Origin: a bacterium
Lineage (GTDB): Bacteria > Zhuqueibacterota > Zhuqueibacteria > Residuimicrobiales > Krinioviventaceae
Length of the DNA: 64,000 nucleotides
Direction of reading: 5' to 3'
Assembly: GCA_963693055.1 (NCBI GenBank)
Contig: OY843751.1
Location: 5,760,001-5,824,000 of the forward strand
The first letter of the stretch is position 1. Each line of letters starts with the position of its first letter. The position numbers and the translations under genes are program-made. This document shows, piece by piece, positions 1 through 64,000 of the stretch. The notes below the pieces were generated by a model. That model ran no database searches. It worked only from the letters and a program-made list of their open reading frames with translations, and was not told the origin of the DNA.

Positions 1-567
1 AAGCGACCACGCAATAGATACATACAGATCCATATCAGCAAGCGCACTTTGCAATTCAGGACCGGGATGCTGTTCAACCAGGTCTGGAATGGCATTATAC
101 ATATTTTCAAGAAGCGTTCCCAATAAAGGATTTAATAGTTGGTACTCGAGGCTCTTTAAAATATTGTCATAAGCTGTATGAATAGCGTAAAGAATAGCAT
201 CCGTGGAAAGAAATACCGGCAGGTCCTTATTATAGATATCTAAAAACATATCACCCTGTGACTCAAAACGCAGCCTTTCCGTTACCACAAAATGATTGTC
301 ATTTAATAATTCCAGTTCATCATCAGTTAGTTCATATTTAGCAATAACCGAATCCATGAACAATGCTGATGAGGCAGGCTGTTTGCCTCCCAGATCACTA
401 TAATAAGTAGAAGGAGACGGATACGTATCTAACAATTCCCTGGCAGACATATTTACATTATCAGACAAATACTGTTCATAGGCCTGAATATCAAAATCAT
501 CCTGAGCAAAGCAAGCTATAGAAAAAATGATACCCCAAATCAATACAACAATTGATTTATAATTCAT
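1..567 (-). CDS. DUF3160-family secreted protein, 5' part (runs off window); paralog of 717..3290
   Basis: Not in the ORF track; my translation from ATG 567 (SD-like GAGGGG upstream) gives MNYKSIVVLIWGIIFSIACFAQDDFDIQAYEQYLSDNVNMS...NHFVVTERL...DIYNKDLPVFLSTDAILYAIHTAYD, collinear with the N-terminus of the 857-aa neighbour. Confidence 0.85.
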   Translation of the reverse strand, partial: MNYKSIVVLIWGIIFSIACFAQDDFDIQAYEQYLSDNVNMSARELLDTYPSPSTYYSDLGGKQPASSALFMDSVIAKYELTDDELELLNDNHFVVTERLRFESQGDMFLDIYNKDLPVFLSTDAILYAIHTAYDNILKSLEYQLLNPLLGTLLENMYNAIPDLVEQHPGPELQSALADMDLYVSIAWSL

Positions 568-650
568 GAATCACCCCTCTGGTTTTATAAAAAAAACAAT
601 ACACCCTGATTAAAATTAGGTAATAAAAAAAGATAATGCAATATAAAATT

Positions 651-685
651 AAAAAAAGGAACCCCGGGGAAGGGTTCCTTTTTTT
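651..685. terminator. Intrinsic terminator after the 857-aa DUF3160 gene (symmetric A/T flanks)
   Basis: aaaaaaaggaaccc-N7-gggttccttttttt perfect inverted repeat. Confidence 0.75.
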
Positions 686-716
686 GGGCCAAGGGACAGC
701 TTGGAAGGGAGGGTAT

Positions 717-3290
717 TTATTTCAAAAGTGTCATTTTTTTGGTAGAAGTAAAGTTACCTGACACGATTTTGTAAAAGTATATTCCGCTGGCAAAGTTCTC
801 TGAATTCCACACTACCTGATATCTACCTGCGGTTTTATTGCCATTAACCAGAACCTGTATTTCTCGTCCCAGCAGATCGTACACAGACAGCTTTACATGA
901 CCACCTGCGGCAATCGAATAGTGTATTGTTGTTTGCGGGTTGAACGGGTTTGGGTAATTATCTTCAAGGCTAAATTGCATTGGTACTGCCTCCTGCTCAT
1001 TACCAATATCCGTCAGCACTACAGCCGGAAGCTCTCGCCCCTGCTGCATTGCATTTCCGGATTCATCAGCCAGGAAAATATTTACCCAGTCGGGTCGGTC
1101 CGGCACATTACCAGTTTCTACCGATTCTTTCCACTCTTCGTCAGTCAATCGCTTAAAATCTTTGGTAATTTGCTGATAATACGACATGACCGGCCCCACA
1201 AAGATCATTGTTTCGTATTCATTCGTAGGACAAGGTGCAGCAAAGAAACCAAGCTGAAACTTGCCTACTGAAACATGCAACACATGACCCACGGGCGCTC
1301 CCCCTTGATCGGTGGGTTGTGTGTGCACATCGGCAATAACATGGTCAATTAATGCCGGATCTTCCCGTTCGTAATACAAATCTGCATACCAACCGGTAAA
1401 CGGTGGTTGCCCGCTTCCGCCCCCTACAAACAACATGGATTGCAAGAATTCAATATCATTGTCATTAAACGCTTCATTGTTCAATTCTTTTAATGAAAGC
1501 GATTCTAATTTTACTATATTATTTCCCAGTCTTTCAAAATAGTCTAAAATATTGGGCATTATATAACTGTCTTGAGAATATCCTTCAAAAAAGGCTGCTG
1601 CCTTGTCTGCAAACAACTGAATGCCCCTGTAAAACTCGGGATACGGTTCAACAAATGAATGTGGAAAAGAACATCCTGTTGCACCGGTATAAGATTGCTT
1701 TGCATATAATAAATTATCGTGACGTAACTGCGCCCATGATGCCAGCTGCGTATTCAGCTTTAACTGATGCCATGCTGCTGACTTCATAAACTCGGGATAT
1801 GTTTCAAGATCCTGAGTAGGATTTATGGTTCGTATGGTGTTCAGCCAGACATTATATAATGATTTTTCCCAATAAGAGGCGTCATAACTTTCAACCAGAT
1901 ATCTCAAACTTGCCAAGTTCTGTGCATAGTTGTATGTTTCCAACTCTTCTTTTAAAAGGGGCAGGGTATTATCATTGCCCAGTACAAACATTGCATCCAG
2001 AGGGGAAGGTAATGGGCGCCATACCTTGGCCCCATTGAAAACAATGCGGTCAAAGACAACGTTACCAAGTACATAGGAATCAATAATAAACCTCTGCCCC
2101 ATCAATCTATAGGATACCGGTAATACACCGGGCTCGTCACTGTAGGGATCCATCATCATGATAGATGATAAAATTTTCTGTCCATATTCATCAGAACCTA
2201 ACAACTTTTCCTGAAACGCAGCCAGACTTGCACTATCCGCCAGGGATTCAACGGTAATATTGTTATCGTAACATACCTGGGCCAGTTCAGCAGGTGTCAT
2301 GTTATCACTTTCACCTACAAAAAAAGTGATAATCTTGTCTATCTCTTCCTGTTGCTCCCAAACATTTGCACTTTCCATCAATTCATTCATCAAGAGCGAT
2401 GCACGCGCCATACGCTGCACTTCATGCCATTCCCACTCTTTCTCAAAAGGATTCACTGGCGGTGGTGTCAGCCAAAAATCAATACGACCCAGCCACATCA
2501 TGGCCTTGAAATAGTCTTCCAGTGTTCTTGACTCTCCATCTTTCCAGTACGCTTTTGTATAGTGTCCACGTACTGTAAATTGACTAAAATCAATCTGGCG
2601 TGTTCTTTCCTCAAAAGTAAAAAGGGACATGGATGCCGGTTGTTCGGCTTGTATTGCCTGCCAAACATCATCAAAATTGTCTACAAAGTCAGACTGGGCT
2701 TGCTGGGCCTCCCCCCTTAATAATGAGAGGGCCATGGTAATATAAAGATCAACATCACCCAGCTCATTATCAAACCCTGCATTCGCATATTTGCTCAAAA
2801 GATCCGGCATCCGCTCATACATCTTTTCCAACTGGATAGCCAATGAAGGCTCCAGCAATTCAATTTCAAGGTCCATCAAAATTCTATCATATGAAGAATG
2901 CAACGCCTGCAAAATTGCATCTGTAGTAACAAAAACCGGCATATCTTTGATATAAATATCATGGAAAGCCTGGCCAATTGCACTAAAATCCAGACGCTCA
3001 GTTACCATAAAATGATTATTCATTAACAATTGTATTTCATCTGCTGTCAACTCGTATTTTTCTATCACCGAATCCAGATAGGCAGCAGATTCGATCGAAT
3101 GCTCTGTATTCAATTGTTTATAATATGTATTCTGTATGGGATATTCTGAAGACAATGCATCAACAGACATGTTTTCGGTAGATTTTAGATAATCCTGATA
3201 GGCATCAAAACTAAAATTTTCCTGACTCCACATTAGCGACGGAATAATAAAACATACAACAAGAACAATTTTCAATATATATATTTTCAT
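717..3290 (-). CDS. DUF3160-domain secreted protein with C-terminal T9SS type A-like (FlgD Ig-like) sorting domain
   Basis: Signal peptide; DUF3160 motifs FSQFTVRGHYT, YFKAMMWLGR, LASWAQLRHDNLLYAKQ, IADVHT, GPVMSYY; tail NYPNPFNPQTTIHY...VYDLLGREI...SGIYFY...KKMTLLK. Confidence 0.85.
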   Translation of the reverse strand: MKIYILKIVLVVCFIIPSLMWSQENFSFDAYQDYLKSTENMSVDALSSEYPIQNTYYKQLNTEHSIESAAYLDSVIEKYELTADEIQLLMNNHFMVTERLDFSAIGQAFHDIYIKDMPVFVTTDAILQALHSSYDRILMDLEIELLEPSLAIQLEKMYERMPDLLSKYANAGFDNELGDVDLYITMALSLLRGEAQQAQSDFVDNFDDVWQAIQAEQPASMSLFTFEERTRQIDFSQFTVRGHYTKAYWKDGESRTLEDYFKAMMWLGRIDFWLTPPPVNPFEKEWEWHEVQRMARASLLMNELMESANVWEQQEEIDKIITFFVGESDNMTPAELAQVCYDNNITVESLADSASLAAFQEKLLGSDEYGQKILSSIMMMDPYSDEPGVLPVSYRLMGQRFIIDSYVLGNVVFDRIVFNGAKVWRPLPSPLDAMFVLGNDNTLPLLKEELETYNYAQNLASLRYLVESYDASYWEKSLYNVWLNTIRTINPTQDLETYPEFMKSAAWHQLKLNTQLASWAQLRHDNLLYAKQSYTGATGCSFPHSFVEPYPEFYRGIQLFADKAAAFFEGYSQDSYIMPNILDYFERLGNNIVKLESLSLKELNNEAFNDNDIEFLQSMLFVGGGSGQPPFTGWYADLYYEREDPALIDHVIADVHTQPTDQGGAPVGHVLHVSVGKFQLGFFAAPCPTNEYETMIFVGPVMSYYQQITKDFKRLTDEEWKESVETGNVPDRPDWVNIFLADESGNAMQQGRELPAVVLTDIGNEQEAVPMQFSLEDNYPNPFNPQTTIHYSIAAGGHVKLSVYDLLGREIQVLVNGNKTAGRYQVVWNSENFASGIYFYKIVSGNFTSTKKMTLLK

Positions 3291-3330
3291 AATAACCCTC
3301 GCTATTTACTAGTAATACATCTTTTATACT

Positions 3331-3347
3331 ATCAAAATGCCTGCCAA
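3331..3347 (-). promoter_or_regulatory. Possible sigma54 (-24/-12) promoter of the DUF3160 gene
   Basis: Minus strand TTGGCAGGCATTTTGAT versus consensus YTGGCACGNNNNTTGCW; correct spacing, GA instead of GC at -12; about 40 bp upstream of the ATG. Confidence 0.35.
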
Positions 3348-3416
3348 AGATTTCAATAGCCACAAGAATCTATTTTTATTGCACTTGTAGGCACGCATGT
3401 TATATATAAAAACAAA

Positions 3417-3443
3417 ATCGGTACGAAAATTATTCGTACCGAT
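3417..3443 (-). terminator. Intrinsic terminator after the HDOD regulator
   Basis: atcggtacgaa-aatta-ttcgtaccgat 11-bp perfect stem, followed by TTTGTTTTT on the minus strand. Confidence 0.7.
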
Positions 3444-3474
3444 CACATATTTTGCGTATTTTTTAAAAAGGGAT

Positions 3475-4701
3475 TTATTTTAGGGCTTGGTAGTCGCGAT
3501 AGATTTGACTCACAACTTCATCAAAAATATCTTTAAAGGTATGTGCCATATGAAACTGGCCAAAGTTTAAACTGCTTCCATCTGCACCTTTTTCAACAGC
3601 ACAGATAATATCATTGGCAAGATGAGCCGCTTCCAATATGTTGGTAAATTTGCTGTCTTTTTTATCAATTTGATGATGGAACAAAGCTACCTCAATACAT
3701 ATGTCAGGCAGGTTCCACAAATCTAACAGATACGCACCAATTTCCGCATGGGTGCTTTCCGCGAATCCCAGTGACAATTCACATTCATAAAATGACAACT
3801 CGGGATTTCTCATCATACACGCAATAACCTCATCATATCGGTCTGGAAAATATTGCAATAAAACAATTTTACCAATATCATGAGTTATTCCCACGGATTT
3901 ATAATTAGAGTTTATGGACTCGTTATTCATCAATTTATAGAGATATTGCAGGTATTTATTAACAAAAGCAGAGTGTTTAATAATCTTTTGAAACTCTTCC
4001 ATCTGCTTTTCTGACAAGGGTCTATGATTGGCAAGCGAAACAGCCAAGACAATATCCCGCACAGCATCTACCCCTAAATACATAATTGCATGCTCCAGGG
4101 ATGCCGTACCCAGGTTCCCATAAAAAGCAGAATTGGTTACATGTAGCACCGCAGATGCAACAGAAGCATCCTTTTCAATAATTTGGGAAAAGTCCTGATA
4201 ATCTGCTCTGTTTTCTACTGCTTTCATAAATTCCTGGTACAATAAGGGCAAATGAGGCAGAGATTCAATACTGTTCATTAGAGTAGAAAGCTTTTTGCCG
4301 TGCAAAATCTTTCTGATATTTAAAATCCGATTCAACCCTTTACGGAGTTCCGTTGCATTGGCGTCTCGGGGCTTTGTAAAAGAAGAAACAGCAAGGCCAT
4401 CTGTCAACGCCTTGACAACAGCCGGCTGCTCAACAAATCCACCAAGTATAACTCGCAACACATCAGGGTGCTGGGATTTTATTTGCTTTAAAAAATCAAA
4501 AGATTCAGACTGAGCCAATTGATAATCATATATCACAAGATCAATCGCTTTTCTTCCCAGCATTTCCAATGATCCCTGCTTACTGTTGGTAAAAAAAGCA
4601 ATTTCTGACCGCTTGAAAGCATTATTCAGCAATCGGGTCAAGTCTACATCTTCAGAGATAAACAGGACGTTTCCGAGTTCCTGCTTGTTAATTTCGTTCA
4701 T
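3475..4701 (-). CDS. Receiver (REC)-HDOD domain signalling protein
   Basis: N-terminal degenerate REC (DLVIYDY, FTKP); HDOD motifs LPHLP, IIEKDASVASAVLHVTNSAFYG, HDIGK, HAEIGAYLLDLWNLP. Confidence 0.85.
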   Translation of the reverse strand: MNEINKQELGNVLFISEDVDLTRLLNNAFKRSEIAFFTNSKQGSLEMLGRKAIDLVIYDYQLAQSESFDFLKQIKSQHPDVLRVILGGFVEQPAVVKALTDGLAVSSFTKPRDANATELRKGLNRILNIRKILHGKKLSTLMNSIESLPHLPLLYQEFMKAVENRADYQDFSQIIEKDASVASAVLHVTNSAFYGNLGTASLEHAIMYLGVDAVRDIVLAVSLANHRPLSEKQMEEFQKIIKHSAFVNKYLQYLYKLMNNESINSNYKSVGITHDIGKIVLLQYFPDRYDEVIACMMRNPELSFYECELSLGFAESTHAEIGAYLLDLWNLPDICIEVALFHHQIDKKDSKFTNILEAAHLANDIICAVEKGADGSSLNFGQFHMAHTFKDIFDEVVSQIYRDYQALK

Positions 4702-4822
4702 ATATTATTCCTGAATAGCATATATTATAATATATCAATTTATTATAATTAATTTTTAAAATCAAATTATATCTTTTTAAAAAAACGAAAATTTTATCTA
4801 AACCTCTGACATAAATCAATAT

Positions 4823-6259
4823 TTAGACAACAATCAGACCGCTCAAGTTGCAACTATTGTTAATTAAAATAACCATGAAATGCAGCCAAAGCGCGCTTTC
4901 TGGCAAAACTATGATCAACAATCGGGCCAGAATATTCTGGTGTATGCACATTTGGCACTTGATAAAGGATATAGAAACCATTTTTCTGGCAAAACTATGA
5001 TCAACAATCGGGCCAGAATATTCTGGTGTATGCACATTTGGCACCCATTTTTTTATATATATAAAATCTTTGTCAAACTTTTGCTGCTGAGTGACAGGAT
5101 TAAATATACGGAAAAAGGGAGCGGCATCGCAACCCGTGCCCGCGGCCCATTGCCAGTTTCCATTATTGGCAGACAAGTCATAATCCAGTAATTTCTCTGC
5201 AAAATATCGTTCTCCTAAACGCCAATCCAATAACAGATGTTTGCTAAGGAATGAAGCGGTAACCATCCGGACACGGTTATGCATAAAACCCGTTTCGTTC
5301 AACTCGCGCATACCCGCATCCACCAGTGGATATCCGGTTTGCCCATTACACCAAAGTTCAAATGCTTCGGGATCGTTACGCCAGGGAAAGTTTTTATATT
5401 TCACCCGAAATGATTGGTTCTCAACATGTGGAAAGTGATATAAAATCATCATAAAAAACTCACGCCAAATCAATTCCGAAAGCCAGACATCATTTTCATG
5501 CATTGCAAGCTGTACCATCTCTCTGACACTGACGGTGCCAAAGCGCAAATGCAACCCCAGATGGGTTGTTCCATCTATAGCCGGAAAATCACGGGTACTG
5601 TGATAATTGCGAATAATTTGCTGACCCGGAACACTATCCGGAAAACGGGTATCTGTTGGCTCAAATCCGATCTCTTTTAAACCCGGCATTTTCGGGGTAT
5701 TTTCAAACCTGAAAAACTGATTTAAATCAGACATAGAGTCATTTGTTTCAAGGGCCAATGGCTGCAGTGTTTTTAACCACCTGTTTTTAAAAGGAGTAAA
5801 AACCGTATACGGATTACCATCCGGCTTGACAACCTCCTCTTTTTCAAAAACCACCTGATCTTTACAACTGTGAAACCCGATTCCCTGTGAATTACAGAGC
5901 TTTTCAATGATACGATCTCGTTCAATTGCATAGGGTTCATAATCGTGGTTTAAATATAGTGCTTTTGGCTTTAATGTACTGAGCAACTCTTTCCACACTG
6001 TTTCAGGCTCACCATGCCTGACAATCAAACCACTGCTGACATCAAAAAGTTGATTATGTAAGGATATTAATGTTGAATGAATAAACGCCACGCGTTTATC
6101 TTTTGGGTCTTTTAAAGGATCTAAAATAAGAGAATCAAAAATAAAAACGGGGATGATTTTGTATCCACTATTCAGGGCCTCAAACAGGCCTGCGTTGTCA
6201 TGCAAACGCAGGTCCCGTCTGAACCAAAATATTGCACATTCATGCGTATCCGGGTTCAT
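4823..6259 (-). CDS. phr: Deoxyribodipyrimidine (CPD) photolyase; C-terminus altered by an 86-bp insertion (native stop at 4860-4862)
   Basis: WFRRDLRLHDN, ELIWREF, GQTGYPLVDAGMREL, MHNRVRM, DYDLSANNGNWQW, FRIFNP. Confidence 0.92.
   Translation of the reverse strand: MNPDTHECAIFWFRRDLRLHDNAGLFEALNSGYKIIPVFIFDSLILDPLKDPKDKRVAFIHSTLISLHNQLFDVSSGLIVRHGEPETVWKELLSTLKPKALYLNHDYEPYAIERDRIIEKLCNSQGIGFHSCKDQVVFEKEEVVKPDGNPYTVFTPFKNRWLKTLQPLALETNDSMSDLNQFFRFENTPKMPGLKEIGFEPTDTRFPDSVPGQQIIRNYHSTRDFPAIDGTTHLGLHLRFGTVSVREMVQLAMHENDVWLSELIWREFFMMILYHFPHVENQSFRVKYKNFPWRNDPEAFELWCNGQTGYPLVDAGMRELNETGFMHNRVRMVTASFLSKHLLLDWRLGERYFAEKLLDYDLSANNGNWQWAAGTGCDAAPFFRIFNPVTQQQKFDKDFIYIKKWVPNVHTPEYSGPIVDHSFARKMVSISFIKCQMCIHQNILARLLIIVLPESALWLHFMVILINNSCNLSGLIVV
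4897..5044. repeat. Perfect 62-bp direct repeat (4897-4958 and 4983-5044) separated by 24 unique bp
   Basis: tttctggcaaaactatgatcaacaatcgggccagaatattctggtgtatgcacatttggcac occurs twice with an 86-bp period. Confidence 0.95.
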
Positions 6260-6836
6260 TTATATAACCGCGCTCCTTACCAACTCCATATAAATTCTTT
6301 TGCAGCATTCGTCTCGCTCTAAACAATCGTGACATGACTGTTCCCAGAGGGATTTCTGCTTTTTCCGCTATTTCCTTATATGTAAGGCCCTCAACATCAG
6401 CTAAAACAATAATTTCTCTGAAATTGTCTGACAATCGATCGAGTGCGCCATTAATCTCATCATCAAACAACTCACGGTATGTGTCTTGTTCAAACACATT
6501 GTTTGTAATTGACTCGTATCCGGGTCCCTCATCTTCAATGAAAAAAGAAACTTTTTCCAATTCAACCTGCTGTGGTGATCGTGATTTTTTGCGATACCGG
6601 TTGATAAAAGTATTTGTCATAATTCTGAATATCCAGGCTTTAAAATTGGTCCCTTCCTGAAATTTTTCAAAAAACCGATACGCGCGTAAATAAGTGTCTT
6701 GCACAAGGTCCTCTGCTTCAGCAGAATTTTTTGTTAAACGAAGTGCGGAGCTATAGAGTAAATCCATGTATTGCAGAGAAACATCTTCAAACTTGGTCCG
6801 CTTTTGTTCCGAAAGCGGAATTAAAACTTTACTCAT
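6240..6836 (-). CDS. ECF-type RNA polymerase sigma factor (SigH/SigR-like)
   Basis: Region 2 AEDLVQDTYLRAYRFF...GTNFKAWIFRIMTNTFIN; region 4 GLTYKEIAE...GTVMSRLFRAR. Confidence 0.92.
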   Translation of the reverse strand: MSKVLIPLSEQKRTKFEDVSLQYMDLLYSSALRLTKNSAEAEDLVQDTYLRAYRFFEKFQEGTNFKAWIFRIMTNTFINRYRKKSRSPQQVELEKVSFFIEDEGPGYESITNNVFEQDTYRELFDDEINGALDRLSDNFREIIVLADVEGLTYKEIAEKAEIPLGTVMSRLFRARRMLQKNLYGVGKERGYINEPGYA

Positions 6837-7047
6837 TTTGTGCCCCTTTCATTTGATTAATGTTAATATTAAACAAATGCTACTACAACATCAAGAATTC
6901 CATCTCCCCGAGTCTTCAATGCGTCATCACTTCCGAATTTCACTTGAAATTCCTGCATTATTTTTTTATTTTCCAATAGCTCTAATTATATTTAAACAAA
7001 CTGAAATAAAATAGCAAGTAAAAATCGCATTTTAAGTTAAATTTAAT

Positions 7048-9465
7048 ATGAAAATCATACCAAAACCCAGAATATTCTATAACAAAGAACATTACTATAT
7101 AAAACCTGATACTTTTACTGTTGGTTACAGCCCCATGTTCCAATTTCAGGCTGAACAATTGTCAAGTTTGCTTGGGAACACTAAAAAGCTGGAAACAATT
7201 AACTCGTCAGAAACAGATAAAAGACAATACAGCATTTTACTGTTAACTGCGGAAGAAAAAAATCTGAACTATTGCTCACCAGTCAGCAACATCGAGTTTT
7301 CACCGGCTCTCCACAATGAAGGTTATATTCTGGACATCCAAAAAGGCCAAATAATTCTTTTGGCAAAAAGTAATGCCGGCATGTTTTATGGAATTTCTTC
7401 GTTGCAGCAGATTTTTCAGCAGTACTCATCCTCTGATAAAATCCCAGGCGCCTTTATTCAAGACTGGCCATATTTCTCTATCCGCGGTGTTTCGGATGAC
7501 ATCAGCAGGGGACAGGTCTCCACTCTTGATAATTTTAAAATCATTCTTGACAGGCTGGCCCAATTCAAGATCAACATATATATGCCTTATCTGGAAGACA
7601 TGTTCCAGTTTAAATCCTTTCCACAAATCGGTAGTAATCGCGGCGCCCTCTCTGCAATAGAATGCCGCGAGTTGCAGGATTATGCAAAATCACTAAACAT
7701 TCAAATCATTCCGGTATTTCAAACCCTGGGACATTTTGAAAATATTCTAATCCAGCCCGAGTTTATAGAGCATGCAGAATACCCGGGTGCGTCTTCACTC
7801 AATGCGGTTTCACCCAAAACCTACGAATTTTTAGAAACCCTGCTGGATGAATTTTTACCGGTTTTCGATTCAGCATACATCAATATTGGGGCTGATGAAT
7901 CCTGGGATATTGGACACGGCGCCAGTCGGCAAAAAGCGGAAAAACATGGCAACGCCAAAGTTCATGCCGATCATTACCTCAAAGTCTTTGAGCTGGTAAA
8001 AAAACACAACAAACAGATCATGATGTATGGTGATATTATCTTAGATTATCCCGAAATTTTGCAACACATCCCCGATAACGTAACCATCGTGGACTGGCAT
8101 TACGATCTCCAATCCCCCTATACATCAACAGAGATATTTAAAAAAAGTGGTAAACCTTTTCTTGTTTCTCCCGGCACACAAAGCTGGAGCCGTATTTTCC
8201 CCGATCTCACACACGCCCGCACCAATATAGCCGGCATAATTAAAGATGGCCTGGAAAACAATACTATTGGCGTAATCAATTCAGCGTGGGGAGATTTTGG
8301 TGGCGGCAATATTCGGGAACTCAACACTTATCCCTTTGCTTATGGTGCTGAATTGTCATGGAACCCGGACAGTAATGATATTGCAGATTTTGAAGACCGC
8401 TTTTTCTACCAATTCTTGCACTGTGAGGACCCCGGCATTGCTTCGGTGTACCATATCCTTTCCACCTGTTCAGATTATTATGATCTGAACCATTTTTTTG
8501 GGCACCCATTTTATCCTGAACAAAGAGATAAACAGCATTTCCTTAAACGGGCCAATGAATTACCCTTGCTGGCTAAACAGGTGCAAAAAGAAATTGAACG
8601 ATTAAAAAATGAAACCAATATTTTAGCGTGCCATTTAGATATTCTTAATCTCTGCGCCCGCATGTACGAATGGGTTGGTATATTATACAATCTGCGAATT
8701 GATTTACAAAAATTGAAATTACAAATCCCCGGCAGAGAGCAAAAACTAGCTTTATCAGACAAAACAAACCTGCTGAATAAAAAACTAACAGCAATCAAAT
8801 TAGATTACAAAAACATCTGGCTCAGCTATAATAGAAAAGACAATTTGCATCGTATATTGACATTGATGGAGCGCGTTGAAAAAGAAATCGAGACCAAACA
8901 GCAGGAAATCATGCAAGGGAATGTGCAATTGAATGGAAAGCTGGAATCTCGATTTATCTCTTTTCCCTCCAAAGAAGAATCCATTCCCGGAGTTGTTCTC
9001 CAGAAAAGAATCCTTTTAGACAACCTGCCCAAAACAGCCTGGATCCAGATCATTGCGGAAACACATGCGGCTGTTTGGATTAATGGAATTCTGGTGGGCT
9101 TTGCTGTAGCTTCCAGAACATTGTCCGCAATTGTAGAAGCTGAACGTGTAAAATGGTGGCGCGTAGAACACTATATGCAAAAAGGCGAAAATATTATTAC
9201 CGTTCAGGTTAAACAATATAAAAAAGAAACAAAAGCCGCGGGAAACATCTGGCTTGAATGTGAGGACCCCGATCTCACCATCCAGTCAAACGAAAGTTGG
9301 AAAGCCGCTTTAACCCAACAAACAGATATTAACGAACTCCCTGTTGTTAACGACAACGAATGGCGGCCCGCAGAAGCTGTTTTCAATCCCTGGATTATTT
9401 CAAGGCCGTATTTCAAACACGGCCTTTCAAGTCGTATCGAGTTTTATCGTCAGTACCCGGTTTAG
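7048..9465 (+). CDS. Glycoside hydrolase family 20 (beta-N-acetylhexosaminidase-like) with C-terminal beta-sandwich; no signal peptide
   Basis: GH20 domain 2 (EGYIL...GMFYGISSLQQ), IQDWP..IRGVSDDISRG, FQTLGHFE, catalytic NIGADES (DE pair). Confidence 0.85.
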   Translation: MKIIPKPRIFYNKEHYYIKPDTFTVGYSPMFQFQAEQLSSLLGNTKKLETINSSETDKRQYSILLLTAEEKNLNYCSPVSNIEFSPALHNEGYILDIQKGQIILLAKSNAGMFYGISSLQQIFQQYSSSDKIPGAFIQDWPYFSIRGVSDDISRGQVSTLDNFKIILDRLAQFKINIYMPYLEDMFQFKSFPQIGSNRGALSAIECRELQDYAKSLNIQIIPVFQTLGHFENILIQPEFIEHAEYPGASSLNAVSPKTYEFLETLLDEFLPVFDSAYINIGADESWDIGHGASRQKAEKHGNAKVHADHYLKVFELVKKHNKQIMMYGDIILDYPEILQHIPDNVTIVDWHYDLQSPYTSTEIFKKSGKPFLVSPGTQSWSRIFPDLTHARTNIAGIIKDGLENNTIGVINSAWGDFGGGNIRELNTYPFAYGAELSWNPDSNDIADFEDRFFYQFLHCEDPGIASVYHILSTCSDYYDLNHFFGHPFYPEQRDKQHFLKRANELPLLAKQVQKEIERLKNETNILACHLDILNLCARMYEWVGILYNLRIDLQKLKLQIPGREQKLALSDKTNLLNKKLTAIKLDYKNIWLSYNRKDNLHRILTLMERVEKEIETKQQEIMQGNVQLNGKLESRFISFPSKEESIPGVVLQKRILLDNLPKTAWIQIIAETHAAVWINGILVGFAVASRTLSAIVEAERVKWWRVEHYMQKGENIITVQVKQYKKETKAAGNIWLECEDPDLTIQSNESWKAALTQQTDINELPVVNDNEWRPAEAVFNPWIISRPYFKHGLSSRIEFYRQYPV

Positions 9466-9466
9466 A

Positions 9467-10798
9467 TCATTGGGGCTGATGCTTGTAATATTTTAAAGAA
9501 TTGGGTTTAACAGGACATTCAGCCGCAATATGCATATCGCTTACTTTACCATGAGTGCGAAGATCAAATAAACGCGGTACAATAATATCACGCACCTGTG
9601 AGATAGACAATGGATTCACATATATCTTGGTTCCGCCTTCAAATCCCGCCGAAATATTAATACGCCATTTAATCAAAACATGCCAGGGCATGGGTACAAC
9701 ACTGTCCACCGGCATATAATACCACTCTTCATTACACGAAATTCCCGGCCCCATGGCAGCATGAATAGCATGTACAAGGTCGCTAAATCCGCGCAATTCA
9801 CTGGGAGAATGATCATTGGGGCGACAGTTCTCACTTTTGGAATAGATAGCAACCGTTGGGTTCCGGTGCCCCAAATCTGCAAAGGCAATGGCATAATCAT
9901 TTTCACAGATTACAAAATTATTATAAGACGCAAAATTGGCCGCATATTCATTATAAATATTGGGATTCCGTGCAGCCATTTCTATCTCTCTCTCAACGGA
10001 TACGCCCCACTCGTCTAGACCTACAAGTTGTTTATGCAAATGCTCAAATGATGCTCCAGCTTCCCGCAGCCAGTTTTGAAATACACTGACATAGCGGACG
10101 TATCTTACGTTCTCATACATATCCTGCATTGCCCTGATGGTAAACTGAAAATATTGAAAATGCTCTTCGGGTGACAGCGCACCCGAAGAAGCAAGATCTA
10201 TAGTCTGTTTCGCATCATCCCGATAATGACGGCGTGGAATAATAAGCTCATGCGTACCACCGAAAAACGCATCACTCATTGCAATTTTTTCATTCACAGT
10301 CATTTTGGCAATTTCAGAATCAGGCACACCGGTATATTTTAATTTCATATTGATCATTGAAACAATATGATTTCGTCCCAACTCGGTCGACAAGTAGGCA
10401 TCTTTACGTTGCTGGTTCTTGTCTGACAAGCGGTAATCATAATTCTTTTTCCAATAATCAATCCGAACAATTTCAAACAAATTGGAAATACGTCGAAATT
10501 CTGCAGGTGTTGTCAATATTTCATGCGGCTGTAAATTTTCAAAGTACTGATATTTGCCTTCAATCATTTGAACACGGGATTTTTCCGGCGTTGTATTGAA
10601 ATAAAGCGTTGAACAGAAATCGCAGTAATCTTCATCCTTTTTTTTCTGAATAGGCTTTATATCGTCAGGACGGACAGTGTTAATAGGACGGTTACCGCGT
10701 CCCGGAATAAACCAAACTTCGGTTCCGGTAAACGGGTTGATGTGTTTTTCAGTTCCATCCGGCATCCGTCTAAAAAGATCACGGTCTAATCTGTTCAT
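9467..10798 (-). CDS. DUF4921-family protein, GalT/HIT-like nucleotidyltransferase
   Basis: N-terminal DGTEKHINPFTGTEVWFIPGRGNRP, CDFC, and GalT-like FQNW..AGASFEHLHKQ (HxHxQ). Confidence 0.75.
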   Translation of the reverse strand: MNRLDRDLFRRMPDGTEKHINPFTGTEVWFIPGRGNRPINTVRPDDIKPIQKKKDEDYCDFCSTLYFNTTPEKSRVQMIEGKYQYFENLQPHEILTTPAEFRRISNLFEIVRIDYWKKNYDYRLSDKNQQRKDAYLSTELGRNHIVSMINMKLKYTGVPDSEIAKMTVNEKIAMSDAFFGGTHELIIPRRHYRDDAKQTIDLASSGALSPEEHFQYFQFTIRAMQDMYENVRYVRYVSVFQNWLREAGASFEHLHKQLVGLDEWGVSVEREIEMAARNPNIYNEYAANFASYNNFVICENDYAIAFADLGHRNPTVAIYSKSENCRPNDHSPSELRGFSDLVHAIHAAMGPGISCNEEWYYMPVDSVVPMPWHVLIKWRINISAGFEGGTKIYVNPLSISQVRDIIVPRLFDLRTHGKVSDMHIAAECPVKPNSLKYYKHQPQ

Positions 10799-10809
10799 GC
10801 GCTAATCCC

Positions 10810-12483
10810 TTATTTTACAAATTGCTCTACAAAAAATCTGGCGGTTAACGGCTCGCCGGTAGCGTTTTCAATCATTTCATTCCAACGGTATTTTGCGCCG
10901 GGTTCAAATATATGTTTTTCAATATACTCGCCCGCTTTGCCTGCACCGATATAACTGACATCGCTTTTCATATCTTTGCCCATCACATCCACTAGCAATG
11001 TATGGTGCAGTTGAGAAGCAAACAGCTCGCCCAACAAATAGTTGTGATAGTAACAGGGGGCCATGGAGAAATGGATCTTGGCTGCCCAATCCGGCTCGTT
11101 ACGTTTTTCAGGACGTTTTACCATCTGGTATTTTTCAACAAGGTCCCACCAGAGTGTGTTCAGATCTTGCTCAGGATCAGCATACAATTCTTTTTCAAAG
11201 TTGTACATAACCATTGCCCAGCGCGCAAAAATCAATTGTTTCAATCTGGCATATTTATCACTTACTTTATCAATATCACTTCTCTGTCCATCAGAGAGAT
11301 CTAGCATTTCCTGCATCCAGGCGCCGTTTCTGCTCAGGCGACCAAAGAACATGGCAATGGCTTCGGTAGTAAACGTGTGAGCAGGTGTTCTCAACAAATA
11401 CGGGGTTTCAGAATCCTGATATTTATCATAAACGCCATGACCCAATTCATGCAGCATGGTTTCCATCCAGCGTTCATTGTTTTTTACATTACATAAAATT
11501 CTAACATCTCCTTTACGGTCAATATCGGTACAGAACGCGTGAGGATTTTTCCCTTCTTTTTCATACAGGTCACTGTTGGCAAGAATTCCTTCAACCGGCA
11601 TATTAATGCTGGCATAAAATTTCTCTGCCAATTTTACTACATCCTTGTTCTCATAAAATCCATCCAGATCTAATTGGTAAACCAACGGCGTTTCCTGGAA
11701 AAACGGATCATGATAATGCCAGGGCTTTAATTCATCCACCGATACACCACTGTTTTTTGCCAGAATACCGTCCAGCTCGTTTTTCAGTTTTGCAAACGGT
11801 TCGTTGGTCAATTTGTACAATTCATCAAAAATAGCATCCAGCTCTTCTACACTTTGCTCATCAACACTTAGAGACAAAGTATGGTAATTCTTAAACCCTA
11901 AATTATGTGCGGCTTTGTTACGCAATTTTACCAATTCAATCAAATCGTTGGCAATTTCGGGAGCCACCTGCTTACTGGCCAGCCAAGCATCTTTTCTTTT
12001 GGCAGAATCTGTTTCTTCCTTTAAAATCAATTCTATATCATTACCGCTTACGGGTTTGCCATCTATCTTGCCGCGAAAGGTGTTAAAGCGCTCTTCAATT
12101 TTTGCTCCTTTTTGCACAATGGCTTCAAGCAGTTCAGGCTCTATCTGGTTTTGTAGATATCCCAGGTACAATACTTCAAGCTGACGGGCCAAAAGCGGAT
12201 CTTTAATATTTCCACTTTCCTTGAACGCTTTAATCAGTTCAAAATCCTTGGGGTCACTATAAACCTGTTTTAGCTCAAGCTCTACTTTGCTATAGGTTTC
12301 ATAATCTTCCGATTGTCCTTTTAATGCGGCATTCCAATAAGCTAAAGCTGCCTGCTTTTGCAAGGGTTGAACTTTTGCCAAATGTTTTTGTAAAAACACT
12401 TCCATGTCACTCTCCTGTAATCCTTGTCCAAATGCTATGGTAGACAAGAAAATTAACCCTAAAATCGTGTTTAATACTTTCAC
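10810..12483 (-). CDS. Secreted gluzincin metallopeptidase (M2/M3-like)
   Basis: Signal peptide; GKNPHAFC, HELGH zinc motif, downstream TEAIA Glu, YYHNYLLGE. Confidence 0.85.
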   Translation of the reverse strand: MKVLNTILGLIFLSTIAFGQGLQESDMEVFLQKHLAKVQPLQKQAALAYWNAALKGQSEDYETYSKVELELKQVYSDPKDFELIKAFKESGNIKDPLLARQLEVLYLGYLQNQIEPELLEAIVQKGAKIEERFNTFRGKIDGKPVSGNDIELILKEETDSAKRKDAWLASKQVAPEIANDLIELVKLRNKAAHNLGFKNYHTLSLSVDEQSVEELDAIFDELYKLTNEPFAKLKNELDGILAKNSGVSVDELKPWHYHDPFFQETPLVYQLDLDGFYENKDVVKLAEKFYASINMPVEGILANSDLYEKEGKNPHAFCTDIDRKGDVRILCNVKNNERWMETMLHELGHGVYDKYQDSETPYLLRTPAHTFTTEAIAMFFGRLSRNGAWMQEMLDLSDGQRSDIDKVSDKYARLKQLIFARWAMVMYNFEKELYADPEQDLNTLWWDLVEKYQMVKRPEKRNEPDWAAKIHFSMAPCYYHNYLLGELFASQLHHTLLVDVMGKDMKSDVSYIGAGKAGEYIEKHIFEPGAKYRWNEMIENATGEPLTARFFVEQFVK

Positions 12484-12612
12484 TTTTTACTCCTATTTTC
12501 ATTTTTTCTAAATTAATCAAACCACTTTCCAAAGTCAACTCTAGAATCTTATTTTTATCTTTTTGATATTTAACAAATTTTCTGTATTTTTAATCCAGGA
12601 AAGGAAAAATAT

Positions 12613-12969
12613 ATGAAACAAGGCAAAAAAGAACTCGTTGTTGTTGGAGACAGACTGTTAATCGTTCCGGATATTGGTGACGATCGCAGCAACTCTGGCT
12701 TGTATCTACCCAAATGGGCCGTTGAAAAAGAATCCATTCAGGGCGGCAGAATTGTTGAAGTAGGTCCCGCGGTACCCATGCCAGAGCCCGAAGATATTGA
12801 ACAAGAGCCCTGGAAACAAAATTACGATGAACAGTCAATACCCCAGCAAGCCCGGGTAGGAGATTATGCAATATTCTTGCGCAAAGCGGCTGTTGAAGTA
12901 AAATATGATAACGAAACATTTTTGATCGTTCCACATGGCGCATTATTGTTACTGGTAAGAGATTTATAA
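12613..12969 (+). CDS. GroES/Cpn10-family co-chaperonin-like protein (no groEL adjacent)
   Basis: VVGDRLLI, SGLYLP mobile loop, GRIVEVGP, VGDYAIF, EVKYDNETFLIV. Confidence 0.75.
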   Translation: MKQGKKELVVVGDRLLIVPDIGDDRSNSGLYLPKWAVEKESIQGGRIVEVGPAVPMPEPEDIEQEPWKQNYDEQSIPQQARVGDYAIFLRKAAVEVKYDNETFLIVPHGALLLLVRDL

Positions 12970-13005
12970 TATATATTTTTTCATTAAAGTGAGTGGTATC
13001 AAACC

Positions 13006-15084
13006 TTGGATCCTTTTCTATCAAACCTCAAACTCAATTTAAAAAAGCATCAGCTCAGAGTAGGACAATATCTCTCTGCTCATGGTGCGTCTGAATATAC
13101 AATTTTAATTATTTTTTCATTAATACTGGGCACTGTTGCCGGACTATCAGCGGTAGGTTTTCACGAATCTATTGCCCTCTTACAACATTTGGCATTAAAA
13201 AACCATTCCGCTCCATTTTGGTTGATCATCGTGTTGCCTGTAATTGGCATGCTGATCCAATATTTTATGGTCAAAGTTGCGCCCAAAGAATCCAGACAAA
13301 AAGGGGTTCTTGAAGTAATTAAATCTGTTTCCTTGTACGATGGCAAGCTTTCTCCCAAAGCAACATTGTTTCACTTTTTGGCACCTGCCGTATGTATCGG
13401 TAGCGGCTGCACAGTAGGTCCCGAGGCCCCCGCGGCACAAACCGGGGCTGGTGTGGTATCCGCTTTGGGTAGAATACTGGGCTTGTCAGAATCGCGATTA
13501 AGAATGTTTACCGCTGCCGGCGCAGGTGCAGCCATAGCCGGGGTATTTAACACTCCGCTTGCAGGAGTATTTTTTGCCCTAGAGGTTATTCTGTTGAACG
13601 AATTCAGGGCCACGGCTCTTAGCGTGTTCCTGCTTTCATCGGTTTCTGCAAGTGCGGTTTCTCGTATCTTTTTAGGTAACGATCCCAAATTTATCTTTGA
13701 CACCGTACAGCTCGGCTCATATCAGGATTATATTTTCTACTTACTGCTGGGGTTAGGCGCAGGTTTGCTATCTATTCTTTTTATCAAATCCAAAGAAAGC
13801 GTTCACCATAGTTTCGCACGCATATATAAACGATATCCCCTGTGGACAGGTATGGTAGCAGCCGGACTCATCATGGGCTTGGCTGGTTTCATGATTCCGG
13901 ATATTCTGGGTATTGGATATGATGCAATTAATAACATGCTTGCACAAACCTATACCCCAAAAACCATATCTATGCTCTTTGTTTTAAAATTTGCACTGGT
14001 TGTTTTGATTTTAGGTGCCGGTGGTTTTGGGGGTATCTTTGCTCCCTCTATGTTCATGGGTGCATGTTTTGGTTATCTGTTTGCGGTAACCGCATCTACA
14101 TTATTTAATCTTGACCTCCATACAACAACTTTTACCCTGGTGGGCATGGGTGCCATGCTGGCAGGCGTCAACTCTGTTCCTATCACCGCAATTATGATTT
14201 TGTTTGAAATGACCAATGATTATCACTTTATCCTGCCACTCATACTTGGCATTGTAGGCAGCCATACCATTACACAAATGGCTATGAATGGCTCAATCTA
14301 TGCAAAAGAACTGGCAGAAGAAGGTTACGAAGTAGGAGAAACACAGGAAAAACGAATACTCTGCTCAATTCCCGTTGAACACATTACCCGAAAATCTATA
14401 CTGCTCATCCCTGAAAACACGCCCATCTCTGAATTGATTCATACTTTTTTGAACGATGAAGAACACGATACAATCTATATCACCAACAAAGCAGGCAGTC
14501 TTACCGGTGTTATTCACAGTTCAACACTTCACCATTTGATAACATCTTATCATACACTTGAAGGTATGGTAATAGCCAAAGATATTGCAGATGAAAGCCT
14601 GATATTTGTTAACTGTAATGATAATCTTGAAATGGCAATGCGGATTTTTGCTTCACACCATATTGAAGAAATCCCTGTATTAAAAAAAGATGGTGCAGAA
14701 AATAAAATTTTGGGAGTATTACACTATCAAGATGTGTTGAATATCTATAACCAGAAAATTGGCAAAATATCACTTAGAGACGAACTGGCAGTGAATGTCA
14801 AGTCCTTGCAGAAAGACAAAATTATGGAAGCGGTACCGGGCTTTTCAATAGCGCAGGTCACCCTTCCTGACAGCTTTATCAACAAAAGCCTGTCAAAGCT
14901 CAATCTGAGAAACAAATACAATATAGATGTATTAATGGTTGAACGGTTAAACCTTGTAGATATGAAAACATCGGAAGCGGAAAAAGTAATGCCTCATAAA
15001 GATATGGTCTTTATGAGAGGAGATAAACTGTTAATCTATGGAAAATCCCTGGATGTTGTTAGGTTTAAACAGGATATTAAATAA
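13006..15084 (+). CDS. ClC-family chloride channel/transporter with CBS pair and C-terminal RCK_C (TrkA-C) domain
   Basis: GPEAP (gating Glu), AGAGAAIAGVFNTPLAG, GGIFAP, FEMT, SIY; CBS repeats; tail NKSLSKLNLRNKYNIDVL...GDKLLIYG. Confidence 0.9.
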   Translation: MDPFLSNLKLNLKKHQLRVGQYLSAHGASEYTILIIFSLILGTVAGLSAVGFHESIALLQHLALKNHSAPFWLIIVLPVIGMLIQYFMVKVAPKESRQKGVLEVIKSVSLYDGKLSPKATLFHFLAPAVCIGSGCTVGPEAPAAQTGAGVVSALGRILGLSESRLRMFTAAGAGAAIAGVFNTPLAGVFFALEVILLNEFRATALSVFLLSSVSASAVSRIFLGNDPKFIFDTVQLGSYQDYIFYLLLGLGAGLLSILFIKSKESVHHSFARIYKRYPLWTGMVAAGLIMGLAGFMIPDILGIGYDAINNMLAQTYTPKTISMLFVLKFALVVLILGAGGFGGIFAPSMFMGACFGYLFAVTASTLFNLDLHTTTFTLVGMGAMLAGVNSVPITAIMILFEMTNDYHFILPLILGIVGSHTITQMAMNGSIYAKELAEEGYEVGETQEKRILCSIPVEHITRKSILLIPENTPISELIHTFLNDEEHDTIYITNKAGSLTGVIHSSTLHHLITSYHTLEGMVIAKDIADESLIFVNCNDNLEMAMRIFASHHIEEIPVLKKDGAENKILGVLHYQDVLNIYNQKIGKISLRDELAVNVKSLQKDKIMEAVPGFSIAQVTLPDSFINKSLSKLNLRNKYNIDVLMVERLNLVDMKTSEAEKVMPHKDMVFMRGDKLLIYGKSLDVVRFKQDIK

Positions 15085-15201
15085 GTATATCTATAAATAA
15101 AACATTTAACATGATGATTTTTAAAAACTTGTAATACAGTTACAATAAAAAAATAATTACTTAATAAACGTCATTTTCAAGTCTTTTTACAAACTTTGTT
15201 G

Positions 15202-15230
15202 TTGATTTTTGTCAATAAATCCTGTATAAT
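15202..15230 (+). promoter_or_regulatory. Sigma70-type promoter
   Basis: TTGATT-N17-TATAAT ending 41 bp upstream of ATG 15272. Confidence 0.6.
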
Positions 15231-15271
15231 AAGACAATTACAATTCTATCAGATGAAATCAAGAGGTAATA

Positions 15272-15655
15272 ATGGATAAAAAAGTTCTTGTTGTTGATGA
15301 TGAGGATATGATCCGAAATCTGCTCGAAGAAACATTAACAGAGGTTGGCTTTTCGGTTTATACAGCATCAACAGGCGAAGAAGCTTTAAAATTGTTAGTC
15401 AAAGAAAACATTGAAATCATTTTTCTTGATTTAATGCTTCCGGGTATGGATGGAATCAATCTTTGCAAGTTGTTAAAAAAGAACAAACCAACCTCATGTA
15501 TTCATGCAATCACAGGTTACAAGTCCACTTTTGACCTAATCACCTGTCTTGAAGCAGGTTTTGATGATTATTTCCCAAAGCCATTTGATCTCTCGGTAAT
15601 TACCAAAGCAGCACAAGATGCAGTCGATAAAATTGAACGTTGGAAAAAAATATAA
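15272..15655 (+). CDS. Single-domain response regulator (CheY-like)
   Basis: VLVVDDE, FLDLMLPGMDG, ITG, YFPKPF. Confidence 0.9.
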   Translation: MDKKVLVVDDEDMIRNLLEETLTEVGFSVYTASTGEEALKLLVKENIEIIFLDLMLPGMDGINLCKLLKKNKPTSCIHAITGYKSTFDLITCLEAGFDDYFPKPFDLSVITKAAQDAVDKIERWKKI

Positions 15656-15676
15656 AACAATAACGGTTACAATGAA

Positions 15677-16777
15677 TTACAGCACCTGTTGATCCAGCAG
15701 GGTTTTCAGGTGTGCACTGTTTTTGGGGGTCCAGGAGAAAGATTTTTCCCAAACGTTTTTATTTTCCATACATAAATAGATAAACACATCTGCTGAATAG
15801 CTTTTTATCCATTTATACATATGTGAAAACATTTCTATGCGTTGTGGTAAAAAATATCGCAATTTTTTATCACGTCCCGGCAAAAGTTCTCCCAATACAA
15901 TATCGGAATTCGGATGGTTCTCACGTATTACATCATCCAGCATGGCAGGATACCGTAATGCACCCAGACTTATCCAGGCAATATTTTCCGGCTTTATAAC
16001 TTTAAATATTTTATCAACAGTTTCTCTGTATTCTTCTTTCCAACCATCAAACCAGATCATCGGATCAAAATGGAACCCCAACCTGTAACCGGCTTGCTGA
16101 ACCTGTTGAGCTGCCAAAAGGCGGTCATCGATTGATGGCGCTATTCCCTCATCCTGTTCTGTTATCTGCCGAGCGTTCATGGACCATGATACAACCGTTC
16201 TGCCTTTGTGCTCAACTGTCAACAAATCTTCCACATGTACATTCTTGCTTTTTAGCTCAATGATTGCGTTTGGTTTATCTGCAAAATAGCGGACCAAATC
16301 TGCTCCTATACCAAGAAAATGATCAAAGGTTAGGCTGTCACTCAGTTCTCCTGTGCCAATTCTGTAAAACCGGTTTGGGTGATCAAGCAATGCACGATCC
16401 AGCTCTGTGTACATGTCATCATGATTGGCATAGACAGTGATCAATGGATTATTTAAATACCCCTGTAGAATACAATAACTGCATCCCAGGTCACATCCCG
16501 CCGCTATATCCAGATTATAATACAAACAGCAAACATGTTTTTGTGTGCCGGGACACAGGCGCAAAAACGGGCCGCGCTGCTTGGCAAGTAATAAAGTATT
16601 TTGCCATTCACTGTGTGCTTGCTCAGTGGCCTGATCAATAACCAGGTTTGCATCTTCCGTATAATGAACATCTGCATTGGGAAAACGGTCCAAAATCCGT
16701 TTAACCATCGTTGTGTTTTTTACATCTGCTTCAATATATATCCGTTCCGGACGAAAAAATTCTGTATATTTACTCAT
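15677..16777 (-). CDS. Spore photoproduct lyase (SplB)-like radical SAM protein
   Basis: GCDLGCSYCILQ (CxxxCxxC), GTGELSDSL, ELKSK, SWSMN, GFHFDP, ISLGALRY, KLRY, YLCME. Confidence 0.85.
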   Translation of the reverse strand: MSKYTEFFRPERIYIEADVKNTTMVKRILDRFPNADVHYTEDANLVIDQATEQAHSEWQNTLLLAKQRGPFLRLCPGTQKHVCCLYYNLDIAAGCDLGCSYCILQGYLNNPLITVYANHDDMYTELDRALLDHPNRFYRIGTGELSDSLTFDHFLGIGADLVRYFADKPNAIIELKSKNVHVEDLLTVEHKGRTVVSWSMNARQITEQDEGIAPSIDDRLLAAQQVQQAGYRLGFHFDPMIWFDGWKEEYRETVDKIFKVIKPENIAWISLGALRYPAMLDDVIRENHPNSDIVLGELLPGRDKKLRYFLPQRIEMFSHMYKWIKSYSADVFIYLCMENKNVWEKSFSWTPKNSAHLKTLLDQQVL

Positions 16778-17739
16778 ACCAAATCAATCAATTTTCTAAT
16801 TACGTCTTTTTCATTCAATTCCTGTAACCGCTCCAGATGCTGTTGAAATTCCTCTGCCGATGAAATATTCAACATGATTGAGTACCTGTCACCATCAAAA
16901 AAAGGTGGATGCTGAATTACAAGCTCGGGTGGTAATTTAACGGATTTTAAGACCTCTTTAAAACGGTTCTCTGTTTCACTGTATTGCGGGTACCTTTTTT
17001 CCCATAACAACTGTTTTATACGATCAGATTTTTGCGCGGGTGCAAGCAGCTCATCCGCTACAATAATTTGAATTTCCGGTTCCTGAAGAAAAGTCGCAAT
17101 TGCAATGTTTTCCATTCTTGCAATATCCTGTACCAGTGCCCAAAATTCTTTTTGACGATTTTTGCCAATACGTAAAACTTTAATAAATTCCAAAAAGGCA
17201 TTTCGCACATCGGCCTCAGCAGATACAATCTCTGCTGCCATATCCAGAGACAACTGGTCATCATTTAACATCTGCCGCCAGGGCTCTTCAAGCTTGAAAA
17301 GATCTTTGTGCAATTCATACACTTTGGGATTTCTTCCATAACCCATCTCTGGCAAAAAATGTTTAACAATCTCGTTTTTATCAACACCACCCGCTTCCAA
17401 ACGTTGAATAATAACCGAAACCTCTACAGGATTTATGGGCCCTTTATCCATACGGTCTTGTAGTGCCAGAGCAAATGCCTTTTGAAACGAAAGCTGCTGT
17501 TCCAAAACAACCGCAGGAATTGTAGACTCGCCAATCTTAAGCATGGCATTGACTCTTGCAAAACCATACAAAAGTCTAAAACCAGATTGGGTTATTTCTA
17601 CCAGAACCGGAGCAACAAACCCTGTTTTACGGATAGTGCTTTCAAGCTCTTTTATATTTATCAACTGCTCAAGATTATAAGTCTCATCTTTTTTGTTGAT
17701 ACCATTTATATTCAAATCCATTAATTTTGTTTTCAACAT
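16774..17739 (-). CDS. ParB/Srx N-terminal-domain protein with helical C-terminus
   Basis: LESTIRKTGFVAPVLV...FRLLYGFARVNAMLKIG..IPAVV matches the ParB N-domain pattern; INPVE follows; ATGA overlap with the SPL-like gene. Confidence 0.7.
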   Translation of the reverse strand: MLKTKLMDLNINGINKKDETYNLEQLINIKELESTIRKTGFVAPVLVEITQSGFRLLYGFARVNAMLKIGESTIPAVVLEQQLSFQKAFALALQDRMDKGPINPVEVSVIIQRLEAGGVDKNEIVKHFLPEMGYGRNPKVYELHKDLFKLEEPWRQMLNDDQLSLDMAAEIVSAEADVRNAFLEFIKVLRIGKNRQKEFWALVQDIARMENIAIATFLQEPEIQIIVADELLAPAQKSDRIKQLLWEKRYPQYSETENRFKEVLKSVKLPPELVIQHPPFFDGDRYSIMLNISSAEEFQQHLERLQELNEKDVIRKLIDLV

Positions 17740-17813
17740 GTTTATTATTCCTCAATAAAACCAGCAATGTAAAATAACGATCTTCTTTGATAATTAAAAG
17801 CCCTAAAAAACCC

Positions 17814-17842
17814 TTGATTCTTTTGCAAATAATTCATAAGAT
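17814..17842 (+). promoter_or_regulatory. Possible sigma70-type promoter of ssb
   Basis: TTGATT-N17-TAAGAT. Confidence 0.45.
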
Positions 17843-17888
17843 TATTCTTGAAATTTTGTTACTTGTAAATTAACAAGAAAGGGTTCAA

Positions 17889-18335
17889 ATGGCTTTTGAC
17901 AGCAAAGGAACATTAAACAAAGTAATGCTGATTGGCCGATTGGGGCAGGATCCGGAATTGAAATATACTCCTTCCGGAGCCGCAGTGGCAACATTATCCG
18001 TAGCGACCAACACGTCATGGAAAGGACAGGACGGCAGTCAAAATGAAAACACCGAATGGCACCGTGTTGTTATTTGGAGAAAACTGGCTGAAATTATGGA
18101 GCAGTATGCCAAAAAAGGGACCCGTGTATACGTTGAGGGGAGACTGGTAACCCGTTCATGGGAAGACAAGGACGGAAACAAACGTTACACCACGGAAATT
18201 CAAGCAGATAATATGCAGCTACTGGATTCAAGAGGTTCCGGAGGCGGCTCATCAGATTCATCCGAAGGACCACCCTTACCACAAGAACCTGCATTTGACG
18301 ATTCTGGCTCAGATTCAGATGATCTTCCGTTCTAA
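17889..18335 (+). CDS. ssb: Single-stranded DNA-binding protein
   Basis: [29 protein letters not shown], acidic tail DDLPF. Confidence 0.97.
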
Positions 18336-18370
18336 CAAAAGGGTAGTTAAATCACGTTGTAATTATACAC

Positions 18371-18398
18371 ATCCGAGGTACTCCCTCGGATTTTTTTT
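18371..18398 (+). terminator. Intrinsic terminator after ssb
   Basis: atccgagg-tactc-cctcggat then a T run. Confidence 0.8.
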
Positions 18399-18410
18399 AG
18401 GATTTGACTT

Positions 18411-18821
18411 ATGATAAATTATGATGACTTGATAAACAAAGCCCTTGAAAGCCGTAAATTTGCTCAGGCCCCACACTCGGGTTTCAGAGTTGGCGCCGCA
18501 TTATTGACCTCAAGCGGCGAGGTTATTACCGGCTGTAATGTAGAATCCAGTTCTTACGGACTGACCATGTGCGCGGAACGAGTGGCACTTTACAAAGCTT
18601 TGTCTGAAGGCCACACGAAATTTGAAGCTATTGCCATTGCTTCAGATTCCAAAAATTTTTGTCCTCCATGTGGCGCATGCAGACAAGTCCTTTGGGACTA
18701 TGCTCCGGACCTTCCGGTTATACTCATATCTGACAGTAAAAATTTTCAAATCATCCCTCTGGGAGATTTGTTTTCCTATCCATTTGACAAACAGTATTTA
18801 AAGAATGACAGCAAAAAATAA
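18411..18821 (+). CDS. cdd: Cytidine deaminase (homotetrameric type)
   Basis: GCNVE, CAERVAL, PCGACRQ zinc motifs. Confidence 0.95.
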   Translation: MINYDDLINKALESRKFAQAPHSGFRVGAALLTSSGEVITGCNVESSSYGLTMCAERVALYKALSEGHTKFEAIAIASDSKNFCPPCGACRQVLWDYAPDLPVILISDSKNFQIIPLGDLFSYPFDKQYLKNDSKK

Positions 18822-19431
18822 ATCCCCTTATATTATTGGAATTTCCGGAGCTTCCGGCTCCGGAAAAACATATTTGACCACAAAAATCGCGCAGGAACTT
18901 GGCAGCAAAGCTATTATTATCTCTCAAGACTCTTATTACAAAAAGCAGTCTCATATAGCAATGGAGCAAAGAATCCATACCAACTATGATCATCCCGATG
19001 CGATAGATTCAACCATGCTCATTGAGCATCTTGAACAACTGAAAAAGGGCAACGATGTTCAGTGCCCTGTATATGATTTTTCTATTCATGACCGCACACC
19101 GGATTGTGTTGCAGTAAAACCAACAGATTATATTATTCTGGATGGAATTCTGCTTTTCGCCATTCCGGATCTTTGTAATATGATCGATTTCAAACTTTTT
19201 GTAGATACCCCTCTTGACATTTGTTTTATACGAAGATTACAGCGAGATATTAAAGAAAGAGGGCGCACAACAGAATCGGTTGTTGAACAATATCTGAAAA
19301 CCGTTCGCCCCATGAGTATTGAATATATTCTCCCGTCAAAAAAATACGCAGACTTGAATGTCTATGCTGAAATATTAACTGATGAAGAAATTGATAAAAT
19401 TATATTAAAAATAAAAAAATACTATGAATGA
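18805..19431 (+). CDS. udk: Uridine kinase
   Basis: GISGASGSGKT, QDSYY, NYDHPDA, PVYDF, RRLQRDIKERGR. Confidence 0.93.
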   Translation: MTAKNKSPYIIGISGASGSGKTYLTTKIAQELGSKAIIISQDSYYKKQSHIAMEQRIHTNYDHPDAIDSTMLIEHLEQLKKGNDVQCPVYDFSIHDRTPDCVAVKPTDYIILDGILLFAIPDLCNMIDFKLFVDTPLDICFIRRLQRDIKERGRTTESVVEQYLKTVRPMSIEYILPSKKYADLNVYAEILTDEEIDKIILKIKKYYE

Positions 19432-19639
19432 TCTTGGCAAATTGTTAATTTCTGCTGGTATATTATTGGTCATTGCAGGTATTGTGATTACCTTGTTTCA
19501 AAAACTGGGTATTCAGCTGGGAAAACTGCCGGGAGATATTGTTTACCATAAAGGCAATACTACTTTTTATTTTCCCATTGTTACCAGCATATTGATCTCG
19601 GTATTGATCACTCTGGTTTTATGGATTTTTAGAAAATAA
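19424..19639 (+). CDS. DUF2905-family small membrane protein
   Basis: Two TMs flanking LGKLPGDI...FYFPIVTSILIS. Confidence 0.85.
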   Translation: MNDLGKLLISAGILLVIAGIVITLFQKLGIQLGKLPGDIVYHKGNTTFYFPIVTSILISVLITLVLWIFRK

Positions 19640-19660
19640 TTCAAACAACGGGGTAAGAGC

Positions 19661-20239
19661 ATGTATAACGTTGCACCCAAAGGTTCGGGCTGGATAGAAG
19701 TCATATGCGGAAGCATGTTTAGCGGCAAATCCGAAGAACTGATACGAAGACTGAAACGCGCACAGATCGCTAAATTAAACGTCTCCATTTTCAAACCTGA
19801 AATTGATGACAGATATTCTTCTAATCATATTGTATCGCACAGTGAACAGAAAATACCTTCAACATCCGTTACGTCTGCCTCTGATATTCTAGACCAGGCA
19901 TTAAAAGCTACCGTAGTAGGTATTGATGAAGCACAATTCTTTGACATGGATCTGGTGGATGTTTGTCAGGAATTGGCAAACCGTGGGAAACGGGTAATTG
20001 TAGCAGGGCTGGATCAGGACTATAGAGGTGTGCCCTTTGAACCCATCCCTCAATTGCTGGCTGTCGCGGAATATATCACCAAAACCCTGGCTATTTGCGT
20101 ACAATGTGGACGCCCAGCAAATCGTACCCAGCGTCTCAGCAACGACTCTCATCGTGTTGTTGTGGGATCTGGCGATATTTATGAAGCACGTTGCAGATTC
20201 TGCCATACTGTTTTCACAGAACATAAACCGGATAATTAA
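19661..20239 (+). CDS. tdk: Thymidine kinase
   Basis: [24 protein letters not shown], CxxC...YEARCRFC. Confidence 0.96.
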
Positions 20240-20251
20240 AAAGGATTCTTT

Positions 20252-21835
20252 ATGAGATTCATCGGAATACTTGGTGTTGTAGTACTGGTTGGGTTGGCTT
20301 ATATCTTTTCAAAATCCCGCTCTGCCGTAAAATTCAGAATTGTTGCCTGGGGATTAGGTCTCCAGTTCCTGTTTGCAACAATCATCCTCAGCAAATCATA
20401 CCTCTCATGGATTGGTATGTATGTTTTCTTTAGTCTTATTCTGCTTTATATTTTCGAGAGCCACATTCGTTTAAAAGACGGACTTTTAACCAATGCCGGT
20501 AAACTTTTGGCAATGATTGCAGCATCCCTGGTTATAACATTTGCCGGTTACTTGATTGACAAACCCGGTTTTGGTGGGTATCTGATTGGTATTCTTGTAC
20601 TGACCATGCTTGTTTTAAAACTAGTGAAAAAAGGTAGTAACAACAAGTACATTTATGGCAGCATACAATTCCTGGCATTGGGTATCTTTTTACAACGCAA
20701 CATTGTAGGTAAAGACCTGTTTGCCTCATTATCAAACGGTGTAGCCGAATTTTTAAAACTGACCGATGTGGGCAGCTTGTTCCTGTTTGGCAACTTGGCT
20801 AACCCCGAATACTTTGATACCTTTGGCTTCCAGTTTGCTTTTTCCGTATTGCCTACAATCATCTTTTTCTCGGCTGTCATGTCCATTCTCTATTATCTCG
20901 GTGTAATGCAGGCGGTTGTTCAGGTAATGGCGCGCTTTATGCGCTGGACCATGGGCACTTCCGGTGCGGAGACACTGTCCTGTTCTGCAAATATTTTTGT
21001 GGGCCAAACCGAGGCTCCCTTTTTAATTAAACCTTTTATTGAAGACATGACCGAGTCTGAGTTACACGCTATTATGGTTGGCGGATTTGCAACAATCGCC
21101 GGTGGTGTGCTGGCCGGATATATCCGGTTGGGTGTAAACGCCGGGCACCTTATTGCTGCTAGTGTTATGTCAGCTCCGGCAGCCCTTGCTATTGCCAAGG
21201 TATTGCTGCCTGAAACAAAACACTCTAAAACCGCGGGTGATGTTGAAATACCAAAAATCAAATCAGCAGACAACCTGTTAGATGCCACAACACAAGGTGT
21301 AACTGATGGACTTAAACTTGCCGTAAATGTAGGCGCCATGCTGCTTGCCTTTTTGGCATTGGTGGCAATGATTGATTCTATATTCGGTTACTTTGACAAA
21401 TTGATTGATTACAGACTGTTGGGCGGAGTGCTTAACGAAGCCCGCGGCGAGTACCAGGGCATCTTTCCCGGAAGCTTGAAAACGCTTTTGGGCACCATTT
21501 TTTCCCCCCTTGCATTTGTTATGGGTGTTCCCTGGAAAGAAGCCATGGATGTAGGTAACTTGATGGGTATCAAAGTTGCCGTTAATGAATTTGTAGGTTA
21601 TGCCGAACTTGCCAACCACATTAAAGCGGGTGATATTTCAATACGTTCTATCACCATCGCCACATATGCATTGTGTGGTTTTGCAAACCTATCGTCTATT
21701 GGTATACAAATCGGTGGAATCAGCGCGCTGGTTCCTTCAAGAAGATCAGACTTGTCACGTGTTGCACTTCGGGCCATGGCTGGTGGTGCGCTTGCATCAT
21801 GGTTGACAGCAACCATAGCAGGATTATTGATCTAG
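20252..21835 (+). CDS. nupC: Concentrative nucleoside transporter (NupC/CNT family) with extra TM insertion
   Basis: WGLGLQ, FAFSVLPTIIFFSA, ANIFVGQTEAP, GFATIAG, NEFVGY, YALCGFAN. Confidence 0.92.
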   Translation: MRFIGILGVVVLVGLAYIFSKSRSAVKFRIVAWGLGLQFLFATIILSKSYLSWIGMYVFFSLILLYIFESHIRLKDGLLTNAGKLLAMIAASLVITFAGYLIDKPGFGGYLIGILVLTMLVLKLVKKGSNNKYIYGSIQFLALGIFLQRNIVGKDLFASLSNGVAEFLKLTDVGSLFLFGNLANPEYFDTFGFQFAFSVLPTIIFFSAVMSILYYLGVMQAVVQVMARFMRWTMGTSGAETLSCSANIFVGQTEAPFLIKPFIEDMTESELHAIMVGGFATIAGGVLAGYIRLGVNAGHLIAASVMSAPAALAIAKVLLPETKHSKTAGDVEIPKIKSADNLLDATTQGVTDGLKLAVNVGAMLLAFLALVAMIDSIFGYFDKLIDYRLLGGVLNEARGEYQGIFPGSLKTLLGTIFSPLAFVMGVPWKEAMDVGNLMGIKVAVNEFVGYAELANHIKAGDISIRSITIATYALCGFANLSSIGIQIGGISALVPSRRSDLSRVALRAMAGGALASWLTATIAGLLI

Positions 21836-21836
21836 T

Positions 21837-22661
21837 ATGAAATTAAAAAAGAAAATTCAAAAATCTATCGAATATCTTGAACCGCTCTTTCCTGAAATGC
21901 CTGAAACCGCCATTGTGCTGGGTTCAGGCTTGGGTGGTTACGCAGATACACTCAAAGACACAGTAACCATAAAAACCAAGTCTATACCCCATTATCCGGT
22001 TTCTACTGTGCCGGGTCACAAGGGGCAATGGGTAATTGGAAATATCAACGGTACCCGTGTGCTTGCGGTCCAGGGTAGGGTCCATCGTTACGAGGGCTAT
22101 ACATTAAAGCAGGTGACCTACCCGGTACAACTCTTGGCAAGCATGGGTGTAAAAAACCTGATATTGACAACCGCAAGTGGTGGACTGAATCCGGACTTTA
22201 CTCCGGGAGACTTGATGCTGATAACAGACCACATCAATTTTGGATTTGGAAATCCGCTTATTGGCAAGCCAGACAATCTGCTGGGCCCCCGATTCCCGGA
22301 TATGACCGAAGCTTATAACCTGGAACTACGCAAAACCCTTGAGACCGTTGCCGAACGTGAAAACATCTCTATGCAAAAAGGTGTGTTTTGCTGGGTAACC
22401 GGACCCAACTATGAAACCGCTGCTGAAGTACGAATGCTGAGAATGATGGGTGGCGACGCAGTATCCATGTCTACGGTCCCGGAAGTTATTGTAGCCAATC
22501 AACGCCATATGAATGTACTGGGTATTTCCATAATAACCAATCTGGCAACCGGACTGGCAAAAAACAAGCTGACACACTCGGAAGTAACAGAAATGGCAGA
22601 CAAGGCCGGAGAAAAACTGAGCAGACTGCTTACTGCTTTTGCACAAGAAATTGGATCATGA
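21837..22661 (+). CDS. punA: Purine-nucleoside phosphorylase (trimeric type)
   Basis: VLGSGLG, STVPGHKG, QGRVHRYEG, GPNYETAAE, MSTVPE, ITNLA. Confidence 0.93.
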   Translation: MKLKKKIQKSIEYLEPLFPEMPETAIVLGSGLGGYADTLKDTVTIKTKSIPHYPVSTVPGHKGQWVIGNINGTRVLAVQGRVHRYEGYTLKQVTYPVQLLASMGVKNLILTTASGGLNPDFTPGDLMLITDHINFGFGNPLIGKPDNLLGPRFPDMTEAYNLELRKTLETVAERENISMQKGVFCWVTGPNYETAAEVRMLRMMGGDAVSMSTVPEVIVANQRHMNVLGISIITNLATGLAKNKLTHSEVTEMADKAGEKLSRLLTAFAQEIGS

Positions 22662-23230
22662 ACCTGTGGAACCTGAAAGCTCCGCTTTATCAATGGTTCC
22701 GCAGTCCATGGCCTTTGAGCCAAATTTACACCGCTGAACAGCGGCAAATTAAAACTTTGATAAAATTATTGCCTGACCTGTCGGGATGGGGACTCGATAT
22801 AGCATGCGGCAACGGTGATTCTCTTGATCTTTTACCCGAACAACTCTCCAAACTGGGCTCTGACAAGAGCATCGCTATGGTTCAAAAAAGCCAACAAAAA
22901 TATTATTCCGCAATAGCCTCAGACGCACTGCACCAGGCTGTGCGCAGCCATTCAATAACCTTAATCACCTCAATTGGATTATCTGAATACATTAAAGATT
23001 TGCCCCAATTGTTCAAAGAATGTAACCGGTGCTTATTACCCGGTGGATATCTACTGCTCACCAGCTCTCCCCCGGGCTGGTTCACATTTTTGCGAAGTGT
23101 AGGGGTAAACCGGATCCATGCAAGAACAACTGAAAACATTCAATCTCTTGCTCATGAATCCGGATTCACAACAATTTCTTTTAAACATTCCTTTTCACAG
23201 GATGCGTTTTTATTTAAACGCAGTACCTAA
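22658..23230 (+). CDS. Class I SAM-dependent methyltransferase
   Basis: LDIACGNG motif I; RCLLPGG motif; ATGA overlap with punA. Confidence 0.8.
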   Translation: MNLWNLKAPLYQWFRSPWPLSQIYTAEQRQIKTLIKLLPDLSGWGLDIACGNGDSLDLLPEQLSKLGSDKSIAMVQKSQQKYYSAIASDALHQAVRSHSITLITSIGLSEYIKDLPQLFKECNRCLLPGGYLLLTSSPPGWFTFLRSVGVNRIHARTTENIQSLAHESGFTTISFKHSFSQDAFLFKRST

Positions 23231-23232
23231 AA

Positions 23233-24345
23233 CTAGGCACGTAAATAGATTTTGTGTTTATGTAAAAAATGCAGAAATAGAATCTTGACTGCCAACACAC
23301 AGAGTATAGTAAATACAACTTTGAAATCACCCAGATATTCAACAAATCCATGAATAAAAACCTGGGCCACATCTCCAAACTTGAACAGACGCTGTGCCAC
23401 ATAAATAGTTATGGGATTCAGACCAATCACAATAAACGGATACGCCCAACGCTGCCATCCTTTTATATCCACAATCCAGTAAAACAGGGCAAGCAGCAGC
23501 AGACTCCAGCCAACGGTCCACAGAACATAAGTCGACGTCCACAACAACTTGTTGATGGGGAAAACCAGTCCCCACAATCCGCCAACGAGTAGTGATGCAA
23601 CTCCCGCTGCAACCAGGCCCAGTGCCTTTTTGGTTTGAGACGCTTCGGAAAGCATCCAATAACCTGCAAATACACCCATCAGGGTATTCACAATTGCCGG
23701 CAAGGTTGTAAGAATTCCTTCATTATCTCCAAAGGTATAACAACAGAATCTTCCCGGTAGCATCAACCTGTCAACATACCCAGCCAGATTAGCTTCAGGA
23801 GTAAGCTGTCCCGCACCAAATCCGGGTACCGGAATTAGCATCATCATTGCCCAATAGGCCAGCAATATAAAAGCAGCTATACCATATTGTACTTTTTTTG
23901 AGGTATGGATAAAAATGATTGATGCAAACAAATAACTAAATGCAATGCGCTGCAGTACTCCGGCATATCTAAAATTGCTAAAATTGAAATCAAACAATCC
24001 ATTAAAAACAAAACCTAAAAACAACAATAACAGAAAACGTTTAATAACATACTTGTACAACTCTTTTTTTGACAATCCCTTTTGTTTTCTTCGTCCCAGT
24101 GCTATAGCCATACTGGTACCCACTATAAACAAAAACATGGGAAAGATCTGGTCGTAAAAAGTGAATCCATTCCATTCCGTATGCTCAAACTGTCTGACAA
24201 GTGAATCGGTAAATGGTGTGTTGAACAGTCGAAAAAAGTTGCTGAATAGCGATGCCCCGCCAATGATCCAAAACATATCAAATCCACGCAATACATCTAA
24301 CGATAGAATGCGCCCCTGGGGAATTCCCGACAATCGATGCTCCAT
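23233..24345 (-). CDS. HGSNAT/NagX-like membrane acyltransferase (DUF1624/DUF5009)
   Basis: RILSLDVLRG, HTEWNG..FYDQIFPMFLFIVG, GVLQRIA, DNEGIL, PINKLLWTS, GLNPI. Confidence 0.88.
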   Translation of the reverse strand: MEHRLSGIPQGRILSLDVLRGFDMFWIIGGASLFSNFFRLFNTPFTDSLVRQFEHTEWNGFTFYDQIFPMFLFIVGTSMAIALGRRKQKGLSKKELYKYVIKRFLLLLFLGFVFNGLFDFNFSNFRYAGVLQRIAFSYLFASIIFIHTSKKVQYGIAAFILLAYWAMMMLIPVPGFGAGQLTPEANLAGYVDRLMLPGRFCCYTFGDNEGILTTLPAIVNTLMGVFAGYWMLSEASQTKKALGLVAAGVASLLVGGLWGLVFPINKLLWTSTYVLWTVGWSLLLLALFYWIVDIKGWQRWAYPFIVIGLNPITIYVAQRLFKFGDVAQVFIHGFVEYLGDFKVVFTILCVLAVKILFLHFLHKHKIYLRA

Positions 24346-24424
24346 ACTATTGCCCTCGTTTAATTTAATAACCAGATGTGTTTCTGTACAAGCAGAAATA
24401 ATTATAATAATTAAGAATTACAAC

Positions 24425-27400
24425 TTAACGCCAGTCACCCGTAAGGGTGAATGCTGCCCAAAAGGACGGATAAGGATTGATTTCGTCATGAACGATTTTT
24501 TGTGCCATGCGTAACGCGTCAGCACGGGATTTACCTTCTGACAAATACCGGAAAAATCGTTTTACAAGCACTGCGGTAGCCAGATCATCCACTTTCCACA
24601 AACTGCTGAGCAGTGAAGAGGTGCCCGCATATATAAAACTTCGCGACAATCCTACCACTTCATCTCCGCCACGGATGGTACCCAGCCCGGTTTCACAGGC
24701 ACTCATGGCAACAATATATGCATTCAGATCAAGCGAGAAAATCTCTTCTGCCTCAAGTTTGCCATCATTCGTGGAATCTGGTGATAACAGCAATGCAGAC
24801 AAGAGCGGATTCGCGTCATCGTATTCTCCATGACAACTGAAAACCATAATGGGTGGATACTCTGAAAAAGAATACAAATTGGTTTCCGTAGCACGTTTAT
24901 TTAAAAGCATATTCACATGGGTGAAATAGCGGTTCAAACTGTTCACTTCGCGAGAAGCAAAGGGCAGGTCCCATTTTTTACTGCCAAGATCGGGATTCCC
25001 AAACGCAAGCACACTCATACTGTCTCTGTTCGTTATGTGCAAAGAATCACCCTTGTCCAGACAATACGCCATAACGGTTGCACTGGGTGCAATAGATAGC
25101 GAGTGAGACAATCCGAAATAGACCTGGTCTTTGTTCTGCAGAACAGCAAACGGCAGATAGTGCAGACTGCCCTGAGGAACCAGAACCAAATGGTCTGTCT
25201 TGTAAAGCTCAGTATCCCAGGGGCCAATAAGCTTTTCATACAAAGATTGAGACCAGTTCGATACAGACAATTGCCTGTCAAGGACCTGACGCAGTTCAAA
25301 GACATCCTTTTCAAACTGTTCCGGATCAATTTCAATCTTGCGGTAATCAATCCCTACACGGGTCAACAACCACGAATAGAGATGATCTTTATAAAGATAG
25401 AATTCCAAAATACCCACACGCGCTGGCAGTTTTTCTTTCAATTGCTCAACTGTCAAAGGATTAACAGACAGCATATCAGACAGCTCGGGATCACTCTGTT
25501 GCAGGCGAACCAATAATGAATCGCGTTCCTGCTCTATCTGTTTAACCAGATCTTCAAGCTGGTTCATTTCATCCTGCGCCAGGCTGTCATTTTTTGAGCG
25601 AAGATAAAACAACCGGGTTTGTGTTTCTTTTAACTTTGTATCCAGGCTGTCTTCTTTTGCCAACAGATCACGATTTTGTGTATTAAACGCAATTTCTTTA
25701 CTTCCCAGCATATCCAAAAAACTGCGGCTTTTTGAGCGTTCAACCAGATCAAAAGCTTGTTCAACCTGGCCCTGTTCAAGGTGCAGATCAATGAGCGCGC
25801 CGTACACATCCAGTTTATCATCTACAAAGCCCGAAGCAAATTCTTCTACTTTAATCATTGCCCGCATAGATTCAATCACATCAATTGCTTTGTAATATTG
25901 TGCGGAAACACTATCCGCATTGACACCCTGCCAGGTCTCTGCAAGATATTTGTGCGCACGCCATTGGATCTCAGGCATGTACAAATTTTCAGCAAGTTCT
26001 GCAGATTTGCCGAAAAAGACCCGCGCGCTGTCTGGACGTACATCCAGCATCTCCAAACGACCCAGTTCAAGATAACATTGCGTGGTATTGCGCCAGTCCT
26101 GAATGTCTTGAGAAATTTGTAAAGATCGATTCAAATGTTGTCGTGAAGGCGAGTTGACCCCCATACCGATCTGTATGGATGCGATATTACGAAGATCATA
26201 AGCCATGCCCCGCTTTGAATTGATTAACGAATCAATCTCTGCAGCCTGCTCAAAGCTGGATAATGCCAGATCATCCCTACCCTGCGCGCGCTGTATCATT
26301 CCAATATTCTTGTAGATGGTTGCTTCATCCTTACGGTCGCCAAGCGCAGTAGCCAGCTCGAGAGCTTTGAGTTCAAAGGTCTGCGCTTTTTCAGGATCAC
26401 CAAAGCTAAGCGCAATCAATCCACGGGTAGCATTGGCTACCTGTAACAATTTATTATCCTGCAAAGATTCAAAAATAGCGAGTGCCTGCTCCTGCTGTTC
26501 AAGCGCACTCTGATAACTGCCCATCTTCCAAAAAACATTTGCCAGATACTGTCGCGACAGTCCCTGTAATCTCACATCATCAAGCTGAACAGCATATTCA
26601 AGTGCCTGTTGTTGGTATGCCAGAGCACGTTTATAGTTGGCCATTTTTTCATTGGTATTACCCAGGTTGTGTAGCGCATCCACAAAATCCGGGGTTATAC
26701 CCAAGGTCTTGAAAATATCCAAAGCCTGACGCTGTACAACCAATGCGTCGTAATAATTGTCAAGATAAAAGAAATTTACCCGCCCTACATCTCGAAGGCA
26801 CTGTGCTTCTCCTTCCCGGTTTTCAATGGATCTGAATTTATCCAGGGCTTCTGTAAAAAGAGACAGCGCTAGTTTATATTGGCCGCCGCGTTCATAGATC
26901 AAACCGGTCTCGCGTAAAGAGTGTGCCTCTTCTTCTTTTAATCCATATTGTTCAGCCAATCGGGTAAAGCGTGCTTTGGCCTCAATGCCTTTATCAAATT
27001 CTTTATTCTGTGTATAAAAGAATGCCAGATTGCTGTATCCGTTTGCTTCCGCAGCTACATCGTTAGTGGCTTGTGCATTTTCAATCTGGGTCAATTGTGT
27101 TTCAATCGCTTTGCTCCAAAAGCCTCCGTTTACGGCACACTCGAGTATTCTCTGCTGTAACAGCTCAATGCTTTCCGAATCATTTTGCCGCTCTGCCATA
27201 CGCTGGGCGCTTTCATACATCCGGATTGCATCCTCCCACTCTCCCAATTCATACGCACTGTGGCCACGGCGTACCTGGCCTTCAAATCCCTCTTGCGCGT
27301 ATTGCTCTTCTTCATCCCGGGACATACCCCCAAAACCATATAACTGATACCCTGCCCAGAACCTGAACGAGGAATCTGCCTGAGCATAATGATTACGGGT

Positions 27401-30400
27401 CATATTTAAAGCTTCTGCTGCCGGAAAATCCTGAAGAAATTTATAATAAACGGATAAAAACTCTTTTTCACTTTCTGGCGGAAGCGGCCACAATGACACC
27501 AGCATGGATGGGACTCCGGCATATCCAAACGCCCGTTCCCATGCTATGAATGGCTGACTGAATTTTCTGAATGGAATATCGTGCTCAAAACTGAGCTGAA
27601 CAAGTCCGGCATTCAAATTCATGGCATACAAATCAATAGAAGAAAAAACCGCTAGTGACGACTGTTTGATCCTGAAACCCATTCGTGAGCGTGCAGGATC
27701 AATTTCGTTCCATTCTCCCTGCACTTGCAGATAAATCACATCCGAACGACCCAAGGGCTGACCCTGCGCAGAAAAACTGTTTTGCTCCTGGCTGGTCATG
27801 GGAAGAATGACGGTATACCCTTCATCTTTTAATACCTGTGAAGACAAATCCCGTGATGCAAAAAAGATACGTTGCCCCTGAATTTTGCGCCGATCATAAG
27901 AATAATAGTAATCTGTCAAGCTGGTACTGGTAGTAATATCCATATCATCCGGATAGTTCCGGTACAACATTGCGCTCCAGGGAAGCAAGAGCAATTCATT
28001 AGGAGGTACAACTACAAGATGTTTTACAGGCGATTGCGCCTGGTCCAGTACTGCAAACAAGTTGATTCCCGACAAGTCCGGTATTTCATCAACACCCGTC
28101 TTAAACGCAGTGAATACCTGATCGGCAAATCGGTTCAACTCGTGCCGGGAAAGCTGGTAACCAATATAATTAATCTGATTTTTAGTAACCAGCCAGGTTA
28201 ACAGCTGATCTTCTAATTCTGTAAAATAGAGCAGGGCTTCACCCGGTCTGATCTTTTTTTGCAGCATTTCACACGTTACCGGATTCACACGCACAAGAGT
28301 CTCCAGTTCCGGCACTTCAAGACGTGCGTCACTGAGTAGGGTCTCATATTCCTGCTTATAAGAGTCCAGCTCTTTTCTTTTTTCTATAATATCTGCATAC
28401 GGAATATCAAACCGGTTCCTCATTTGCAGCAGGCTGATTTCCAGTTCATTAATTGTCCGTTGTAAAAACTTGGCATTGCCATAATAGATCTTGTGCCGCT
28501 CTTTACGCAAATCAATATTTTCACTGCTTACCATATCCAGATAAAGTTTTGCCCGCATTTGTTCAGACATGGCAAGCGCACCGTTAAGATCATTCTTTTC
28601 AACCATATATCGAATGACCCGCCGATAGGGTTTTTGATAGGTTGTACGCAGGGTTGCCGCATTTGCACCGGTAATTTTGGCAGGATGCGCTTGCAGTACA
28701 TCAATGGCTTCAATAAAATACTCGTAAGGATCTTTTTGAATAGAATACTTGACTTTGACATCTCGGGGCATCATGGAAAGCAGATCACCCATGTGGGTAT
28801 CTATTCTCCATAACATATCGTAATACGCGTTCCGTATTGCCATTCTTCGAGCATTTTGTAAATGCGCATAAGATTCGTCTGCATTGCCCAATTTGTAAAA
28901 CAACTTGCCCAGATCATATTCTATAGAGCATTCTTCTTCCAGCAGCTCGTATGCTTTGGCAGTTCTAAGCGCTTCTTCCAGATAGGTTTGCGCATAAGTG
29001 CCGTTTTCAAAAATAAAAAGGTTAGATTCTATATCACTTTTCAGGTCTTCCTGCTCATCAAAATGGATTAATGAAAAATCAGCAAGATAGCGATACATCT
29101 CTATCTTGATCTTTACATAACGAAATTCTTCATCCTGAATACGATCAAGGGCATCGTTAATATTTTCCGCCGCATCATTTTGATATTGCAAAAATTGATC
29201 TTTTACCTGTGTATAATCAAGCTGATCTTCCAGAATGGCAGCATTCATAGCCATTACAATTCTTGCAAGATTTGAACTGTTTAACAAAATTCCCCTAAGC
29301 AGCTTTTTATCCTTACACAGTTTCAAAGATTCGCTAAAACTGCCCCATGCATTTTCATAATCACCATTGAGAAAATACAAATAGCCTATATTGTTCAACA
29401 AGGTCGCCTGAGATGCTTTATCATCCTGTTTCTTAAACAGCACCATTTTTTTATCTAAATTGGTAATGGCTTCTTTGTAATTTTTTTCATAACTATAGCT
29501 TGAACCCAGAATGGTATAAACAAGTGCACTTTCATCCTCTGTAGTAAATCTCAAGGCCGCCATAGGCAGCATATTGTTCAAATTCACAAAAGGAACCGGC
29601 ACATGCAGACCTAATAGTCCGACTTTGACCCGTGAAGGATCTTGCTTTATCTCTTTGACCTTTCCGCTTTGCAGCAACTCGAGCGCTTGTTTGGCATAAT
29701 AAATAGCATCCTGCGGTTCTTCCAAAATCAAATAATTCAGCGCAATACTTCGATAACTCCGCATCAGGTTATCATACATGTTTTTGCGTTTATAAATATC
29801 AGCTACTTTTTGAAAATACTCGACAGCAAACTCGCTCAAACCGGTATCCTGATATAACAATGCCAAACGGCTTAAATTTAACAGTACGTGGCCTTCATCT
29901 TCCAGTTCAGTATATAGCTGAATTGCCCTAAGCAGATATTTTTCACCACCTACTACATCTTCAACTTTGTAAGAGCAATGCCCCATGCGCTCATAAATAA
30001 GAGCCTCGCGTTGTTTATCATAAAAGGTTGAATCATATTTGAGCTTGATGTGATAATATTCATATGCTTTGGCATAACCATATTCACCCAAATTATAATA
30101 ATTGTTGGCCAGGTTAAGCGCAAGGTTGGCTTCAAGATCGGGATCAACCTCTGCATCGTTTAAACCAATAGCCTTGGTCAACTCGTGAATAGCGCGTTCA
30201 TAATATCCGCGTTTGGGTTCTACTTTGGCAAAGGTCACAATATCATATACATAGTCAAATGGAGTTCGCAAGGTATTCCACAGCCTGATATAAAATGGCT
30301 TGGGTTTGGCACGTTCACGCGCTTCGGCCTGCTCCATCATTTCATAATTATAACTCAGGGTCAAATACGGCTGAACCATGGTATAGTCTAAGGCTAGCGC

Positions 30401-32869
30401 ACGGGCAATACGGTAGCTGGACTGGTTCAACATTCTTGTATCGAGCGCGTCTGGTTCGTTGTAAAGTTCTGCTTTTTCCGTGCCCTTGTATGAATAGGTC
30501 AGTCCTAAACAATAGAGGATTACCTGCTGCTCGGGATAATCTTTGACCAGTTGCTCATATTCAGTAACCGCATCATCAATTTTCCGGAGATAGTACAAGC
30601 ACTCTATATATCCACGGTGCGCATGCAAATTAGTGGTGTCCATCTCCTTGGCGCGTTGATAGCGCAACAATGCCAGACTGAACTCTTGTGCAGACTTTAA
30701 CTCATCTCCGGAATCCAACAGCGCCTTTAACAACCGATTCCAGGCTATTTCTGAAAGATCTTTACGATTGCTGTTGTAACGATTTACCAACTGCTCAAGT
30801 AATGAAAAGGCACGCAGGTTCTCGCCCATCATCAGCAAAGACTCTGCAATAGATAAATTGGCAGTAAAAACTTCCTCTACCAGATCGCCAAATAACGATT
30901 CTACCATTTCATATTCCTGAATTGCCGAGGCATAATCCCCCGCGTTAAACAGGATTTTACCAATACGAAGTTGTGCCGCTGCCGCTAGCAGTGGAAACTG
31001 AGCATATTGCCCAACAATCTCACGATACCGGCTGATCAGATCAAGCTCATTGTTGGCATCTGTTACCAGTAAATCCAGAATGCGATCACGGGCGGGAACC
31101 ATCCAGTCACGTTGTTCCGGATATTTTTGAACGACCTGCAAGTATGCCTGTATAACTTCATCCTGTGTAGCAAACCGGTTGAACACGTCTCCTATTTTCA
31201 ATTGGGCTTCCGCGCAATAAAAGTTCTGATCCGGAAACGTTTCCAATACCTGTTCATATGCCTTAAACGCCTGCGCGTCTTGTTTTATCTGGTAGAACAG
31301 ATCGCCCAGCACTATATATGCGGCAGACATGGGTTCGGCTTCCTGCTTGTATTTTTCAAGAATGGCATCCAACTCGGGTTTTAGCAGTTCCAGCCTCTTT
31401 TGCCCTGATCTTACGTCCCTGGCCTTTAACCCCAATTTTAACATTTCAGCATAGGCCGCCAGTGTTTTTCGTTCAGGAAAATTCTTTAACAAGATTTCCA
31501 GATATAAATTCGCCTGCTCAGGATAGTCGAGCAATTTAAAACAAACTGCTATTTCATACAGCGTTTGCGGAGAAACATCGGTAGCTGTTCCAAAATAGTC
31601 AATAACTCTTTTAAACGCCAGTTGACGGTCCCACAAAAGTAACCGCTGCTGCTTGGTCATAGATTGCGGGTCCCAGTCTAAAAACAACGGGCCAAGAGTC
31701 AAACGCGTCATTTCAGGAGACTGTGCATAAATGGAATCTGCCAGTTGATACTGTGCAGAAGGATTGTCAACACGCGGTATATACCCGGTTGACGGGAAAG
31801 ACCAAATATCGAGGTTGCCGCCCCGGTCAGAGGTAAAATATATCCTGTCGTTAGAGCCGGTATAAGGCTGCATTACCTGTTCACCACCGGAAGTGAGCGG
31901 CATGGCATATGATGCCATTTTCAAATTAAAAGACTCGCTCAATACCTGCAACATGGGATCACTGACAAACATTAATTCAATAGGTGATTTAAAAATCTGG
32001 GCTTCCCAAACGGCAGCGCGGTCCGTAGGCGTTAACGAGCCGTCTTTATTGGTATCAAACTCGTTCCGTAAAAAAACAACCTGCGTGGCTTCTTTGGTCC
32101 AGCTCGGGAACCCGTCAATGGCCGGTCCTTTAGTCAACTGATATGTGGGATATTCACGCGGGTCCCAAAGTAAGGTATCTTGGCCTGTGGGTTTTGGGCC
32201 CTTGAGATTGATAATAAAAATATCACCATTATTTTCCGGACCGTCTCTGAAAGAAGTAAAGGCTATCATTTGCAGGTCAGAACTCCACATGGGGTGGGTA
32301 CCACCCTTGTAGGTCAATTGTAATTTGACGTCTGTATGCTCATTATAAAACCAAAGTTCTTCACTGCCACTACGGTCAGAGACCCAACAAATTTTTTTAG
32401 AATCCGGAGACACGGTAGGATATCCGTCATACCCCATATAATCGGTAAACCGCTCAGGGTCTCCTTTGGGATAAAGCCTGCCCTTGATCTCGCGCAGATG
32501 CACCATCCAGATATCGCCCGCGGCATCACTGCGCTGTGAAACAAATACAATCGTCCGGCTGTCAGGATACCACACCGGATAATAATCGTCTGCTTTATGG
32601 AACGTGACCTGAATGGACCTTCCGCCTGCAGTGCTGCGGATCCAGATATCAAAATTATCAGACTGGCGCGATACATAGGCCATCCATTTGCCGTCAGGAG
32701 AAATACGTGCAGACAAGTCAATATCGGGGTGGGTGGTTACCTGCTGATAATCCAGTTTTCTATTTTCTGGCGTTTGCGCAAAGCTGAACGAACTTGACAA
32801 AAACGACACTGTCAAGACAAGTGTTAGGAATATGTGTTTGATCCTAAATTTCATTATTTTCCTGACCAT
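24425..32869 (-). CDS. Giant exported TolB-like (PD40) beta-propeller + TPR + tandem CHAT-domain protein (likely start at Met6, nt 32854)
   Basis: Signal peptide; PD40 repeats (SPDGKWMAYVS, WYPDSRTIVFVS, FTSDRGGNLDIW); many TPRs; C-terminal CHAT with FSCHG and MSACETG; an earlier degenerate CHAT copy. Confidence 0.88.
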   Translation of the reverse strand: MVRKIMKFRIKHIFLTLVLTVSFLSSSFSFAQTPENRKLDYQQVTTHPDIDLSARISPDGKWMAYVSRQSDNFDIWIRSTAGGRSIQVTFHKADDYYPVWYPDSRTIVFVSQRSDAAGDIWMVHLREIKGRLYPKGDPERFTDYMGYDGYPTVSPDSKKICWVSDRSGSEELWFYNEHTDVKLQLTYKGGTHPMWSSDLQMIAFTSFRDGPENNGDIFIINLKGPKPTGQDTLLWDPREYPTYQLTKGPAIDGFPSWTKEATQVVFLRNEFDTNKDGSLTPTDRAAVWEAQIFKSPIELMFVSDPMLQVLSESFNLKMASYAMPLTSGGEQVMQPYTGSNDRIYFTSDRGGNLDIWSFPSTGYIPRVDNPSAQYQLADSIYAQSPEMTRLTLGPLFLDWDPQSMTKQQRLLLWDRQLAFKRVIDYFGTATDVSPQTLYEIAVCFKLLDYPEQANLYLEILLKNFPERKTLAAYAEMLKLGLKARDVRSGQKRLELLKPELDAILEKYKQEAEPMSAAYIVLGDLFYQIKQDAQAFKAYEQVLETFPDQNFYCAEAQLKIGDVFNRFATQDEVIQAYLQVVQKYPEQRDWMVPARDRILDLLVTDANNELDLISRYREIVGQYAQFPLLAAAAQLRIGKILFNAGDYASAIQEYEMVESLFGDLVEEVFTANLSIAESLLMMGENLRAFSLLEQLVNRYNSNRKDLSEIAWNRLLKALLDSGDELKSAQEFSLALLRYQRAKEMDTTNLHAHRGYIECLYYLRKIDDAVTEYEQLVKDYPEQQVILYCLGLTYSYKGTEKAELYNEPDALDTRMLNQSSYRIARALALDYTMVQPYLTLSYNYEMMEQAEARERAKPKPFYIRLWNTLRTPFDYVYDIVTFAKVEPKRGYYERAIHELTKAIGLNDAEVDPDLEANLALNLANNYYNLGEYGYAKAYEYYHIKLKYDSTFYDKQREALIYERMGHCSYKVEDVVGGEKYLLRAIQLYTELEDEGHVLLNLSRLALLYQDTGLSEFAVEYFQKVADIYKRKNMYDNLMRSYRSIALNYLILEEPQDAIYYAKQALELLQSGKVKEIKQDPSRVKVGLLGLHVPVPFVNLNNMLPMAALRFTTEDESALVYTILGSSYSYEKNYKEAITNLDKKMVLFKKQDDKASQATLLNNIGYLYFLNGDYENAWGSFSESLKLCKDKKLLRGILLNSSNLARIVMAMNAAILEDQLDYTQVKDQFLQYQNDAAENINDALDRIQDEEFRYVKIKIEMYRYLADFSLIHFDEQEDLKSDIESNLFIFENGTYAQTYLEEALRTAKAYELLEEECSIEYDLGKLFYKLGNADESYAHLQNARRMAIRNAYYDMLWRIDTHMGDLLSMMPRDVKVKYSIQKDPYEYFIEAIDVLQAHPAKITGANAATLRTTYQKPYRRVIRYMVEKNDLNGALAMSEQMRAKLYLDMVSSENIDLRKERHKIYYGNAKFLQRTINELEISLLQMRNRFDIPYADIIEKRKELDSYKQEYETLLSDARLEVPELETLVRVNPVTCEMLQKKIRPGEALLYFTELEDQLLTWLVTKNQINYIGYQLSRHELNRFADQVFTAFKTGVDEIPDLSGINLFAVLDQAQSPVKHLVVVPPNELLLLPWSAMLYRNYPDDMDITTSTSLTDYYYSYDRRKIQGQRIFFASRDLSSQVLKDEGYTVILPMTSQEQNSFSAQGQPLGRSDVIYLQVQGEWNEIDPARSRMGFRIKQSSLAVFSSIDLYAMNLNAGLVQLSFEHDIPFRKFSQPFIAWERAFGYAGVPSMLVSLWPLPPESEKEFLSVYYKFLQDFPAAEALNMTRNHYAQADSSFRFWAGYQLYGFGGMSRDEEEQYAQEGFEGQVRRGHSAYELGEWEDAIRMYESAQRMAERQNDSESIELLQQRILECAVNGGFWSKAIETQLTQIENAQATNDVAAEANGYSNLAFFYTQNKEFDKGIEAKARFTRLAEQYGLKEEEAHSLRETGLIYERGGQYKLALSLFTEALDKFRSIENREGEAQCLRDVGRVNFFYLDNYYDALVVQRQALDIFKTLGITPDFVDALHNLGNTNEKMANYKRALAYQQQALEYAVQLDDVRLQGLSRQYLANVFWKMGSYQSALEQQEQALAIFESLQDNKLLQVANATRGLIALSFGDPEKAQTFELKALELATALGDRKDEATIYKNIGMIQRAQGRDDLALSSFEQAAEIDSLINSKRGMAYDLRNIASIQIGMGVNSPSRQHLNRSLQISQDIQDWRNTTQCYLELGRLEMLDVRPDSARVFFGKSAELAENLYMPEIQWRAHKYLAETWQGVNADSVSAQYYKAIDVIESMRAMIKVEEFASGFVDDKLDVYGALIDLHLEQGQVEQAFDLVERSKSRSFLDMLGSKEIAFNTQNRDLLAKEDSLDTKLKETQTRLFYLRSKNDSLAQDEMNQLEDLVKQIEQERDSLLVRLQQSDPELSDMLSVNPLTVEQLKEKLPARVGILEFYLYKDHLYSWLLTRVGIDYRKIEIDPEQFEKDVFELRQVLDRQLSVSNWSQSLYEKLIGPWDTELYKTDHLVLVPQGSLHYLPFAVLQNKDQVYFGLSHSLSIAPSATVMAYCLDKGDSLHITNRDSMSVLAFGNPDLGSKKWDLPFASREVNSLNRYFTHVNMLLNKRATETNLYSFSEYPPIMVFSCHGEYDDANPLLSALLLSPDSTNDGKLEAEEIFSLDLNAYIVAMSACETGLGTIRGGDEVVGLSRSFIYAGTSSLLSSLWKVDDLATAVLVKRFFRYLSEGKSRADALRMAQKIVHDEINPYPSFWAAFTLTGDWR

Positions 32870-33405
32870 GAACCATCGCTTTTTTGTATCAATGTGCCGT
32901 CCGGCGAATTATCTATATTCAATTTTGCAAAAATCTTGTTGCGTTCCTCATCATCTGCAGCAGCCGCAGATGGGTTAATTGCAAGTATACGCTCATATAT
33001 CACCTTACGGTCCTGATTTTCTTCAGTTACAATCTGATCTATTATGCGTTTATACTGAGAATCTGATTCATACTTTTCAGTTGGCAATATTTCCAGATAG
33101 CCCTTGTTGTTTTCACCCAGAACCTGTTCTTTTTTAAACTCGTCAATTTCATCCTTGTTAAACTTGCGGTTTTGAACAGATTCCAATACATTTTGGCGCT
33201 GTGCAGACATGGTTTGTGTCTGACCACCGCCAACCGAACGGGTAGATGCAATAACCCATGTATTGCTTTCAATCTCTGCAAACGCACCTAACACTTGTTC
33301 TTCCAGCATAGTTTTATCACCACTAATGCTGATTTCATCAGTAGTAACACTACAATTTATATATACTAAAGTAGTTAGTATAAGAAAAATAACAATTGTT
33401 CTCAT
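32854..33405 (-). CDS. DUF1318 (YdbL-like) putative lipoprotein
   Basis: Hydrophobic leader ending YINC; LGENNKGYL, ENQDRKVIY..I, GTLIQ..DGSW typical of YdbL/DUF1318. Confidence 0.75.
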   Translation of the reverse strand: MRTIVIFLILTTLVYINCSVTTDEISISGDKTMLEEQVLGAFAEIESNTWVIASTRSVGGGQTQTMSAQRQNVLESVQNRKFNKDEIDEFKKEQVLGENNKGYLEILPTEKYESDSQYKRIIDQIVTEENQDRKVIYERILAINPSAAAADDEERNKIFAKLNIDNSPDGTLIQKSDGSWSGK

Positions 33406-33422
33406 TTAATTCTCCTACAAAC

Positions 33423-36400
33423 TTAATTTATTGTTGATGCATTCAATATCCGATCAATCACAAATTGAAGAGGAGTTCTTGAAATATTATAACTATTTCC
33501 TTCTAATTTGATTGGAAGATACCAAGGTCTACCTAATTCAATTGAAGTGTACATAAATCCATGTCGTACTTCAAAGGTGAATAGCTTTGGTGTATATCCC
33601 TGGTTAATAAGGAATCTTGTAAATCTTATTCCTGAATCTTCTTCTTCAGGATCCAAGGAAAGCAGTAAATTATCTGCAACACGTGACCCTATCTCGGTAA
33701 TGTAAAAATAACCTCGAATATCCAGTTTCTCATTGGGATCCACTCCAGTTCCTTCAAATTGAGCGTTGCCATTTATAACGCCCAAACTCTCTTTTCGCTT
33801 TAATCCCGCCAGCAACCGGTCCGAGTTGATACCTGAAAAATGGGCAGACAAATTATAGGTCGCTTCTGCCAGGTTGCCGCCTGCAAGGTTAACAGAGATC
33901 CTGCCGCCCAGGTTTCCATCATAAACCGTTGCCATATATGAAGGGATTTCCACCCGGCCGCCTCCCAGCACAGCTTCAAATTCAAAGTTGTCAATTTCAT
34001 AACCCGCGGCTTTTATCTTTTCAATACTCAGGTACGACATGTTTTCAAGCGAATTACGATAGTAATCCCGATAAGCCAGATAATCAATTGAACCATCTGT
34101 GGGAGTCTGTATAGGCGCCTCTTTGTCCGCCAGAAAAATCCCTTTAACCAGATCCATACGTTGATGTACTTTTAAATCCGCATTGATATTGCTGACAGCT
34201 GTTTCAGCCGGCAGCAATATAGTCAAGTCCTTGGTATTGACATTCGCAAAAATGTCCAGTAATGCCGTGTCCATATTGACGGTTGCACTGAGATCGGTTT
34301 TACCGTCCAGTTGAATATCCCGGGTTATCTGCAGTGGCTCTTCAGCATTTTGATGAAAATCCAATGTTGCAGAAATGAGTGGGGCCGTATCTACATTTTC
34401 TATATTGGCATAAAACTCGCCCTTTGCCAGCAATTCAGGCAAAAAGATTAGACCATTTTCAACCCGAAAACTCTTTAAATCATTGCTGTGAACATCCAAT
34501 GATATCACATTATCTAAAAAAGCCGCCCGTCTTACATTATCCGTCAGGGTTGTATCAATTTTTAATGAAACGCTAACATCCGCTTTATTATCTGAATTTA
34601 ATCCTGCATCCACATTCAAACGAATTCCCGCAATTGAAATAAACTGATCAGGATAATGAACCGACGTCTGCTCTGTAAAGACCTTGCTTTCAAGATCGAA
34701 AACCGGCAGTTCACCGGCCAGATTGCCGACAACATTCGCGGTGACATGGGTTGCACCGGTTACCTTTAAACTGGCAAACTGTTCTTTCATACGCCGCGGC
34801 ATCCAGTCCAGAACAGGTGCATGGTACAATGCCAGGTCTTGCAGTTTGACCTTAAAATCGGTTTTACCCACATCAAACGTGCCATTTAAACTGGCTGTTA
34901 AAATCTGGTTCAGTTTGACAGATAAATTATGAATATCCAGATGCTGGAACAAGGTGTCAATACCGCACAGCAGGTTGGTTGTAAAATGAATTGGAGGAAA
35001 ATTTTCGGTTTCATATTGCATGGGTATCATCAAAGAATCTGTGGCAAAATCGAGATGGGTAGAGATAGAATCCAGCGTTTGAATGCCAATATCCAGCTTT
35101 AGGTTTGCGGTTGTTTCAAGCGGCAGGGGTACCAGATTTCTTGTATCGATATCGGAAACCTTGACCACCCCATTACCTGTAATTGATTGTAAGGTCTTTT
35201 CCGCGCCCAGTGTAAAATGAGAATAAAAGGTGGTTCCCAATACATTGGCAACCTCAAAACCCAATTCCACATCTCTGGGCATCATATACTCGTTTATACC
35301 CGCCTCTAGATTTAATCCGCCCTTACCGGTATATATTTCAAGAGTATCGCTCAAGCCATAATACACAGAATCAAAATTTACAGATACTGTTGCGTTTAAA
35401 CTTTGCAATCCCTTAAAATTGAGTCTGCCGTCTGATCTTGCCAGCAAATTCAGGTTCACCAGCTCTGCCTGTCCCTGGTTTAAGGTCAAGCCAAAATCGA
35501 GAAAATCCGCAAAGGCCTGAAATTCCAATCCTTCTGTGGAAGAACTGTCTGGCAGCGTGCCTTCAACACGGGTTCCCGCAAAGGTAATAGCAGCATTGGG
35601 ATTTTTAAAATATATATCCGGGAACATCGAATCGGGCAGTACAGACCTTCCCAGGGACAAAAGCTGCTGCACAGGTATTCTGCTCTTGTCTACGGAAGCA
35701 GAAAGATGCGGGGGCCACTGTTTGTAAAATCCATCAACTTTGATGCTAGAACCCAGCCAGGTTTCATCTCCTACCTTGACGGTCAAACCGGGGACTAGTA
35801 CTTTTTCCTCTTCAACAAGAACATGCACATCACCAGACACGGTTATGGGATAAATCAACGGAATGACAGGAAAATCAGGCACTGCCGAGGAACGAAACTC
35901 GAGGTCACTGACCTGTAAAAACAGAGAGGCATCCAGACTATCCAGTGTGGCAATTCTGACCTTGCTGTTCAAAGCAATCATACCTGTTACAGACATTTCA
36001 TCACCGCCCGCAACATACTGGCTGAATTCAAAAACGGCCTTGTCTACATTCAGTTCCAGTGCGGCTGCCAGGGCACTGTCATTCGCCATTACATCACCCT
36101 GGGGCACATAAATATCATCCAGACCCACATCCAAATCTGCAAGATACAAAACTTGACTGGTTAGACTGTCCTGCATTTCCATGCGGAATTTTGTATCTTG
36201 CAGCCGAAATTGCTTCAAGGCAATACTAACCGGCAATACCGGTGTTTGCAACGAGTCCGCTGGCGGCTCTTTTACCGTTGTTGTATCCTGAGGTGGAGCA
36301 ATCATGTTGATAAAAATATCCGGCGAGTTGAGCTCAATCTCGTCAATGACAACACGCTTGTGAAACAGCTCACGAATATTGTATTTTAAAATAATTTTGT

Positions 36401-36719
36401 GTATAGATGCAGACTGGACCGGAAAATCATCCGGCAAGGCCTGGTCTTGCTCTAGTGGAAAGAGTGCGATATCTGTAAATTCAATGCCTTTCAGCAGATT
36501 GATATCTACACCCTCTATGGTCAGATTTCGGTTAAACTGTTCCCTGACAGTTTTTATCGCCAAACCTTTAAAATACTCGGGTGGAAAAAATAGATAAACG
36601 ATTATAATTAATAAAAGGATGAGCCCAATAAAACCCAAACCCAAAAACAACCAGAATCGGAAAAAACGTCTCCAAAACCCCCTTTTAACTCGTTTTTCTT
36701 TTTTTGTTCCAGTTGCCAT
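33423..36719 (-). CDS. AsmA/YdbH/TamB-like intermembrane bridge protein
   Basis: Basic N-terminus plus single TM anchor, AsmA-type N-domain (NRNLTIEGVDINLLKGIEF..I...IDEIELNSP), long all-beta body, C-terminal YDGNLGGRISVNL...HFSGIN. Confidence 0.75.
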   Translation of the reverse strand: MATGTKKEKRVKRGFWRRFFRFWLFLGLGFIGLILLLIIIVYLFFPPEYFKGLAIKTVREQFNRNLTIEGVDINLLKGIEFTDIALFPLEQDQALPDDFPVQSASIHKIILKYNIRELFHKRVVIDEIELNSPDIFINMIAPPQDTTTVKEPPADSLQTPVLPVSIALKQFRLQDTKFRMEMQDSLTSQVLYLADLDVGLDDIYVPQGDVMANDSALAAALELNVDKAVFEFSQYVAGGDEMSVTGMIALNSKVRIATLDSLDASLFLQVSDLEFRSSAVPDFPVIPLIYPITVSGDVHVLVEEEKVLVPGLTVKVGDETWLGSSIKVDGFYKQWPPHLSASVDKSRIPVQQLLSLGRSVLPDSMFPDIYFKNPNAAITFAGTRVEGTLPDSSSTEGLEFQAFADFLDFGLTLNQGQAELVNLNLLARSDGRLNFKGLQSLNATVSVNFDSVYYGLSDTLEIYTGKGGLNLEAGINEYMMPRDVELGFEVANVLGTTFYSHFTLGAEKTLQSITGNGVVKVSDIDTRNLVPLPLETTANLKLDIGIQTLDSISTHLDFATDSLMIPMQYETENFPPIHFTTNLLCGIDTLFQHLDIHNLSVKLNQILTASLNGTFDVGKTDFKVKLQDLALYHAPVLDWMPRRMKEQFASLKVTGATHVTANVVGNLAGELPVFDLESKVFTEQTSVHYPDQFISIAGIRLNVDAGLNSDNKADVSVSLKIDTTLTDNVRRAAFLDNVISLDVHSNDLKSFRVENGLIFLPELLAKGEFYANIENVDTAPLISATLDFHQNAEEPLQITRDIQLDGKTDLSATVNMDTALLDIFANVNTKDLTILLPAETAVSNINADLKVHQRMDLVKGIFLADKEAPIQTPTDGSIDYLAYRDYYRNSLENMSYLSIEKIKAAGYEIDNFEFEAVLGGGRVEIPSYMATVYDGNLGGRISVNLAGGNLAEATYNLSAHFSGINSDRLLAGLKRKESLGVINGNAQFEGTGVDPNEKLDIRGYFYITEIGSRVADNLLLSLDPEEEDSGIRFTRFLINQGYTPKLFTFEVRHGFMYTSIELGRPWYLPIKLEGNSYNISRTPLQFVIDRILNASTIN

Positions 36720-36770
36720 GCCGTGATTAACCGCCTGTATATTATCAAAAATTTGGATCCGAAAACCGGT

Positions 36771-38156
36771 TTATTCAAACAAATAACCTTTTTGTGAATT
36801 AGGTAATTCTGGTTTCTTTTCAATAAACTGTTCTTTATTCAACGCATAAAGTGGTGAAACTTCAACCAGGTCCGTTACATTTCCATCTGAATCTTTATTC
36901 ACCGTCAACCCGGCACTCTCCATCCATTCACCATACAGATTCAACTGGTCCTGTTTTGCGGTTTCGGGCGAATCAACACCAGTCTTGTTTTTAATGGGAC
37001 TGAAATCGTTTTTCCGCTCTGTTTCCATCACCATCACTTTTTTTGCAAAAGGAAACGCGTCAAAAATAAACTGCTCAAATTTAAATCCGTTTGGAGTTTC
37101 AGGATTTACCAACTCTCCCGAATCGTTTAAATATGGTATTTTCTTGTGCGCAATATGGTATGGAAGCTGGATCTTTTCATCATGAATCCGCTGAAAAAAA
37201 TCAACACTGAATACATGCATGCCAATACTTCCCTGACCAAAAGTCAACTTGCCTTTATCGTTGACGGCAAGCTTTTCTTCATCGCTGAGTTCGGTATATT
37301 CAATGACCACGGTTTTGCCGTTCATTTCACCAATATTGCCAAGCTTTTCAAACGGATCATTTTTATATACTGTCTTGGCAGACATATCCGCATTGTTCAA
37401 TTCATGATACCCAATGAATGCAGGATCACAAACATTCACCAGGGGACTGTCAACCTGGAAATAATAAAGACTCTTTAATCCACGATTTTGCATGTCGTCC
37501 AGAATCTTGTTTTTAAACAACGCGCGCAACATGCCACCATGACCATCGGGAGACATGGCTACCCTATCTTTAGATTCCAGAAACATTTTGCCATTTTCAT
37601 CAAGTGGTGGCAGCATACCTTGCTTAAAAAAGATGATGGTTGACGCGTCTTTACCAAAAAAGCCGTTTGATTTGAAAAAATCAACCGTATCCTGATAATT
37701 CAATTCACTGGTCATAATATAAAAAGGAATAACCGCATTCAACTGTTTTTCACGGGCAAGGATCTTTTCCGTATGAAGCTGAAACAATGTCTTGCCGGTA
37801 ATGGGACCCACCGGAAAGGTTCCTTTGGGGCCGTCAAATCCCAAACGGGTTCCTTGACCACCGGCAACCAAAAGTGCTCCCACCTTATTATTTGCAATGA
37901 GCTTTTCTCCCACAGCTACGGCTGTATCATATTCCTCAACTTGCTGTGGGGTCTCCGGCAACTCGATAACATCTGTTGGATTCAGTGTGCCGGGTGTATA
38001 GTGTCCTTCATGCTGATTTTTCAACAATCCGGCACAATAATTTACAATATCAAAATCTAAATCTTCAAGTCGTTCTGTAAATATCTGGTTATCATCAAGC
38101 TCTGATAAATATTTTAAAACATGTTCCTGTCCATGTTCACTAAACTGATTTAGCAA
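36771..38156 (-). CDS. UDP-N-acetylglucosamine pyrophosphorylase, UAP/UDPGP family
   Basis: LVAGGQGTRLG..GPKG, YIMTS, SPDGHGG, QVDSPL, EYTE, KFEQFIFD, FSPIKN; TTG start with AAGGA SD. Confidence 0.88.
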   Translation of the reverse strand: MLNQFSEHGQEHVLKYLSELDDNQIFTERLEDLDFDIVNYCAGLLKNQHEGHYTPGTLNPTDVIELPETPQQVEEYDTAVAVGEKLIANNKVGALLVAGGQGTRLGFDGPKGTFPVGPITGKTLFQLHTEKILAREKQLNAVIPFYIMTSELNYQDTVDFFKSNGFFGKDASTIIFFKQGMLPPLDENGKMFLESKDRVAMSPDGHGGMLRALFKNKILDDMQNRGLKSLYYFQVDSPLVNVCDPAFIGYHELNNADMSAKTVYKNDPFEKLGNIGEMNGKTVVIEYTELSDEEKLAVNDKGKLTFGQGSIGMHVFSVDFFQRIHDEKIQLPYHIAHKKIPYLNDSGELVNPETPNGFKFEQFIFDAFPFAKKVMVMETERKNDFSPIKNKTGVDSPETAKQDQLNLYGEWMESAGLTVNKDSDGNVTDLVEVSPLYALNKEQFIEKKPELPNSQKGYLFE

Positions 38157-38198
38157 TTTTCTTCCTTTTCTGCTGTGATTCCTGTCAACTATTCCAGA

Positions 38199-40583
38199 CT
38201 ATTTTTTTTTATTCTTGACCGGTTTGGCTTTAATTGCAAGTTCCAGTACTTCTTCAAGCGTTTTTACAGGATAAAAAGTCATTTTCTTGCGTGTATCTTC
38301 GGGAATCTCTTCCAGATCATCTTTATTTTTATCAGGCAAAATAACATGTTTAATTCCGGCCCGCTGAGCAGCAAGCATCTTTTCTTTAATACCACCAACC
38401 GGTAATACTTTACCACGCAAAGTAATTTCACCGGTCATAGCCAGATCGCTCCGTACCGGTTTTTTTGTTAGCAGAGAGACCAGCGCAGTGGTCATGGTAA
38501 CACCCGCAGATGGGCCGTCTTTGGGAATGGCTCCTGCAGGTACGTGCACATGTATATCTGATTTGACGAATATAGTTTCATCAATGCCAAGCGCTTCCGC
38601 GTTTGAACGAATATAAGAAAGTGCCGCCTGTGCGGATTCTTTCATCACATCGCCCAATTGTCCGGTTAATATCAATCCTTTGCTGCCGGTCATACGTGTG
38701 GCTTCAATGAACAACACATCACCACCCGAAGGGGTCCAGGCCAGTCCGGTTGCAACACCGGGTCTACCCAGGCGCTCTGCAACTTCTGAATAAAACTTTT
38801 TCGGACCCAAAAGCTCAACAACCTTTTCAGGCGTAATAGAAACTTTATCTTCATTGCCCAAAGCAACCTCTTTGGCAACCTTGCGACAAATGTTTGCAAA
38901 CTGGCGTTCCAGATTTCTCACACCCGCCTCACGGGTATAGTCTGCAATAATACTTTTTACGGCGGCCTTGGTAAAGGATATATGTTTACGTTTCAATCCG
39001 TTTTCATGGATCTGCCGGGGTATCAGGTATTTGGTTGCAATATGTATTTTATCCTCTTCAATATATCCGGGTAGCTCAATCACTTCCATTCTGTCACGCA
39101 AAGGTGATGGAATGGTATCCAGCACATTCGCAGTGGTAATAAACATTACGCTCGACAAATCAAAAGGAACATCCAGATAGTGGTCCGAAAAGGAAAAGTT
39201 CTGTTCCGGATCAAGCACCTCCAACAATGCCGATGCAGGATCGCCACGAAAATCCTGGCCAATTTTATCCACTTCATCCAACATAAAAATGGGATTATTA
39301 CTACCTGCTGTTTTCAGGCCCTGAATGATTCTGCCGGGCATAGAACCTATATAAGTACGACGATGACCGCGGATTTCGGCTTCATCGTGTACACCACCCA
39401 GAGAAATGCGTACAAAATTCCTTCCCATAGAGCGCGCAATAGACCGACCCAATGAAGTTTTTCCTACTCCCGGAGGCCCTACAAAACAAATAATGGGACC
39501 CTTGGTGTCGTTTTTCAATTTACGTACTGCAAGGTATTCAATAATACGCTCTTTGATCTTTTGCAAACCGTAATGATCTTCATCAAGCACATTCTGGGCT
39601 TTATCAATATCAAGATTATCTTCGGTCGCAACATTCCAGGGTAAAATAATCATCCAGTCAAGGTATGTGCGTGAAACCGTATATTCTGCCGCACCCGGCT
39701 GCATTTTAGACAGACGGTCAAGCTCACGCAGAGCTTCATTTTCCGCTTCTTCGGGCATATTTGCTTCAAGAATCTGTTCTTCCAGTTCTTCAAGTTCAAC
39801 CGAGCGCTCATCGCTCATGCCCAGTTCTTTTTGAATGGCCCGCAACTGTTCACGCAAAAAGTATTCTCGCTGATTTTTACCCAACTCGCTCTGGACTTTA
39901 TCCTGTATCTTGGAGCCCATCTCCAATACTTCGAGTTCGCGATTCAGTAAAACCGTAAGTTTTTGTAGACGCTGTTTAATTGTTGATGCTTCAAGTATCG
40001 ATTGTTTTTCCTCGACCGATATGGTGAGGTTTGAAGCAATTAAATCCGCAAGCTTGCCGGGATCAGTTGTATTCACAATCACAACCTGAAGTTCATCGGG
40101 CAATTGCGGTACCAGTGAAACCACTTTTTGGAATTGCTGGCCTACATTACGTTTAAGCGCTTCTATTTCAGTGGTTTCTCTATAAGCATCTTCTTTGGTC
40201 TCTACATTGTAAACAAAATAAGGATCGGTAGAAACATTTTCTTTTAATTTTATTCTCGAGATTCCCTGCACCAAAACACGCAAAGAACCATCAGGAAATT
40301 TCAACATACGCAGAATTATTGCGGCTGTTCCAAATTGGTATATATCATCTGTTACCGGGTCTTCTGTTTCAGGGTCTTTTTGTGCAACCAGGCCAAGAAT
40401 TCTTGAACCCGCTATCACGTCATTTATCAGCTTTACTGATTTTTCCCGTGCAACAACAAGCGGAGTTACAATATTTGGAAAAGTCACAGTATCTCTTAAA
40501 GGCAATATCGGCAGCTCCGCAGGAACTTTGGTTTCCATCTCAGAGTCTGATTCAATCGTTACATTGAAATTGTTTTCATCCAT
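38199..40583 (-). CDS. lon: ATP-dependent protease La
   Basis: Lon N-domain, [29 protein letters not shown] (Ser), GGIKEK (Lys). Confidence 0.97.
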
Positions 40584-40613
40584 GTTAACTCCTGAATCTA
40601 CATTTCGATTAAA

Positions 40614-41060
40614 TTATTCTTCATTTTCACTTTTATTATTTATAGGTACTTCAATAACCTGACTATCTTTGGAAATTACAATTTCCAATATTCCATCAAT
40701 TAAATTGGCATCGATCTGATTATGTTCCATAAATTGTGGTATATGGATGTTTTTCTGAAAACTGCCATATTTAATTTCAAGCTGATGATAAGACAGTCTG
40801 TTTTCCAACATTTTTTCTCGACGGACCCCGCAGATCCGTATCATACCATCTTTGACTTTGACAGAAATATCATTTCTGTCTACACCGGCGAGTTCAATTT
40901 TTATGATTACAAAATCCTCAAACTCGACGATATCCGTATTGGGCTCCCAACGTGGTGATGTTTGCGACACCTCTGAACAAAACTGAGCAGGCCGCTTTTC
41001 TCTCCAGTAAGAGACCGAATCGGTAAATTCTCTAATGACTTTAACGATATGTATGGGCAT
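40614..41060 (-). CDS. Hsp20/alpha-crystallin small heat-shock protein
   Basis: WEPNTDI, ELAGV, EIKYGSFQKNI.IP, ANLIDGILEI; directly upstream of lon. Confidence 0.88.
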   Translation of the reverse strand: MPIHIVKVIREFTDSVSYWREKRPAQFCSEVSQTSPRWEPNTDIVEFEDFVIIKIELAGVDRNDISVKVKDGMIRICGVRREKMLENRLSYHQLEIKYGSFQKNIHIPQFMEHNQIDANLIDGILEIVISKDSQVIEVPINNKSENEE

Positions 41061-41140
41061 AACATTTCTCCTTAATGCATATTATTGCATTGCCCGAAAA
41101 TCATATATTCACAACAATTGGCAAATCAGATTTATTTATA

Positions 41141-41797
41141 TCATTTCATTTTTTTAATCTTGGCCAGGTCTTCATTTTTACCCAGCAGCATTAAAATGTC
41201 ACTGTCTTTAATTATATGATCAGCCGTAGGTATCATGACCAGTTTCTCAGGAACCAGTTCTTTAACAACCAGCACCAAAACGCCATACTTGTTTCGCAAA
41301 TCCAGCTCACCCAGACTTTTTGCCAAAAACGCTTTTGGAGGTGCAAATTCTATAATACTGATGCCTTCTCCAATTGTAAAGCTGTCTATCAGATAATCAC
41401 TCTCTAGGGTTTGAGCAAGTCTGTATGCCTCATCGCGTTCCGGGAAAACCACCTGCGTGGCACCAATGATGTCCAAAATCTTGCCATGATCTTCAGTTAT
41501 CGCTTTGGCAACAATATTCTTTACCCGCAGTTCCCGTAAATACAACGTCACCAGAATACTGGCATCAACCTGATCACCCAAACTAACAACTACAACATCC
41601 ATTTCAGCCAAACCCAAACCAGACAAGGTATCTTTATCACTGGCATCAGCAATAACCGCGCGGTCAACAAATTGTTTAATACGCTCTATTTTTTCTTCAT
41701 CTTTATCAATAGCCATAACCTGATGTCCCTCATTAGAGAGATATTTAGCAAGATATGTCCCAAAGCTGCTTAATCCAATAATTGCAAACGTTCTCAT
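41141..41797 (-). CDS. ktrA: Ktr/Trk K+ uptake regulatory RCK subunit
   Basis: AIIGLSSFG Rossmann motif, IGATQVVFPE, RCK_C KSLGELDLRNKYGV. Confidence 0.9.
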   Translation of the reverse strand: MRTFAIIGLSSFGTYLAKYLSNEGHQVMAIDKDEEKIERIKQFVDRAVIADASDKDTLSGLGLAEMDVVVVSLGDQVDASILVTLYLRELRVKNIVAKAITEDHGKILDIIGATQVVFPERDEAYRLAQTLESDYLIDSFTIGEGISIIEFAPPKAFLAKSLGELDLRNKYGVLVLVVKELVPEKLVMIPTADHIIKDSDILMLLGKNEDLAKIKKMK

Positions 41798-41812
41798 AAT
41801 AAATCCTGATCG

Positions 41813-43165
41813 TTATCCTACCCACAATTCTTCTTCGGCATATTTAAAACGCGCATTTTTCCTTTGAACAATTGCAAGTGCAATAGTTAATGGACCCACA
41901 CGTCCAATAAACATTAATAAAATTATAACAATTTTACCGGTAAAAGACAAGACCGGTGTTAATCCCATACTTAAACCTACAGTTCCAAAGGCTGAAAAAA
42001 CTTCAAACACCACTTCCAAAAACAGGGTCCTGCCCATCATATGCGGGCCACCCGGATGCTCGGTAACCAGCAGCACAGTAATTGCAACAATCACTATTAC
42101 CATTGCAAAAAACACAATGGCAATAGCTTTAGATACAACCCGCTCAGACACACCTCTGTTCAACAGACGTACTTGAGGTTCATTGCGAAACCGTGAAAAA
42201 ATCATCGCACTGACAACCGCAAATGTTGTGGTTTTCACTCCTCCACCACAGGAACCCGGTGACGCACCAACAAGCATCAACATGATAAACAACAACAAGG
42301 TACTACTGGTCATTGCCTCAACAGGCAAAGTATTAAAGCCGGCAGTACGCGTTGTAACCGATTGAAACAATGCATCAATCAATTTCTGAACAACTGGGCG
42401 TCCATCTAGTACATTATTCCATTCAAAAAATAAAAATAAAACCATTCCAAACAAAACAAGAATAGCCGAAGTAATCAACACAATCCTTGAATGAAGCCCC
42501 AATCTGCGGCTTTTTTTTCTCAACAATTTTAAAATGTCAAATATTACCCAAAACCCAATACCACCCAAAATAATCAATAAAATGACAGTGATGTTAAGCA
42601 AATAATCCGTGTGAAAACCAGACAAACTGGTACTGAAAAGAGCAAATCCTGCATTACAAAAAGCCGATATTGAATGAAAAACACCCAAATAAACAGATTC
42701 CAACAAGGGTTTGTCTAAAGAAAAGCGCCACGTCAAAATTACAGCACCCACGGCTTCTATAATCAATGTACTAAAAATAATGGACAAGATGAGCTTGCCA
42801 ACATTTTGTGTATGGCCGCCCGCTATACTATCTTCAAACAGGTATCTGTTTCTCAGGTTAATTTTACCGGAAACAATATATGCACCCAGGGTAGAAAAGG
42901 TCATAATACCTAGTCCACCTACCTGAATTAAAAGCAAAATCACTGATTGTCCAAACCCTGTCCAATGGCTTCCGGTATCATATACAACCAGTCCGGTAAC
43001 ACAGGTAGCAGACGTAGCTGTAAACAAGGCATCAATGATTGATACGCTCTGCTTCGAGCTGGCAGGCAGTATCAGTAAAACCGTGCCCAGTATAATCAGA
43101 GATAAAAAACCTAGGGTCAAAGATTTCGCCGGAGATATTTTCTTCTTTTCAAATTGACTTGGCAT
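41813..43165 (-). CDS. ktrB: Ktr/Trk K+ uptake membrane subunit
   Basis: ATSATCVTGL, SAFCNAGF, RTAGF, SPGSCGGGVKTTT, SAFGTVGLS, MFIGRVGP. Confidence 0.93.
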   Translation of the reverse strand: MPSQFEKKKISPAKSLTLGFLSLIILGTVLLILPASSKQSVSIIDALFTATSATCVTGLVVYDTGSHWTGFGQSVILLLIQVGGLGIMTFSTLGAYIVSGKINLRNRYLFEDSIAGGHTQNVGKLILSIIFSTLIIEAVGAVILTWRFSLDKPLLESVYLGVFHSISAFCNAGFALFSTSLSGFHTDYLLNITVILLIILGGIGFWVIFDILKLLRKKSRRLGLHSRIVLITSAILVLFGMVLFLFFEWNNVLDGRPVVQKLIDALFQSVTTRTAGFNTLPVEAMTSSTLLLFIMLMLVGASPGSCGGGVKTTTFAVVSAMIFSRFRNEPQVRLLNRGVSERVVSKAIAIVFFAMVIVIVAITVLLVTEHPGGPHMMGRTLFLEVVFEVFSAFGTVGLSMGLTPVLSFTGKIVIILLMFIGRVGPLTIALAIVQRKNARFKYAEEELWVG

Positions 43166-43240
43166 ACCTAAATATCTATTGTAAAAATCTGTACAATTTA
43201 ATCATTTAAACGTTAATATGAAAACGGTTTAATAGCGGGC

Positions 43241-43269
43241 AAAAAAAAAGGGGCTTTTTTGCCCCTTTT
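43241..43269 (-). terminator. Intrinsic terminator at the stop of the MinD-like gene
   Basis: aaaaggggc-tttttt-gcccctttt stem with an A9 run (U tract on minus strand). Confidence 0.7.
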
Positions 43270-44554
43270 ACTTTTTAAAAATTGGATCCAAATGTCTTAC
43301 ACTGCAGGGATGTCCTCCATCCTGATATTCGCAATCTCCCCAATAAATGCAATTCACAGAACAAATGGTATCGCCTTCTTTGAGATTGGCTTTGGGATAG
43401 TCTTTGGAATCTTGTTTAACATTCCGAATAACTTTGGTTTTTTGTCTAAATCCCTGCCATCCTTCTTTGCCCAAAAGACCAACCGAGATCAACCTGGCCA
43501 GGCTTTTGGATGCTTTTGATTTTGGATTATCGAGTATAAAGGGCCGAAGCTCTTTGAGAGACTTTCGAACCTGTTCATCAAAATCTACATAACCAATATA
43601 ATCTATTGTTATTCCCAGCAGCTCACTTGCCGCTGTTTTCAAGGTGTCACCTTCTTTAATCTCATCCGCAGAGTGGACCATGTTTAATATAAGTTTGGGT
43701 CGAAAAGAACTCAGCTTTTCTTGAATTTGTTTCGAAGCGGCCGGATCAATTGTTTTCACTTGTTCAATAATATCGTACATGGTATTTGACATGCGGCTCT
43801 GATTCGTGCCAATCTGACTCTCGATAATATCTAACACTCGCGTGTTGCTCTTGAATTCACGCATCAGCATGCGCATAAAAGAGACTTTGAGGAAATTGAA
43901 CGTATCTTGAATTGCAATGGGATCCGGGGTGGTTACCAGAATTCCCTGGTCTGCTGCTATAAAGAAATCAATCACATTATAAGATGAACCGGCGCCAAGA
44001 TCAAGCAGAATAAAATCTGCATTGAGATTGTGTAAATGAGAAATAAATCTTTGCTTTTGAGAATACTGGGGATTCGCAAGACCCAATGTTCCGCATGCAC
44101 CGCTAATGAGTTTTAAATTTTCAATTGGCGTGTCCAGCAAAATATCTTCAAGACTCTCTCGCTGCATGGTATAAAAATGATAAAACGTGTATTCTGGATC
44201 CAATATACCCATACAGGTGTGAAGGTTGGCGCCGCCCAGGTCAGCATCTACAACAATAACCTGGTTTCCCAGGGCTGCTAATCCTATTCCCAGCGATGAA
44301 GTCAAACTGGTTTTACCAACACCGCCCTTGCCTCCGCCAACAGCAAAGACTATTTTTTCTTTGGGTACCGCTGCCTTTTGTTCAAACAGTGAGGAAAAAT
44401 CTTCCAGTTCACCAGCTTTAACCCATTCCTGTGTATCTTCATGGAATATCAAATCACTTTGTTGAAACTCGCCCTTTTTGGCAAGGTTTCTCAATTCTGA
44501 TGTCGAATACGGTCCTTTTTCAACATTATCAATCTTGACAAACAGCTCTGACAT
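43268..44554 (-). CDS. GYF_2 (DUF4339) domain + MinD/FlhG-family ATPase + Cys-rich C-terminal tail
   Basis: N-terminal EKGPYS..EL...KKGEF...LIFHED..EW; GGKGGVGKT; DADLGGANLH; LDLGAG; tail CSVNCIYWGDCEYQDGGHPC. Confidence 0.82.
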   Translation of the reverse strand: MSELFVKIDNVEKGPYSTSELRNLAKKGEFQQSDLIFHEDTQEWVKAGELEDFSSLFEQKAAVPKEKIVFAVGGGKGGVGKTSLTSSLGIGLAALGNQVIVVDADLGGANLHTCMGILDPEYTFYHFYTMQRESLEDILLDTPIENLKLISGACGTLGLANPQYSQKQRFISHLHNLNADFILLDLGAGSSYNVIDFFIAADQGILVTTPDPIAIQDTFNFLKVSFMRMLMREFKSNTRVLDIIESQIGTNQSRMSNTMYDIIEQVKTIDPAASKQIQEKLSSFRPKLILNMVHSADEIKEGDTLKTAASELLGITIDYIGYVDFDEQVRKSLKELRPFILDNPKSKASKSLARLISVGLLGKEGWQGFRQKTKVIRNVKQDSKDYPKANLKEGDTICSVNCIYWGDCEYQDGGHPCSVRHLDPIFKK

Positions 44555-44609
44555 ATTCCCCTCAATATCTTTCTCTATTATACATTATTATATTATACCC
44601 ATAAACTGT

Positions 44610-45761
44610 CTATTCTGCGGAATCCTGCTCTGTTATTTCCTCAACCTGATCTTCTTCCTCTTCTGCATCTTTACGCTCTAGCAGGTTTTCCTGGTCTTTA
44701 TTGTAGCGCAATACCATATAAGCAATGGTGTTGCTGGATGTAAATGTGGAAATACCATAAGAGATAACCCATCCGCCAATCATTAAAAGACTGATTGCAT
44801 AAAAATAAGATGAAATCAGTACAGACATGCCCAATTCGGATGCCGGAATAAAAGTATAAACTTTACGGAAAAATACTTCTGGTGCTGCACCCTGAAATAT
44901 GGAGACAATAAAACTCTGGAACATGATGGTCCAGGATTGTACCATTGCAAGGCCGTTATTACTAAAATTGATAAATTCTGAACCCATAGAGCCAATAAAA
45001 ATTCCATTCATAATAACAATAGATTTTTTGACAGCAAAGGCAAATAAACCAAAGGAAACAATGGACAATACAAATGCCATAACCTGATACATGATCAGTC
45101 TCCAGGGCTGTGCCCAGGTAATAGAAAACGCCTGAAAGACGGCTTCAAAAGCATCTTCATCTGTGGTGGCAATAATTGACGGTACCATCAACAATGAAAC
45201 CAAAACTATGATTATAAAAAAGAAAATTAATAGCGAAGCAATAAACCATAAAATAGTAAAAAAACTGACACCCAACGGGCCAATAAAGGGTATTACGTTT
45301 CCAAGGAATCCAACAATCGATCCGCCCAATACCAATAATAAAATGAGTACAACCAGAGAAACCGGTGTTAAAAATACAGACCAGAATTTATGCAATGCAA
45401 ATGAATAAGCTTCTTTCCAGGTATAAAAGCTGTTACCCTTGCCCACCATATACACAGCTCGTGCAACTGCCGTATTTGCCACCAAATATGCTAAAAAGAA
45501 ACCCAAAGAGCCTAATGCAAACAGAACCCACGCAAACCAGGGATAGGTCTCGGCTGATGCGTAAAGACAAGGCAATAGTCCAAATTTTTGCCATACAGCA
45601 TCAAATGCGTATCCACTGACAATGTAACTGAGATATGTAAACACCAAATAACTTGCATATCCCACAAGCATACCGACAAACTGTATCCAGATACGTTGAA
45701 TGCTGAAAGCCATGCGTGGTGCAGCAAACAAATCACGAAAATCAAACTTCATTTTTAACAT
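44610..45761 (-). CDS. Multi-pass membrane protein of unknown function
   Basis: About 7 hydrophobic segments and an acidic tail; start moved from 45845 to ATG 45761 because of a GGAGA SD and to remove the overlap with the upstream gene. Confidence 0.7.
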   Translation of the reverse strand: MLKMKFDFRDLFAAPRMAFSIQRIWIQFVGMLVGYASYLVFTYLSYIVSGYAFDAVWQKFGLLPCLYASAETYPWFAWVLFALGSLGFFLAYLVANTAVARAVYMVGKGNSFYTWKEAYSFALHKFWSVFLTPVSLVVLILLLVLGGSIVGFLGNVIPFIGPLGVSFFTILWFIASLLIFFFIIIVLVSLLMVPSIIATTDEDAFEAVFQAFSITWAQPWRLIMYQVMAFVLSIVSFGLFAFAVKKSIVIMNGIFIGSMGSEFINFSNNGLAMVQSWTIMFQSFIVSIFQGAAPEVFFRKVYTFIPASELGMSVLISSYFYAISLLMIGGWVISYGISTFTSSNTIAYMVLRYNKDQENLLERKDAEEEEDQVEEITEQDSAE

Positions 45762-45807
45762 TTTTATTCTCCATGTTTGCACAAATAATACAAAAAATAT
45801 CTCAATA

Positions 45808-47118
45808 TTACAAATTTTCGCCCAAAGTTGCTTCATCCTCATCATGTGGATGATATGAAATTTTAACCAGAATGATCCGGTTATTCTCGACCTTGTTAAC
45901 CATCAATTTATATTGATTATATTTCACTACCTGGTTTGGTTCTGGCACAGAGCCGGTTTGCTCTAAAATAAAACCTCCCAGAGTATCATAATCATCTTTG
46001 ACTGGAATTTCAATTTCAATCAAATCATTCAAAGACTCTATGTCGATCTTGGCATTTACCAGATAATTATTCTCATCTGTTTTTTTATACAGGGCTTGTT
46101 CTTTGTCGTATTCATCACGAATATCACCCACAATTTCTTCTATCACATCCTCAAGGGTAACAATGCCCGCTGTACCGCCATACTCATCAACCACAATGGC
46201 CATATGCTGCCGTTCCTTTTGGAACAATCTTAAAAGATCATCTATCTTTTTACTTTCTGGTACAAACAAGGCTCCACGGGCTAATGACTTTATATCAGCG
46301 CCACCATCTCCACTGGAAATAAATGACAACAAATCTTTGGCGTTTATTATACCAATGATCTTGTCTATAGTTTCCTCATAAACCGGAATACGTGTGTGAC
46401 CCTTTTCCTTTATAACCCGAATCAAATCACTTATGGATGCGTCTTCCTGTATACATACCACATCTGTTCGTGGAACCATGATTTCACGGACGATGGTATC
46501 TCCAAACTCGAAAATCGAGTGGATCATTTCCTTTTCTTCTTCTTCCAACTCGCCCTGTTCTTCACCCAGATCCAAAAGGGCCTGAAACTCGTCGGAATGG
46601 AAAAAGCGTTCTTCTTTGGATTCTTTAATTTTAAATACATCTGTTAACCAGTTGATCACTTTTTCAAGAACCCAGGAAAACGGCCAAAACAAATAATATA
46701 TGGAAAGAATGACCAAAGACACATTCTGAGAAAAAGTTTTGGCATTTTTAACAGCAATAATTTTAGGAGTGATCTCGCTAAATACAAGAATCAAAAACGT
46801 GACCACAACAACATTTAAAACAAGAACAATTCTGGGGTCTAAACCTGCTTCTATGCTGAGACGTGTAGTCAGCATGGCTGATAATGACGCAGCAGACACA
46901 TTCACCAGGGTATTACCAATCAATATAGAAATTAAAAGACGACGTGACTGGGATAGTAAAAACAGGACCCGTTTTGCACTGCTCTTTTTTTCATCTTGCA
47001 ACTGTTTACTGGTAATTGAATTAATAGAAAAAAAAGCAGTTTCCGCCCCGGAAAAAAAAGCCGATAACAACAAGAGTACAAAAAACGCTATCGAATAATA
47101 AGGTAGTGGGTCTTCCAA
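45808..47118 (-). CDS. HlyC/CorC (CNNM/DUF21-CBS-CorC; GldE-like) transporter-associated protein
   Basis: SAFFSGAETAF, ILIGNTLVN, FSEITPK, VREIMVPR, HTRIPVY, VVDEYGGTAGIVTLEDVIEEIVGDIRDE. Confidence 0.92.
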   Translation of the reverse strand: MEDPLPYYSIAFFVLLLLSAFFSGAETAFFSINSITSKQLQDEKKSSAKRVLFLLSQSRRLLISILIGNTLVNVSAASLSAMLTTRLSIEAGLDPRIVLVLNVVVVTFLILVFSEITPKIIAVKNAKTFSQNVSLVILSIYYLFWPFSWVLEKVINWLTDVFKIKESKEERFFHSDEFQALLDLGEEQGELEEEEKEMIHSIFEFGDTIVREIMVPRTDVVCIQEDASISDLIRVIKEKGHTRIPVYEETIDKIIGIINAKDLLSFISSGDGGADIKSLARGALFVPESKKIDDLLRLFQKERQHMAIVVDEYGGTAGIVTLEDVIEEIVGDIRDEYDKEQALYKKTDENNYLVNAKIDIESLNDLIEIEIPVKDDYDTLGGFILEQTGSVPEPNQVVKYNQYKLMVNKVENNRIILVKISYHPHDEDEATLGENL

Positions 47119-47174
47119 AATGTATATTTTCTCCTAAATTTACCACTCTATATACAATTTATATCAAAAAAACT

Positions 47175-47540
47175 TTAAAGTAAATTAAATTTTTGTAAAA
47201 TTTCATCTTCTTTGCTGCGCATATTTGCTTTTTCTGTTTCTGTCTGATCATCCAGACCTGTCAAATGCAGCATTCCATGTATCATCAATCGGTATAGTTC
47301 ACTCTCTATTGACACATTGTAATTCCCGGCTTGATCTTTCGCACGATCAACGCTGATATAAATTTCACCCTCGTTATAGTCTTCAAATGACTCGCTGAGG
47401 TTGAACGTAATTACATCTGTTGGTGTGGCATCATCCAGATATTGTTCATGCATGGTTGCCAGATACTCATCCGTAACAAGCACAATGGATACCTGCCACG
47501 CTTTATCACTTTTATCATGCATATTAAACAGATTATCCAT
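47175..47540 (-). CDS. ybeY: rRNA maturation endoribonuclease YbeY (true start possibly upstream, near 47609)
   Basis: TDVITF, GEIYIS, HGMLHLTGLDD (HxxxHxxGxD); typical position after phoH and the HD protein. Confidence 0.9.
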   Translation of the reverse strand: MDNLFNMHDKSDKAWQVSIVLVTDEYLATMHEQYLDDATPTDVITFNLSESFEDYNEGEIYISVDRAKDQAGNYNVSIESELYRLMIHGMLHLTGLDDQTETEKANMRSKEDEILQKFNLL

Positions 47541-47586
47541 GACATCTTTAACAAGCGGGAACTCCAGGTTGTCCTGGTTATAATTA

Positions 47587-49971
47587 TTATTTATCTCGAT
47601 CTTGTTTATTAGCTGCCTCTGCTTTCTTTTCTGTATTTTCTTTTTTATCTGACGGGTACTCTACGCGCGCATGATGTATACCAATCAAAATTTTCTGAAA
47701 CGCTTCTGAAATTTTAGAAAGGTCTTTTAATGTCAAGGGAGACTCGTCCAATTCTCCGCTTTTAAACTTTTCATCTATGATCTGCTCAACCAGACCTTTG
47801 ATTCGGCTGGGAGTAGGATCTTTGAGTGTACGGGAAGCTGCTTCTACAACATCCGCGCACATCATAATAGCAGTTTCCCGTGACTTGGGTCGTGGACCAG
47901 GATAGCGAAAATCTTCCTTTGCCACATTTTCTTCAGTGTTCTGCTCTAACGCTTTTTGATAAAAATAGCTCATCAATGAAGTGCCATGATGCTCATGAAT
48001 AAATGCTTCCACTTCTTTGGGTAAATTGTATTGTCGTGCTATTTCTCCACCACGTTTTACATGATTGGAAAGAATAAGCGAGCTCATGGAAGGCGCCAGT
48101 TTCTCCTGAGGATTGCGTCCACGGGTTTGATTTTCAACAAAGTATTCTGGCTTTTCCATTTTCCCAATATCGTGATAATACGCACCAACACGCGCAAGCA
48201 ATGCATTACCACCAATAGATTCTGTAGCCGCTTCAGCAAGCGTACCAACCAGAATACTGTGATGGTACGTGCCCGGGGCTTGTATAGCCAACTGTCTCAA
48301 TAACGGTTGGTTCAAATCTGACAGCTCTAACAAGGTCATATCTGTTGTAATATCAAACGCAAACTCGAATACAATGATCAGTCCATAAGCAAACACTGGT
48401 GACAGAAATGCATTCATCACACCAAAACCTATATCTTGAACAATGATAGAAACTGGGATATAATTTACAAGGTCATACATGAGAATGGAAACAATATATG
48501 ATCCGGCTATATAACCAAAAGCCCGCAACACCCAGTTACGGGTACGCACCTTACTCACGGCAAGAACCGCAATGGAACATACAAAAATAGAGATAAACGT
48601 AATCACAAACTCGTCACCGCGCATGGCCCCTACCAGCAAACTGATAGTAATAGAAACCAGAAAACCCAATTGAGTATTGAAAAAGATAGTTACAATAATA
48701 GCCGCAATTGGTATGGGTATTAAATAGGGTGACAATGAAAAGCTGTTGATCAAAAATGTCAATAAAGCCAAAAATAGAATCACGATCAACACCAGCAATG
48801 ACTTGCGACGATCCATAATAATAAAACGATGATCACGCCAGATCAACATTACCAGTATACTCAGTGTAAACAGAATAATGAAAAACTTGCCAATATTGGG
48901 AGAAATGCGAGACCAGACACCAGATGTCTCTCCCAGCTCTGCTTTCGCCTGTGCCAATGATGTCAATTTTTCGATATGCTGCCTGGTTATACGCTCATGA
49001 CTGTCAATAATCCGTTCACCGGCAAGTACCTGATCTTTTGCCAGAGGTACATTTGCCACAGCAACCTCAATCATAGATTCGGTTTCCTGCCCGTCATACA
49101 ACACATTGGGAACCAAAAAGTGCGCCGATATCTGATATGCAATCTTAACCTGGCTCTCGTCCAATGATGTATTGGTGCGGAGTTTTTCAAGCAGGGTGTT
49201 ATAAGCTTCATTTTTGTCAAAATAATAATTAATGTCTTCTTCAACAAAAGGTTCGCTTGAACCCAAGTTTATCATAGTTTCTGAAGACTGATCGTTCTGT
49301 CTTACCGTGATCTTGGTTTGACTGGGAGACATTTCATTTTTATTTTTGTCAAGAATACCGGTAGAATAAAACTCTTCAATTGAGGAAGTGATCGTTCCTG
49401 ATAAAGATTTAAAGGCCTCAACGCGTTTACTTACAAAACGCTCTGGCAAATTATTTATATCAAGTCCGGATTTATCGCTAAACCCGGTTAATAAAGATAC
49501 AATATCATCATCAGAAACAATAATGCCTTCGTCTCTGAAAAGCAACCTGAAATCCTGGTCTTTTACTTCATTAAACTTTAACAATTCAGACAGGTGATTG
49601 ACAAAAGTTTTCAATTTTTGTTTTTGTTCTTCTTCAATACTGTCGTTACGTTGAAAAACCGGAGCTACACTCTCACGTGCGCGTTTGACATCATTTTCAT
49701 ACTCTTCCGGGTTTTTGTTAACAGGAAAAGTAAACGGTGCAATGATCTCTGCACCAACATAAACACTGCCTTCTTTTAAATTTGAGAATTGAAAAGATTT
49801 TCCTCTGGGGAAAAAGAAAGTCAGCAATACCGCACATCCCAGCAAAACCGCAATATCCAGAATATATTTTTTATAAACGGCTTTAAAGGATTGGTCTGTA
49901 TGAGAGACGGATGATTTATCCGTATTTTTTTTCTTTTTAAAACGATGTCTGAAATTTAAGAACGATTTCAT
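47587..49971 (-). CDS. 7TM-HD (HDIG) membrane phosphohydrolase, PgpH-like
   Basis: Extracellular domain, 7 TMs, LLELSD, APGTYHHS, YYHDIGK, YFVENQ, EHHGT, FRYPGPRP. Confidence 0.9.
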   Translation of the reverse strand: MKSFLNFRHRFKKKKNTDKSSVSHTDQSFKAVYKKYILDIAVLLGCAVLLTFFFPRGKSFQFSNLKEGSVYVGAEIIAPFTFPVNKNPEEYENDVKRARESVAPVFQRNDSIEEEQKQKLKTFVNHLSELLKFNEVKDQDFRLLFRDEGIIVSDDDIVSLLTGFSDKSGLDINNLPERFVSKRVEAFKSLSGTITSSIEEFYSTGILDKNKNEMSPSQTKITVRQNDQSSETMINLGSSEPFVEEDINYYFDKNEAYNTLLEKLRTNTSLDESQVKIAYQISAHFLVPNVLYDGQETESMIEVAVANVPLAKDQVLAGERIIDSHERITRQHIEKLTSLAQAKAELGETSGVWSRISPNIGKFFIILFTLSILVMLIWRDHRFIIMDRRKSLLVLIVILFLALLTFLINSFSLSPYLIPIPIAAIIVTIFFNTQLGFLVSITISLLVGAMRGDEFVITFISIFVCSIAVLAVSKVRTRNWVLRAFGYIAGSYIVSILMYDLVNYIPVSIIVQDIGFGVMNAFLSPVFAYGLIIVFEFAFDITTDMTLLELSDLNQPLLRQLAIQAPGTYHHSILVGTLAEAATESIGGNALLARVGAYYHDIGKMEKPEYFVENQTRGRNPQEKLAPSMSSLILSNHVKRGGEIARQYNLPKEVEAFIHEHHGTSLMSYFYQKALEQNTEENVAKEDFRYPGPRPKSRETAIMMCADVVEAASRTLKDPTPSRIKGLVEQIIDEKFKSGELDESPLTLKDLSKISEAFQKILIGIHHARVEYPSDKKENTEKKAEAANKQDRDK

Positions 49972-50936
49972 AAGCTTTCTTCTTTTTGATTTGAATCAAA
50001 TTCTTCATAAGCATTGATGATCTTTCTTACCAACTGGTGTCTAACAACATCCTTTTTTGAAAGATACGTAAACCCTATTCCATCCACACCCTTTAATATT
50101 TCCTGAATTTCCACCAAACCAGATTTGGTTTGCGTTGGTAAATCGATCTGGGTAATATCACCGGTAATTATCGCTCGAGAATTTGCACCCAATCTTGTCA
50201 GGAACATTTTCATCTGAGCAGAAGTAGAGTTTTGAGCTTCATCCAAAATAACAAAACTATTATTCAGTGTACGCCCCCTCATAAATGCAAGGGGAACAAT
50301 TTCAATCACATTGTTTTCAAGATTGCGTTTCAATTTATCAAGCGGCATCATATCATACAGGGCATCATACAAGGGACGTAAATAAGGATCAACCTTATCC
50401 CTGAAATCACCCGGCAAAAACCCCAGATTTTCTCCTGCTTCTACAGCGGGTCTACACAAAACCAGTTTGTCAACAATCTTGTCACGTAAACATGCAAGAG
50501 CTACTGCAACAGCTAGGTAGGTCTTGCCGGTTCCCGCAGGTCCAATGGCAAACACAATATCATTATCCTGTGTAGCCTCAAAATAAACTTTTTGCCCCTC
50601 GGTTTTGGGCTTTACAAAACTTTTCCGTGTATAAAGAATGATTGAATCTTTATCAACAACTTCATCTACCTGATCAAGCTGTCGTACCGAAAGTTTAGAT
50701 ACGGTTTCAATATCATCCGGGGTGATTTGACCATTCCGGTTTGCCATATGCAAAAGCTCGGCAATAATCTTTTCAGCATTTTCAGTTTGCTCTTTTTCAC
50801 CACGAATTAAAATTTCATGGCCCCGGGCAATAATTTGCGTATTCAGGCAAGCTTCCAAAACACGCAAATTAGCGTCCTGAGCCCCATAAAAATCCAGAGG
50901 ATTAATTCCTCGCAATGTTACTTTACGCTCGTCCAC
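49968..50936 (-). CDS. phoH: PhoH-family ATPase (YbeZ)
   Basis: GPAGTGKT, RPAVEAGENLGFLPG, PLAFMRGRTL, DEAQN, GDITQIDLP. Confidence 0.95.
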   Translation of the reverse strand: MDERKVTLRGINPLDFYGAQDANLRVLEACLNTQIIARGHEILIRGEKEQTENAEKIIAELLHMANRNGQITPDDIETVSKLSVRQLDQVDEVVDKDSIILYTRKSFVKPKTEGQKVYFEATQDNDIVFAIGPAGTGKTYLAVAVALACLRDKIVDKLVLCRPAVEAGENLGFLPGDFRDKVDPYLRPLYDALYDMMPLDKLKRNLENNVIEIVPLAFMRGRTLNNSFVILDEAQNSTSAQMKMFLTRLGANSRAIITGDITQIDLPTQTKSGLVEIQEILKGVDGIGFTYLSKKDVVRHQLVRKIINAYEEFDSNQKEESL

Positions 50937-51008
50937 TCTAGTCCTAAAAAAATTGTACCTGGTAATGTAAGATTTTTTCAGCTATTTTAAAATAACTTTT
51001 CATCCAAA

Positions 51009-51051
51009 TAAAAAAACTCCCGGCCAGCTAGACTGACCGAGAGTTAAAAAA
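51009..51051 (-). terminator. Probable intrinsic terminator after the LysM gene
   Basis: aactcccggccag-ctaga-ctgaccgagagtt imperfect stem (G:U pairs on minus strand) flanked by A runs. Confidence 0.55.
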
Positions 51052-51077
51052 GCTATATAAATAAAAGACACGTCAAA

Positions 51078-51932
51078 CTATTCTTTGGGGATAACCAAAA
51101 CAGTATGAGGGAAAATCATGTTAGGATCTTCACCAATAATGTCTTTATTCTTTTCATAGATTTTTGTCCAGGATGCAGGATCACCAATAACGTCTGCGTT
51201 ACCAGCAATTTTCTGCAAATAATCACCTTTTGCTACCAAGTATTCTTCAGGACCAACTTCGCGTTGGATTTTCAAAACCTGGTCAGGGAAAATCAGATCG
51301 GGATTTTTGATCTGGTCTTTGTTATAAGAATAAATGCGCATCCATTTGATAGGATCTGCATAAATGTCTTCTTTGCCGGAGATTTTCCAAAGGTAATCAC
51401 CAACGATTACATTGTATTCATCGTAAACTGCCTTGGGCATTTTATTCTGAACTTGGGTAATTTTGCCTTCAATAGTGGCAATAAGGTTTTGCATTTCAGT
51501 CAAAGCTGCAATTTTATTTTTCTTTGCTTCTTCCAACTGTGCAATCAAACCTTCCAGCTCGTCACGTTTTTTAAACAGTTCTTCTGGTGACAATGCCAGC
51601 AGGCCATCAACCTGAGCTTCCAGATTTTTCAATTCAGCGCGGAAAGCATCCACACCTGCTTGATCTGTGCCCAATGCCGCAAGGATTTCGCCCCAAGTCT
51701 TGTCAATATCTGCTTGGGTGGTTTCTACTTCGCCTTTTAATGAGGCCACGTCAGATTGACATGTCTCTGCGGCGGCTTTTGCGTCAGCTTCACGTTTTTG
51801 CCAGTCAGCTAATTGAGCTTTATATTCATCCATAGACATTTTTTCTTGTGCCATGGAAAAGGTTGCTCCAAAAAACAGTGAAACTGAAAGCGCCAAGGTA
51901 AAGAAGGTCAATTTTTTACCTAAAACTTTCAT
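51078..51932 (-). CDS. Exported coiled-coil protein with two C-terminal LysM domains
   Basis: Signal peptide (SMA|Q); helical region; YNVIVGDYLWKIS...NPDLIFPDQVLKI and YLVAKGDYLQKIA...DPNMIFPHTVLVIP. Confidence 0.88.
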   Translation of the reverse strand: MKVLGKKLTFFTLALSVSLFFGATFSMAQEKMSMDEYKAQLADWQKREADAKAAAETCQSDVASLKGEVETTQADIDKTWGEILAALGTDQAGVDAFRAELKNLEAQVDGLLALSPEELFKKRDELEGLIAQLEEAKKNKIAALTEMQNLIATIEGKITQVQNKMPKAVYDEYNVIVGDYLWKISGKEDIYADPIKWMRIYSYNKDQIKNPDLIFPDQVLKIQREVGPEEYLVAKGDYLQKIAGNADVIGDPASWTKIYEKNKDIIGEDPNMIFPHTVLVIPKE

Positions 51933-51973
51933 CAGCTTCCCTCCAAGGGTTTCATGTTTAAATGTTAACTCGA

Positions 51974-52246
51974 TTAGTAGCCCATTTCGGCTAACCGTTT
52001 ATTAACATCTGCTTGTTCTTGTTTCATCTCTTTCAGTTCTTGTTTTTTTGCTGCCAATTGTGATTCCAGTTGTGCTTTTTGGCTTTCACAATCTGACAAA
52101 GAACTCTCTGCCGCTAAAGCAGCTGCTTTTGTTTCTTCCAGAGCTTGTAATTCTTTTTCATTTGGGCCACCACAACCTGTAAGCGCCAATGATATGAACA
52201 TCAAGCCAATTGCCGTAAAAACAATGAGACTTTTTGCTTTTTTCAT
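51974..52246 (-). CDS. Small coiled-coil lipoprotein (Lpp/OprI-like architecture)
   Basis: AGGAGG SD before ATG 52246 (TTG 52249 also possible); lipobox LTG-C; about 65-aa heptad-repeat mature part. Confidence 0.75.
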   Translation of the reverse strand: MKKAKSLIVFTAIGLMFISLALTGCGGPNEKELQALEETKAAALAAESSLSDCESQKAQLESQLAAKKQELKEMKQEQADVNKRLAEMGY

Positions 52247-52354
52247 CAAGTTAACACCTCCTTTCAAGAGATTTATTTTGGATTTATCTTGACAAATATG
52301 ATACGATTATATTTGTTAATTACTTTAAATTTTAACAAAAGTTTATATCAATTT

Positions 52355-52383
52355 ATTTTACTAAAAATAAGCTAAATAGTCAA
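52355..52383 (-). promoter_or_regulatory. Sigma70-type promoter of the lipoprotein-LysM operon
   Basis: Minus strand TTGACT-N17-TAAAAT. Confidence 0.6.
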
Positions 52384-52408
52384 GTAGAAAAACAGAATTC
52401 GCAATCTC

Positions 52409-54187
52409 TTATTCAACTATTCTTATGAATATCTCTCCCAACTTTTTTTTATTTGAAGAAACAATTATCGGATAAATCTGTTTATCTCTGTCTATGGCAT
52501 AACTGTCGAGTAAATTCTCATTCAACGCAATATTCAGATTCCTGTCTTCTCCATCTCCATTTCCAACAAAGCCTTTAAAATTTACTTGCAACCCTGTTTT
52601 CTGTGCATCGCTGGTTTCTACATTTACTATACGAATAATCTGATTCTTATGAAATTCTATTGTTTCATTATTTCTAACATTCAAAGTATCTTGTCCGCAT
52701 TCAAGCTTTATACTCATCAAATCCGGCTTTTTTAAAACAATACGAAAGCTGGCAAGTATTTCATTATATTGCTCTAAACGAATACTATATACCCAGCCCT
52801 CTCCATCTTCTGAATATGCTTTTATCAAATCCGTAGATGTGTCAACCCAAACACCCCGGTCCTGAGTTTTTAATGATTTATCCTGTGGAACAAATCCATA
52901 AACATTCACCCTGACCGAAGGATCTTGTTGTGTTGAAGGTACTGTATCTATAATCTTAATTCTGTCACCGGGCACCAGTTTAATGTCTTTATCTCTATCA
53001 AACACTTGTACATCATCGTTCACATTCATTACCAAATAATTGAATGATTCTTTAGGTATCGCTTGACTATCTTTAATATCCAGGTATATCTCACCACAAA
53101 GAAATTTATCTTTTCGAACAATGGCTTTGGTAGAATTGTTTATAACAATCTTTGACCGGTAATCATTCACGGTACCATAATTTAATATGTCAACCGATAG
53201 ACCGCGCTCATAGTTTGATTCTATATGGTTAATTTCGACTTTGTCACCTTTATTAATAGTCAAAGATTTTCCAACAGGCACAATATGTGTTTGCTGTTCA
53301 TTGATGGTAACAATAACAAAATATAATTCAGGATATTCCAGATAGATACGTGGCACTTCGGGTACTATATTAAATATCTTCATAAATTCATTAATTATCC
53401 ATACCTGATGTCGCACCTTTAACTCTATGTCTGATATAGACTTGGAAGACTCGATCCCAAACGCAGGAATACCAAAATTTGATAGCGCGTAATAAGTTGC
53501 CGAAGCACGCTGCTCGGCATGACGGGTATGGTCTGAAAAAGTATTATGGTTATTAAAAGCAAACTGATATTGAGGATTTTCAATTTTTTTGTTAACCTGG
53601 GTAATTACCGTTTTGGCAATCTCTTCTAAATTCAGTGTCTCAGTTGAATCATTGCTTGAAAACACATCCGCGTCTGCAATTATCGATTGACCATAACGTA
53701 ATGGATTTTCAATATCAGAAATCCAAGTATCCCGATAAAACCCTGATCCTTCATGTAAATTCAACAAAACATCTGCTTCTGCTATAAGTGACTTTAAAAT
53801 TTCTACAATTTGCTCTTCATAATTTTCACCATTTTTTTGTTTGGTGAATTTACGGTTCATATCTCCATGATAGCCACGCTGGTCCCGAATTATAGTATTA
53901 AAATTAGCACGGGGTACCATAATAAGACTACCTCGCTCAAGGTTTATATCCACATAATGGTCAGCAGCAAGATAGCCTGTGGGCTCATTTCCTTGGATTC
54001 CACCAATAACAAGCATTGTATTATCGGGTATACGTCCCTTTATCCGATAAACATTCAACTCATAAGGTGTATTCTCAAAATAAGTTTCCTGCACAAAACG
54101 TTTTTCAACATCTTTGGAATAGACGTTGAAAAAACCAAGAAAAATGAATAAAACAAAAATAATATTTTTATTAATTATCATTATCAA
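52409..54187 (-). CDS. Csd4/Pgp1-like (M99, M14-fold) peptidoglycan D,L-carboxypeptidase
   Basis: Signal peptide; GGIQGNEP (Gln/Glu ligands), DMNRKF, LNLHEGSGFY, GQSII, GIESSK; repeated C-terminal beta domains (VNVYGFV / VNFKGFV). Confidence 0.75.
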   Translation of the reverse strand: MIMIINKNIIFVLFIFLGFFNVYSKDVEKRFVQETYFENTPYELNVYRIKGRIPDNTMLVIGGIQGNEPTGYLAADHYVDINLERGSLIMVPRANFNTIIRDQRGYHGDMNRKFTKQKNGENYEEQIVEILKSLIAEADVLLNLHEGSGFYRDTWISDIENPLRYGQSIIADADVFSSNDSTETLNLEEIAKTVITQVNKKIENPQYQFAFNNHNTFSDHTRHAEQRASATYYALSNFGIPAFGIESSKSISDIELKVRHQVWIINEFMKIFNIVPEVPRIYLEYPELYFVIVTINEQQTHIVPVGKSLTINKGDKVEINHIESNYERGLSVDILNYGTVNDYRSKIVINNSTKAIVRKDKFLCGEIYLDIKDSQAIPKESFNYLVMNVNDDVQVFDRDKDIKLVPGDRIKIIDTVPSTQQDPSVRVNVYGFVPQDKSLKTQDRGVWVDTSTDLIKAYSEDGEGWVYSIRLEQYNEILASFRIVLKKPDLMSIKLECGQDTLNVRNNETIEFHKNQIIRIVNVETSDAQKTGLQVNFKGFVGNGDGEDRNLNIALNENLLDSYAIDRDKQIYPIIVSSNKKKLGEIFIRIVE

Positions 54188-54857
54188 TCGATTTGATATT
54201 TTGATAGATGATTTGACCGTCAGTAGAATATACTCTTATAACAGCAAATTTTATGGAAAAATCCGGGGGATCAAGATTAAATTGCACTTTTTTGAAATAC
54301 TTGATCGCAAATGAATCACCCGTCTTGTAATTAATTGCATTAAACTGTTTATCAACTTTGCAACCTTGCGGAAAAGTTGAAACCCTTGCATCAGCATTCA
54401 TACTGTCCATAAACAGCACATGCAGATACCCTTCTGCTTGAGAATTATTTCCGGAATCATTAACAAGATCAAATCCAACTTGTAATTGGGTCTTACTATT
54501 GTTAACGCTAAAATCCCGAACATTAATAATCTTTTGATCAATTTCATCAAATGTGACAACAGGATTCTGTTTAGCTTGTACCTGGGGTGTTGATTTGACG
54601 GGTGGTTTTTGCTTTTTAGGTTCAACATGACCATATAAAAAAGCGTCTTTCTTCTGACTCTTTAGCGACAATACCTGATCTTTTAATTCAGTATTTTGTA
54701 CAGATAATTGCCATGTCAAAAAAACGAGTCCAACAAAGATTAGAAAGAAAAGGATGACACCAAACTTTAACAGTTGATAATACAAAAAAGGCAGATTGAT
54801 CTTTCGTATTTTGTAGGAACTGCGGATAAACAAAATTGTTAACAATTCATGTCGCAT
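54171..54857 (-). CDS. Bitopic membrane protein (TM, coiled coil, C-terminal beta domain), unknown function
   Basis: One TM, QNTELKDQVLSLK coil, Pro/Gln/Lys linker, beta-rich C-terminus; tightly packed between its neighbours. Confidence 0.65.
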   Translation of the reverse strand: MRHELLTILFIRSSYKIRKINLPFLYYQLLKFGVILFFLIFVGLVFLTWQLSVQNTELKDQVLSLKSQKKDAFLYGHVEPKKQKPPVKSTPQVQAKQNPVVTFDEIDQKIINVRDFSVNNSKTQLQVGFDLVNDSGNNSQAEGYLHVLFMDSMNADARVSTFPQGCKVDKQFNAINYKTGDSFAIKYFKKVQFNLDPPDFSIKFAVIRVYSTDGQIIYQNIKSIDNDN

Positions 54858-54862
54858 AAACT

Positions 54863-55825
54863 TTATTCACTGGTTGCTTTGTTCTCATTCCAAACTTCTC
54901 GAACTATTTTAAAAGAATCATTTTCTTTAATGATATACAGTTGCTTAATTCCTGAATCTTTGTAATTCTCTGTTGAATAATCTTGGTAAAAATTGGCTAC
55001 ATAGTTTACATCATCCTTGAAAATTTGAATGTTGTACAAATCAACAGCGATATCTTTATATTGCTTAAACAATCTGTTTTTATATGCTTTATAAGCATAA
55101 TAATTCATACCATCAAAGTGAAACTGCTTAGAATAGCAATCAATAAAGGTGCCAATGTTTTGATTTTCCCAGCTTTTCTTCCATTTTTGTAAAAAATTTA
55201 CTATCTCCAGCTTGTCAGCCTCAACAAAATTTTGATTTCTAAAATAAATTTCGTCTACTATGACAACCGGTGTCTGATCAATAGTAACATACTGAGAGAC
55301 ATCATTAAAATCGGTATTTTCAAGAACAACACAGCCTTTGGTGTCATTTGAATTCTGAATTCGCTCTGGCTCATCCGTTCCATGTATCCAAATACCATAA
55401 CCATTCTTTTTTTTCATTTTGTCAAAACCATTAGGATAATCGAGAACAAATGCACCAGCACCATAAATAGGAGCAAGATACTGCTTGTCTTTTTCATCCC
55501 GAATGAAATATATGCCTTCCGGTGTTTTCAAATCACCTACTACATTTTTATCACCACGGACTTTGCCGGTAGAACAGACATATTGTTTTTCAACAAACAA
55601 TGTTGAATCAACTGCTTTTAAAACCAAAAAAGATTGACTTCGTTTTTCTACAAGAAATAGATACTCACTGCTTTTATTACAATCCAAATGAAGAAATGGA
55701 AGCGGCGCATACAACTCGTTTTTATTAAAACGGGTACCATATTCAAAAGTTGCAGAATGTGCAGAAACAATTGATAATAAAACCAGTACTAAAACAAATA
55801 GATTCCTGTTACTCATTTTTCCCAA
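54863..55825 (-). CDS. YkuD (L,D-transpeptidase/carboxypeptidase) + NTF2-like domain, Csd6/Pgp2-like
   Basis: GDLKTPEGIY, LDYPN, GIWIHG...TKGCV (His/Cys); C-domain WKKSWE...YSKQF...FYQDY...GIKQLY...KIVRE. Confidence 0.85.
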   Translation of the reverse strand: MGKMSNRNLFVLVLVLLSIVSAHSATFEYGTRFNKNELYAPLPFLHLDCNKSSEYLFLVEKRSQSFLVLKAVDSTLFVEKQYVCSTGKVRGDKNVVGDLKTPEGIYFIRDEKDKQYLAPIYGAGAFVLDYPNGFDKMKKKNGYGIWIHGTDEPERIQNSNDTKGCVVLENTDFNDVSQYVTIDQTPVVIVDEIYFRNQNFVEADKLEIVNFLQKWKKSWENQNIGTFIDCYSKQFHFDGMNYYAYKAYKNRLFKQYKDIAVDLYNIQIFKDDVNYVANFYQDYSTENYKDSGIKQLYIIKENDSFKIVREVWNENKATSE

Positions 55826-55839
55826 AGTTAAACTAGATA

Positions 55840-56424
55840 TTATTTTCCATTATTCTTTTTAATGTTGAACCAATTCAAGCTCCAACGTTTTTGGGCCTGA
55901 AAAAAATGATCAATGCGTTGATCTATTGATGCAAGAAATCCTTTCATTTCTTCATCACTTAAATGCTTTTCCTGCTGCATCATGTCCAGAATTTCATTAT
56001 GAAGTGTTTTATAAGTTAGAAATGTGTTTTCAGGATCTACAAGTTTTTTATATTCTTTGATCCTCTCAATCTTGGATTGCAAATCATCAAGTTTGAAGGG
56101 TTTCATTATATAATCGAACGCACCAAGTTTTAATGCTTCAATAGCAGTTTCTATCGTTGCAAATCCGGTCATCATTATAACCTGAGTAGTCTTGTTTTGC
56201 TCTTTAACAAATCGCAAAACATCCATTCCACCTTCAATGTTGCCATTGGGACTTTCCATATTCTTGTCGGTCAACACAAGATCATAGTCATTTGTTTTCA
56301 ACAGATCCAATGCTTGCTGAACAATGCCTGTGGAAGAAATATTATATTCCAATTCAGACAAAAATGTAACCAACAACTCTCGCAGCTGTTCGTCATCTTC
56401 TACAATAAGAACTTTTAACGACAT
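55840..56424 (-). CDS. Response regulator (REC plus short helical tail)
   Basis: VLIVEDD, LTDKNM, MMTGFATIETAIEALKLGAFDYIMKPF. Confidence 0.88.
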   Translation of the reverse strand: MSLKVLIVEDDEQLRELLVTFLSELEYNISSTGIVQQALDLLKTNDYDLVLTDKNMESPNGNIEGGMDVLRFVKEQNKTTQVIMMTGFATIETAIEALKLGAFDYIMKPFKLDDLQSKIERIKEYKKLVDPENTFLTYKTLHNEILDMMQQEKHLSDEEMKGFLASIDQRIDHFFQAQKRWSLNWFNIKKNNGK

Positions 56425-56430
56425 AACAAA

Positions 56431-58194
56431 CTACATTCCTTCAAATATTCTTAAACCCAATTCCATAAGCTGCTCGCTCTTGACATTAGATGGCGCACCA
56501 TCCATAAGCGAGGTTCCACTGGCTGTTTTGGGGAACGCAATTACATCACGAATCGACTGACCACCTGTCAAAATCATATTTAACCGGTCAAAACCAAAAG
56601 CAATACCACCATGTGGCGGAGCTCCATACTGCAATGCATCGAGCAAAAATCCAAATTTGCTTTGTGCTTCTTCTTCTGAAATGCCAAGTGCTTTGAACAT
56701 TTTGGATTGTATATCGGAATTAGAAATACGAATACTTCCTCCGGCAATTTCTAATCCGTTCATTATGAGGTCATAAGCACGGGCCCGCACATTACCAGGA
56801 TCCGTATCCATTTTACCCATATCCTCTTCAATGGGAGATGTAAACGGATGATGCAGAGCAACATAACGTTCTTCTTCGGGATTAAACTCTAACAATGGAA
56901 AATCAACAACCCATGCAAGTTTATATACATTATCAGGGATCAAATTATTATCTTTGGCCAGTTTTAATCTCAAATTGCCAAGAACCGGAAAGGCATCTTG
57001 CTTTGTATCTGCTACAAACAACAACAAATCTCCATCACCAGCGCCACACTCGGCCATAATGGCTTTTCGCTGTTCTTCGGTAAAGAATTTTGACAACGAG
57101 CTGTCCCAATCATCACCTTTAACTTTGATTGCTACAAGGCCTTTGGCGCCTTGTTCCTTGGTCCAGTCAGTTATATCATCAATTTGCTTGCGTGAAAAAG
57201 AAGCGCCACCAGGCATAGCAAGACCAGCAACAACATTACCGGCTTGTACAGTTTGAGTGAACACTTTGAATTCACAATCTTTAACCAGATCAGATATATT
57301 GTGTATTTCTAATCCAAAACGGAGATCAGGTCTGTCAATACCATAAGTTTCAATTGCTTCTTGATAAGGTATACGTTGAAAGGGTGCATCAACATCAACA
57401 TCAATAACGTCTTTCATAATTTTGACAACCAGACCTTCAACAATTTTAAAAATATCTTCTTCATCAATAAAAGACATTTCTACATCAATCTGAGTAAACT
57501 CGGGTTGGCGGTCTGCCCTAAAATCTTCATCTCTGAAACAACGTACAATTTGAAAATAGCGGTCATATCCTGAGACCATCAATAATTGCTTATATGTTTG
57601 CGGTGACTGAGGCAGCGCGTAAAAACGACCTTTCCATATTCTGCTTGGTACTAAAAAATCCCTGGCACCTTCGGGTGTACTTTTCATCAAAAAAGGTGTT
57701 TCAATCTCTACAAAATCATTTTCAGAAAAATAATTACGAACAATCTGAGCTGTTTTATGACGAACAAGCATTTTTTGCTGCATTTCAGGTCTACGCAAAT
57801 CCAAAAAGCGATATTTTAATCTCAAATCTTCAGACGCGTTGCTTTCACCACTAACAGGTATTGCCGGTGTTTCTGATACGTTCAATATTTCAATATCAGA
57901 AGCTATTAATTCAATTTCACCGGTTCTAAGTTTTTCATTAACCATACCGTCTGGTCTGTGCTCAATTATACCTTTAAATGCAACAACAAACTCACTTCTC
58001 AATTTTTTGGCTTCTTCATAAGCACTGGATGAAGGATTAATCTGGACTTGTGTTATACCCCAGCGATCCCTCAAATCGATAAAAATTAAACCACCATGAT
58101 CACGTCTTCTGTCAACCCATCCCATTAATATAGCTGATTCATCAACATTATTTTTTGTTAATTGCCCGCAATTATGTGTTCTTTTCCATTTCAT
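56431..58194 (-). CDS. aspS: Aspartate--tRNA ligase
   Basis: RTHNCG, FIDLRD, STPEGARDF, LPQSPQ, FRDEDFRADRQPEFTQ, GGSIRI, PPHGGIAFGFDR. Confidence 0.97.
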   Translation of the reverse strand: MKWKRTHNCGQLTKNNVDESAILMGWVDRRRDHGGLIFIDLRDRWGITQVQINPSSSAYEEAKKLRSEFVVAFKGIIEHRPDGMVNEKLRTGEIELIASDIEILNVSETPAIPVSGESNASEDLRLKYRFLDLRRPEMQQKMLVRHKTAQIVRNYFSENDFVEIETPFLMKSTPEGARDFLVPSRIWKGRFYALPQSPQTYKQLLMVSGYDRYFQIVRCFRDEDFRADRQPEFTQIDVEMSFIDEEDIFKIVEGLVVKIMKDVIDVDVDAPFQRIPYQEAIETYGIDRPDLRFGLEIHNISDLVKDCEFKVFTQTVQAGNVVAGLAMPGGASFSRKQIDDITDWTKEQGAKGLVAIKVKGDDWDSSLSKFFTEEQRKAIMAECGAGDGDLLLFVADTKQDAFPVLGNLRLKLAKDNNLIPDNVYKLAWVVDFPLLEFNPEEERYVALHHPFTSPIEEDMGKMDTDPGNVRARAYDLIMNGLEIAGGSIRISNSDIQSKMFKALGISEEEAQSKFGFLLDALQYGAPPHGGIAFGFDRLNMILTGGQSIRDVIAFPKTASGTSLMDGAPSNVKSEQLMELGLRIFEGM

Positions 58195-58226
58195 TTGCCG
58201 CTACCTTGTTAAAAAATTACAATGTT

Positions 58227-58258
58227 AAAAAAAACCGTCAGACGATTGTCTGACGGTT
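58227..58258 (-). terminator. Intrinsic terminator closing the 58314-63580 unit
   Basis: aaccgtcagac-gatt-gtctgacggtt 11-bp perfect stem with an A run (U tract on minus strand). Confidence 0.85.
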
Positions 58259-58313
58259 AAAGATAATACTCTTGTTACAAAAAATCAATCAAAAGAATTA
58301 TTAATTAAAGGTA

Positions 58314-60563
58314 TTAGTTTTTAAAATAAAATACCGGACCACCCATTAATACACGTTTATATTTAAAAGAGTTGGTCTGGTAAACCGCATACTTGGCTTC
58401 GAACCAAATGGTTCCGCTCCACAGATGCTGTTTTACAGTAACCATGCTTGACCATTTATCACCAAATCCAAATCTCCAGTCAAACAAAAAGTTTTTAAAA
58501 CCACTATCGGTAGTATAGCTCAAGCCCATTGAAAGGTAGTGTTGAGAATATTTGAATTCTTGTCCTCGTGGAGTAATAATTCTTCCATCTTCAATGGTGT
58601 TGCCTCGTTTTTCCCAAACTTTATAAAGTGAATAAGAGACTTCGTCCAGCTTTAATCTAAATCTGTTAATGGGAGCATCATCCTTTAATCCAAAACGGAG
58701 GCCGGCACCATTATATCTGTTAAAATAGCTGTACTTGAGGCCTTCTGTATCCATATCAAAATGATATATCTCTTTACCTAATCCGCTAATATCTCTGGGG
58801 AATGTCATTGGCAATTGAAAAGAAATGTTATAACCAATACTTTTCAGGTAACTGCTGTTTGGCATCCAGCCAAAAACTTCATTTATTGCATTATAGTCCC
58901 AACTTTTATTTAAAATAAATTGAATATTGTTGATTGCAAGTCTGGCATCGCCTTCATTCTTTTCAAAAAAGCGGTTGTCTAATTTATAGTCAACAAAGTT
59001 GATCAATGTTCTATTTGCGTAATTATACGGTCTGTAACTGACTCGAATGTCATCAACCAACCAGGTGATGGGCGGAACTTCATTAAAATTCCATTCAAAA
59101 TAATACGCCATGCTACCTGACCATACAAACGGATAATTAAATTCATCCTGGCCAAATTCAGTACCCAGTTTGAACCGCTGGTTCAATAAAGAAAATTGAA
59201 AATTCAACTCATCTACGCTCAATGTTACGGGATATGCATTTTCTGCTTTTGGAAAAGCATAAGATTCCATTGCCTCAACAACACCAATCTGACCTCCATC
59301 AACCTGTGCGGGCTCGATATGTTTTTGTCCGGGTCTAACAGTATTAGACAAAGGTACCAGACCAAACAGGGATGCAACATAATAGTTACCCAAATCATTA
59401 TGATTTTCATGTGATGACAATACCTGGAAATTGCTTGACTGTATGGAATACTCTATTCTGTCCAATTTATTGGTTTCGAGTTCCATATCATAATTCATGT
59501 ACAAGCGAGCGGAAACAAAACTGGCTTGTTCTTTATCTACTGCCGCTGAAACAGCAATATCAATAATCTTGTTGGCTATATCTGTAAAGTTGAGCTTTGT
59601 TTTACGTTCTAAACGCTGCATACGCAATTCGTCGTTTTGCAATACTGCCTGAGAACCATTGCGATAAACAGTAATCTCTTTGGAGTATTTTCCGGATGGG
59701 GTCTTTTTCAAGTTTACACCAAAACTCCATTTATCCGGCAAATTGTTTGGCATCTCTCCTTCTTCATCCCAGAAATATTGTTGAAAAATATATTTGGGCA
59801 ATGAAGGTTCTTTATTTGAAGAAATATCAATCTTGCTCAAATCATTAATAAATTGTTCTGCCGGCAATGTGTGAATTTTTACAAATTGATCACGTTCAAT
59901 GTAACCCACCTGAATGGCTTTAACCGCGGGTGAATTATCACGTCCGGTATTTGTATAAAGAATTTTGATAGCGTCAATAGAGTCAACCTTTGCTTCTACA
60001 TCAGCACTGATCTGCACAAGTACATCGAGAAGGGTATTAAACTCTTCAGCATTTTTACGCTTTGACCAGAGCCCCGCGTAATCGGAAGAGGTAATATCTT
60101 CTTCCAACTGGGTAATAGGTATTGAAATTGAAGAAGCTCTTCTGAATACCAAACCCGATGCTTGAATATAAGAATCGATAGCGCCCATATAGTTATCACT
60201 GGGAGCATTGATTGAATTCAAAAATCTTGAAATATCGATCTCGATGTTTGTTGGGGTATTATCATCTATATAGATCGATTCAATCTTTAAACGATTTTCC
60301 GTAGAGTTGTAATTAACCAAAATACCAACATTATCAATCAAGGTCATGGGACTTTCCCATGTGGCTCTCGACGCATCGTTGGGATCGTTAATCACCTCTC
60401 TTAATGTATTGATAAAGTCTTGAAACACCTGAGGATTCGCTTCATAATCCCTTGGAGTGGTTATGTAAGTTCGGATGTTATCAGCTACTTCATTGGCCTG
60501 TGAAAAAACGACAGAAACGAACACCAATAAAACCAAAATCAAACACGTTAATTTACCTTTCAT
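58314..60563 (-). CDS. Exported hypothetical protein; probable C-terminal outer-membrane beta-barrel
   Basis: Signal peptide; C-terminal half has alternating aromatic/hydrophobic strands (FLFDWRFGF, IWFEAKY, GPVFYF). Confidence 0.6.
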   Translation of the reverse strand: MKGKLTCLILVLLVFVSVVFSQANEVADNIRTYITTPRDYEANPQVFQDFINTLREVINDPNDASRATWESPMTLIDNVGILVNYNSTENRLKIESIYIDDNTPTNIEIDISRFLNSINAPSDNYMGAIDSYIQASGLVFRRASSISIPITQLEEDITSSDYAGLWSKRKNAEEFNTLLDVLVQISADVEAKVDSIDAIKILYTNTGRDNSPAVKAIQVGYIERDQFVKIHTLPAEQFINDLSKIDISSNKEPSLPKYIFQQYFWDEEGEMPNNLPDKWSFGVNLKKTPSGKYSKEITVYRNGSQAVLQNDELRMQRLERKTKLNFTDIANKIIDIAVSAAVDKEQASFVSARLYMNYDMELETNKLDRIEYSIQSSNFQVLSSHENHNDLGNYYVASLFGLVPLSNTVRPGQKHIEPAQVDGGQIGVVEAMESYAFPKAENAYPVTLSVDELNFQFSLLNQRFKLGTEFGQDEFNYPFVWSGSMAYYFEWNFNEVPPITWLVDDIRVSYRPYNYANRTLINFVDYKLDNRFFEKNEGDARLAINNIQFILNKSWDYNAINEVFGWMPNSSYLKSIGYNISFQLPMTFPRDISGLGKEIYHFDMDTEGLKYSYFNRYNGAGLRFGLKDDAPINRFRLKLDEVSYSLYKVWEKRGNTIEDGRIITPRGQEFKYSQHYLSMGLSYTTDSGFKNFLFDWRFGFGDKWSSMVTVKQHLWSGTIWFEAKYAVYQTNSFKYKRVLMGGPVFYFKN

Positions 60564-60600
60564 GACATCTCCGAATTATTTCTATTCTTTATTCTATTTC

Positions 60601-62475
60601 TCAATCTACACCTAATTGACGAATGATTAATTGTCTATTCTGACTGTTTAAAGAGATAGGTTGTTTTGAATATGGTACATTTACTCTTAAACCATCTATA
60701 TTCACAATAGAACCTGGTGAAAACTTTGTATTGAAAACAAACTGTGTTTCTGAAGTTGCCGGATTAGCATATGATGCCTTAAATGGCCGCACATTAAATT
60801 CCAATATAGACTTTATGGGGTCACCAAAAAAGTCATGCAAATAAAAAGTGACAAATGTTGTAGAAGCTACATAGTCATTGTCTTTTATATTGATGCGATA
60901 ATCATCTGGAACTTGAGCGACATAAAACTGAATTTGCTTATAATGGTTCGTATTTGTATTAACACGCAAATTCAGGTTACGAACATCTGCATCTATAGAA
61001 TATTTCACATTACCCAATTGATTTCTGGGTGATTGATTTCCATTAACAACACAATTCCTGATATGATTTGCATTTACATTCTGCAAGGAATAGAAAAAGT
61101 TCACAGGTCTGGATTCATAAACAATTGGATATTTTGCCTGATTTGCCGGAGAATCTTTGAGATAACTCTCCTCATCCGGATACTTTTTAATAAACCTTTC
61201 AAACAATTCTTTTTCATCGGTAAACTGGTTACCCGGATCATCCAACTCACTTTGAAACATGGGACGAATTGGCGGCCAAACCTGGAACCGGAAGGGTATA
61301 ACTTCAATCAACCAGTTACGTTCATCAACAGACATACCTGACCTTGCAACCAAACGTATGGGTACCTGCAGACTCGAAAATCCATTCAAATTTCGGTTTG
61401 TAGTAATGGGAAATTCAAGATCAAAAACCTGATAATTGTTTGTTGGTGTTACAAAGATATTGCTCTTAAGTGCTTCTCTATTTCCCAGCTGTATATTGGT
61501 TATAGACTCATTATTTAACACTTCCTTGTTGTCAATATACAAGGTTATGTATTCAACCGGAAAGTTTGCCGAAATTACCTGCTTAAACGGCATACCTACA
61601 GGGGTATTTAATTTCTCAACATAATTTTCCGGGGGATGTAATATTTTAAACTTGTTAACAATCTCTTCGGAAACTGTAAATACATTGGGTTCCTGACCCG
61701 GATTGTTCAGATTTAATCTTTTACGTTTCTTTTCGGTTATAACATCAAGATAATTTCCACGGGCTCCATGTAAAGAATCCGGAATTAAATATTTTACTGC
61801 AAATGTAAATTTATCAATACCAAATGTGCTTGCCAGATTGCCTGCATCAAAATCTTTCCAAGTTGAATCTGAGAGATTAATCTCTACACTTTTGATCATA
61901 GATGAATCAGGCAACACATCGTTACCTCTTCGCAGGTATTTGTAATTTATTGTCAAGCCGCTGCCATCTTTATTTAATGGTATTTCACTAAAGATCAACA
62001 ACTTTATACCCTGATCTAATAGATAACCAAAATTTCTATCCTGCTTTTTAACTAATCGTTTTGAGAATCCATCTTTTTCAATAATATGTACAAAGTAATA
62101 ATTCCCTGAATCAAATTGAATATAGACATTACTATCCTGAGAGGGTCCCATATATTGAATATCAAAATTATTTGATGTTTTAGAATAATTTATCTGGTAT
62201 CTACCGGCACCCTGCTCAAAATTAGCAGAAGTAAAACTCAGAGTGTCGCCAATTTGACGGGCAAGTCTATATTCAAATTCGGCATCTGTTTGCTCAGTCG
62301 TCCAGGAATATTGCAAAAAATCATTGGCCATACCGCCAATATCCATTACATTATTTTCTCTGAACAATTCCTGAGCATTGTGCGGATCAAGTCTATTCGG
62401 GTCAACAAATTTAAGGTAGACAGACATTAAAAATGTCAACACATACAAGAGTAATACTATTCGATTCCTATCCAT
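60601..62475 (-). CDS. Single-pass membrane protein with large periplasmic beta-rich domain; putative GldM/PorM-like motor subunit
   Basis: N-terminal MDRNRIVLLLYVLTFLMSVYLK (R-x7-Y as in the GldM TM); remainder beta-sandwich-like. Confidence 0.5.
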   Translation of the reverse strand: MDRNRIVLLLYVLTFLMSVYLKFVDPNRLDPHNAQELFRENNVMDIGGMANDFLQYSWTTEQTDAEFEYRLARQIGDTLSFTSANFEQGAGRYQINYSKTSNNFDIQYMGPSQDSNVYIQFDSGNYYFVHIIEKDGFSKRLVKKQDRNFGYLLDQGIKLLIFSEIPLNKDGSGLTINYKYLRRGNDVLPDSSMIKSVEINLSDSTWKDFDAGNLASTFGIDKFTFAVKYLIPDSLHGARGNYLDVITEKKRKRLNLNNPGQEPNVFTVSEEIVNKFKILHPPENYVEKLNTPVGMPFKQVISANFPVEYITLYIDNKEVLNNESITNIQLGNREALKSNIFVTPTNNYQVFDLEFPITTNRNLNGFSSLQVPIRLVARSGMSVDERNWLIEVIPFRFQVWPPIRPMFQSELDDPGNQFTDEKELFERFIKKYPDEESYLKDSPANQAKYPIVYESRPVNFFYSLQNVNANHIRNCVVNGNQSPRNQLGNVKYSIDADVRNLNLRVNTNTNHYKQIQFYVAQVPDDYRINIKDNDYVASTTFVTFYLHDFFGDPIKSILEFNVRPFKASYANPATSETQFVFNTKFSPGSIVNIDGLRVNVPYSKQPISLNSQNRQLIIRQLGVD

Positions 62476-62494
62476 AATCTATATTACCACTTTT

Positions 62495-63580
62495 TTACTT
62501 TTCAACAATTAAATTAACTTTTTTCAAGGCATCAAGAACACCCTGTGCGATCATTTCTGCATCAACCTTTTCCGCTACAACTTCTTTATCTTTTAAAGCC
62601 TGAGCCAGCTTTTCAGCAAACGCTTCATCAATTTTCAATTCTTTTTCTTCTTCATGGGTTTTAAATTTATCCGGAAACTTGTATCCCAAATAAAAAGCGG
62701 CAGCTTCGGTAAAACCACCGGCAACAACCAAAAAGGTCAACATGTTAAAACCCCACTTTGAAAAATTCTGAAATTGATCGGGATTAAAGGCGTGAAAGAT
62801 ATCATATAACTGCCAGTGAAAGTAAACACTCATATCAAGCAATTGGTTTTTTTCAAAATAGATAATACCTACAATTGCAAAAATCATGGTAATAATACCC
62901 AAATTCATAATCTGGGTAGGAGCTGAATATAAAAAGTTTTCTCTAAATTGCTTGTCTTTTTCCATTAAATTATTATTTCTAAATTGTACCAGCTTTCGAA
63001 TAGGAATCACAAAGATACCCCAAAAGAATGCCGCAATTGCCACAACTTGAAACGTTATTCCAATTACTGTTTGAAAGAGATACACTTCGGCAGTTGGGTT
63101 CATAACCTCTGTTAATATGCGAATTCTTTCACCAAAACCGGAAACAAGTATCACCAGCATGAGGAAAAGAACCAGCAAGATCACTTTAACAACAGCGGTA
63201 ACATCTACAATCTTGCCCATTTCACCAAGATTATACTCACTTGTTAAACCATCGATGATATTTTTCATATCCAGCTTGACCTGATCGCTGCCATGAGCTT
63301 CAAGCAATTTTCGAATTTGAACTTCATTTAACAGGTCAGCTTTTTCCGGGGATTTTAAAAAAGGCACCAAATATTTAACAAGAAACCAAAAACCGGTAAA
63401 AAAGCCTCTTTTTTGATGATCTTCTCGTTGTTTTTGATAAATATTTTCTTCAAATATAGCAACAACCTCTTTTGCAATAGCTGGATTATGAAAATATGCC
63501 TTTTTCCTGGTTAATTTCAATAAATTGTCTTTAGAAAGATCATACTTTATCAAACCAAACATCGAGTTTAATTTACCCAT
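62495..63580 (-). CDS. Polytopic membrane protein; putative GldL/PorL-like motor subunit
   Basis: Last two TMs NFLYSAPTQIMNLG and AGGFTEAAAFYLGYKFP align with GldL NFAYGMGAAVVIVG and IGLLTEALIFALSAFEP (recalled sequence); charged helical C-tail. Confidence 0.55.
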   Translation of the reverse strand: MGKLNSMFGLIKYDLSKDNLLKLTRKKAYFHNPAIAKEVVAIFEENIYQKQREDHQKRGFFTGFWFLVKYLVPFLKSPEKADLLNEVQIRKLLEAHGSDQVKLDMKNIIDGLTSEYNLGEMGKIVDVTAVVKVILLVLFLMLVILVSGFGERIRILTEVMNPTAEVYLFQTVIGITFQVVAIAAFFWGIFVIPIRKLVQFRNNNLMEKDKQFRENFLYSAPTQIMNLGIITMIFAIVGIIYFEKNQLLDMSVYFHWQLYDIFHAFNPDQFQNFSKWGFNMLTFLVVAGGFTEAAAFYLGYKFPDKFKTHEEEKELKIDEAFAEKLAQALKDKEVVAEKVDAEMIAQGVLDALKKVNLIVEK

Positions 63581-63727
63581 TTTTATACCTCATATAGACA
63601 GTTTGTTGTATCAGTGAACATAATATTTTTAAAAAGGATTATACTTCCCAGCCCAATTTTTTAAAGTAATTTTTTTATATTTGAAATGCAACTAAAAGTT
63701 TCTGTATTTACAGTACCAAAAAAAATT

Positions 63728-63757
63728 AAGCGGCACCAAATAAATTCAATGCCGCTT
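63728..63757 (-). terminator. Possible terminator of the atp operon
   Basis: aagcggca-N14-tgccgctt with a nearby A run (U tract on minus strand); loop is long. Confidence 0.45.
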
Positions 63758-63799
63758 TATACGTATCAATTATTATACCAAAATAAAACAAGAAGCCTA

Positions 63800-64000
63800 T
63801 TATCTCGAAGCAACCTCCAAACGATTCAAAGCTCGCATCAGAGAGGCATTTGCTCTTGCCATGCTGGTTTCAGCTTGTTTTTCATCAAGGCGTTTTTGAG
63901 CACGTTCACGTGATTTTTGAGCACGTTCAACATCAATATCACCGGAAGCTTCTGCAGTTTCTGCCAGTATGGTCATTTTATTATCTGCAACTTCAACAAA
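63800..64000 (-). CDS. atpC: F0F1 ATP synthase subunit epsilon, 3' part
   Basis: Not in the ORF track; my translation FVEVADNKMTILAETAEASGDIDVERAQKSRERAQKRL...RANASLMRALNRLEVASR*. Confidence 0.93.
   Translation of the reverse strand, partial: FVEVADNKMTILAETAEASGDIDVERAQKSRERAQKRLDEKQAETSMARANASLMRALNRLEVASR

Follow-up and report, generated by a model that had tools for sequence, protein, structure and literature searches.

The window, meaning the whole stretch of 64,000 nucleotides that was analysed, carries on its minus strand three closely spaced genes, in the order AsmA-like gene, DUF1318 lipoprotein gene, giant propeller-TPR-CHAT gene. The AsmA-like gene (33423..36719, minus strand) encodes a protein of 1098 aa with an N-terminal membrane anchor and a predicted repeating β-groove. 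After a gap of 17 bp (33422-33406) comes the gene for a lipoprotein of 183 aa (32854..33405, minus strand), whose TAA stop codon (32856-32854) overlaps the ATG of the giant (32854-32852) to give TAATG (32852..32856, minus strand). The giant itself (24425..32854, minus strand) consists of a signal peptide, a PD40 propeller, a TPR solenoid, a dead CHAT domain, further TPRs and a CHAT domain with an intact dyad. We place its start at the ATG at 32854-32852, which gives 2809 aa down to 24425; the mechanical ORF caller begins 5 codons earlier, and AGGA lies 5 bases 5' of this ATG. The same layout of gap, overlap, DUF1318 lipoprotein and giant with a signal peptide had been claimed in an earlier note on this DNA, and is borne out by the sequence and by Pfam. 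The trio sits within a long co-directional gene run with gaps of 15-102 bp, so its tight spacing is little proof by itself and the case rests on conservation. Predicted promoters (45, against 43.0 in shuffled sequence) and terminators (9, against 17.4) were at or below the shuffle level.

The three proteins

The AsmA-like protein matches Pfam AsmA/DUF748, with AsmA (PF05170, E 1e-13) covering a Chorein-N-like first domain at aa 26-145. Hydropathy gives a single N-terminal membrane helix at about aa 18-45, and the AlphaFold2 (AF2) model has a helix at 15-44. The model (pLDDT 85, 58% strand) is an all-β continuous meander, for which Foldseek places LPD-3 (9cap) at the top and also finds Vps13 (6cbc, probability 1.00), the best E value of 4e-5 being modest. 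VIA aligns 180 residues of aa 46-278 with 6cbc (Z 9.8, rmsd 5.1), with generic β-barrels as its top rows, so the fold matches are again modest. In the 45 long strands one face is far more hydrophobic than the other (0.67 vs 0.29; shuffle maximum 0.644). The protein is predicted to be a membrane-anchored β-meander that matches Vps13 and LPD-3, with a putative hydrophobic groove; the earlier note had held that its proposal would fail if a β-taco groove were lacking, and the modelled meander is compatible with one. The label "YdbH-like" holds as an analogy; a sequence match to E. coli YdbH was not found when the C-terminal profile was compared with the single E. coli sequence (hhalign probability 0.3%). 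No solved TamB or YhdP chain is among the fold matches listed.

There is a weak NCBIfam match to TamB, and the AsmA-like GspN (PMC12802150) and TamAB (PMC12800296) have been reported to take part in the handling of proteins. These would fit a trio that is a real machine but moves or assembles surface lipoproteins or outer-membrane proteins instead of phospholipids, with the giant as substrate arm, as would the SH3-like and HExxH protease genes that come after the trio in Desulfosudis. We regard this as rather improbable: DUF1318 ties the trio to the YdbH-YnbE-YdbL type, which is linked genetically to lipid homeostasis (PMC11126948), and no β-barrel or secretion-system gene is evident as a conserved neighbour.

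The lipoprotein has a lipoprotein-type Cys18, invariant in 36/36 sequences, and DUF1318 (PF07027, E 4.5e-11) on aa 84-183, likewise present in 36/36. Its profile matches the solved structure of YdbL (28oj, E 0.001). The N-terminus shows a strand-then-helix pattern; its match to YnbE is weak (hhalign probability 14%), and no YnbE-type family is found among the 25 of 35 Pfam families listed. It is likely to be composed of a lipidated Cys18, a YnbE-like strand (aa 19-29), a helix, a linker and a YdbL/DUF1318 domain (aa 84-183). The linker carries a conserved motif at aa 50-56 (33238..33258, minus strand), ending in an Arg56 that is invariant in 36/36, and is a candidate contact or cut site.

The giant begins with a predicted Sec signal peptide at aa 1-26 (32777..32854, minus strand), read by eye. 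A simple heuristic finds signal peptides in 97/120 members of the giant family, against 22/600 internal controls. The CHAT protein is probably exported, as the earlier note supposed. There is no membrane helix beyond the signal peptide, which is followed directly by the propeller, and the protein is predicted to be soluble or lipid-anchored. The TolB-like PD40 β-propeller (aa 36-355; 31790..32749, minus strand) is identified by Pfam, the AF2 model and Foldseek, whose TolB matches have an rmsd of about 3.3. Its alignment contains a conserved DxNxDG loop (aa 268-279), which may be a calcium loop. The conservation profile and invariant columns place the best-conserved TPR core at aa 725-960 (29975..30682, minus strand), with conserved Asn, Tyr and Glu positions.

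Two further elements are seen in the AF2 model. The first is an aromatic amphipathic helix inserted in the TPR at aa 853-875 (30230..30298, minus strand), whose hydrophobic moment lies within the top 0.6% of 18-mers; it belongs to the KSB1 type only, being absent from the Nitrospinota and Desulfobacterota giant types in the alignment. The second is a protruding hydrophobic β-hairpin at aa 1075-1091 (29582..29632, minus strand), whose strands have pLDDT <50 within an otherwise confident model. The hairpin is conserved in the alignment rows shown, and in other phyla is a single alternating strand; a count made without a shuffled control finds an alternating hydrophobic strand at the insert in 53/84 distant representatives (five generic multi-TPR matches and proteins <2450 aa having been excluded). 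In Desulfobacterota its pattern is similar to that of the strand with which E. coli YnbE augments the groove (PMC11126948). The strand or hairpin is likely to be unpaired and is a candidate groove-extending or membrane-dipping element.

The C-terminal CHAT domain (Pfam PF12770, aa 2535-2807, E 9e-74; 24434..25252, minus strand) contains His2675 (24830-24832) and Cys2720 (24695-24697), which align with the His and Cys of TPR-CHAT (7zoq) and Csx29 (7y9x). The His-Cys dyad is intact, and the domain is a putative protease. The giant scores 40.9 bits with the Csx29 equivalog, against a cut-off of 300, and no cas genes were found among the 16 window genes scanned. A second CHAT domain (Pfam, E 4e-16) lies internally at aa ~1525-1842 (27329..28282, minus strand). 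It is 22% identical to the C-terminal one and is a pseudo-protease in which Gln1712 and Phe1756 occupy the dyad positions; the dyad is present in this copy in 0/113 homologues. It is worth adding that the internal dead CHAT, the hydrophobic insert and the repeated protease loss described below are all absent from the earlier reading.

Co-inheritance of the trio

Among 61 related genomes the lipoprotein is found in 49, and the giant in all 49, adjacent (within 2.5 kb) in 45/49; the AsmA-like gene is directly upstream in 28/30 loci. These genomes are related, so that the counts are not independent. Nor is the linkage unique to this genome, as the earlier note had allowed it might be, since it also occurs in Desulfobacterota. 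In a sample of the KSB1 phylum (n=151), the lipoprotein and giant are both present in 103 genomes, neither in 37, and one only in 11. In one genome of this phylum (G061) YdbH/YnbE/YdbL-type genes form a classical split operon, and the giant is absent. The giant match of G045, an unrelated 883-aa protein, was dropped before counting. In the Desulfobacterota sample (n=201) an identical set of 8 genomes carries the full-length lipoprotein, the giant and the AsmA subtype of the trio; two of these (2/8) have the genes scattered, and 42 genomes with other DUF1318 types have no giant. In Nitrospinota (n=61) the giant is found in 30 genomes and the lipoprotein in 30/30 of those, never adjacent, with the AsmA-like gene found in 2/2 genomes tested. 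The link between lipoprotein and giant is clearly beyond chance.

One might still suppose that an old gene cluster merely happens to include the giant, a periplasmic protease with no functional tie to its neighbours, since unrelated Lon and uridylyltransferase genes are also conserved upstream within the class, and the trio genes lie apart from one another in Nitrospinota, in Desulfonema magnum and in family f11. This we consider very improbable indeed. Presence and absence match exactly in Desulfobacterota (8/8, 0/193), and almost exactly in Nitrospinota despite the lack of linkage there. Two phyla share the gene order although the genes on either side differ. Co-inheritance across three bacterial groups, with or without linkage, suggests that the trio is a machine of three parts, so far undescribed, that helps to build the outer membrane. 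The giant-type CHAT family is found in 107/151 genomes of the KSB1 phylum, plus Nitrospinota, Desulfobacterota and Magnetococcales; in plasmids there were only generic propeller/TPR matches to the giant, with 0 records at 80% coverage. No description of the trio was found among the best literature matches, the search covering papers outside subscription.

The earlier note also mentioned a similar triplet in Leptospira. The candidate locus tags LIC10123-10125 yield nothing closer than a FecR lipoprotein, a protein without characterisation and a TPR protein of 135 kDa. No Leptospira names occur among the 30 proteins looked up or the 78 genome loci (searched with one short pattern). The tables for L. 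borgpetersenii JB197 (PMC8055020 supplements) contain no annotated triplet, so the Leptospira case is not confirmed: a single gene, LBJ_RS12660, has DUF1318, a single one, LBJ_RS15290, is annotated as CHAT, and LBJ_RS16000 is the one annotated as AsmA. Both neighbours of the DUF1318 gene are hypothetical, with read counts about five times as high as its own that vary together with it (PMC8055020), which makes a CHAT-less version possible.

Loss of the protease and the proposed bridge

The C-terminal dyad is intact in 93/113 homologues and substituted in 15/113, and the dyad motif is present in 79/84 of the distant representatives. The giant tree was built with FastTree, leaving out the truncated rows P0036, P0058, P0083 and P0088; P0041 was classed as a truncated giant, not as dead. 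At six loci in three lineages the C-terminal half of the giant is missing, and the lipoprotein is still adjacent. What stays constant in the giant is its N-terminal half, not the protease. That the dyad is intact in most homologues implies that proteolysis matters in most lineages; its decay, and the loss of the C-terminal half, in lineages that keep the trio rank a scaffold above a processing enzyme or a sensor. The earlier proposal of a periplasmic protease tied to a lipid bridge is partly supported: the linkage is conserved and the giant family has signal peptides, but the protease is not what is most conserved.

The giant might monitor the bridge for envelope damage or phage, the triggered CHAT cutting a signalling substrate, as has been proposed for the periplasmic DdvA. 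TPR-gated CHAT proteases do act in signalling and defence (the Csx29 match; DdvA, PMC11506125), the dyad is kept in most lineages, and in one genome (G052) a FecR-domain gene lies between the giant and the AsmA-like gene. We doubt it nevertheless. Locus maps, in which ORF starts were read and a few flanks family-scanned, show no evident conserved anti-sigma, sigma, CRISPR or defence neighbour; the giant gene is single-copy among housekeeping genes across the phylum, unlike patchy defence islands; it has no membrane helix to relay a signal; and protease loss is tolerated.

The linker of the lipoprotein raises another possibility, that the giant is a maturase that cuts the fused lipoprotein in its linker near Arg56, freeing the YdbL cap from its YnbE-like anchor and so allowing the bridge to close; E. 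coli reaches the same end through two separate genes plus DegP. Where the giant is intact (58 lipoproteins) the linker motif scores 3.13 bits per column; where it is dead (10) the score drops to 1.34, and where it is short (6) to 0.13, whereas the control regions fall less (N-terminal 3.14/2.41/1.81; DUF domain 2.27/1.60/0.99); the profile was built from intact lineages, loci where the giant runs off the contig were left out, and the comparison rests on about four independent protease losses. In Desulfobacterota the giant tracks this lipoprotein subtype only. In E. coli, too much YdbL inhibits the bridge, and DegP degrades YdbL that is free (10.64898/2026.03.16.712125); separases cut after Arg (PMC11506125). 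Against this, the motif is retained in the f4 lineage, whose giant is dead or short, most dead lineages still have Arg56 and the trio survives protease loss. Moreover, other YnbE-YdbL-type fusions occur without the giant (G167, G199, G195), so the fusion by itself does not require it. Maturation therefore seems unlikely.

The reading that we favour, as somewhat better than an even bet, is that the trio is inherited as a unit and forms a trans-envelope lipid bridge, with the giant as periplasmic scaffold and the protease as an optional regulator; both binding within the trio and lipid transport are inferred. From its fold and family, the AsmA-like protein would be anchored in the inner membrane and form a long hydrophobic groove. 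If the E. coli YdbH-YnbE-YdbL system is a guide, the groove would be lengthened at its end by the N-terminal strand of the outer-membrane lipoprotein and capped by the YdbL domain fused to that strand's chain. The propeller and conserved TPR core of the giant would then bind the outer end of the groove, and its hydrophobic strand or hairpin may extend the groove or dip into the outer membrane. Where the C-terminal His-Cys pair is intact, the TPR arms may gate a cut in a partner, possibly in the lipoprotein linker; lineages without the protease would retain the scaffold. A bolder version, which we think unlikely, has the giant using a YnbE-like strand to dock at the outer end of the groove, while its live CHAT clips the YdbL cap off the lipoprotein to open lipid flow to the outer membrane on demand. 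If true, a bridge of the Vps13/AsmA type would here be gated by proteolysis.

The trio bears on two general questions about AsmA-like bridges, their docking on the outer membrane and the control of their flow. The scaffold reading points to a third solution beside TamA and YnbE stacking, namely a huge co-inherited periplasmic partner, and gives a housekeeping context to a large, annotated but unexplained CHAT family. The natural variants with intact, dead and missing protease make the choice between scaffold and enzyme directly testable.

Comparison with known systems

The propeller matches TolB, and the trio resembles TolB-Pal in that the gene for a periplasmic PD40 propeller adjoins one for an outer-membrane lipoprotein; however, there is no match to the TolB N-terminal domain, and no Pal or TolQRA neighbours are seen. 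The pairing of a dead and a live protease domain recalls separase, and the giant shares with separase and Csx29/craspase the TPR-gated CHAT fold and an aligned dyad. Those proteins are cytoplasmic, whereas the two CHAT domains of the giant are about 690 residues apart, separated mostly by TPRs, and no CRISPR partner is seen.

The earlier note knew of no characterised example. DdvA of Myxococcus xanthus (PMC11506125) is a structural precedent for a periplasmic TPR-CHAT protein, with a His-Cys pair outside the cytoplasm, but is not tied to a bridge: it acts as an anti-sigma factor in the membrane and is encoded in a defence island. By contrast, the giant has neither the cytoplasmic anti-sigma domain nor the membrane helix of the DdvA type, its signal peptide being followed directly by the propeller; the prediction is of a soluble or lipid-anchored protein, which combines a propeller with two CHAT domains and is co-inherited with a bridge.

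The closest likeness in gene order is to E. coli YdbH-YnbE-YdbL (PMC11126948; 10.64898/2026.03.16.712125), where an inner-membrane AsmA-like protein is likewise followed, with tight spacing, by a lipoprotein and DUF1318/YdbL. Here, however, the lipoprotein and YdbL domain are in one chain, the AsmA-like protein is longer (1098 vs 879 aa) with no detectable C-terminal similarity, and there is a co-inherited third partner of 2.8 kaa that has no counterpart in E. coli.

Gene order and co-inheritance of the trio

The three genes occupy 24425..36719 on the minus strand, with a 17-bp gap between the first two and an overlap of stop and start codons (TAATG) between the second and third, exactly as the earlier note had read them. 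In Pfam, the 1098-aa protein matches AsmA, the 183-aa lipoprotein contains DUF1318 (residues 84-183), and the 2809-aa giant protein matches PD40, TPR and CHAT; the genome has one copy of each gene. Close homologues bear names that point to candidate division KSB1. The trio lies within a long co-directional gene run. Directly upstream (36771-41060) are genes for HSP20, Lon and a UDPGP-family uridylyltransferase, and a ParA/MinD-like ATPase with an N-terminal GYF_2 domain is found at 43268-44554. Because the run is long, and because many genomes of the class also have Lon and the uridylyltransferase at this upstream position, the tight spacing of the trio alone carries little weight.

The lipoprotein occurs in 49 of 61 related genomes, and every one of these also encodes the giant. 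The two genes are within 1 kb in 42 of these and within 2.5 kb in 45, and the proposed linkage thus extends well beyond one genome; in the remaining four, the lipoprotein gene is at a contig end in two and truly separate in two. In 28 of 30 loci the AsmA gene immediately precedes this pair. A wider sample of the phylum took in 151 genomes: 110 carry DUF1318, 107 the TPR core of the giant, 103 both and 37 neither. One genome with DUF1318 and no giant (G061) has the classical three-gene arrangement, the small lipoprotein being encoded separately.

Several local variants were noted. Three related genomes have an extra gene separating the lipoprotein from the giant (L040:5683-7221, L041:6392-7951); its product of about 515 aa looks, by eye, like a membrane protein. 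At loci L057, L058 and L052, two or three unrelated genes split AsmA from the lipoprotein, which still adjoins the giant. In one family of relatives (f11), a FecR-domain gene lies between giant and AsmA (L034:5557-6351, genome G052) with the lipoprotein elsewhere; a FecR domain is also described in Leptospira LipL45 (PMC9694704). In G160 (L158:8543-12508, L143) the trio is adjacent and the frame of the giant stops after 225 aa, the rest being recovered as a separate locus, which reflects a frameshift, a rearrangement or an assembly error.

Other phyla provided a stronger test. Of 201 genomes from the Desulfobacterota, to which Desulfosudis oleivorans belongs, 8 carry the full-length lipoprotein at E <1e-34, and these same 8 are the only ones with the core of the giant (E <1e-50) or with this subtype of AsmA (E <1e-25). 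One of the 8 was the centre chosen for sampling, and two of the three profiles already contained Desulfobacterota rows. The giant is absent from the 42 of these 201 genomes that have other DUF1318 types. Gene order is the same in 6 of the 8 positives and scattered in 2; in Desulfonema magnum, AsmA and lipoprotein are neighbours and the giant is apart. Of 61 Nitrospinota genomes, 30 have the giant and 34 the lipoprotein, including all 30 with the giant, and the two genes are adjacent in none of the 30. AsmA was sought in two giant-bearing genomes and found in both, away from the other genes. The genomes surveyed are kin, and the counts are not independent. Nevertheless, retention together of genes that are physically unlinked argues for a shared function, and it is very improbable that the neighbourhood is a coincidence.

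In Desulfobacterota, a small exported gene that looks SH3-like comes next after the trio, accompanied in L148 by an HExxH-motif gene (L148:18435-20039; L164, L165 and L168 are similar). A second type of lipoprotein-DUF1318 fusion, with no giant, occurs in two-gene operons with an upstream gene of 660-790 aa (L169:9081-9680, L170:8740-9330, L171:8929-9531, P0196). Farther afield, two named Magnetococcales proteins belong to the giant family. In the ESM Atlas, clusters of 1139-1171-aa PD40-TPR proteins look like the N-terminal half of the giant, and most named members of the highest-ranking cluster of AsmA look-alikes are from Spirochaetota; these may represent a form of the trio that lacks CHAT. 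A similar triplet in Leptospira, mentioned in the earlier note, was not confirmed.

Predicted structures and export

The model of the 1098-aa protein (pLDDT 85, built on 38 sequences) has a membrane helix followed by a nearly unbroken β-meander, whose strands each have one hydrophobic face, exceeding shuffled sequences. Foldseek ranks LPD-3 first, and Vps13 resembles the N-terminal part; both matches are modest. The trio probably transports lipid; that it handles protein traffic instead is distinctly unlikely. The C-terminus has no detectable similarity to E. coli YdbH, and the protein is therefore called AsmA-like, a label that makes no claim of orthology with YdbH.

A signal-like N-terminus is predicted in 97 of 120 giant homologues and in 22 of 600 internal controls, using a simple rule different from SignalP, which supports the export suggested earlier. 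The other 23 comprise 10 that fail the rule, 10 whose start codon was placed too late, and 3 fragments. Residues 26-1200 are predicted to form a TolB-like propeller and a TPR solenoid (pLDDT 89). The highest conservation in the whole giant is at residues 725-960, not in the protease. An aromatic amphipathic helix (853-875, KSB1 type only) and a low-confidence hydrophobic β-hairpin (1075-1091) protrude from the model. Members from Nitrospinota, Desulfobacterota and beyond have one alternating strand in place of the hairpin, a pattern seen in 53 of 84 representatives (an uncontrolled count). We infer that the three proteins are in physical contact and that the hairpin may take part; any substrate would be putative.

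Loss of the protease

His2675 and Cys2720 of the C-terminal CHAT domain align with the dyads of TPR-CHAT 7zoq and Csx29. A second CHAT domain (residues ~1525-1842) has no dyad, either here or in any of the 113 long homologues. Of these 113, 93 keep the C-terminal dyad intact, 15 carry substitutions in it and 5 have lost it by truncation. On a tree of the TPR core built with FastTree, the substituted proteins are nested among intact ones and require two changes, although a single origin is conceivable. At 6 loci from three lineages the form of the giant encoded there is only ~1,620-1,840 aa. The lipoprotein still adjoins the giant at all loci with a dead or short giant. The protease is widespread yet dispensable. 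An unrelated second TPR-CHAT gene in the genome analysed here (G000:C1:4756153-4757907) is 26% identical to the C-terminal part of the giant.

The intact dyad of most homologues fits the processing role suggested in the earlier note; lineages that have lost the protease and kept the lipoprotein beside the giant speak against it. Where the protease is lost, the linker motif of the lipoprotein decays beyond control regions, in few events, and one such lineage retains the motif. It is unlikely that the giant serves as a maturase dedicated to this fused lipoprotein. We somewhat favour a three-part bridge, in which the giant would hold the outer end as a scaffold and the protease would regulate the bridge in most lineages.

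Comparison with known systems

The trio is real, and no description of it was found in the papers searched, supplements being covered for PMC8055020 only. DdvA provides a precedent for TPR-CHAT in the periplasm (PMC11506125), and it is quite unlikely that the giant is a sensor of this kind. Identification as a craspase or as a DdvA-type anti-sigma factor was rejected.

In E. coli, the last strand of YdbH is joined by one from YnbE, whose C-terminal helix binds YdbL; an excess of YdbL does harm, and DegP degrades the free protein (PMC11126948; 10.64898/2026.03.16.712125). The lipoprotein has an invariant Cys18, an alternating strand, a helix, a linker with an invariant Arg56, and a YdbL domain. 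This is the order YnbE then YdbL in a single chain, the YnbE part being faintly suggested by sequence. By pattern, the single strand of the giant also resembles the augmenting strand of YnbE. By analogy, the trio would work like YdbH-YnbE-YdbL, the YdbL domain being the one component for which membership is supported.

Follow-up and report, generated by a model that had tools for sequence, protein, structure and literature searches.

The three genes that adjoin the atp operon in the window (the whole stretch of 64,000 nucleotides that was analysed) raise the question of whether they encode an ion-driven motor of the GldLM type, as an earlier note on this DNA proposed, and on what such a motor would act. 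To our knowledge, no role of GldLM has been described other than powering type IX secretion (T9SS) and gliding via GldK/GldN, and no literature on a motor cassette such as this one was found in a search that left most subscription papers outside. The cassette, shared by a few uncultivated KSB1 bacteria, is likely to be an undescribed ion-driven envelope machine, its kinship to the GldLM motor not being proved by the searches; with modest confidence, we lean towards the explanation that genes 1 and 2 form a lineage-specific GldLM-type ion-driven motor that would act on its own gene-3 barrel.

The cassette consists of three minus-strand ORFs in the same orientation, of 361, 624 and 749 aa, spaced by 19 and 37 bp and closed by a perfect terminator; this arrangement, already described in the earlier note, was re-found from the ORF coordinates and a hairpin scan, and inspection of the translations placed N215, Y218, E292, R3 and Y11 where they had been reported. 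The description of the cassette as lying directly after atpC holds in that the unit adjoins the atp operon; nevertheless, the gap of 219 bp between atpC and gene 1 contains a second terminator-like hairpin (63757-63728), and therefore the cassette is probably transcribed apart from that operon. An Rfam scan of positions 57000-64000 gave no match. The main features of the locus are the following:

62495..63580, minus strand: gene 1 (P0001), 361 aa, a four-helix inner-membrane protein, predicted GldL-like ring subunit
60601..62475, minus strand: gene 2 (P0002), 624 aa, a single-helix and periplasmic protein, predicted GldM-like axle subunit
58314..60563, minus strand: gene 3 (P0003), 749 aa, predicted outer-membrane beta-barrel
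63728..63757, minus strand: terminator-like hairpin between atpC and gene 1, 13 pairs and a T run, from a consensus scan only
63638..63665, minus strand: weak sigma-70-like promoter candidate 5' of gene 1, 10/12 matches (69 such sites were found versus 51.5 expected in shuffles)
58233..58258, minus strand: intrinsic terminator-like hairpin at the cassette end, 11 perfect pairs (6 G-C) and a T run

Gene 1 had been described with two transmembrane segments; instead, the prediction gives four helices and a cytoplasmic N-terminal part of 120 residues. The relevant features are in its second half:

62855..62926, minus strand: helix 3, residues 219-242, with 7/24 positions invariant
62672..62743, minus strand: helix 4 (residues 280-303), in which G288, E292, A295, F296, G299 and P303 are invariant
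62705-62707, minus strand: codon of E292

The conservation of E292 was borne out, since this residue and its G-x3-E-x3-F setting (G at -4, F at +4) are present in 13/13 aligned rows. After Met1, 13 of the 14 invariant positions are located in helices 3 and 4, with none of 25 positions invariant in helix 1 and one of 30 in helix 2. From charge counts, helices 3 and 4 are predicted to have the topology of GldL and the C terminus to be cytoplasmic, in support of what had been proposed for the last two helices; in distant homologues of 230-248 aa, the loop that connects these helices is short, as it is in GldL. Helix 3, matched by eye, is likely the equivalent of GldL helix 1. The register first suggested for this helix, in which Y218 corresponded to GldL Tyr13, was rejected as wrong because Y218, located in the loop or start of the helix, is Tyr in only 1/13 rows. 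A better register places M225, I239 and F242 at the positions of GldL Tyr13, Lys27 and His30; across the 13 rows, Ile occupies the position facing K27, and Phe, in most rows, that facing H30.

Gene 2 is predicted to have a lone N-terminal membrane helix followed by approximately 600 aa of beta-rich periplasmic domains, among which two regions stand out:

62404..62469, minus strand: membrane helix (residues 3-24), in which R3, I6, L10, Y11, F15, L16, Y20, K22 and F23 are invariant
61285..61665, minus strand: immunoglobulin-like domain, residues 271-397 (Z approx. 8, rmsd approx. 3 over approx. 100 residues, to generic Ig folds)

R3 and Y11, which form an R-x7-Y motif, are found in 8/8 rows, in agreement with the conservation expected for them, and residues 4-24 of the helix lack Asp and Glu in all of these rows. 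Invariance reaches 10/24 positions around this helix versus 10/221 in the stretch that follows; by contrast, only 2/21 positions are invariant in the signal region of gene 3. The alignments comprise 13 rows for gene 1 and 8 for gene 2, and because the family is small and mostly from one clade, some of this invariance is due to kinship. Nonetheless, a ring-and-axle reading is favoured because the invariant positions cluster in helices 3 and 4 of gene 1 and in the gene-2 helix; conservation thus appears concentrated where such a motor would need it, a pattern not expected from a mere anchor.

Comparison with the known proteins revealed both likenesses and differences. In passages of bioRxiv 10.1101/2020.05.11.089193 and PMC8986121, GldL E49 and GldM Y17 are described as invariant, and GldM R9 as highly conserved and functional. 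The G-x3-E-x3-F spacing around E292 is the same in GldL (7sax_C), and R3/Y11 have the spacing of R9/Y17 in GldM (7sau_A). The cassette also shares with GldL/GldM the ring-then-axle gene order, the Glu of the final transmembrane helix of the ring subunit, with a cytoplasmic tail behind it, the long periplasmic part with beta domains, and a host genome that carries T9SS outer-membrane parts. On the other hand, gene 1 differs from GldL in having two extra helices, the 120-residue N-terminal domain and a periplasmic loop of 37 residues, and in lacking equivalents of Tyr13, Lys27 and His30, although one solved GldL, from S. wenxiniae, tolerates Ile at the Tyr13 position according to a passage of bioRxiv 10.1101/2022.01.28.478170. 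Likewise, gene 2 has no predicted helical D1 domain: in its model (pLDDT 54.5), strands and not a helical D1 bundle are seen from residue 65 onwards, and residues 25-63 are below pLDDT 50. Unlike the gldKLMN operon, the cassette contains a predicted barrel gene in place of gldK and gldN, and it is limited to 5/167 genomes of the phylum.

Genes 1 and 2 have no detectable sequence or fold similarity to GldL and GldM; the structure and profile comparisons that the earlier note had suggested yielded nothing significant, whether by HMM, hhalign or fold. Searches of Pfam, NCBIfam, PADLOC and PDB sequences with genes 1-3 or their alignments returned nothing significant. The GldL models PF22827 and TIGR03513 did not match gene 1, GldL_N gave no match to gene 1 in four carrier genomes even at E 10, and the GldM models TIGR03517 and PF12081 did not match gene 2; however, the same models also missed a GldM-like protein (P0009), and TIGR03517 is insensitive for this reason. 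With the monomer model of gene 1 (pLDDT 74.6), Foldseek gave no match at E 0.001, and the VIA rows listed were generic helical bundles with no GldL among them; an ESM Atlas search with residues 205-361 gave no usable match, and no relatives of gene 1 were found in viral contigs. For the gene 2 model, the rows listed were generic Ig folds, with GldM not among them. These fold-search negatives do not show that the folds differ from those of GldL/GldM. When KSB1 GldL-like and GldM-like proteins were compared by hhalign, with single sequences and not profiles as templates, the best segments were helices 3 and 4 of gene 1 and the gene-2 helix, with non-significant probabilities of 0.4 and 0.5 percent. 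The KSB1 protein P0008, which is above the GldL_N cut-off, also has the G-x3-E-x3-F motif. A gldL-gldM pair from the same genome family (genome G009, locus L045), preceded by porP and a gene for type B cargo, resembles the cassette in having both G-x3-E-x3-F and R-x7-Y; in pairwise comparison with genes 1 and 2, the same helices give the best segments, though without significant similarity, and its GldL has 128 aa and two helices and is above the Pfam cut-off, unlike the four-helix gene 1. Other weak matches were inspected and found unrelated (L026, L030-L032 and L058) or dropped as marginal (L027, L028 and L044).

The resemblance could be coincidental, and genes 1 and 2 could form another membrane complex, such as a transporter, channel, signalling complex or assembly scaffold, with a buried Glu-Arg pair of structural value and gene 3 unrelated or loosely linked. 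Such a reading agrees with the searches of sequence and structure, none of which matched a motor significantly, with the four helices instead of two, the absence of a predicted D1 bundle and the shortness of the motifs; nevertheless, we regard it as unlikely, given that the conservation pattern suits an enclosed axle helix, that the L-then-M order is that of the KSB1 gldL-gldM pair, and that the joint motif and gene order were unique among the host-genome candidates inspected. Specifically, of 1260 host ORFs whose one hydrophobic stretch is N-terminal, three have R-x7-Y in an uncharged helix, and gene 2 is the only one of these to be immediately preceded by a gene of the same orientation that encodes an intramembrane Glu; among 851 multi-helix ORFs, three have G-x3-E-x3-F within a segment free of other charges. 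Under looser rules, a downstream R-x7-Y gene was found beside 3/140 lone-Glu membrane genes; two of these candidates were other than the cassette, and the one inspected, at 2.32 Mb of the genome, was rejected as a second GldLM-like pair, being a response regulator and an exported protein. These counts bound coincidence loosely, because the motifs were chosen after the genes had been viewed.

The third gene, previously proposed to encode a barrel in the gldN position, is indeed predicted to specify an outer-membrane beta-barrel. It has a signal-peptide-like N-terminal hydrophobic stretch, a variable N-terminal half, and a conserved, aromatic-rich C-terminal half with alternating strands (aromatic share of 18-26 percent in residues 451-749), an aromatic last strand and a conserved PVF at the C terminus. 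Its Atlas matches (0.90-0.91) were to unnamed Bacteroidota/Ignavibacteriota clusters, one of them auto-named DUF3078, with recognition below threshold.

Genes 1, 2 and 3 co-occur in the same 5/167 genomes of the phylum, always in the order atpC-g1-g2-g3-aspS, and therefore constitute one conserved unit. In relatives, the same slot after atpC harbors an ExbB/ExbD/GltG-type motor cassette; both this and the co-occurrence of the three genes speak in favour of a GldLM-type motor. This Agl-Glt-like cassette (ExbB, two ExbD, a GltG-like TonB and two TPR proteins) directly follows atpC in full in 9/13 regions, which were picked partly by spacing, and its first two genes do so in a tenth. Orthologous ExbB is present in 126/167 genomes and in 0/5 carriers, and an AspS tree of 13 rows groups the carriers in a single clade (98/99); G004, which is sister to that clade (89/88), holds the Agl-Glt-like cassette. 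From these observations, it could be proposed that the three-gene cassette is a non-homologous functional replacement of an ancestral Agl-Glt-like cassette, with another motor taking over its task. This proposal is compatible with a GldLM-type motor acting on its own barrel and adds to it a claim on the load; however, it appears distinctly improbable, since neither cassette is present in 11/19 family genomes and atpC adjoins aspS in seven order-level relatives, so that the loss requires no replacement. Moreover, it relies on a single evolutionary event, the AspS tree left out the family members with neither cassette, and a paralogue of the Agl-Glt-like cassette (36-40 percent identity) is retained at another site in the carrier genomes. 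Because so many family genomes lack both cassettes, the positional replacement may reflect a site at which cassettes are readily gained and lost.

Genes 1 and 2 also recall the MotAB/ExbBD/TolQR/AglRQS 5:2 motors, which combine a multi-helix ring subunit with a single-helix periplasmic partner. That the cassette is itself a 5:2 motor of the MotAB/ExbBD/TolQR/ZorAB type, with a four-helix ring, would accord with the last two helices being the most conserved, in resemblance to MotA architecture, and with the occupation of the slot by a motor cassette of such type in relatives. Nevertheless, in this class a conserved Asp resides in the membrane helix of the partner. MotB D22 is mentioned in a passage of PMC9389320. 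In the cassette, it is the ring subunit that bears the acid, and the helix of its partner carries Arg and Tyr with no Asp or Glu in 8/8 rows; there is no TonB-like third protein, and the MotA_ExbB (PF01618), ExbD (PF02472) and PADLOC models did not match genes 1 and 2. This assignment is consequently very improbable.

Another possibility concerns type IX secretion. The host genome contains SprA (661.7 bits), PorV (310.9 bits, with many paralogues), two PorU above cut-off, at least 150 T9SS cargo tails and an SprE/PorW candidate below cut-off (98.9 bits), while GldK, GldL, GldM and GldN gave none above cut-off; the earlier note had suggested this search and had recognised neither gldK nor gldN. 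The sorting tail that it reported at 717..3290 was confirmed with TIGR04183 (46.7 bits; cut-off 23). Genes 1 and 2 could accordingly be the missing or an accessory T9SS motor, in which gene 3 would stand in for the GldK/GldN hub and transmit force to the SprA translocon, the more so as in F. johnsoniae the translocon releases its substrate only with the motor, according to a passage of PMC10994853. Against this, SprA matches were found in 167/167 genomes of the phylum (163 above cut-off), and the cassette in five, so that the other 162 must either dispense with it or have forms that escaped recognition; in addition, the cassette lies approximately 145 kb from sprA, with no T9SS genes around it. 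We therefore consider this role decidedly unlikely for the cassette, and the idea that it powers T9SS-like export generally is not sustained: it is unlikely to be a general T9SS motor because SprA is universal and the cassette is rare. Phylum-wide counts above cut-off were one for GldL and zero for GldM and GldN, in searches where no positive control for GldM or GldN gave a match. Within the literature covered, to which most subscription papers did not belong, none was found on KSB1 or Calditrichota with type IX secretion, and nothing relevant on Marinimicrobia with T9SS.

Returning to a GldLM-type motor with its own barrel, by analogy with GldLM, several copies of gene 1, probably five, would surround two gene-2 helices through helices 3 and 4, leaving helices 1 and 2 outside the ring. 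E292 would be protonated and released in turn, pairing with R3, and Y11 could aid proton transfer, so that the gene-2 dimer would turn or stroke; its chain of beta domains would span the periplasm and act on the gene-3 barrel, which may thereby be energised for the import, export or release of something, the load being probably not general type IX secretion.

The universal presence of SprA and the near absence of detectable GldL, GldM and GldN in the phylum make the energiser of T9SS outside the Bacteroidota a concrete question, for which the cassette is too rare to provide a general answer. Three genes that specify both the charged core of GldLM and a barrel of their own would, as a minimal unit, offer a tractable test of hub-free motor loads. 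More tentatively, GldLM-type motors may be a wider modular family; in this KSB1 clade, a GldL variant with four helices and a GldM variant with beta domains only would drive their own barrel without the GldK/GldN hub and would have displaced an ExbB/ExbD/GltG-type cassette at the same slot. If this is true, two unrelated classes of 5:2 motors would be exchangeable energisers of the outer membrane.

The three open reading frames proposed in the earlier note were recovered with the gaps (19 and 37 bp) described there, as was the hairpin that closes them:

58314..63580, minus strand: cassette of gene 1 (361 aa), gene 2 (624 aa) and gene 3 (749 aa)

Another hairpin sits between atpC and gene 1, which suggests that the cassette is a transcription unit apart from the atpC side. 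The source genome is a single 6.54-Mb contig with a marker completeness of 100 percent, and none of the three genes gave a significant match in Pfam, NCBIfam, PADLOC or the PDB sequences. Four relatives of gene 1 are present in the 90-percent collection, and a profile search of 1.84 billion representatives (E 0.001) returned 10 proteins, the new ones being one 327-aa form, four forms of 230-248 aa and one fragment. Of the 167 genomes of the phylum, profiles of genes 1, 2 and 3 all match an identical set of 5 (2 of 100 genera; the gene 1 count leaves out one marginal row, E 0.007), and the proposed synteny was confirmed, since the order atpC, gene 1, gene 2, gene 3, aspS is found in all four other carriers, with cassette proteins only 22-41 percent identical between genera. 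Two metagenome contigs carry atpC, gene 1 and gene 2 and then end. The cassette is a real, conserved and unannotated three-gene unit, and a description of it was not found in the literature searched. Downstream of aspS in all carriers there is an M99 carboxypeptidase together with an L,D-transpeptidase with a Cds6-like domain (window:52409-55825), a pair that we take to be cell-shape genes of the Csd4/Csd6 type. Elsewhere, window:24425-32869 encodes a 2814-aa protein in which partial NCBIfam matches indicate a TolB-like propeller, numerous TPRs and a pair of CHAT-like protease regions.

Gene 1 has a soluble N-terminal part and four membrane helices, as indicated by hydropathy and an AlphaFold2 model (pLDDT 74.6, 13 rows); from charge counts, both termini and the loop between helices 2 and 3 are predicted to be cytoplasmic. 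After Met1 there are 14 invariant positions, seven in helix 3, six in helix 4 and one in helix 2, and G288, E292, F296, G299 and P303 share roughly one helix face. Chain 7sax_C of solved GldL has the G-x3-E-x3-F spacing too, and so does P0008, a protein from KSB1 that scores above the GldL_N cut-off. An acidic residue follows the helix-ending proline in 11 of 13 rows, two positions later than E59 of GldL (available text of PMC8986121). The equivalence of Y218 with Tyr13 of GldL, as first proposed, did not hold, given that only 1 of 13 rows has a tyrosine there; judged by eye, a register shifted by seven residues, with the invariant M225 at GldL position 13, would fit better, and in it the equivalents of GldL K27 and H30 are missing. 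The GldL of S. wenxiniae has Ile at position 13 (available text of bioRxiv 10.1101/2022.01.28.478170).

The single hydrophobic helix of gene 2 (residues 3-24) is the best-conserved part of the protein, with 10 of 24 positions invariant versus 10 of 221 downstream, and it bears no acidic residue. R3 and Y11 were expected to be conserved and are so in 8 of 8 rows; their spacing is that of R9 and Y17 in solved GldM, residues which together with E49 of GldL make up the functional core of GldLM (available text of bioRxiv 10.1101/2020.05.11.089193 and PMC8986121). The predicted model of gene 2 is weak (pLDDT 54.5); its strands begin at residue 65, residues 271-397 form an Ig-like domain, the C-terminal part is unresolved, and there is no helical D1.

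The frequency of these motifs by chance was counted in the source genome, using motifs picked after the fact. Among the 1260 ORFs that have a single hydrophobic stretch at the N terminus, 3 contain R-x7-Y in an uncharged helix, and gene 2 alone among the three follows an adjacent Glu-helix gene; the Glu motif occurs in 3 of 851 multi-helix ORFs, in a count whose stricter version failed to pick up gene 1. When both motifs were tested jointly under looser rules, 3 of 140 candidates remained, and one of the two others was discarded as a response regulator pair. Membership of genes 1 and 2 in the GldL/GldM family is not established, because GldL_N gave no score against gene 1 even at E 10, TIGR03517 gave none against gene 2, hhalign against single KSB1 templates reached a probability of 0.4-0.5 percent, aligned on the expected helices, and the fold searches returned generic folds alone among the rows listed. 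Our claim is that genes 1 and 2 work like GldLM, short of homology; the reading we consider most likely, with slightly better than even confidence, is that of an ion motor of the GldLM type which has an outer-membrane partner of its own.

Gene 3 starts with a signal-like stretch, and its residues 441-749, which are better conserved (71 of 309 invariant versus 28 of 418, in 4 rows), are aromatic-rich, with alternating strands and a conserved aromatic strand at the end; from its sequence, a beta-barrel is plausible. In the Atlas its neighbours, at 0.90-0.91, belong to unnamed clusters from Bacteroidota and Ignavibacteriota, one of them auto-named DUF3078, with a recognition value below the reliable range. 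Since the three genes co-occur strictly, the evidence points to gene 3 as the probable load of the motor.

Another aspect of the cassette is the place that it occupies. In 7 genomes of relatives the coordinates place atpC next to aspS; otherwise the two genes lie approx. 11 kb apart, and the following cassettes are relevant to this interval:

L059:1646-12086 (G004): Agl-Glt-like cassette, with two TPR genes, a small exported gene, ExbB, two ExbD and a GltG/AgmX-like TonB gene
L060-L066, L068 and L069: further loci of this cassette
L072:5823-13744 (G000:C1, about 895.8-903.7 kb): paralogous cassette in the source genome

Nine of the 13 fetched regions hold the full cassette, one its first two genes before the contig ends, one is empty and two contain other genes. 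The orthologue of the atpC-linked ExbB is present in 126 of 167 genomes (listed at E below 1e-68) and in 0 of 5 carriers, which retain an ExbB paralogue only; the ExbB of the paralogous cassette is 36-40 percent identical to the atpC-linked one. In an AspS tree of 13 rows the carriers form a single clade, whose sister bears the Agl-Glt-like cassette. That the slot was formerly occupied by a 5:2 motor cassette of a known type is suggestive only, because this would be a single event and both cassettes are absent from 11 of the 19 genomes in the family. The first TPR partner of the Agl-Glt-like cassette matches PorW/SprE weakly, with an E of 9.5e-9 and a score well under cut-off.

Of the type IX secretion components, SprA, PorV and two PorU are present in the source genome, and SprE is represented by a weak candidate; type A tails number at least 150, and no GldK, GldL, GldM or GldN lies above cut-off. 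As previously indicated, a T9SS-like tail is present in the window: of two tandem DUF3160-like genes (window:1-3290), the complete one has a type A tail. PorV is expanded (22 matches above the NF033709 cut-off) and the PorU genes are in tandem at ~6252-6260 kb. Other loci are:

G000:C1:5668714-5673048 (L046): SprA locus
L047:5650-7654 (G000:C1, about 5678.6-5680.7 kb): tonB/tolA-like, exbB and exbD trio, ~4-6 kb upstream of sprA; the two membrane-protein genes in between presumably resemble lptF/lptG
L045:3-5137 (G009:C585): short gldL (128 aa, above the PF22827 cut-off) and the start of a gldM-like gene, immediately preceded by a porP/sprF gene and cargo genes of type B (CHU_C)

The L045 gldL is the sole clear GldL in 167 genomes; GC is lower across the pair, and bin contamination is possible. 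SprA matches in all 167 phylum genomes, GldL_N above cut-off in one, and GldM_1st and GldN in none, the positive control being silent for these two. The suggestion that the cassette powers T9SS-like export does not stand as a general one: being found in 5 genomes versus 167 with SprA, it cannot be the general energiser, except if orthologues in the other genomes are too divergent to be detected. Because substrate release in F. johnsoniae depends on the motor (available text of PMC10994853), an energiser is missing phylum-wide. The KSB1 phylum has the T9SS translocon throughout, without a recognisable motor or hub, and the Agl-Glt-like cassette is a candidate for a phylum-wide envelope motor.
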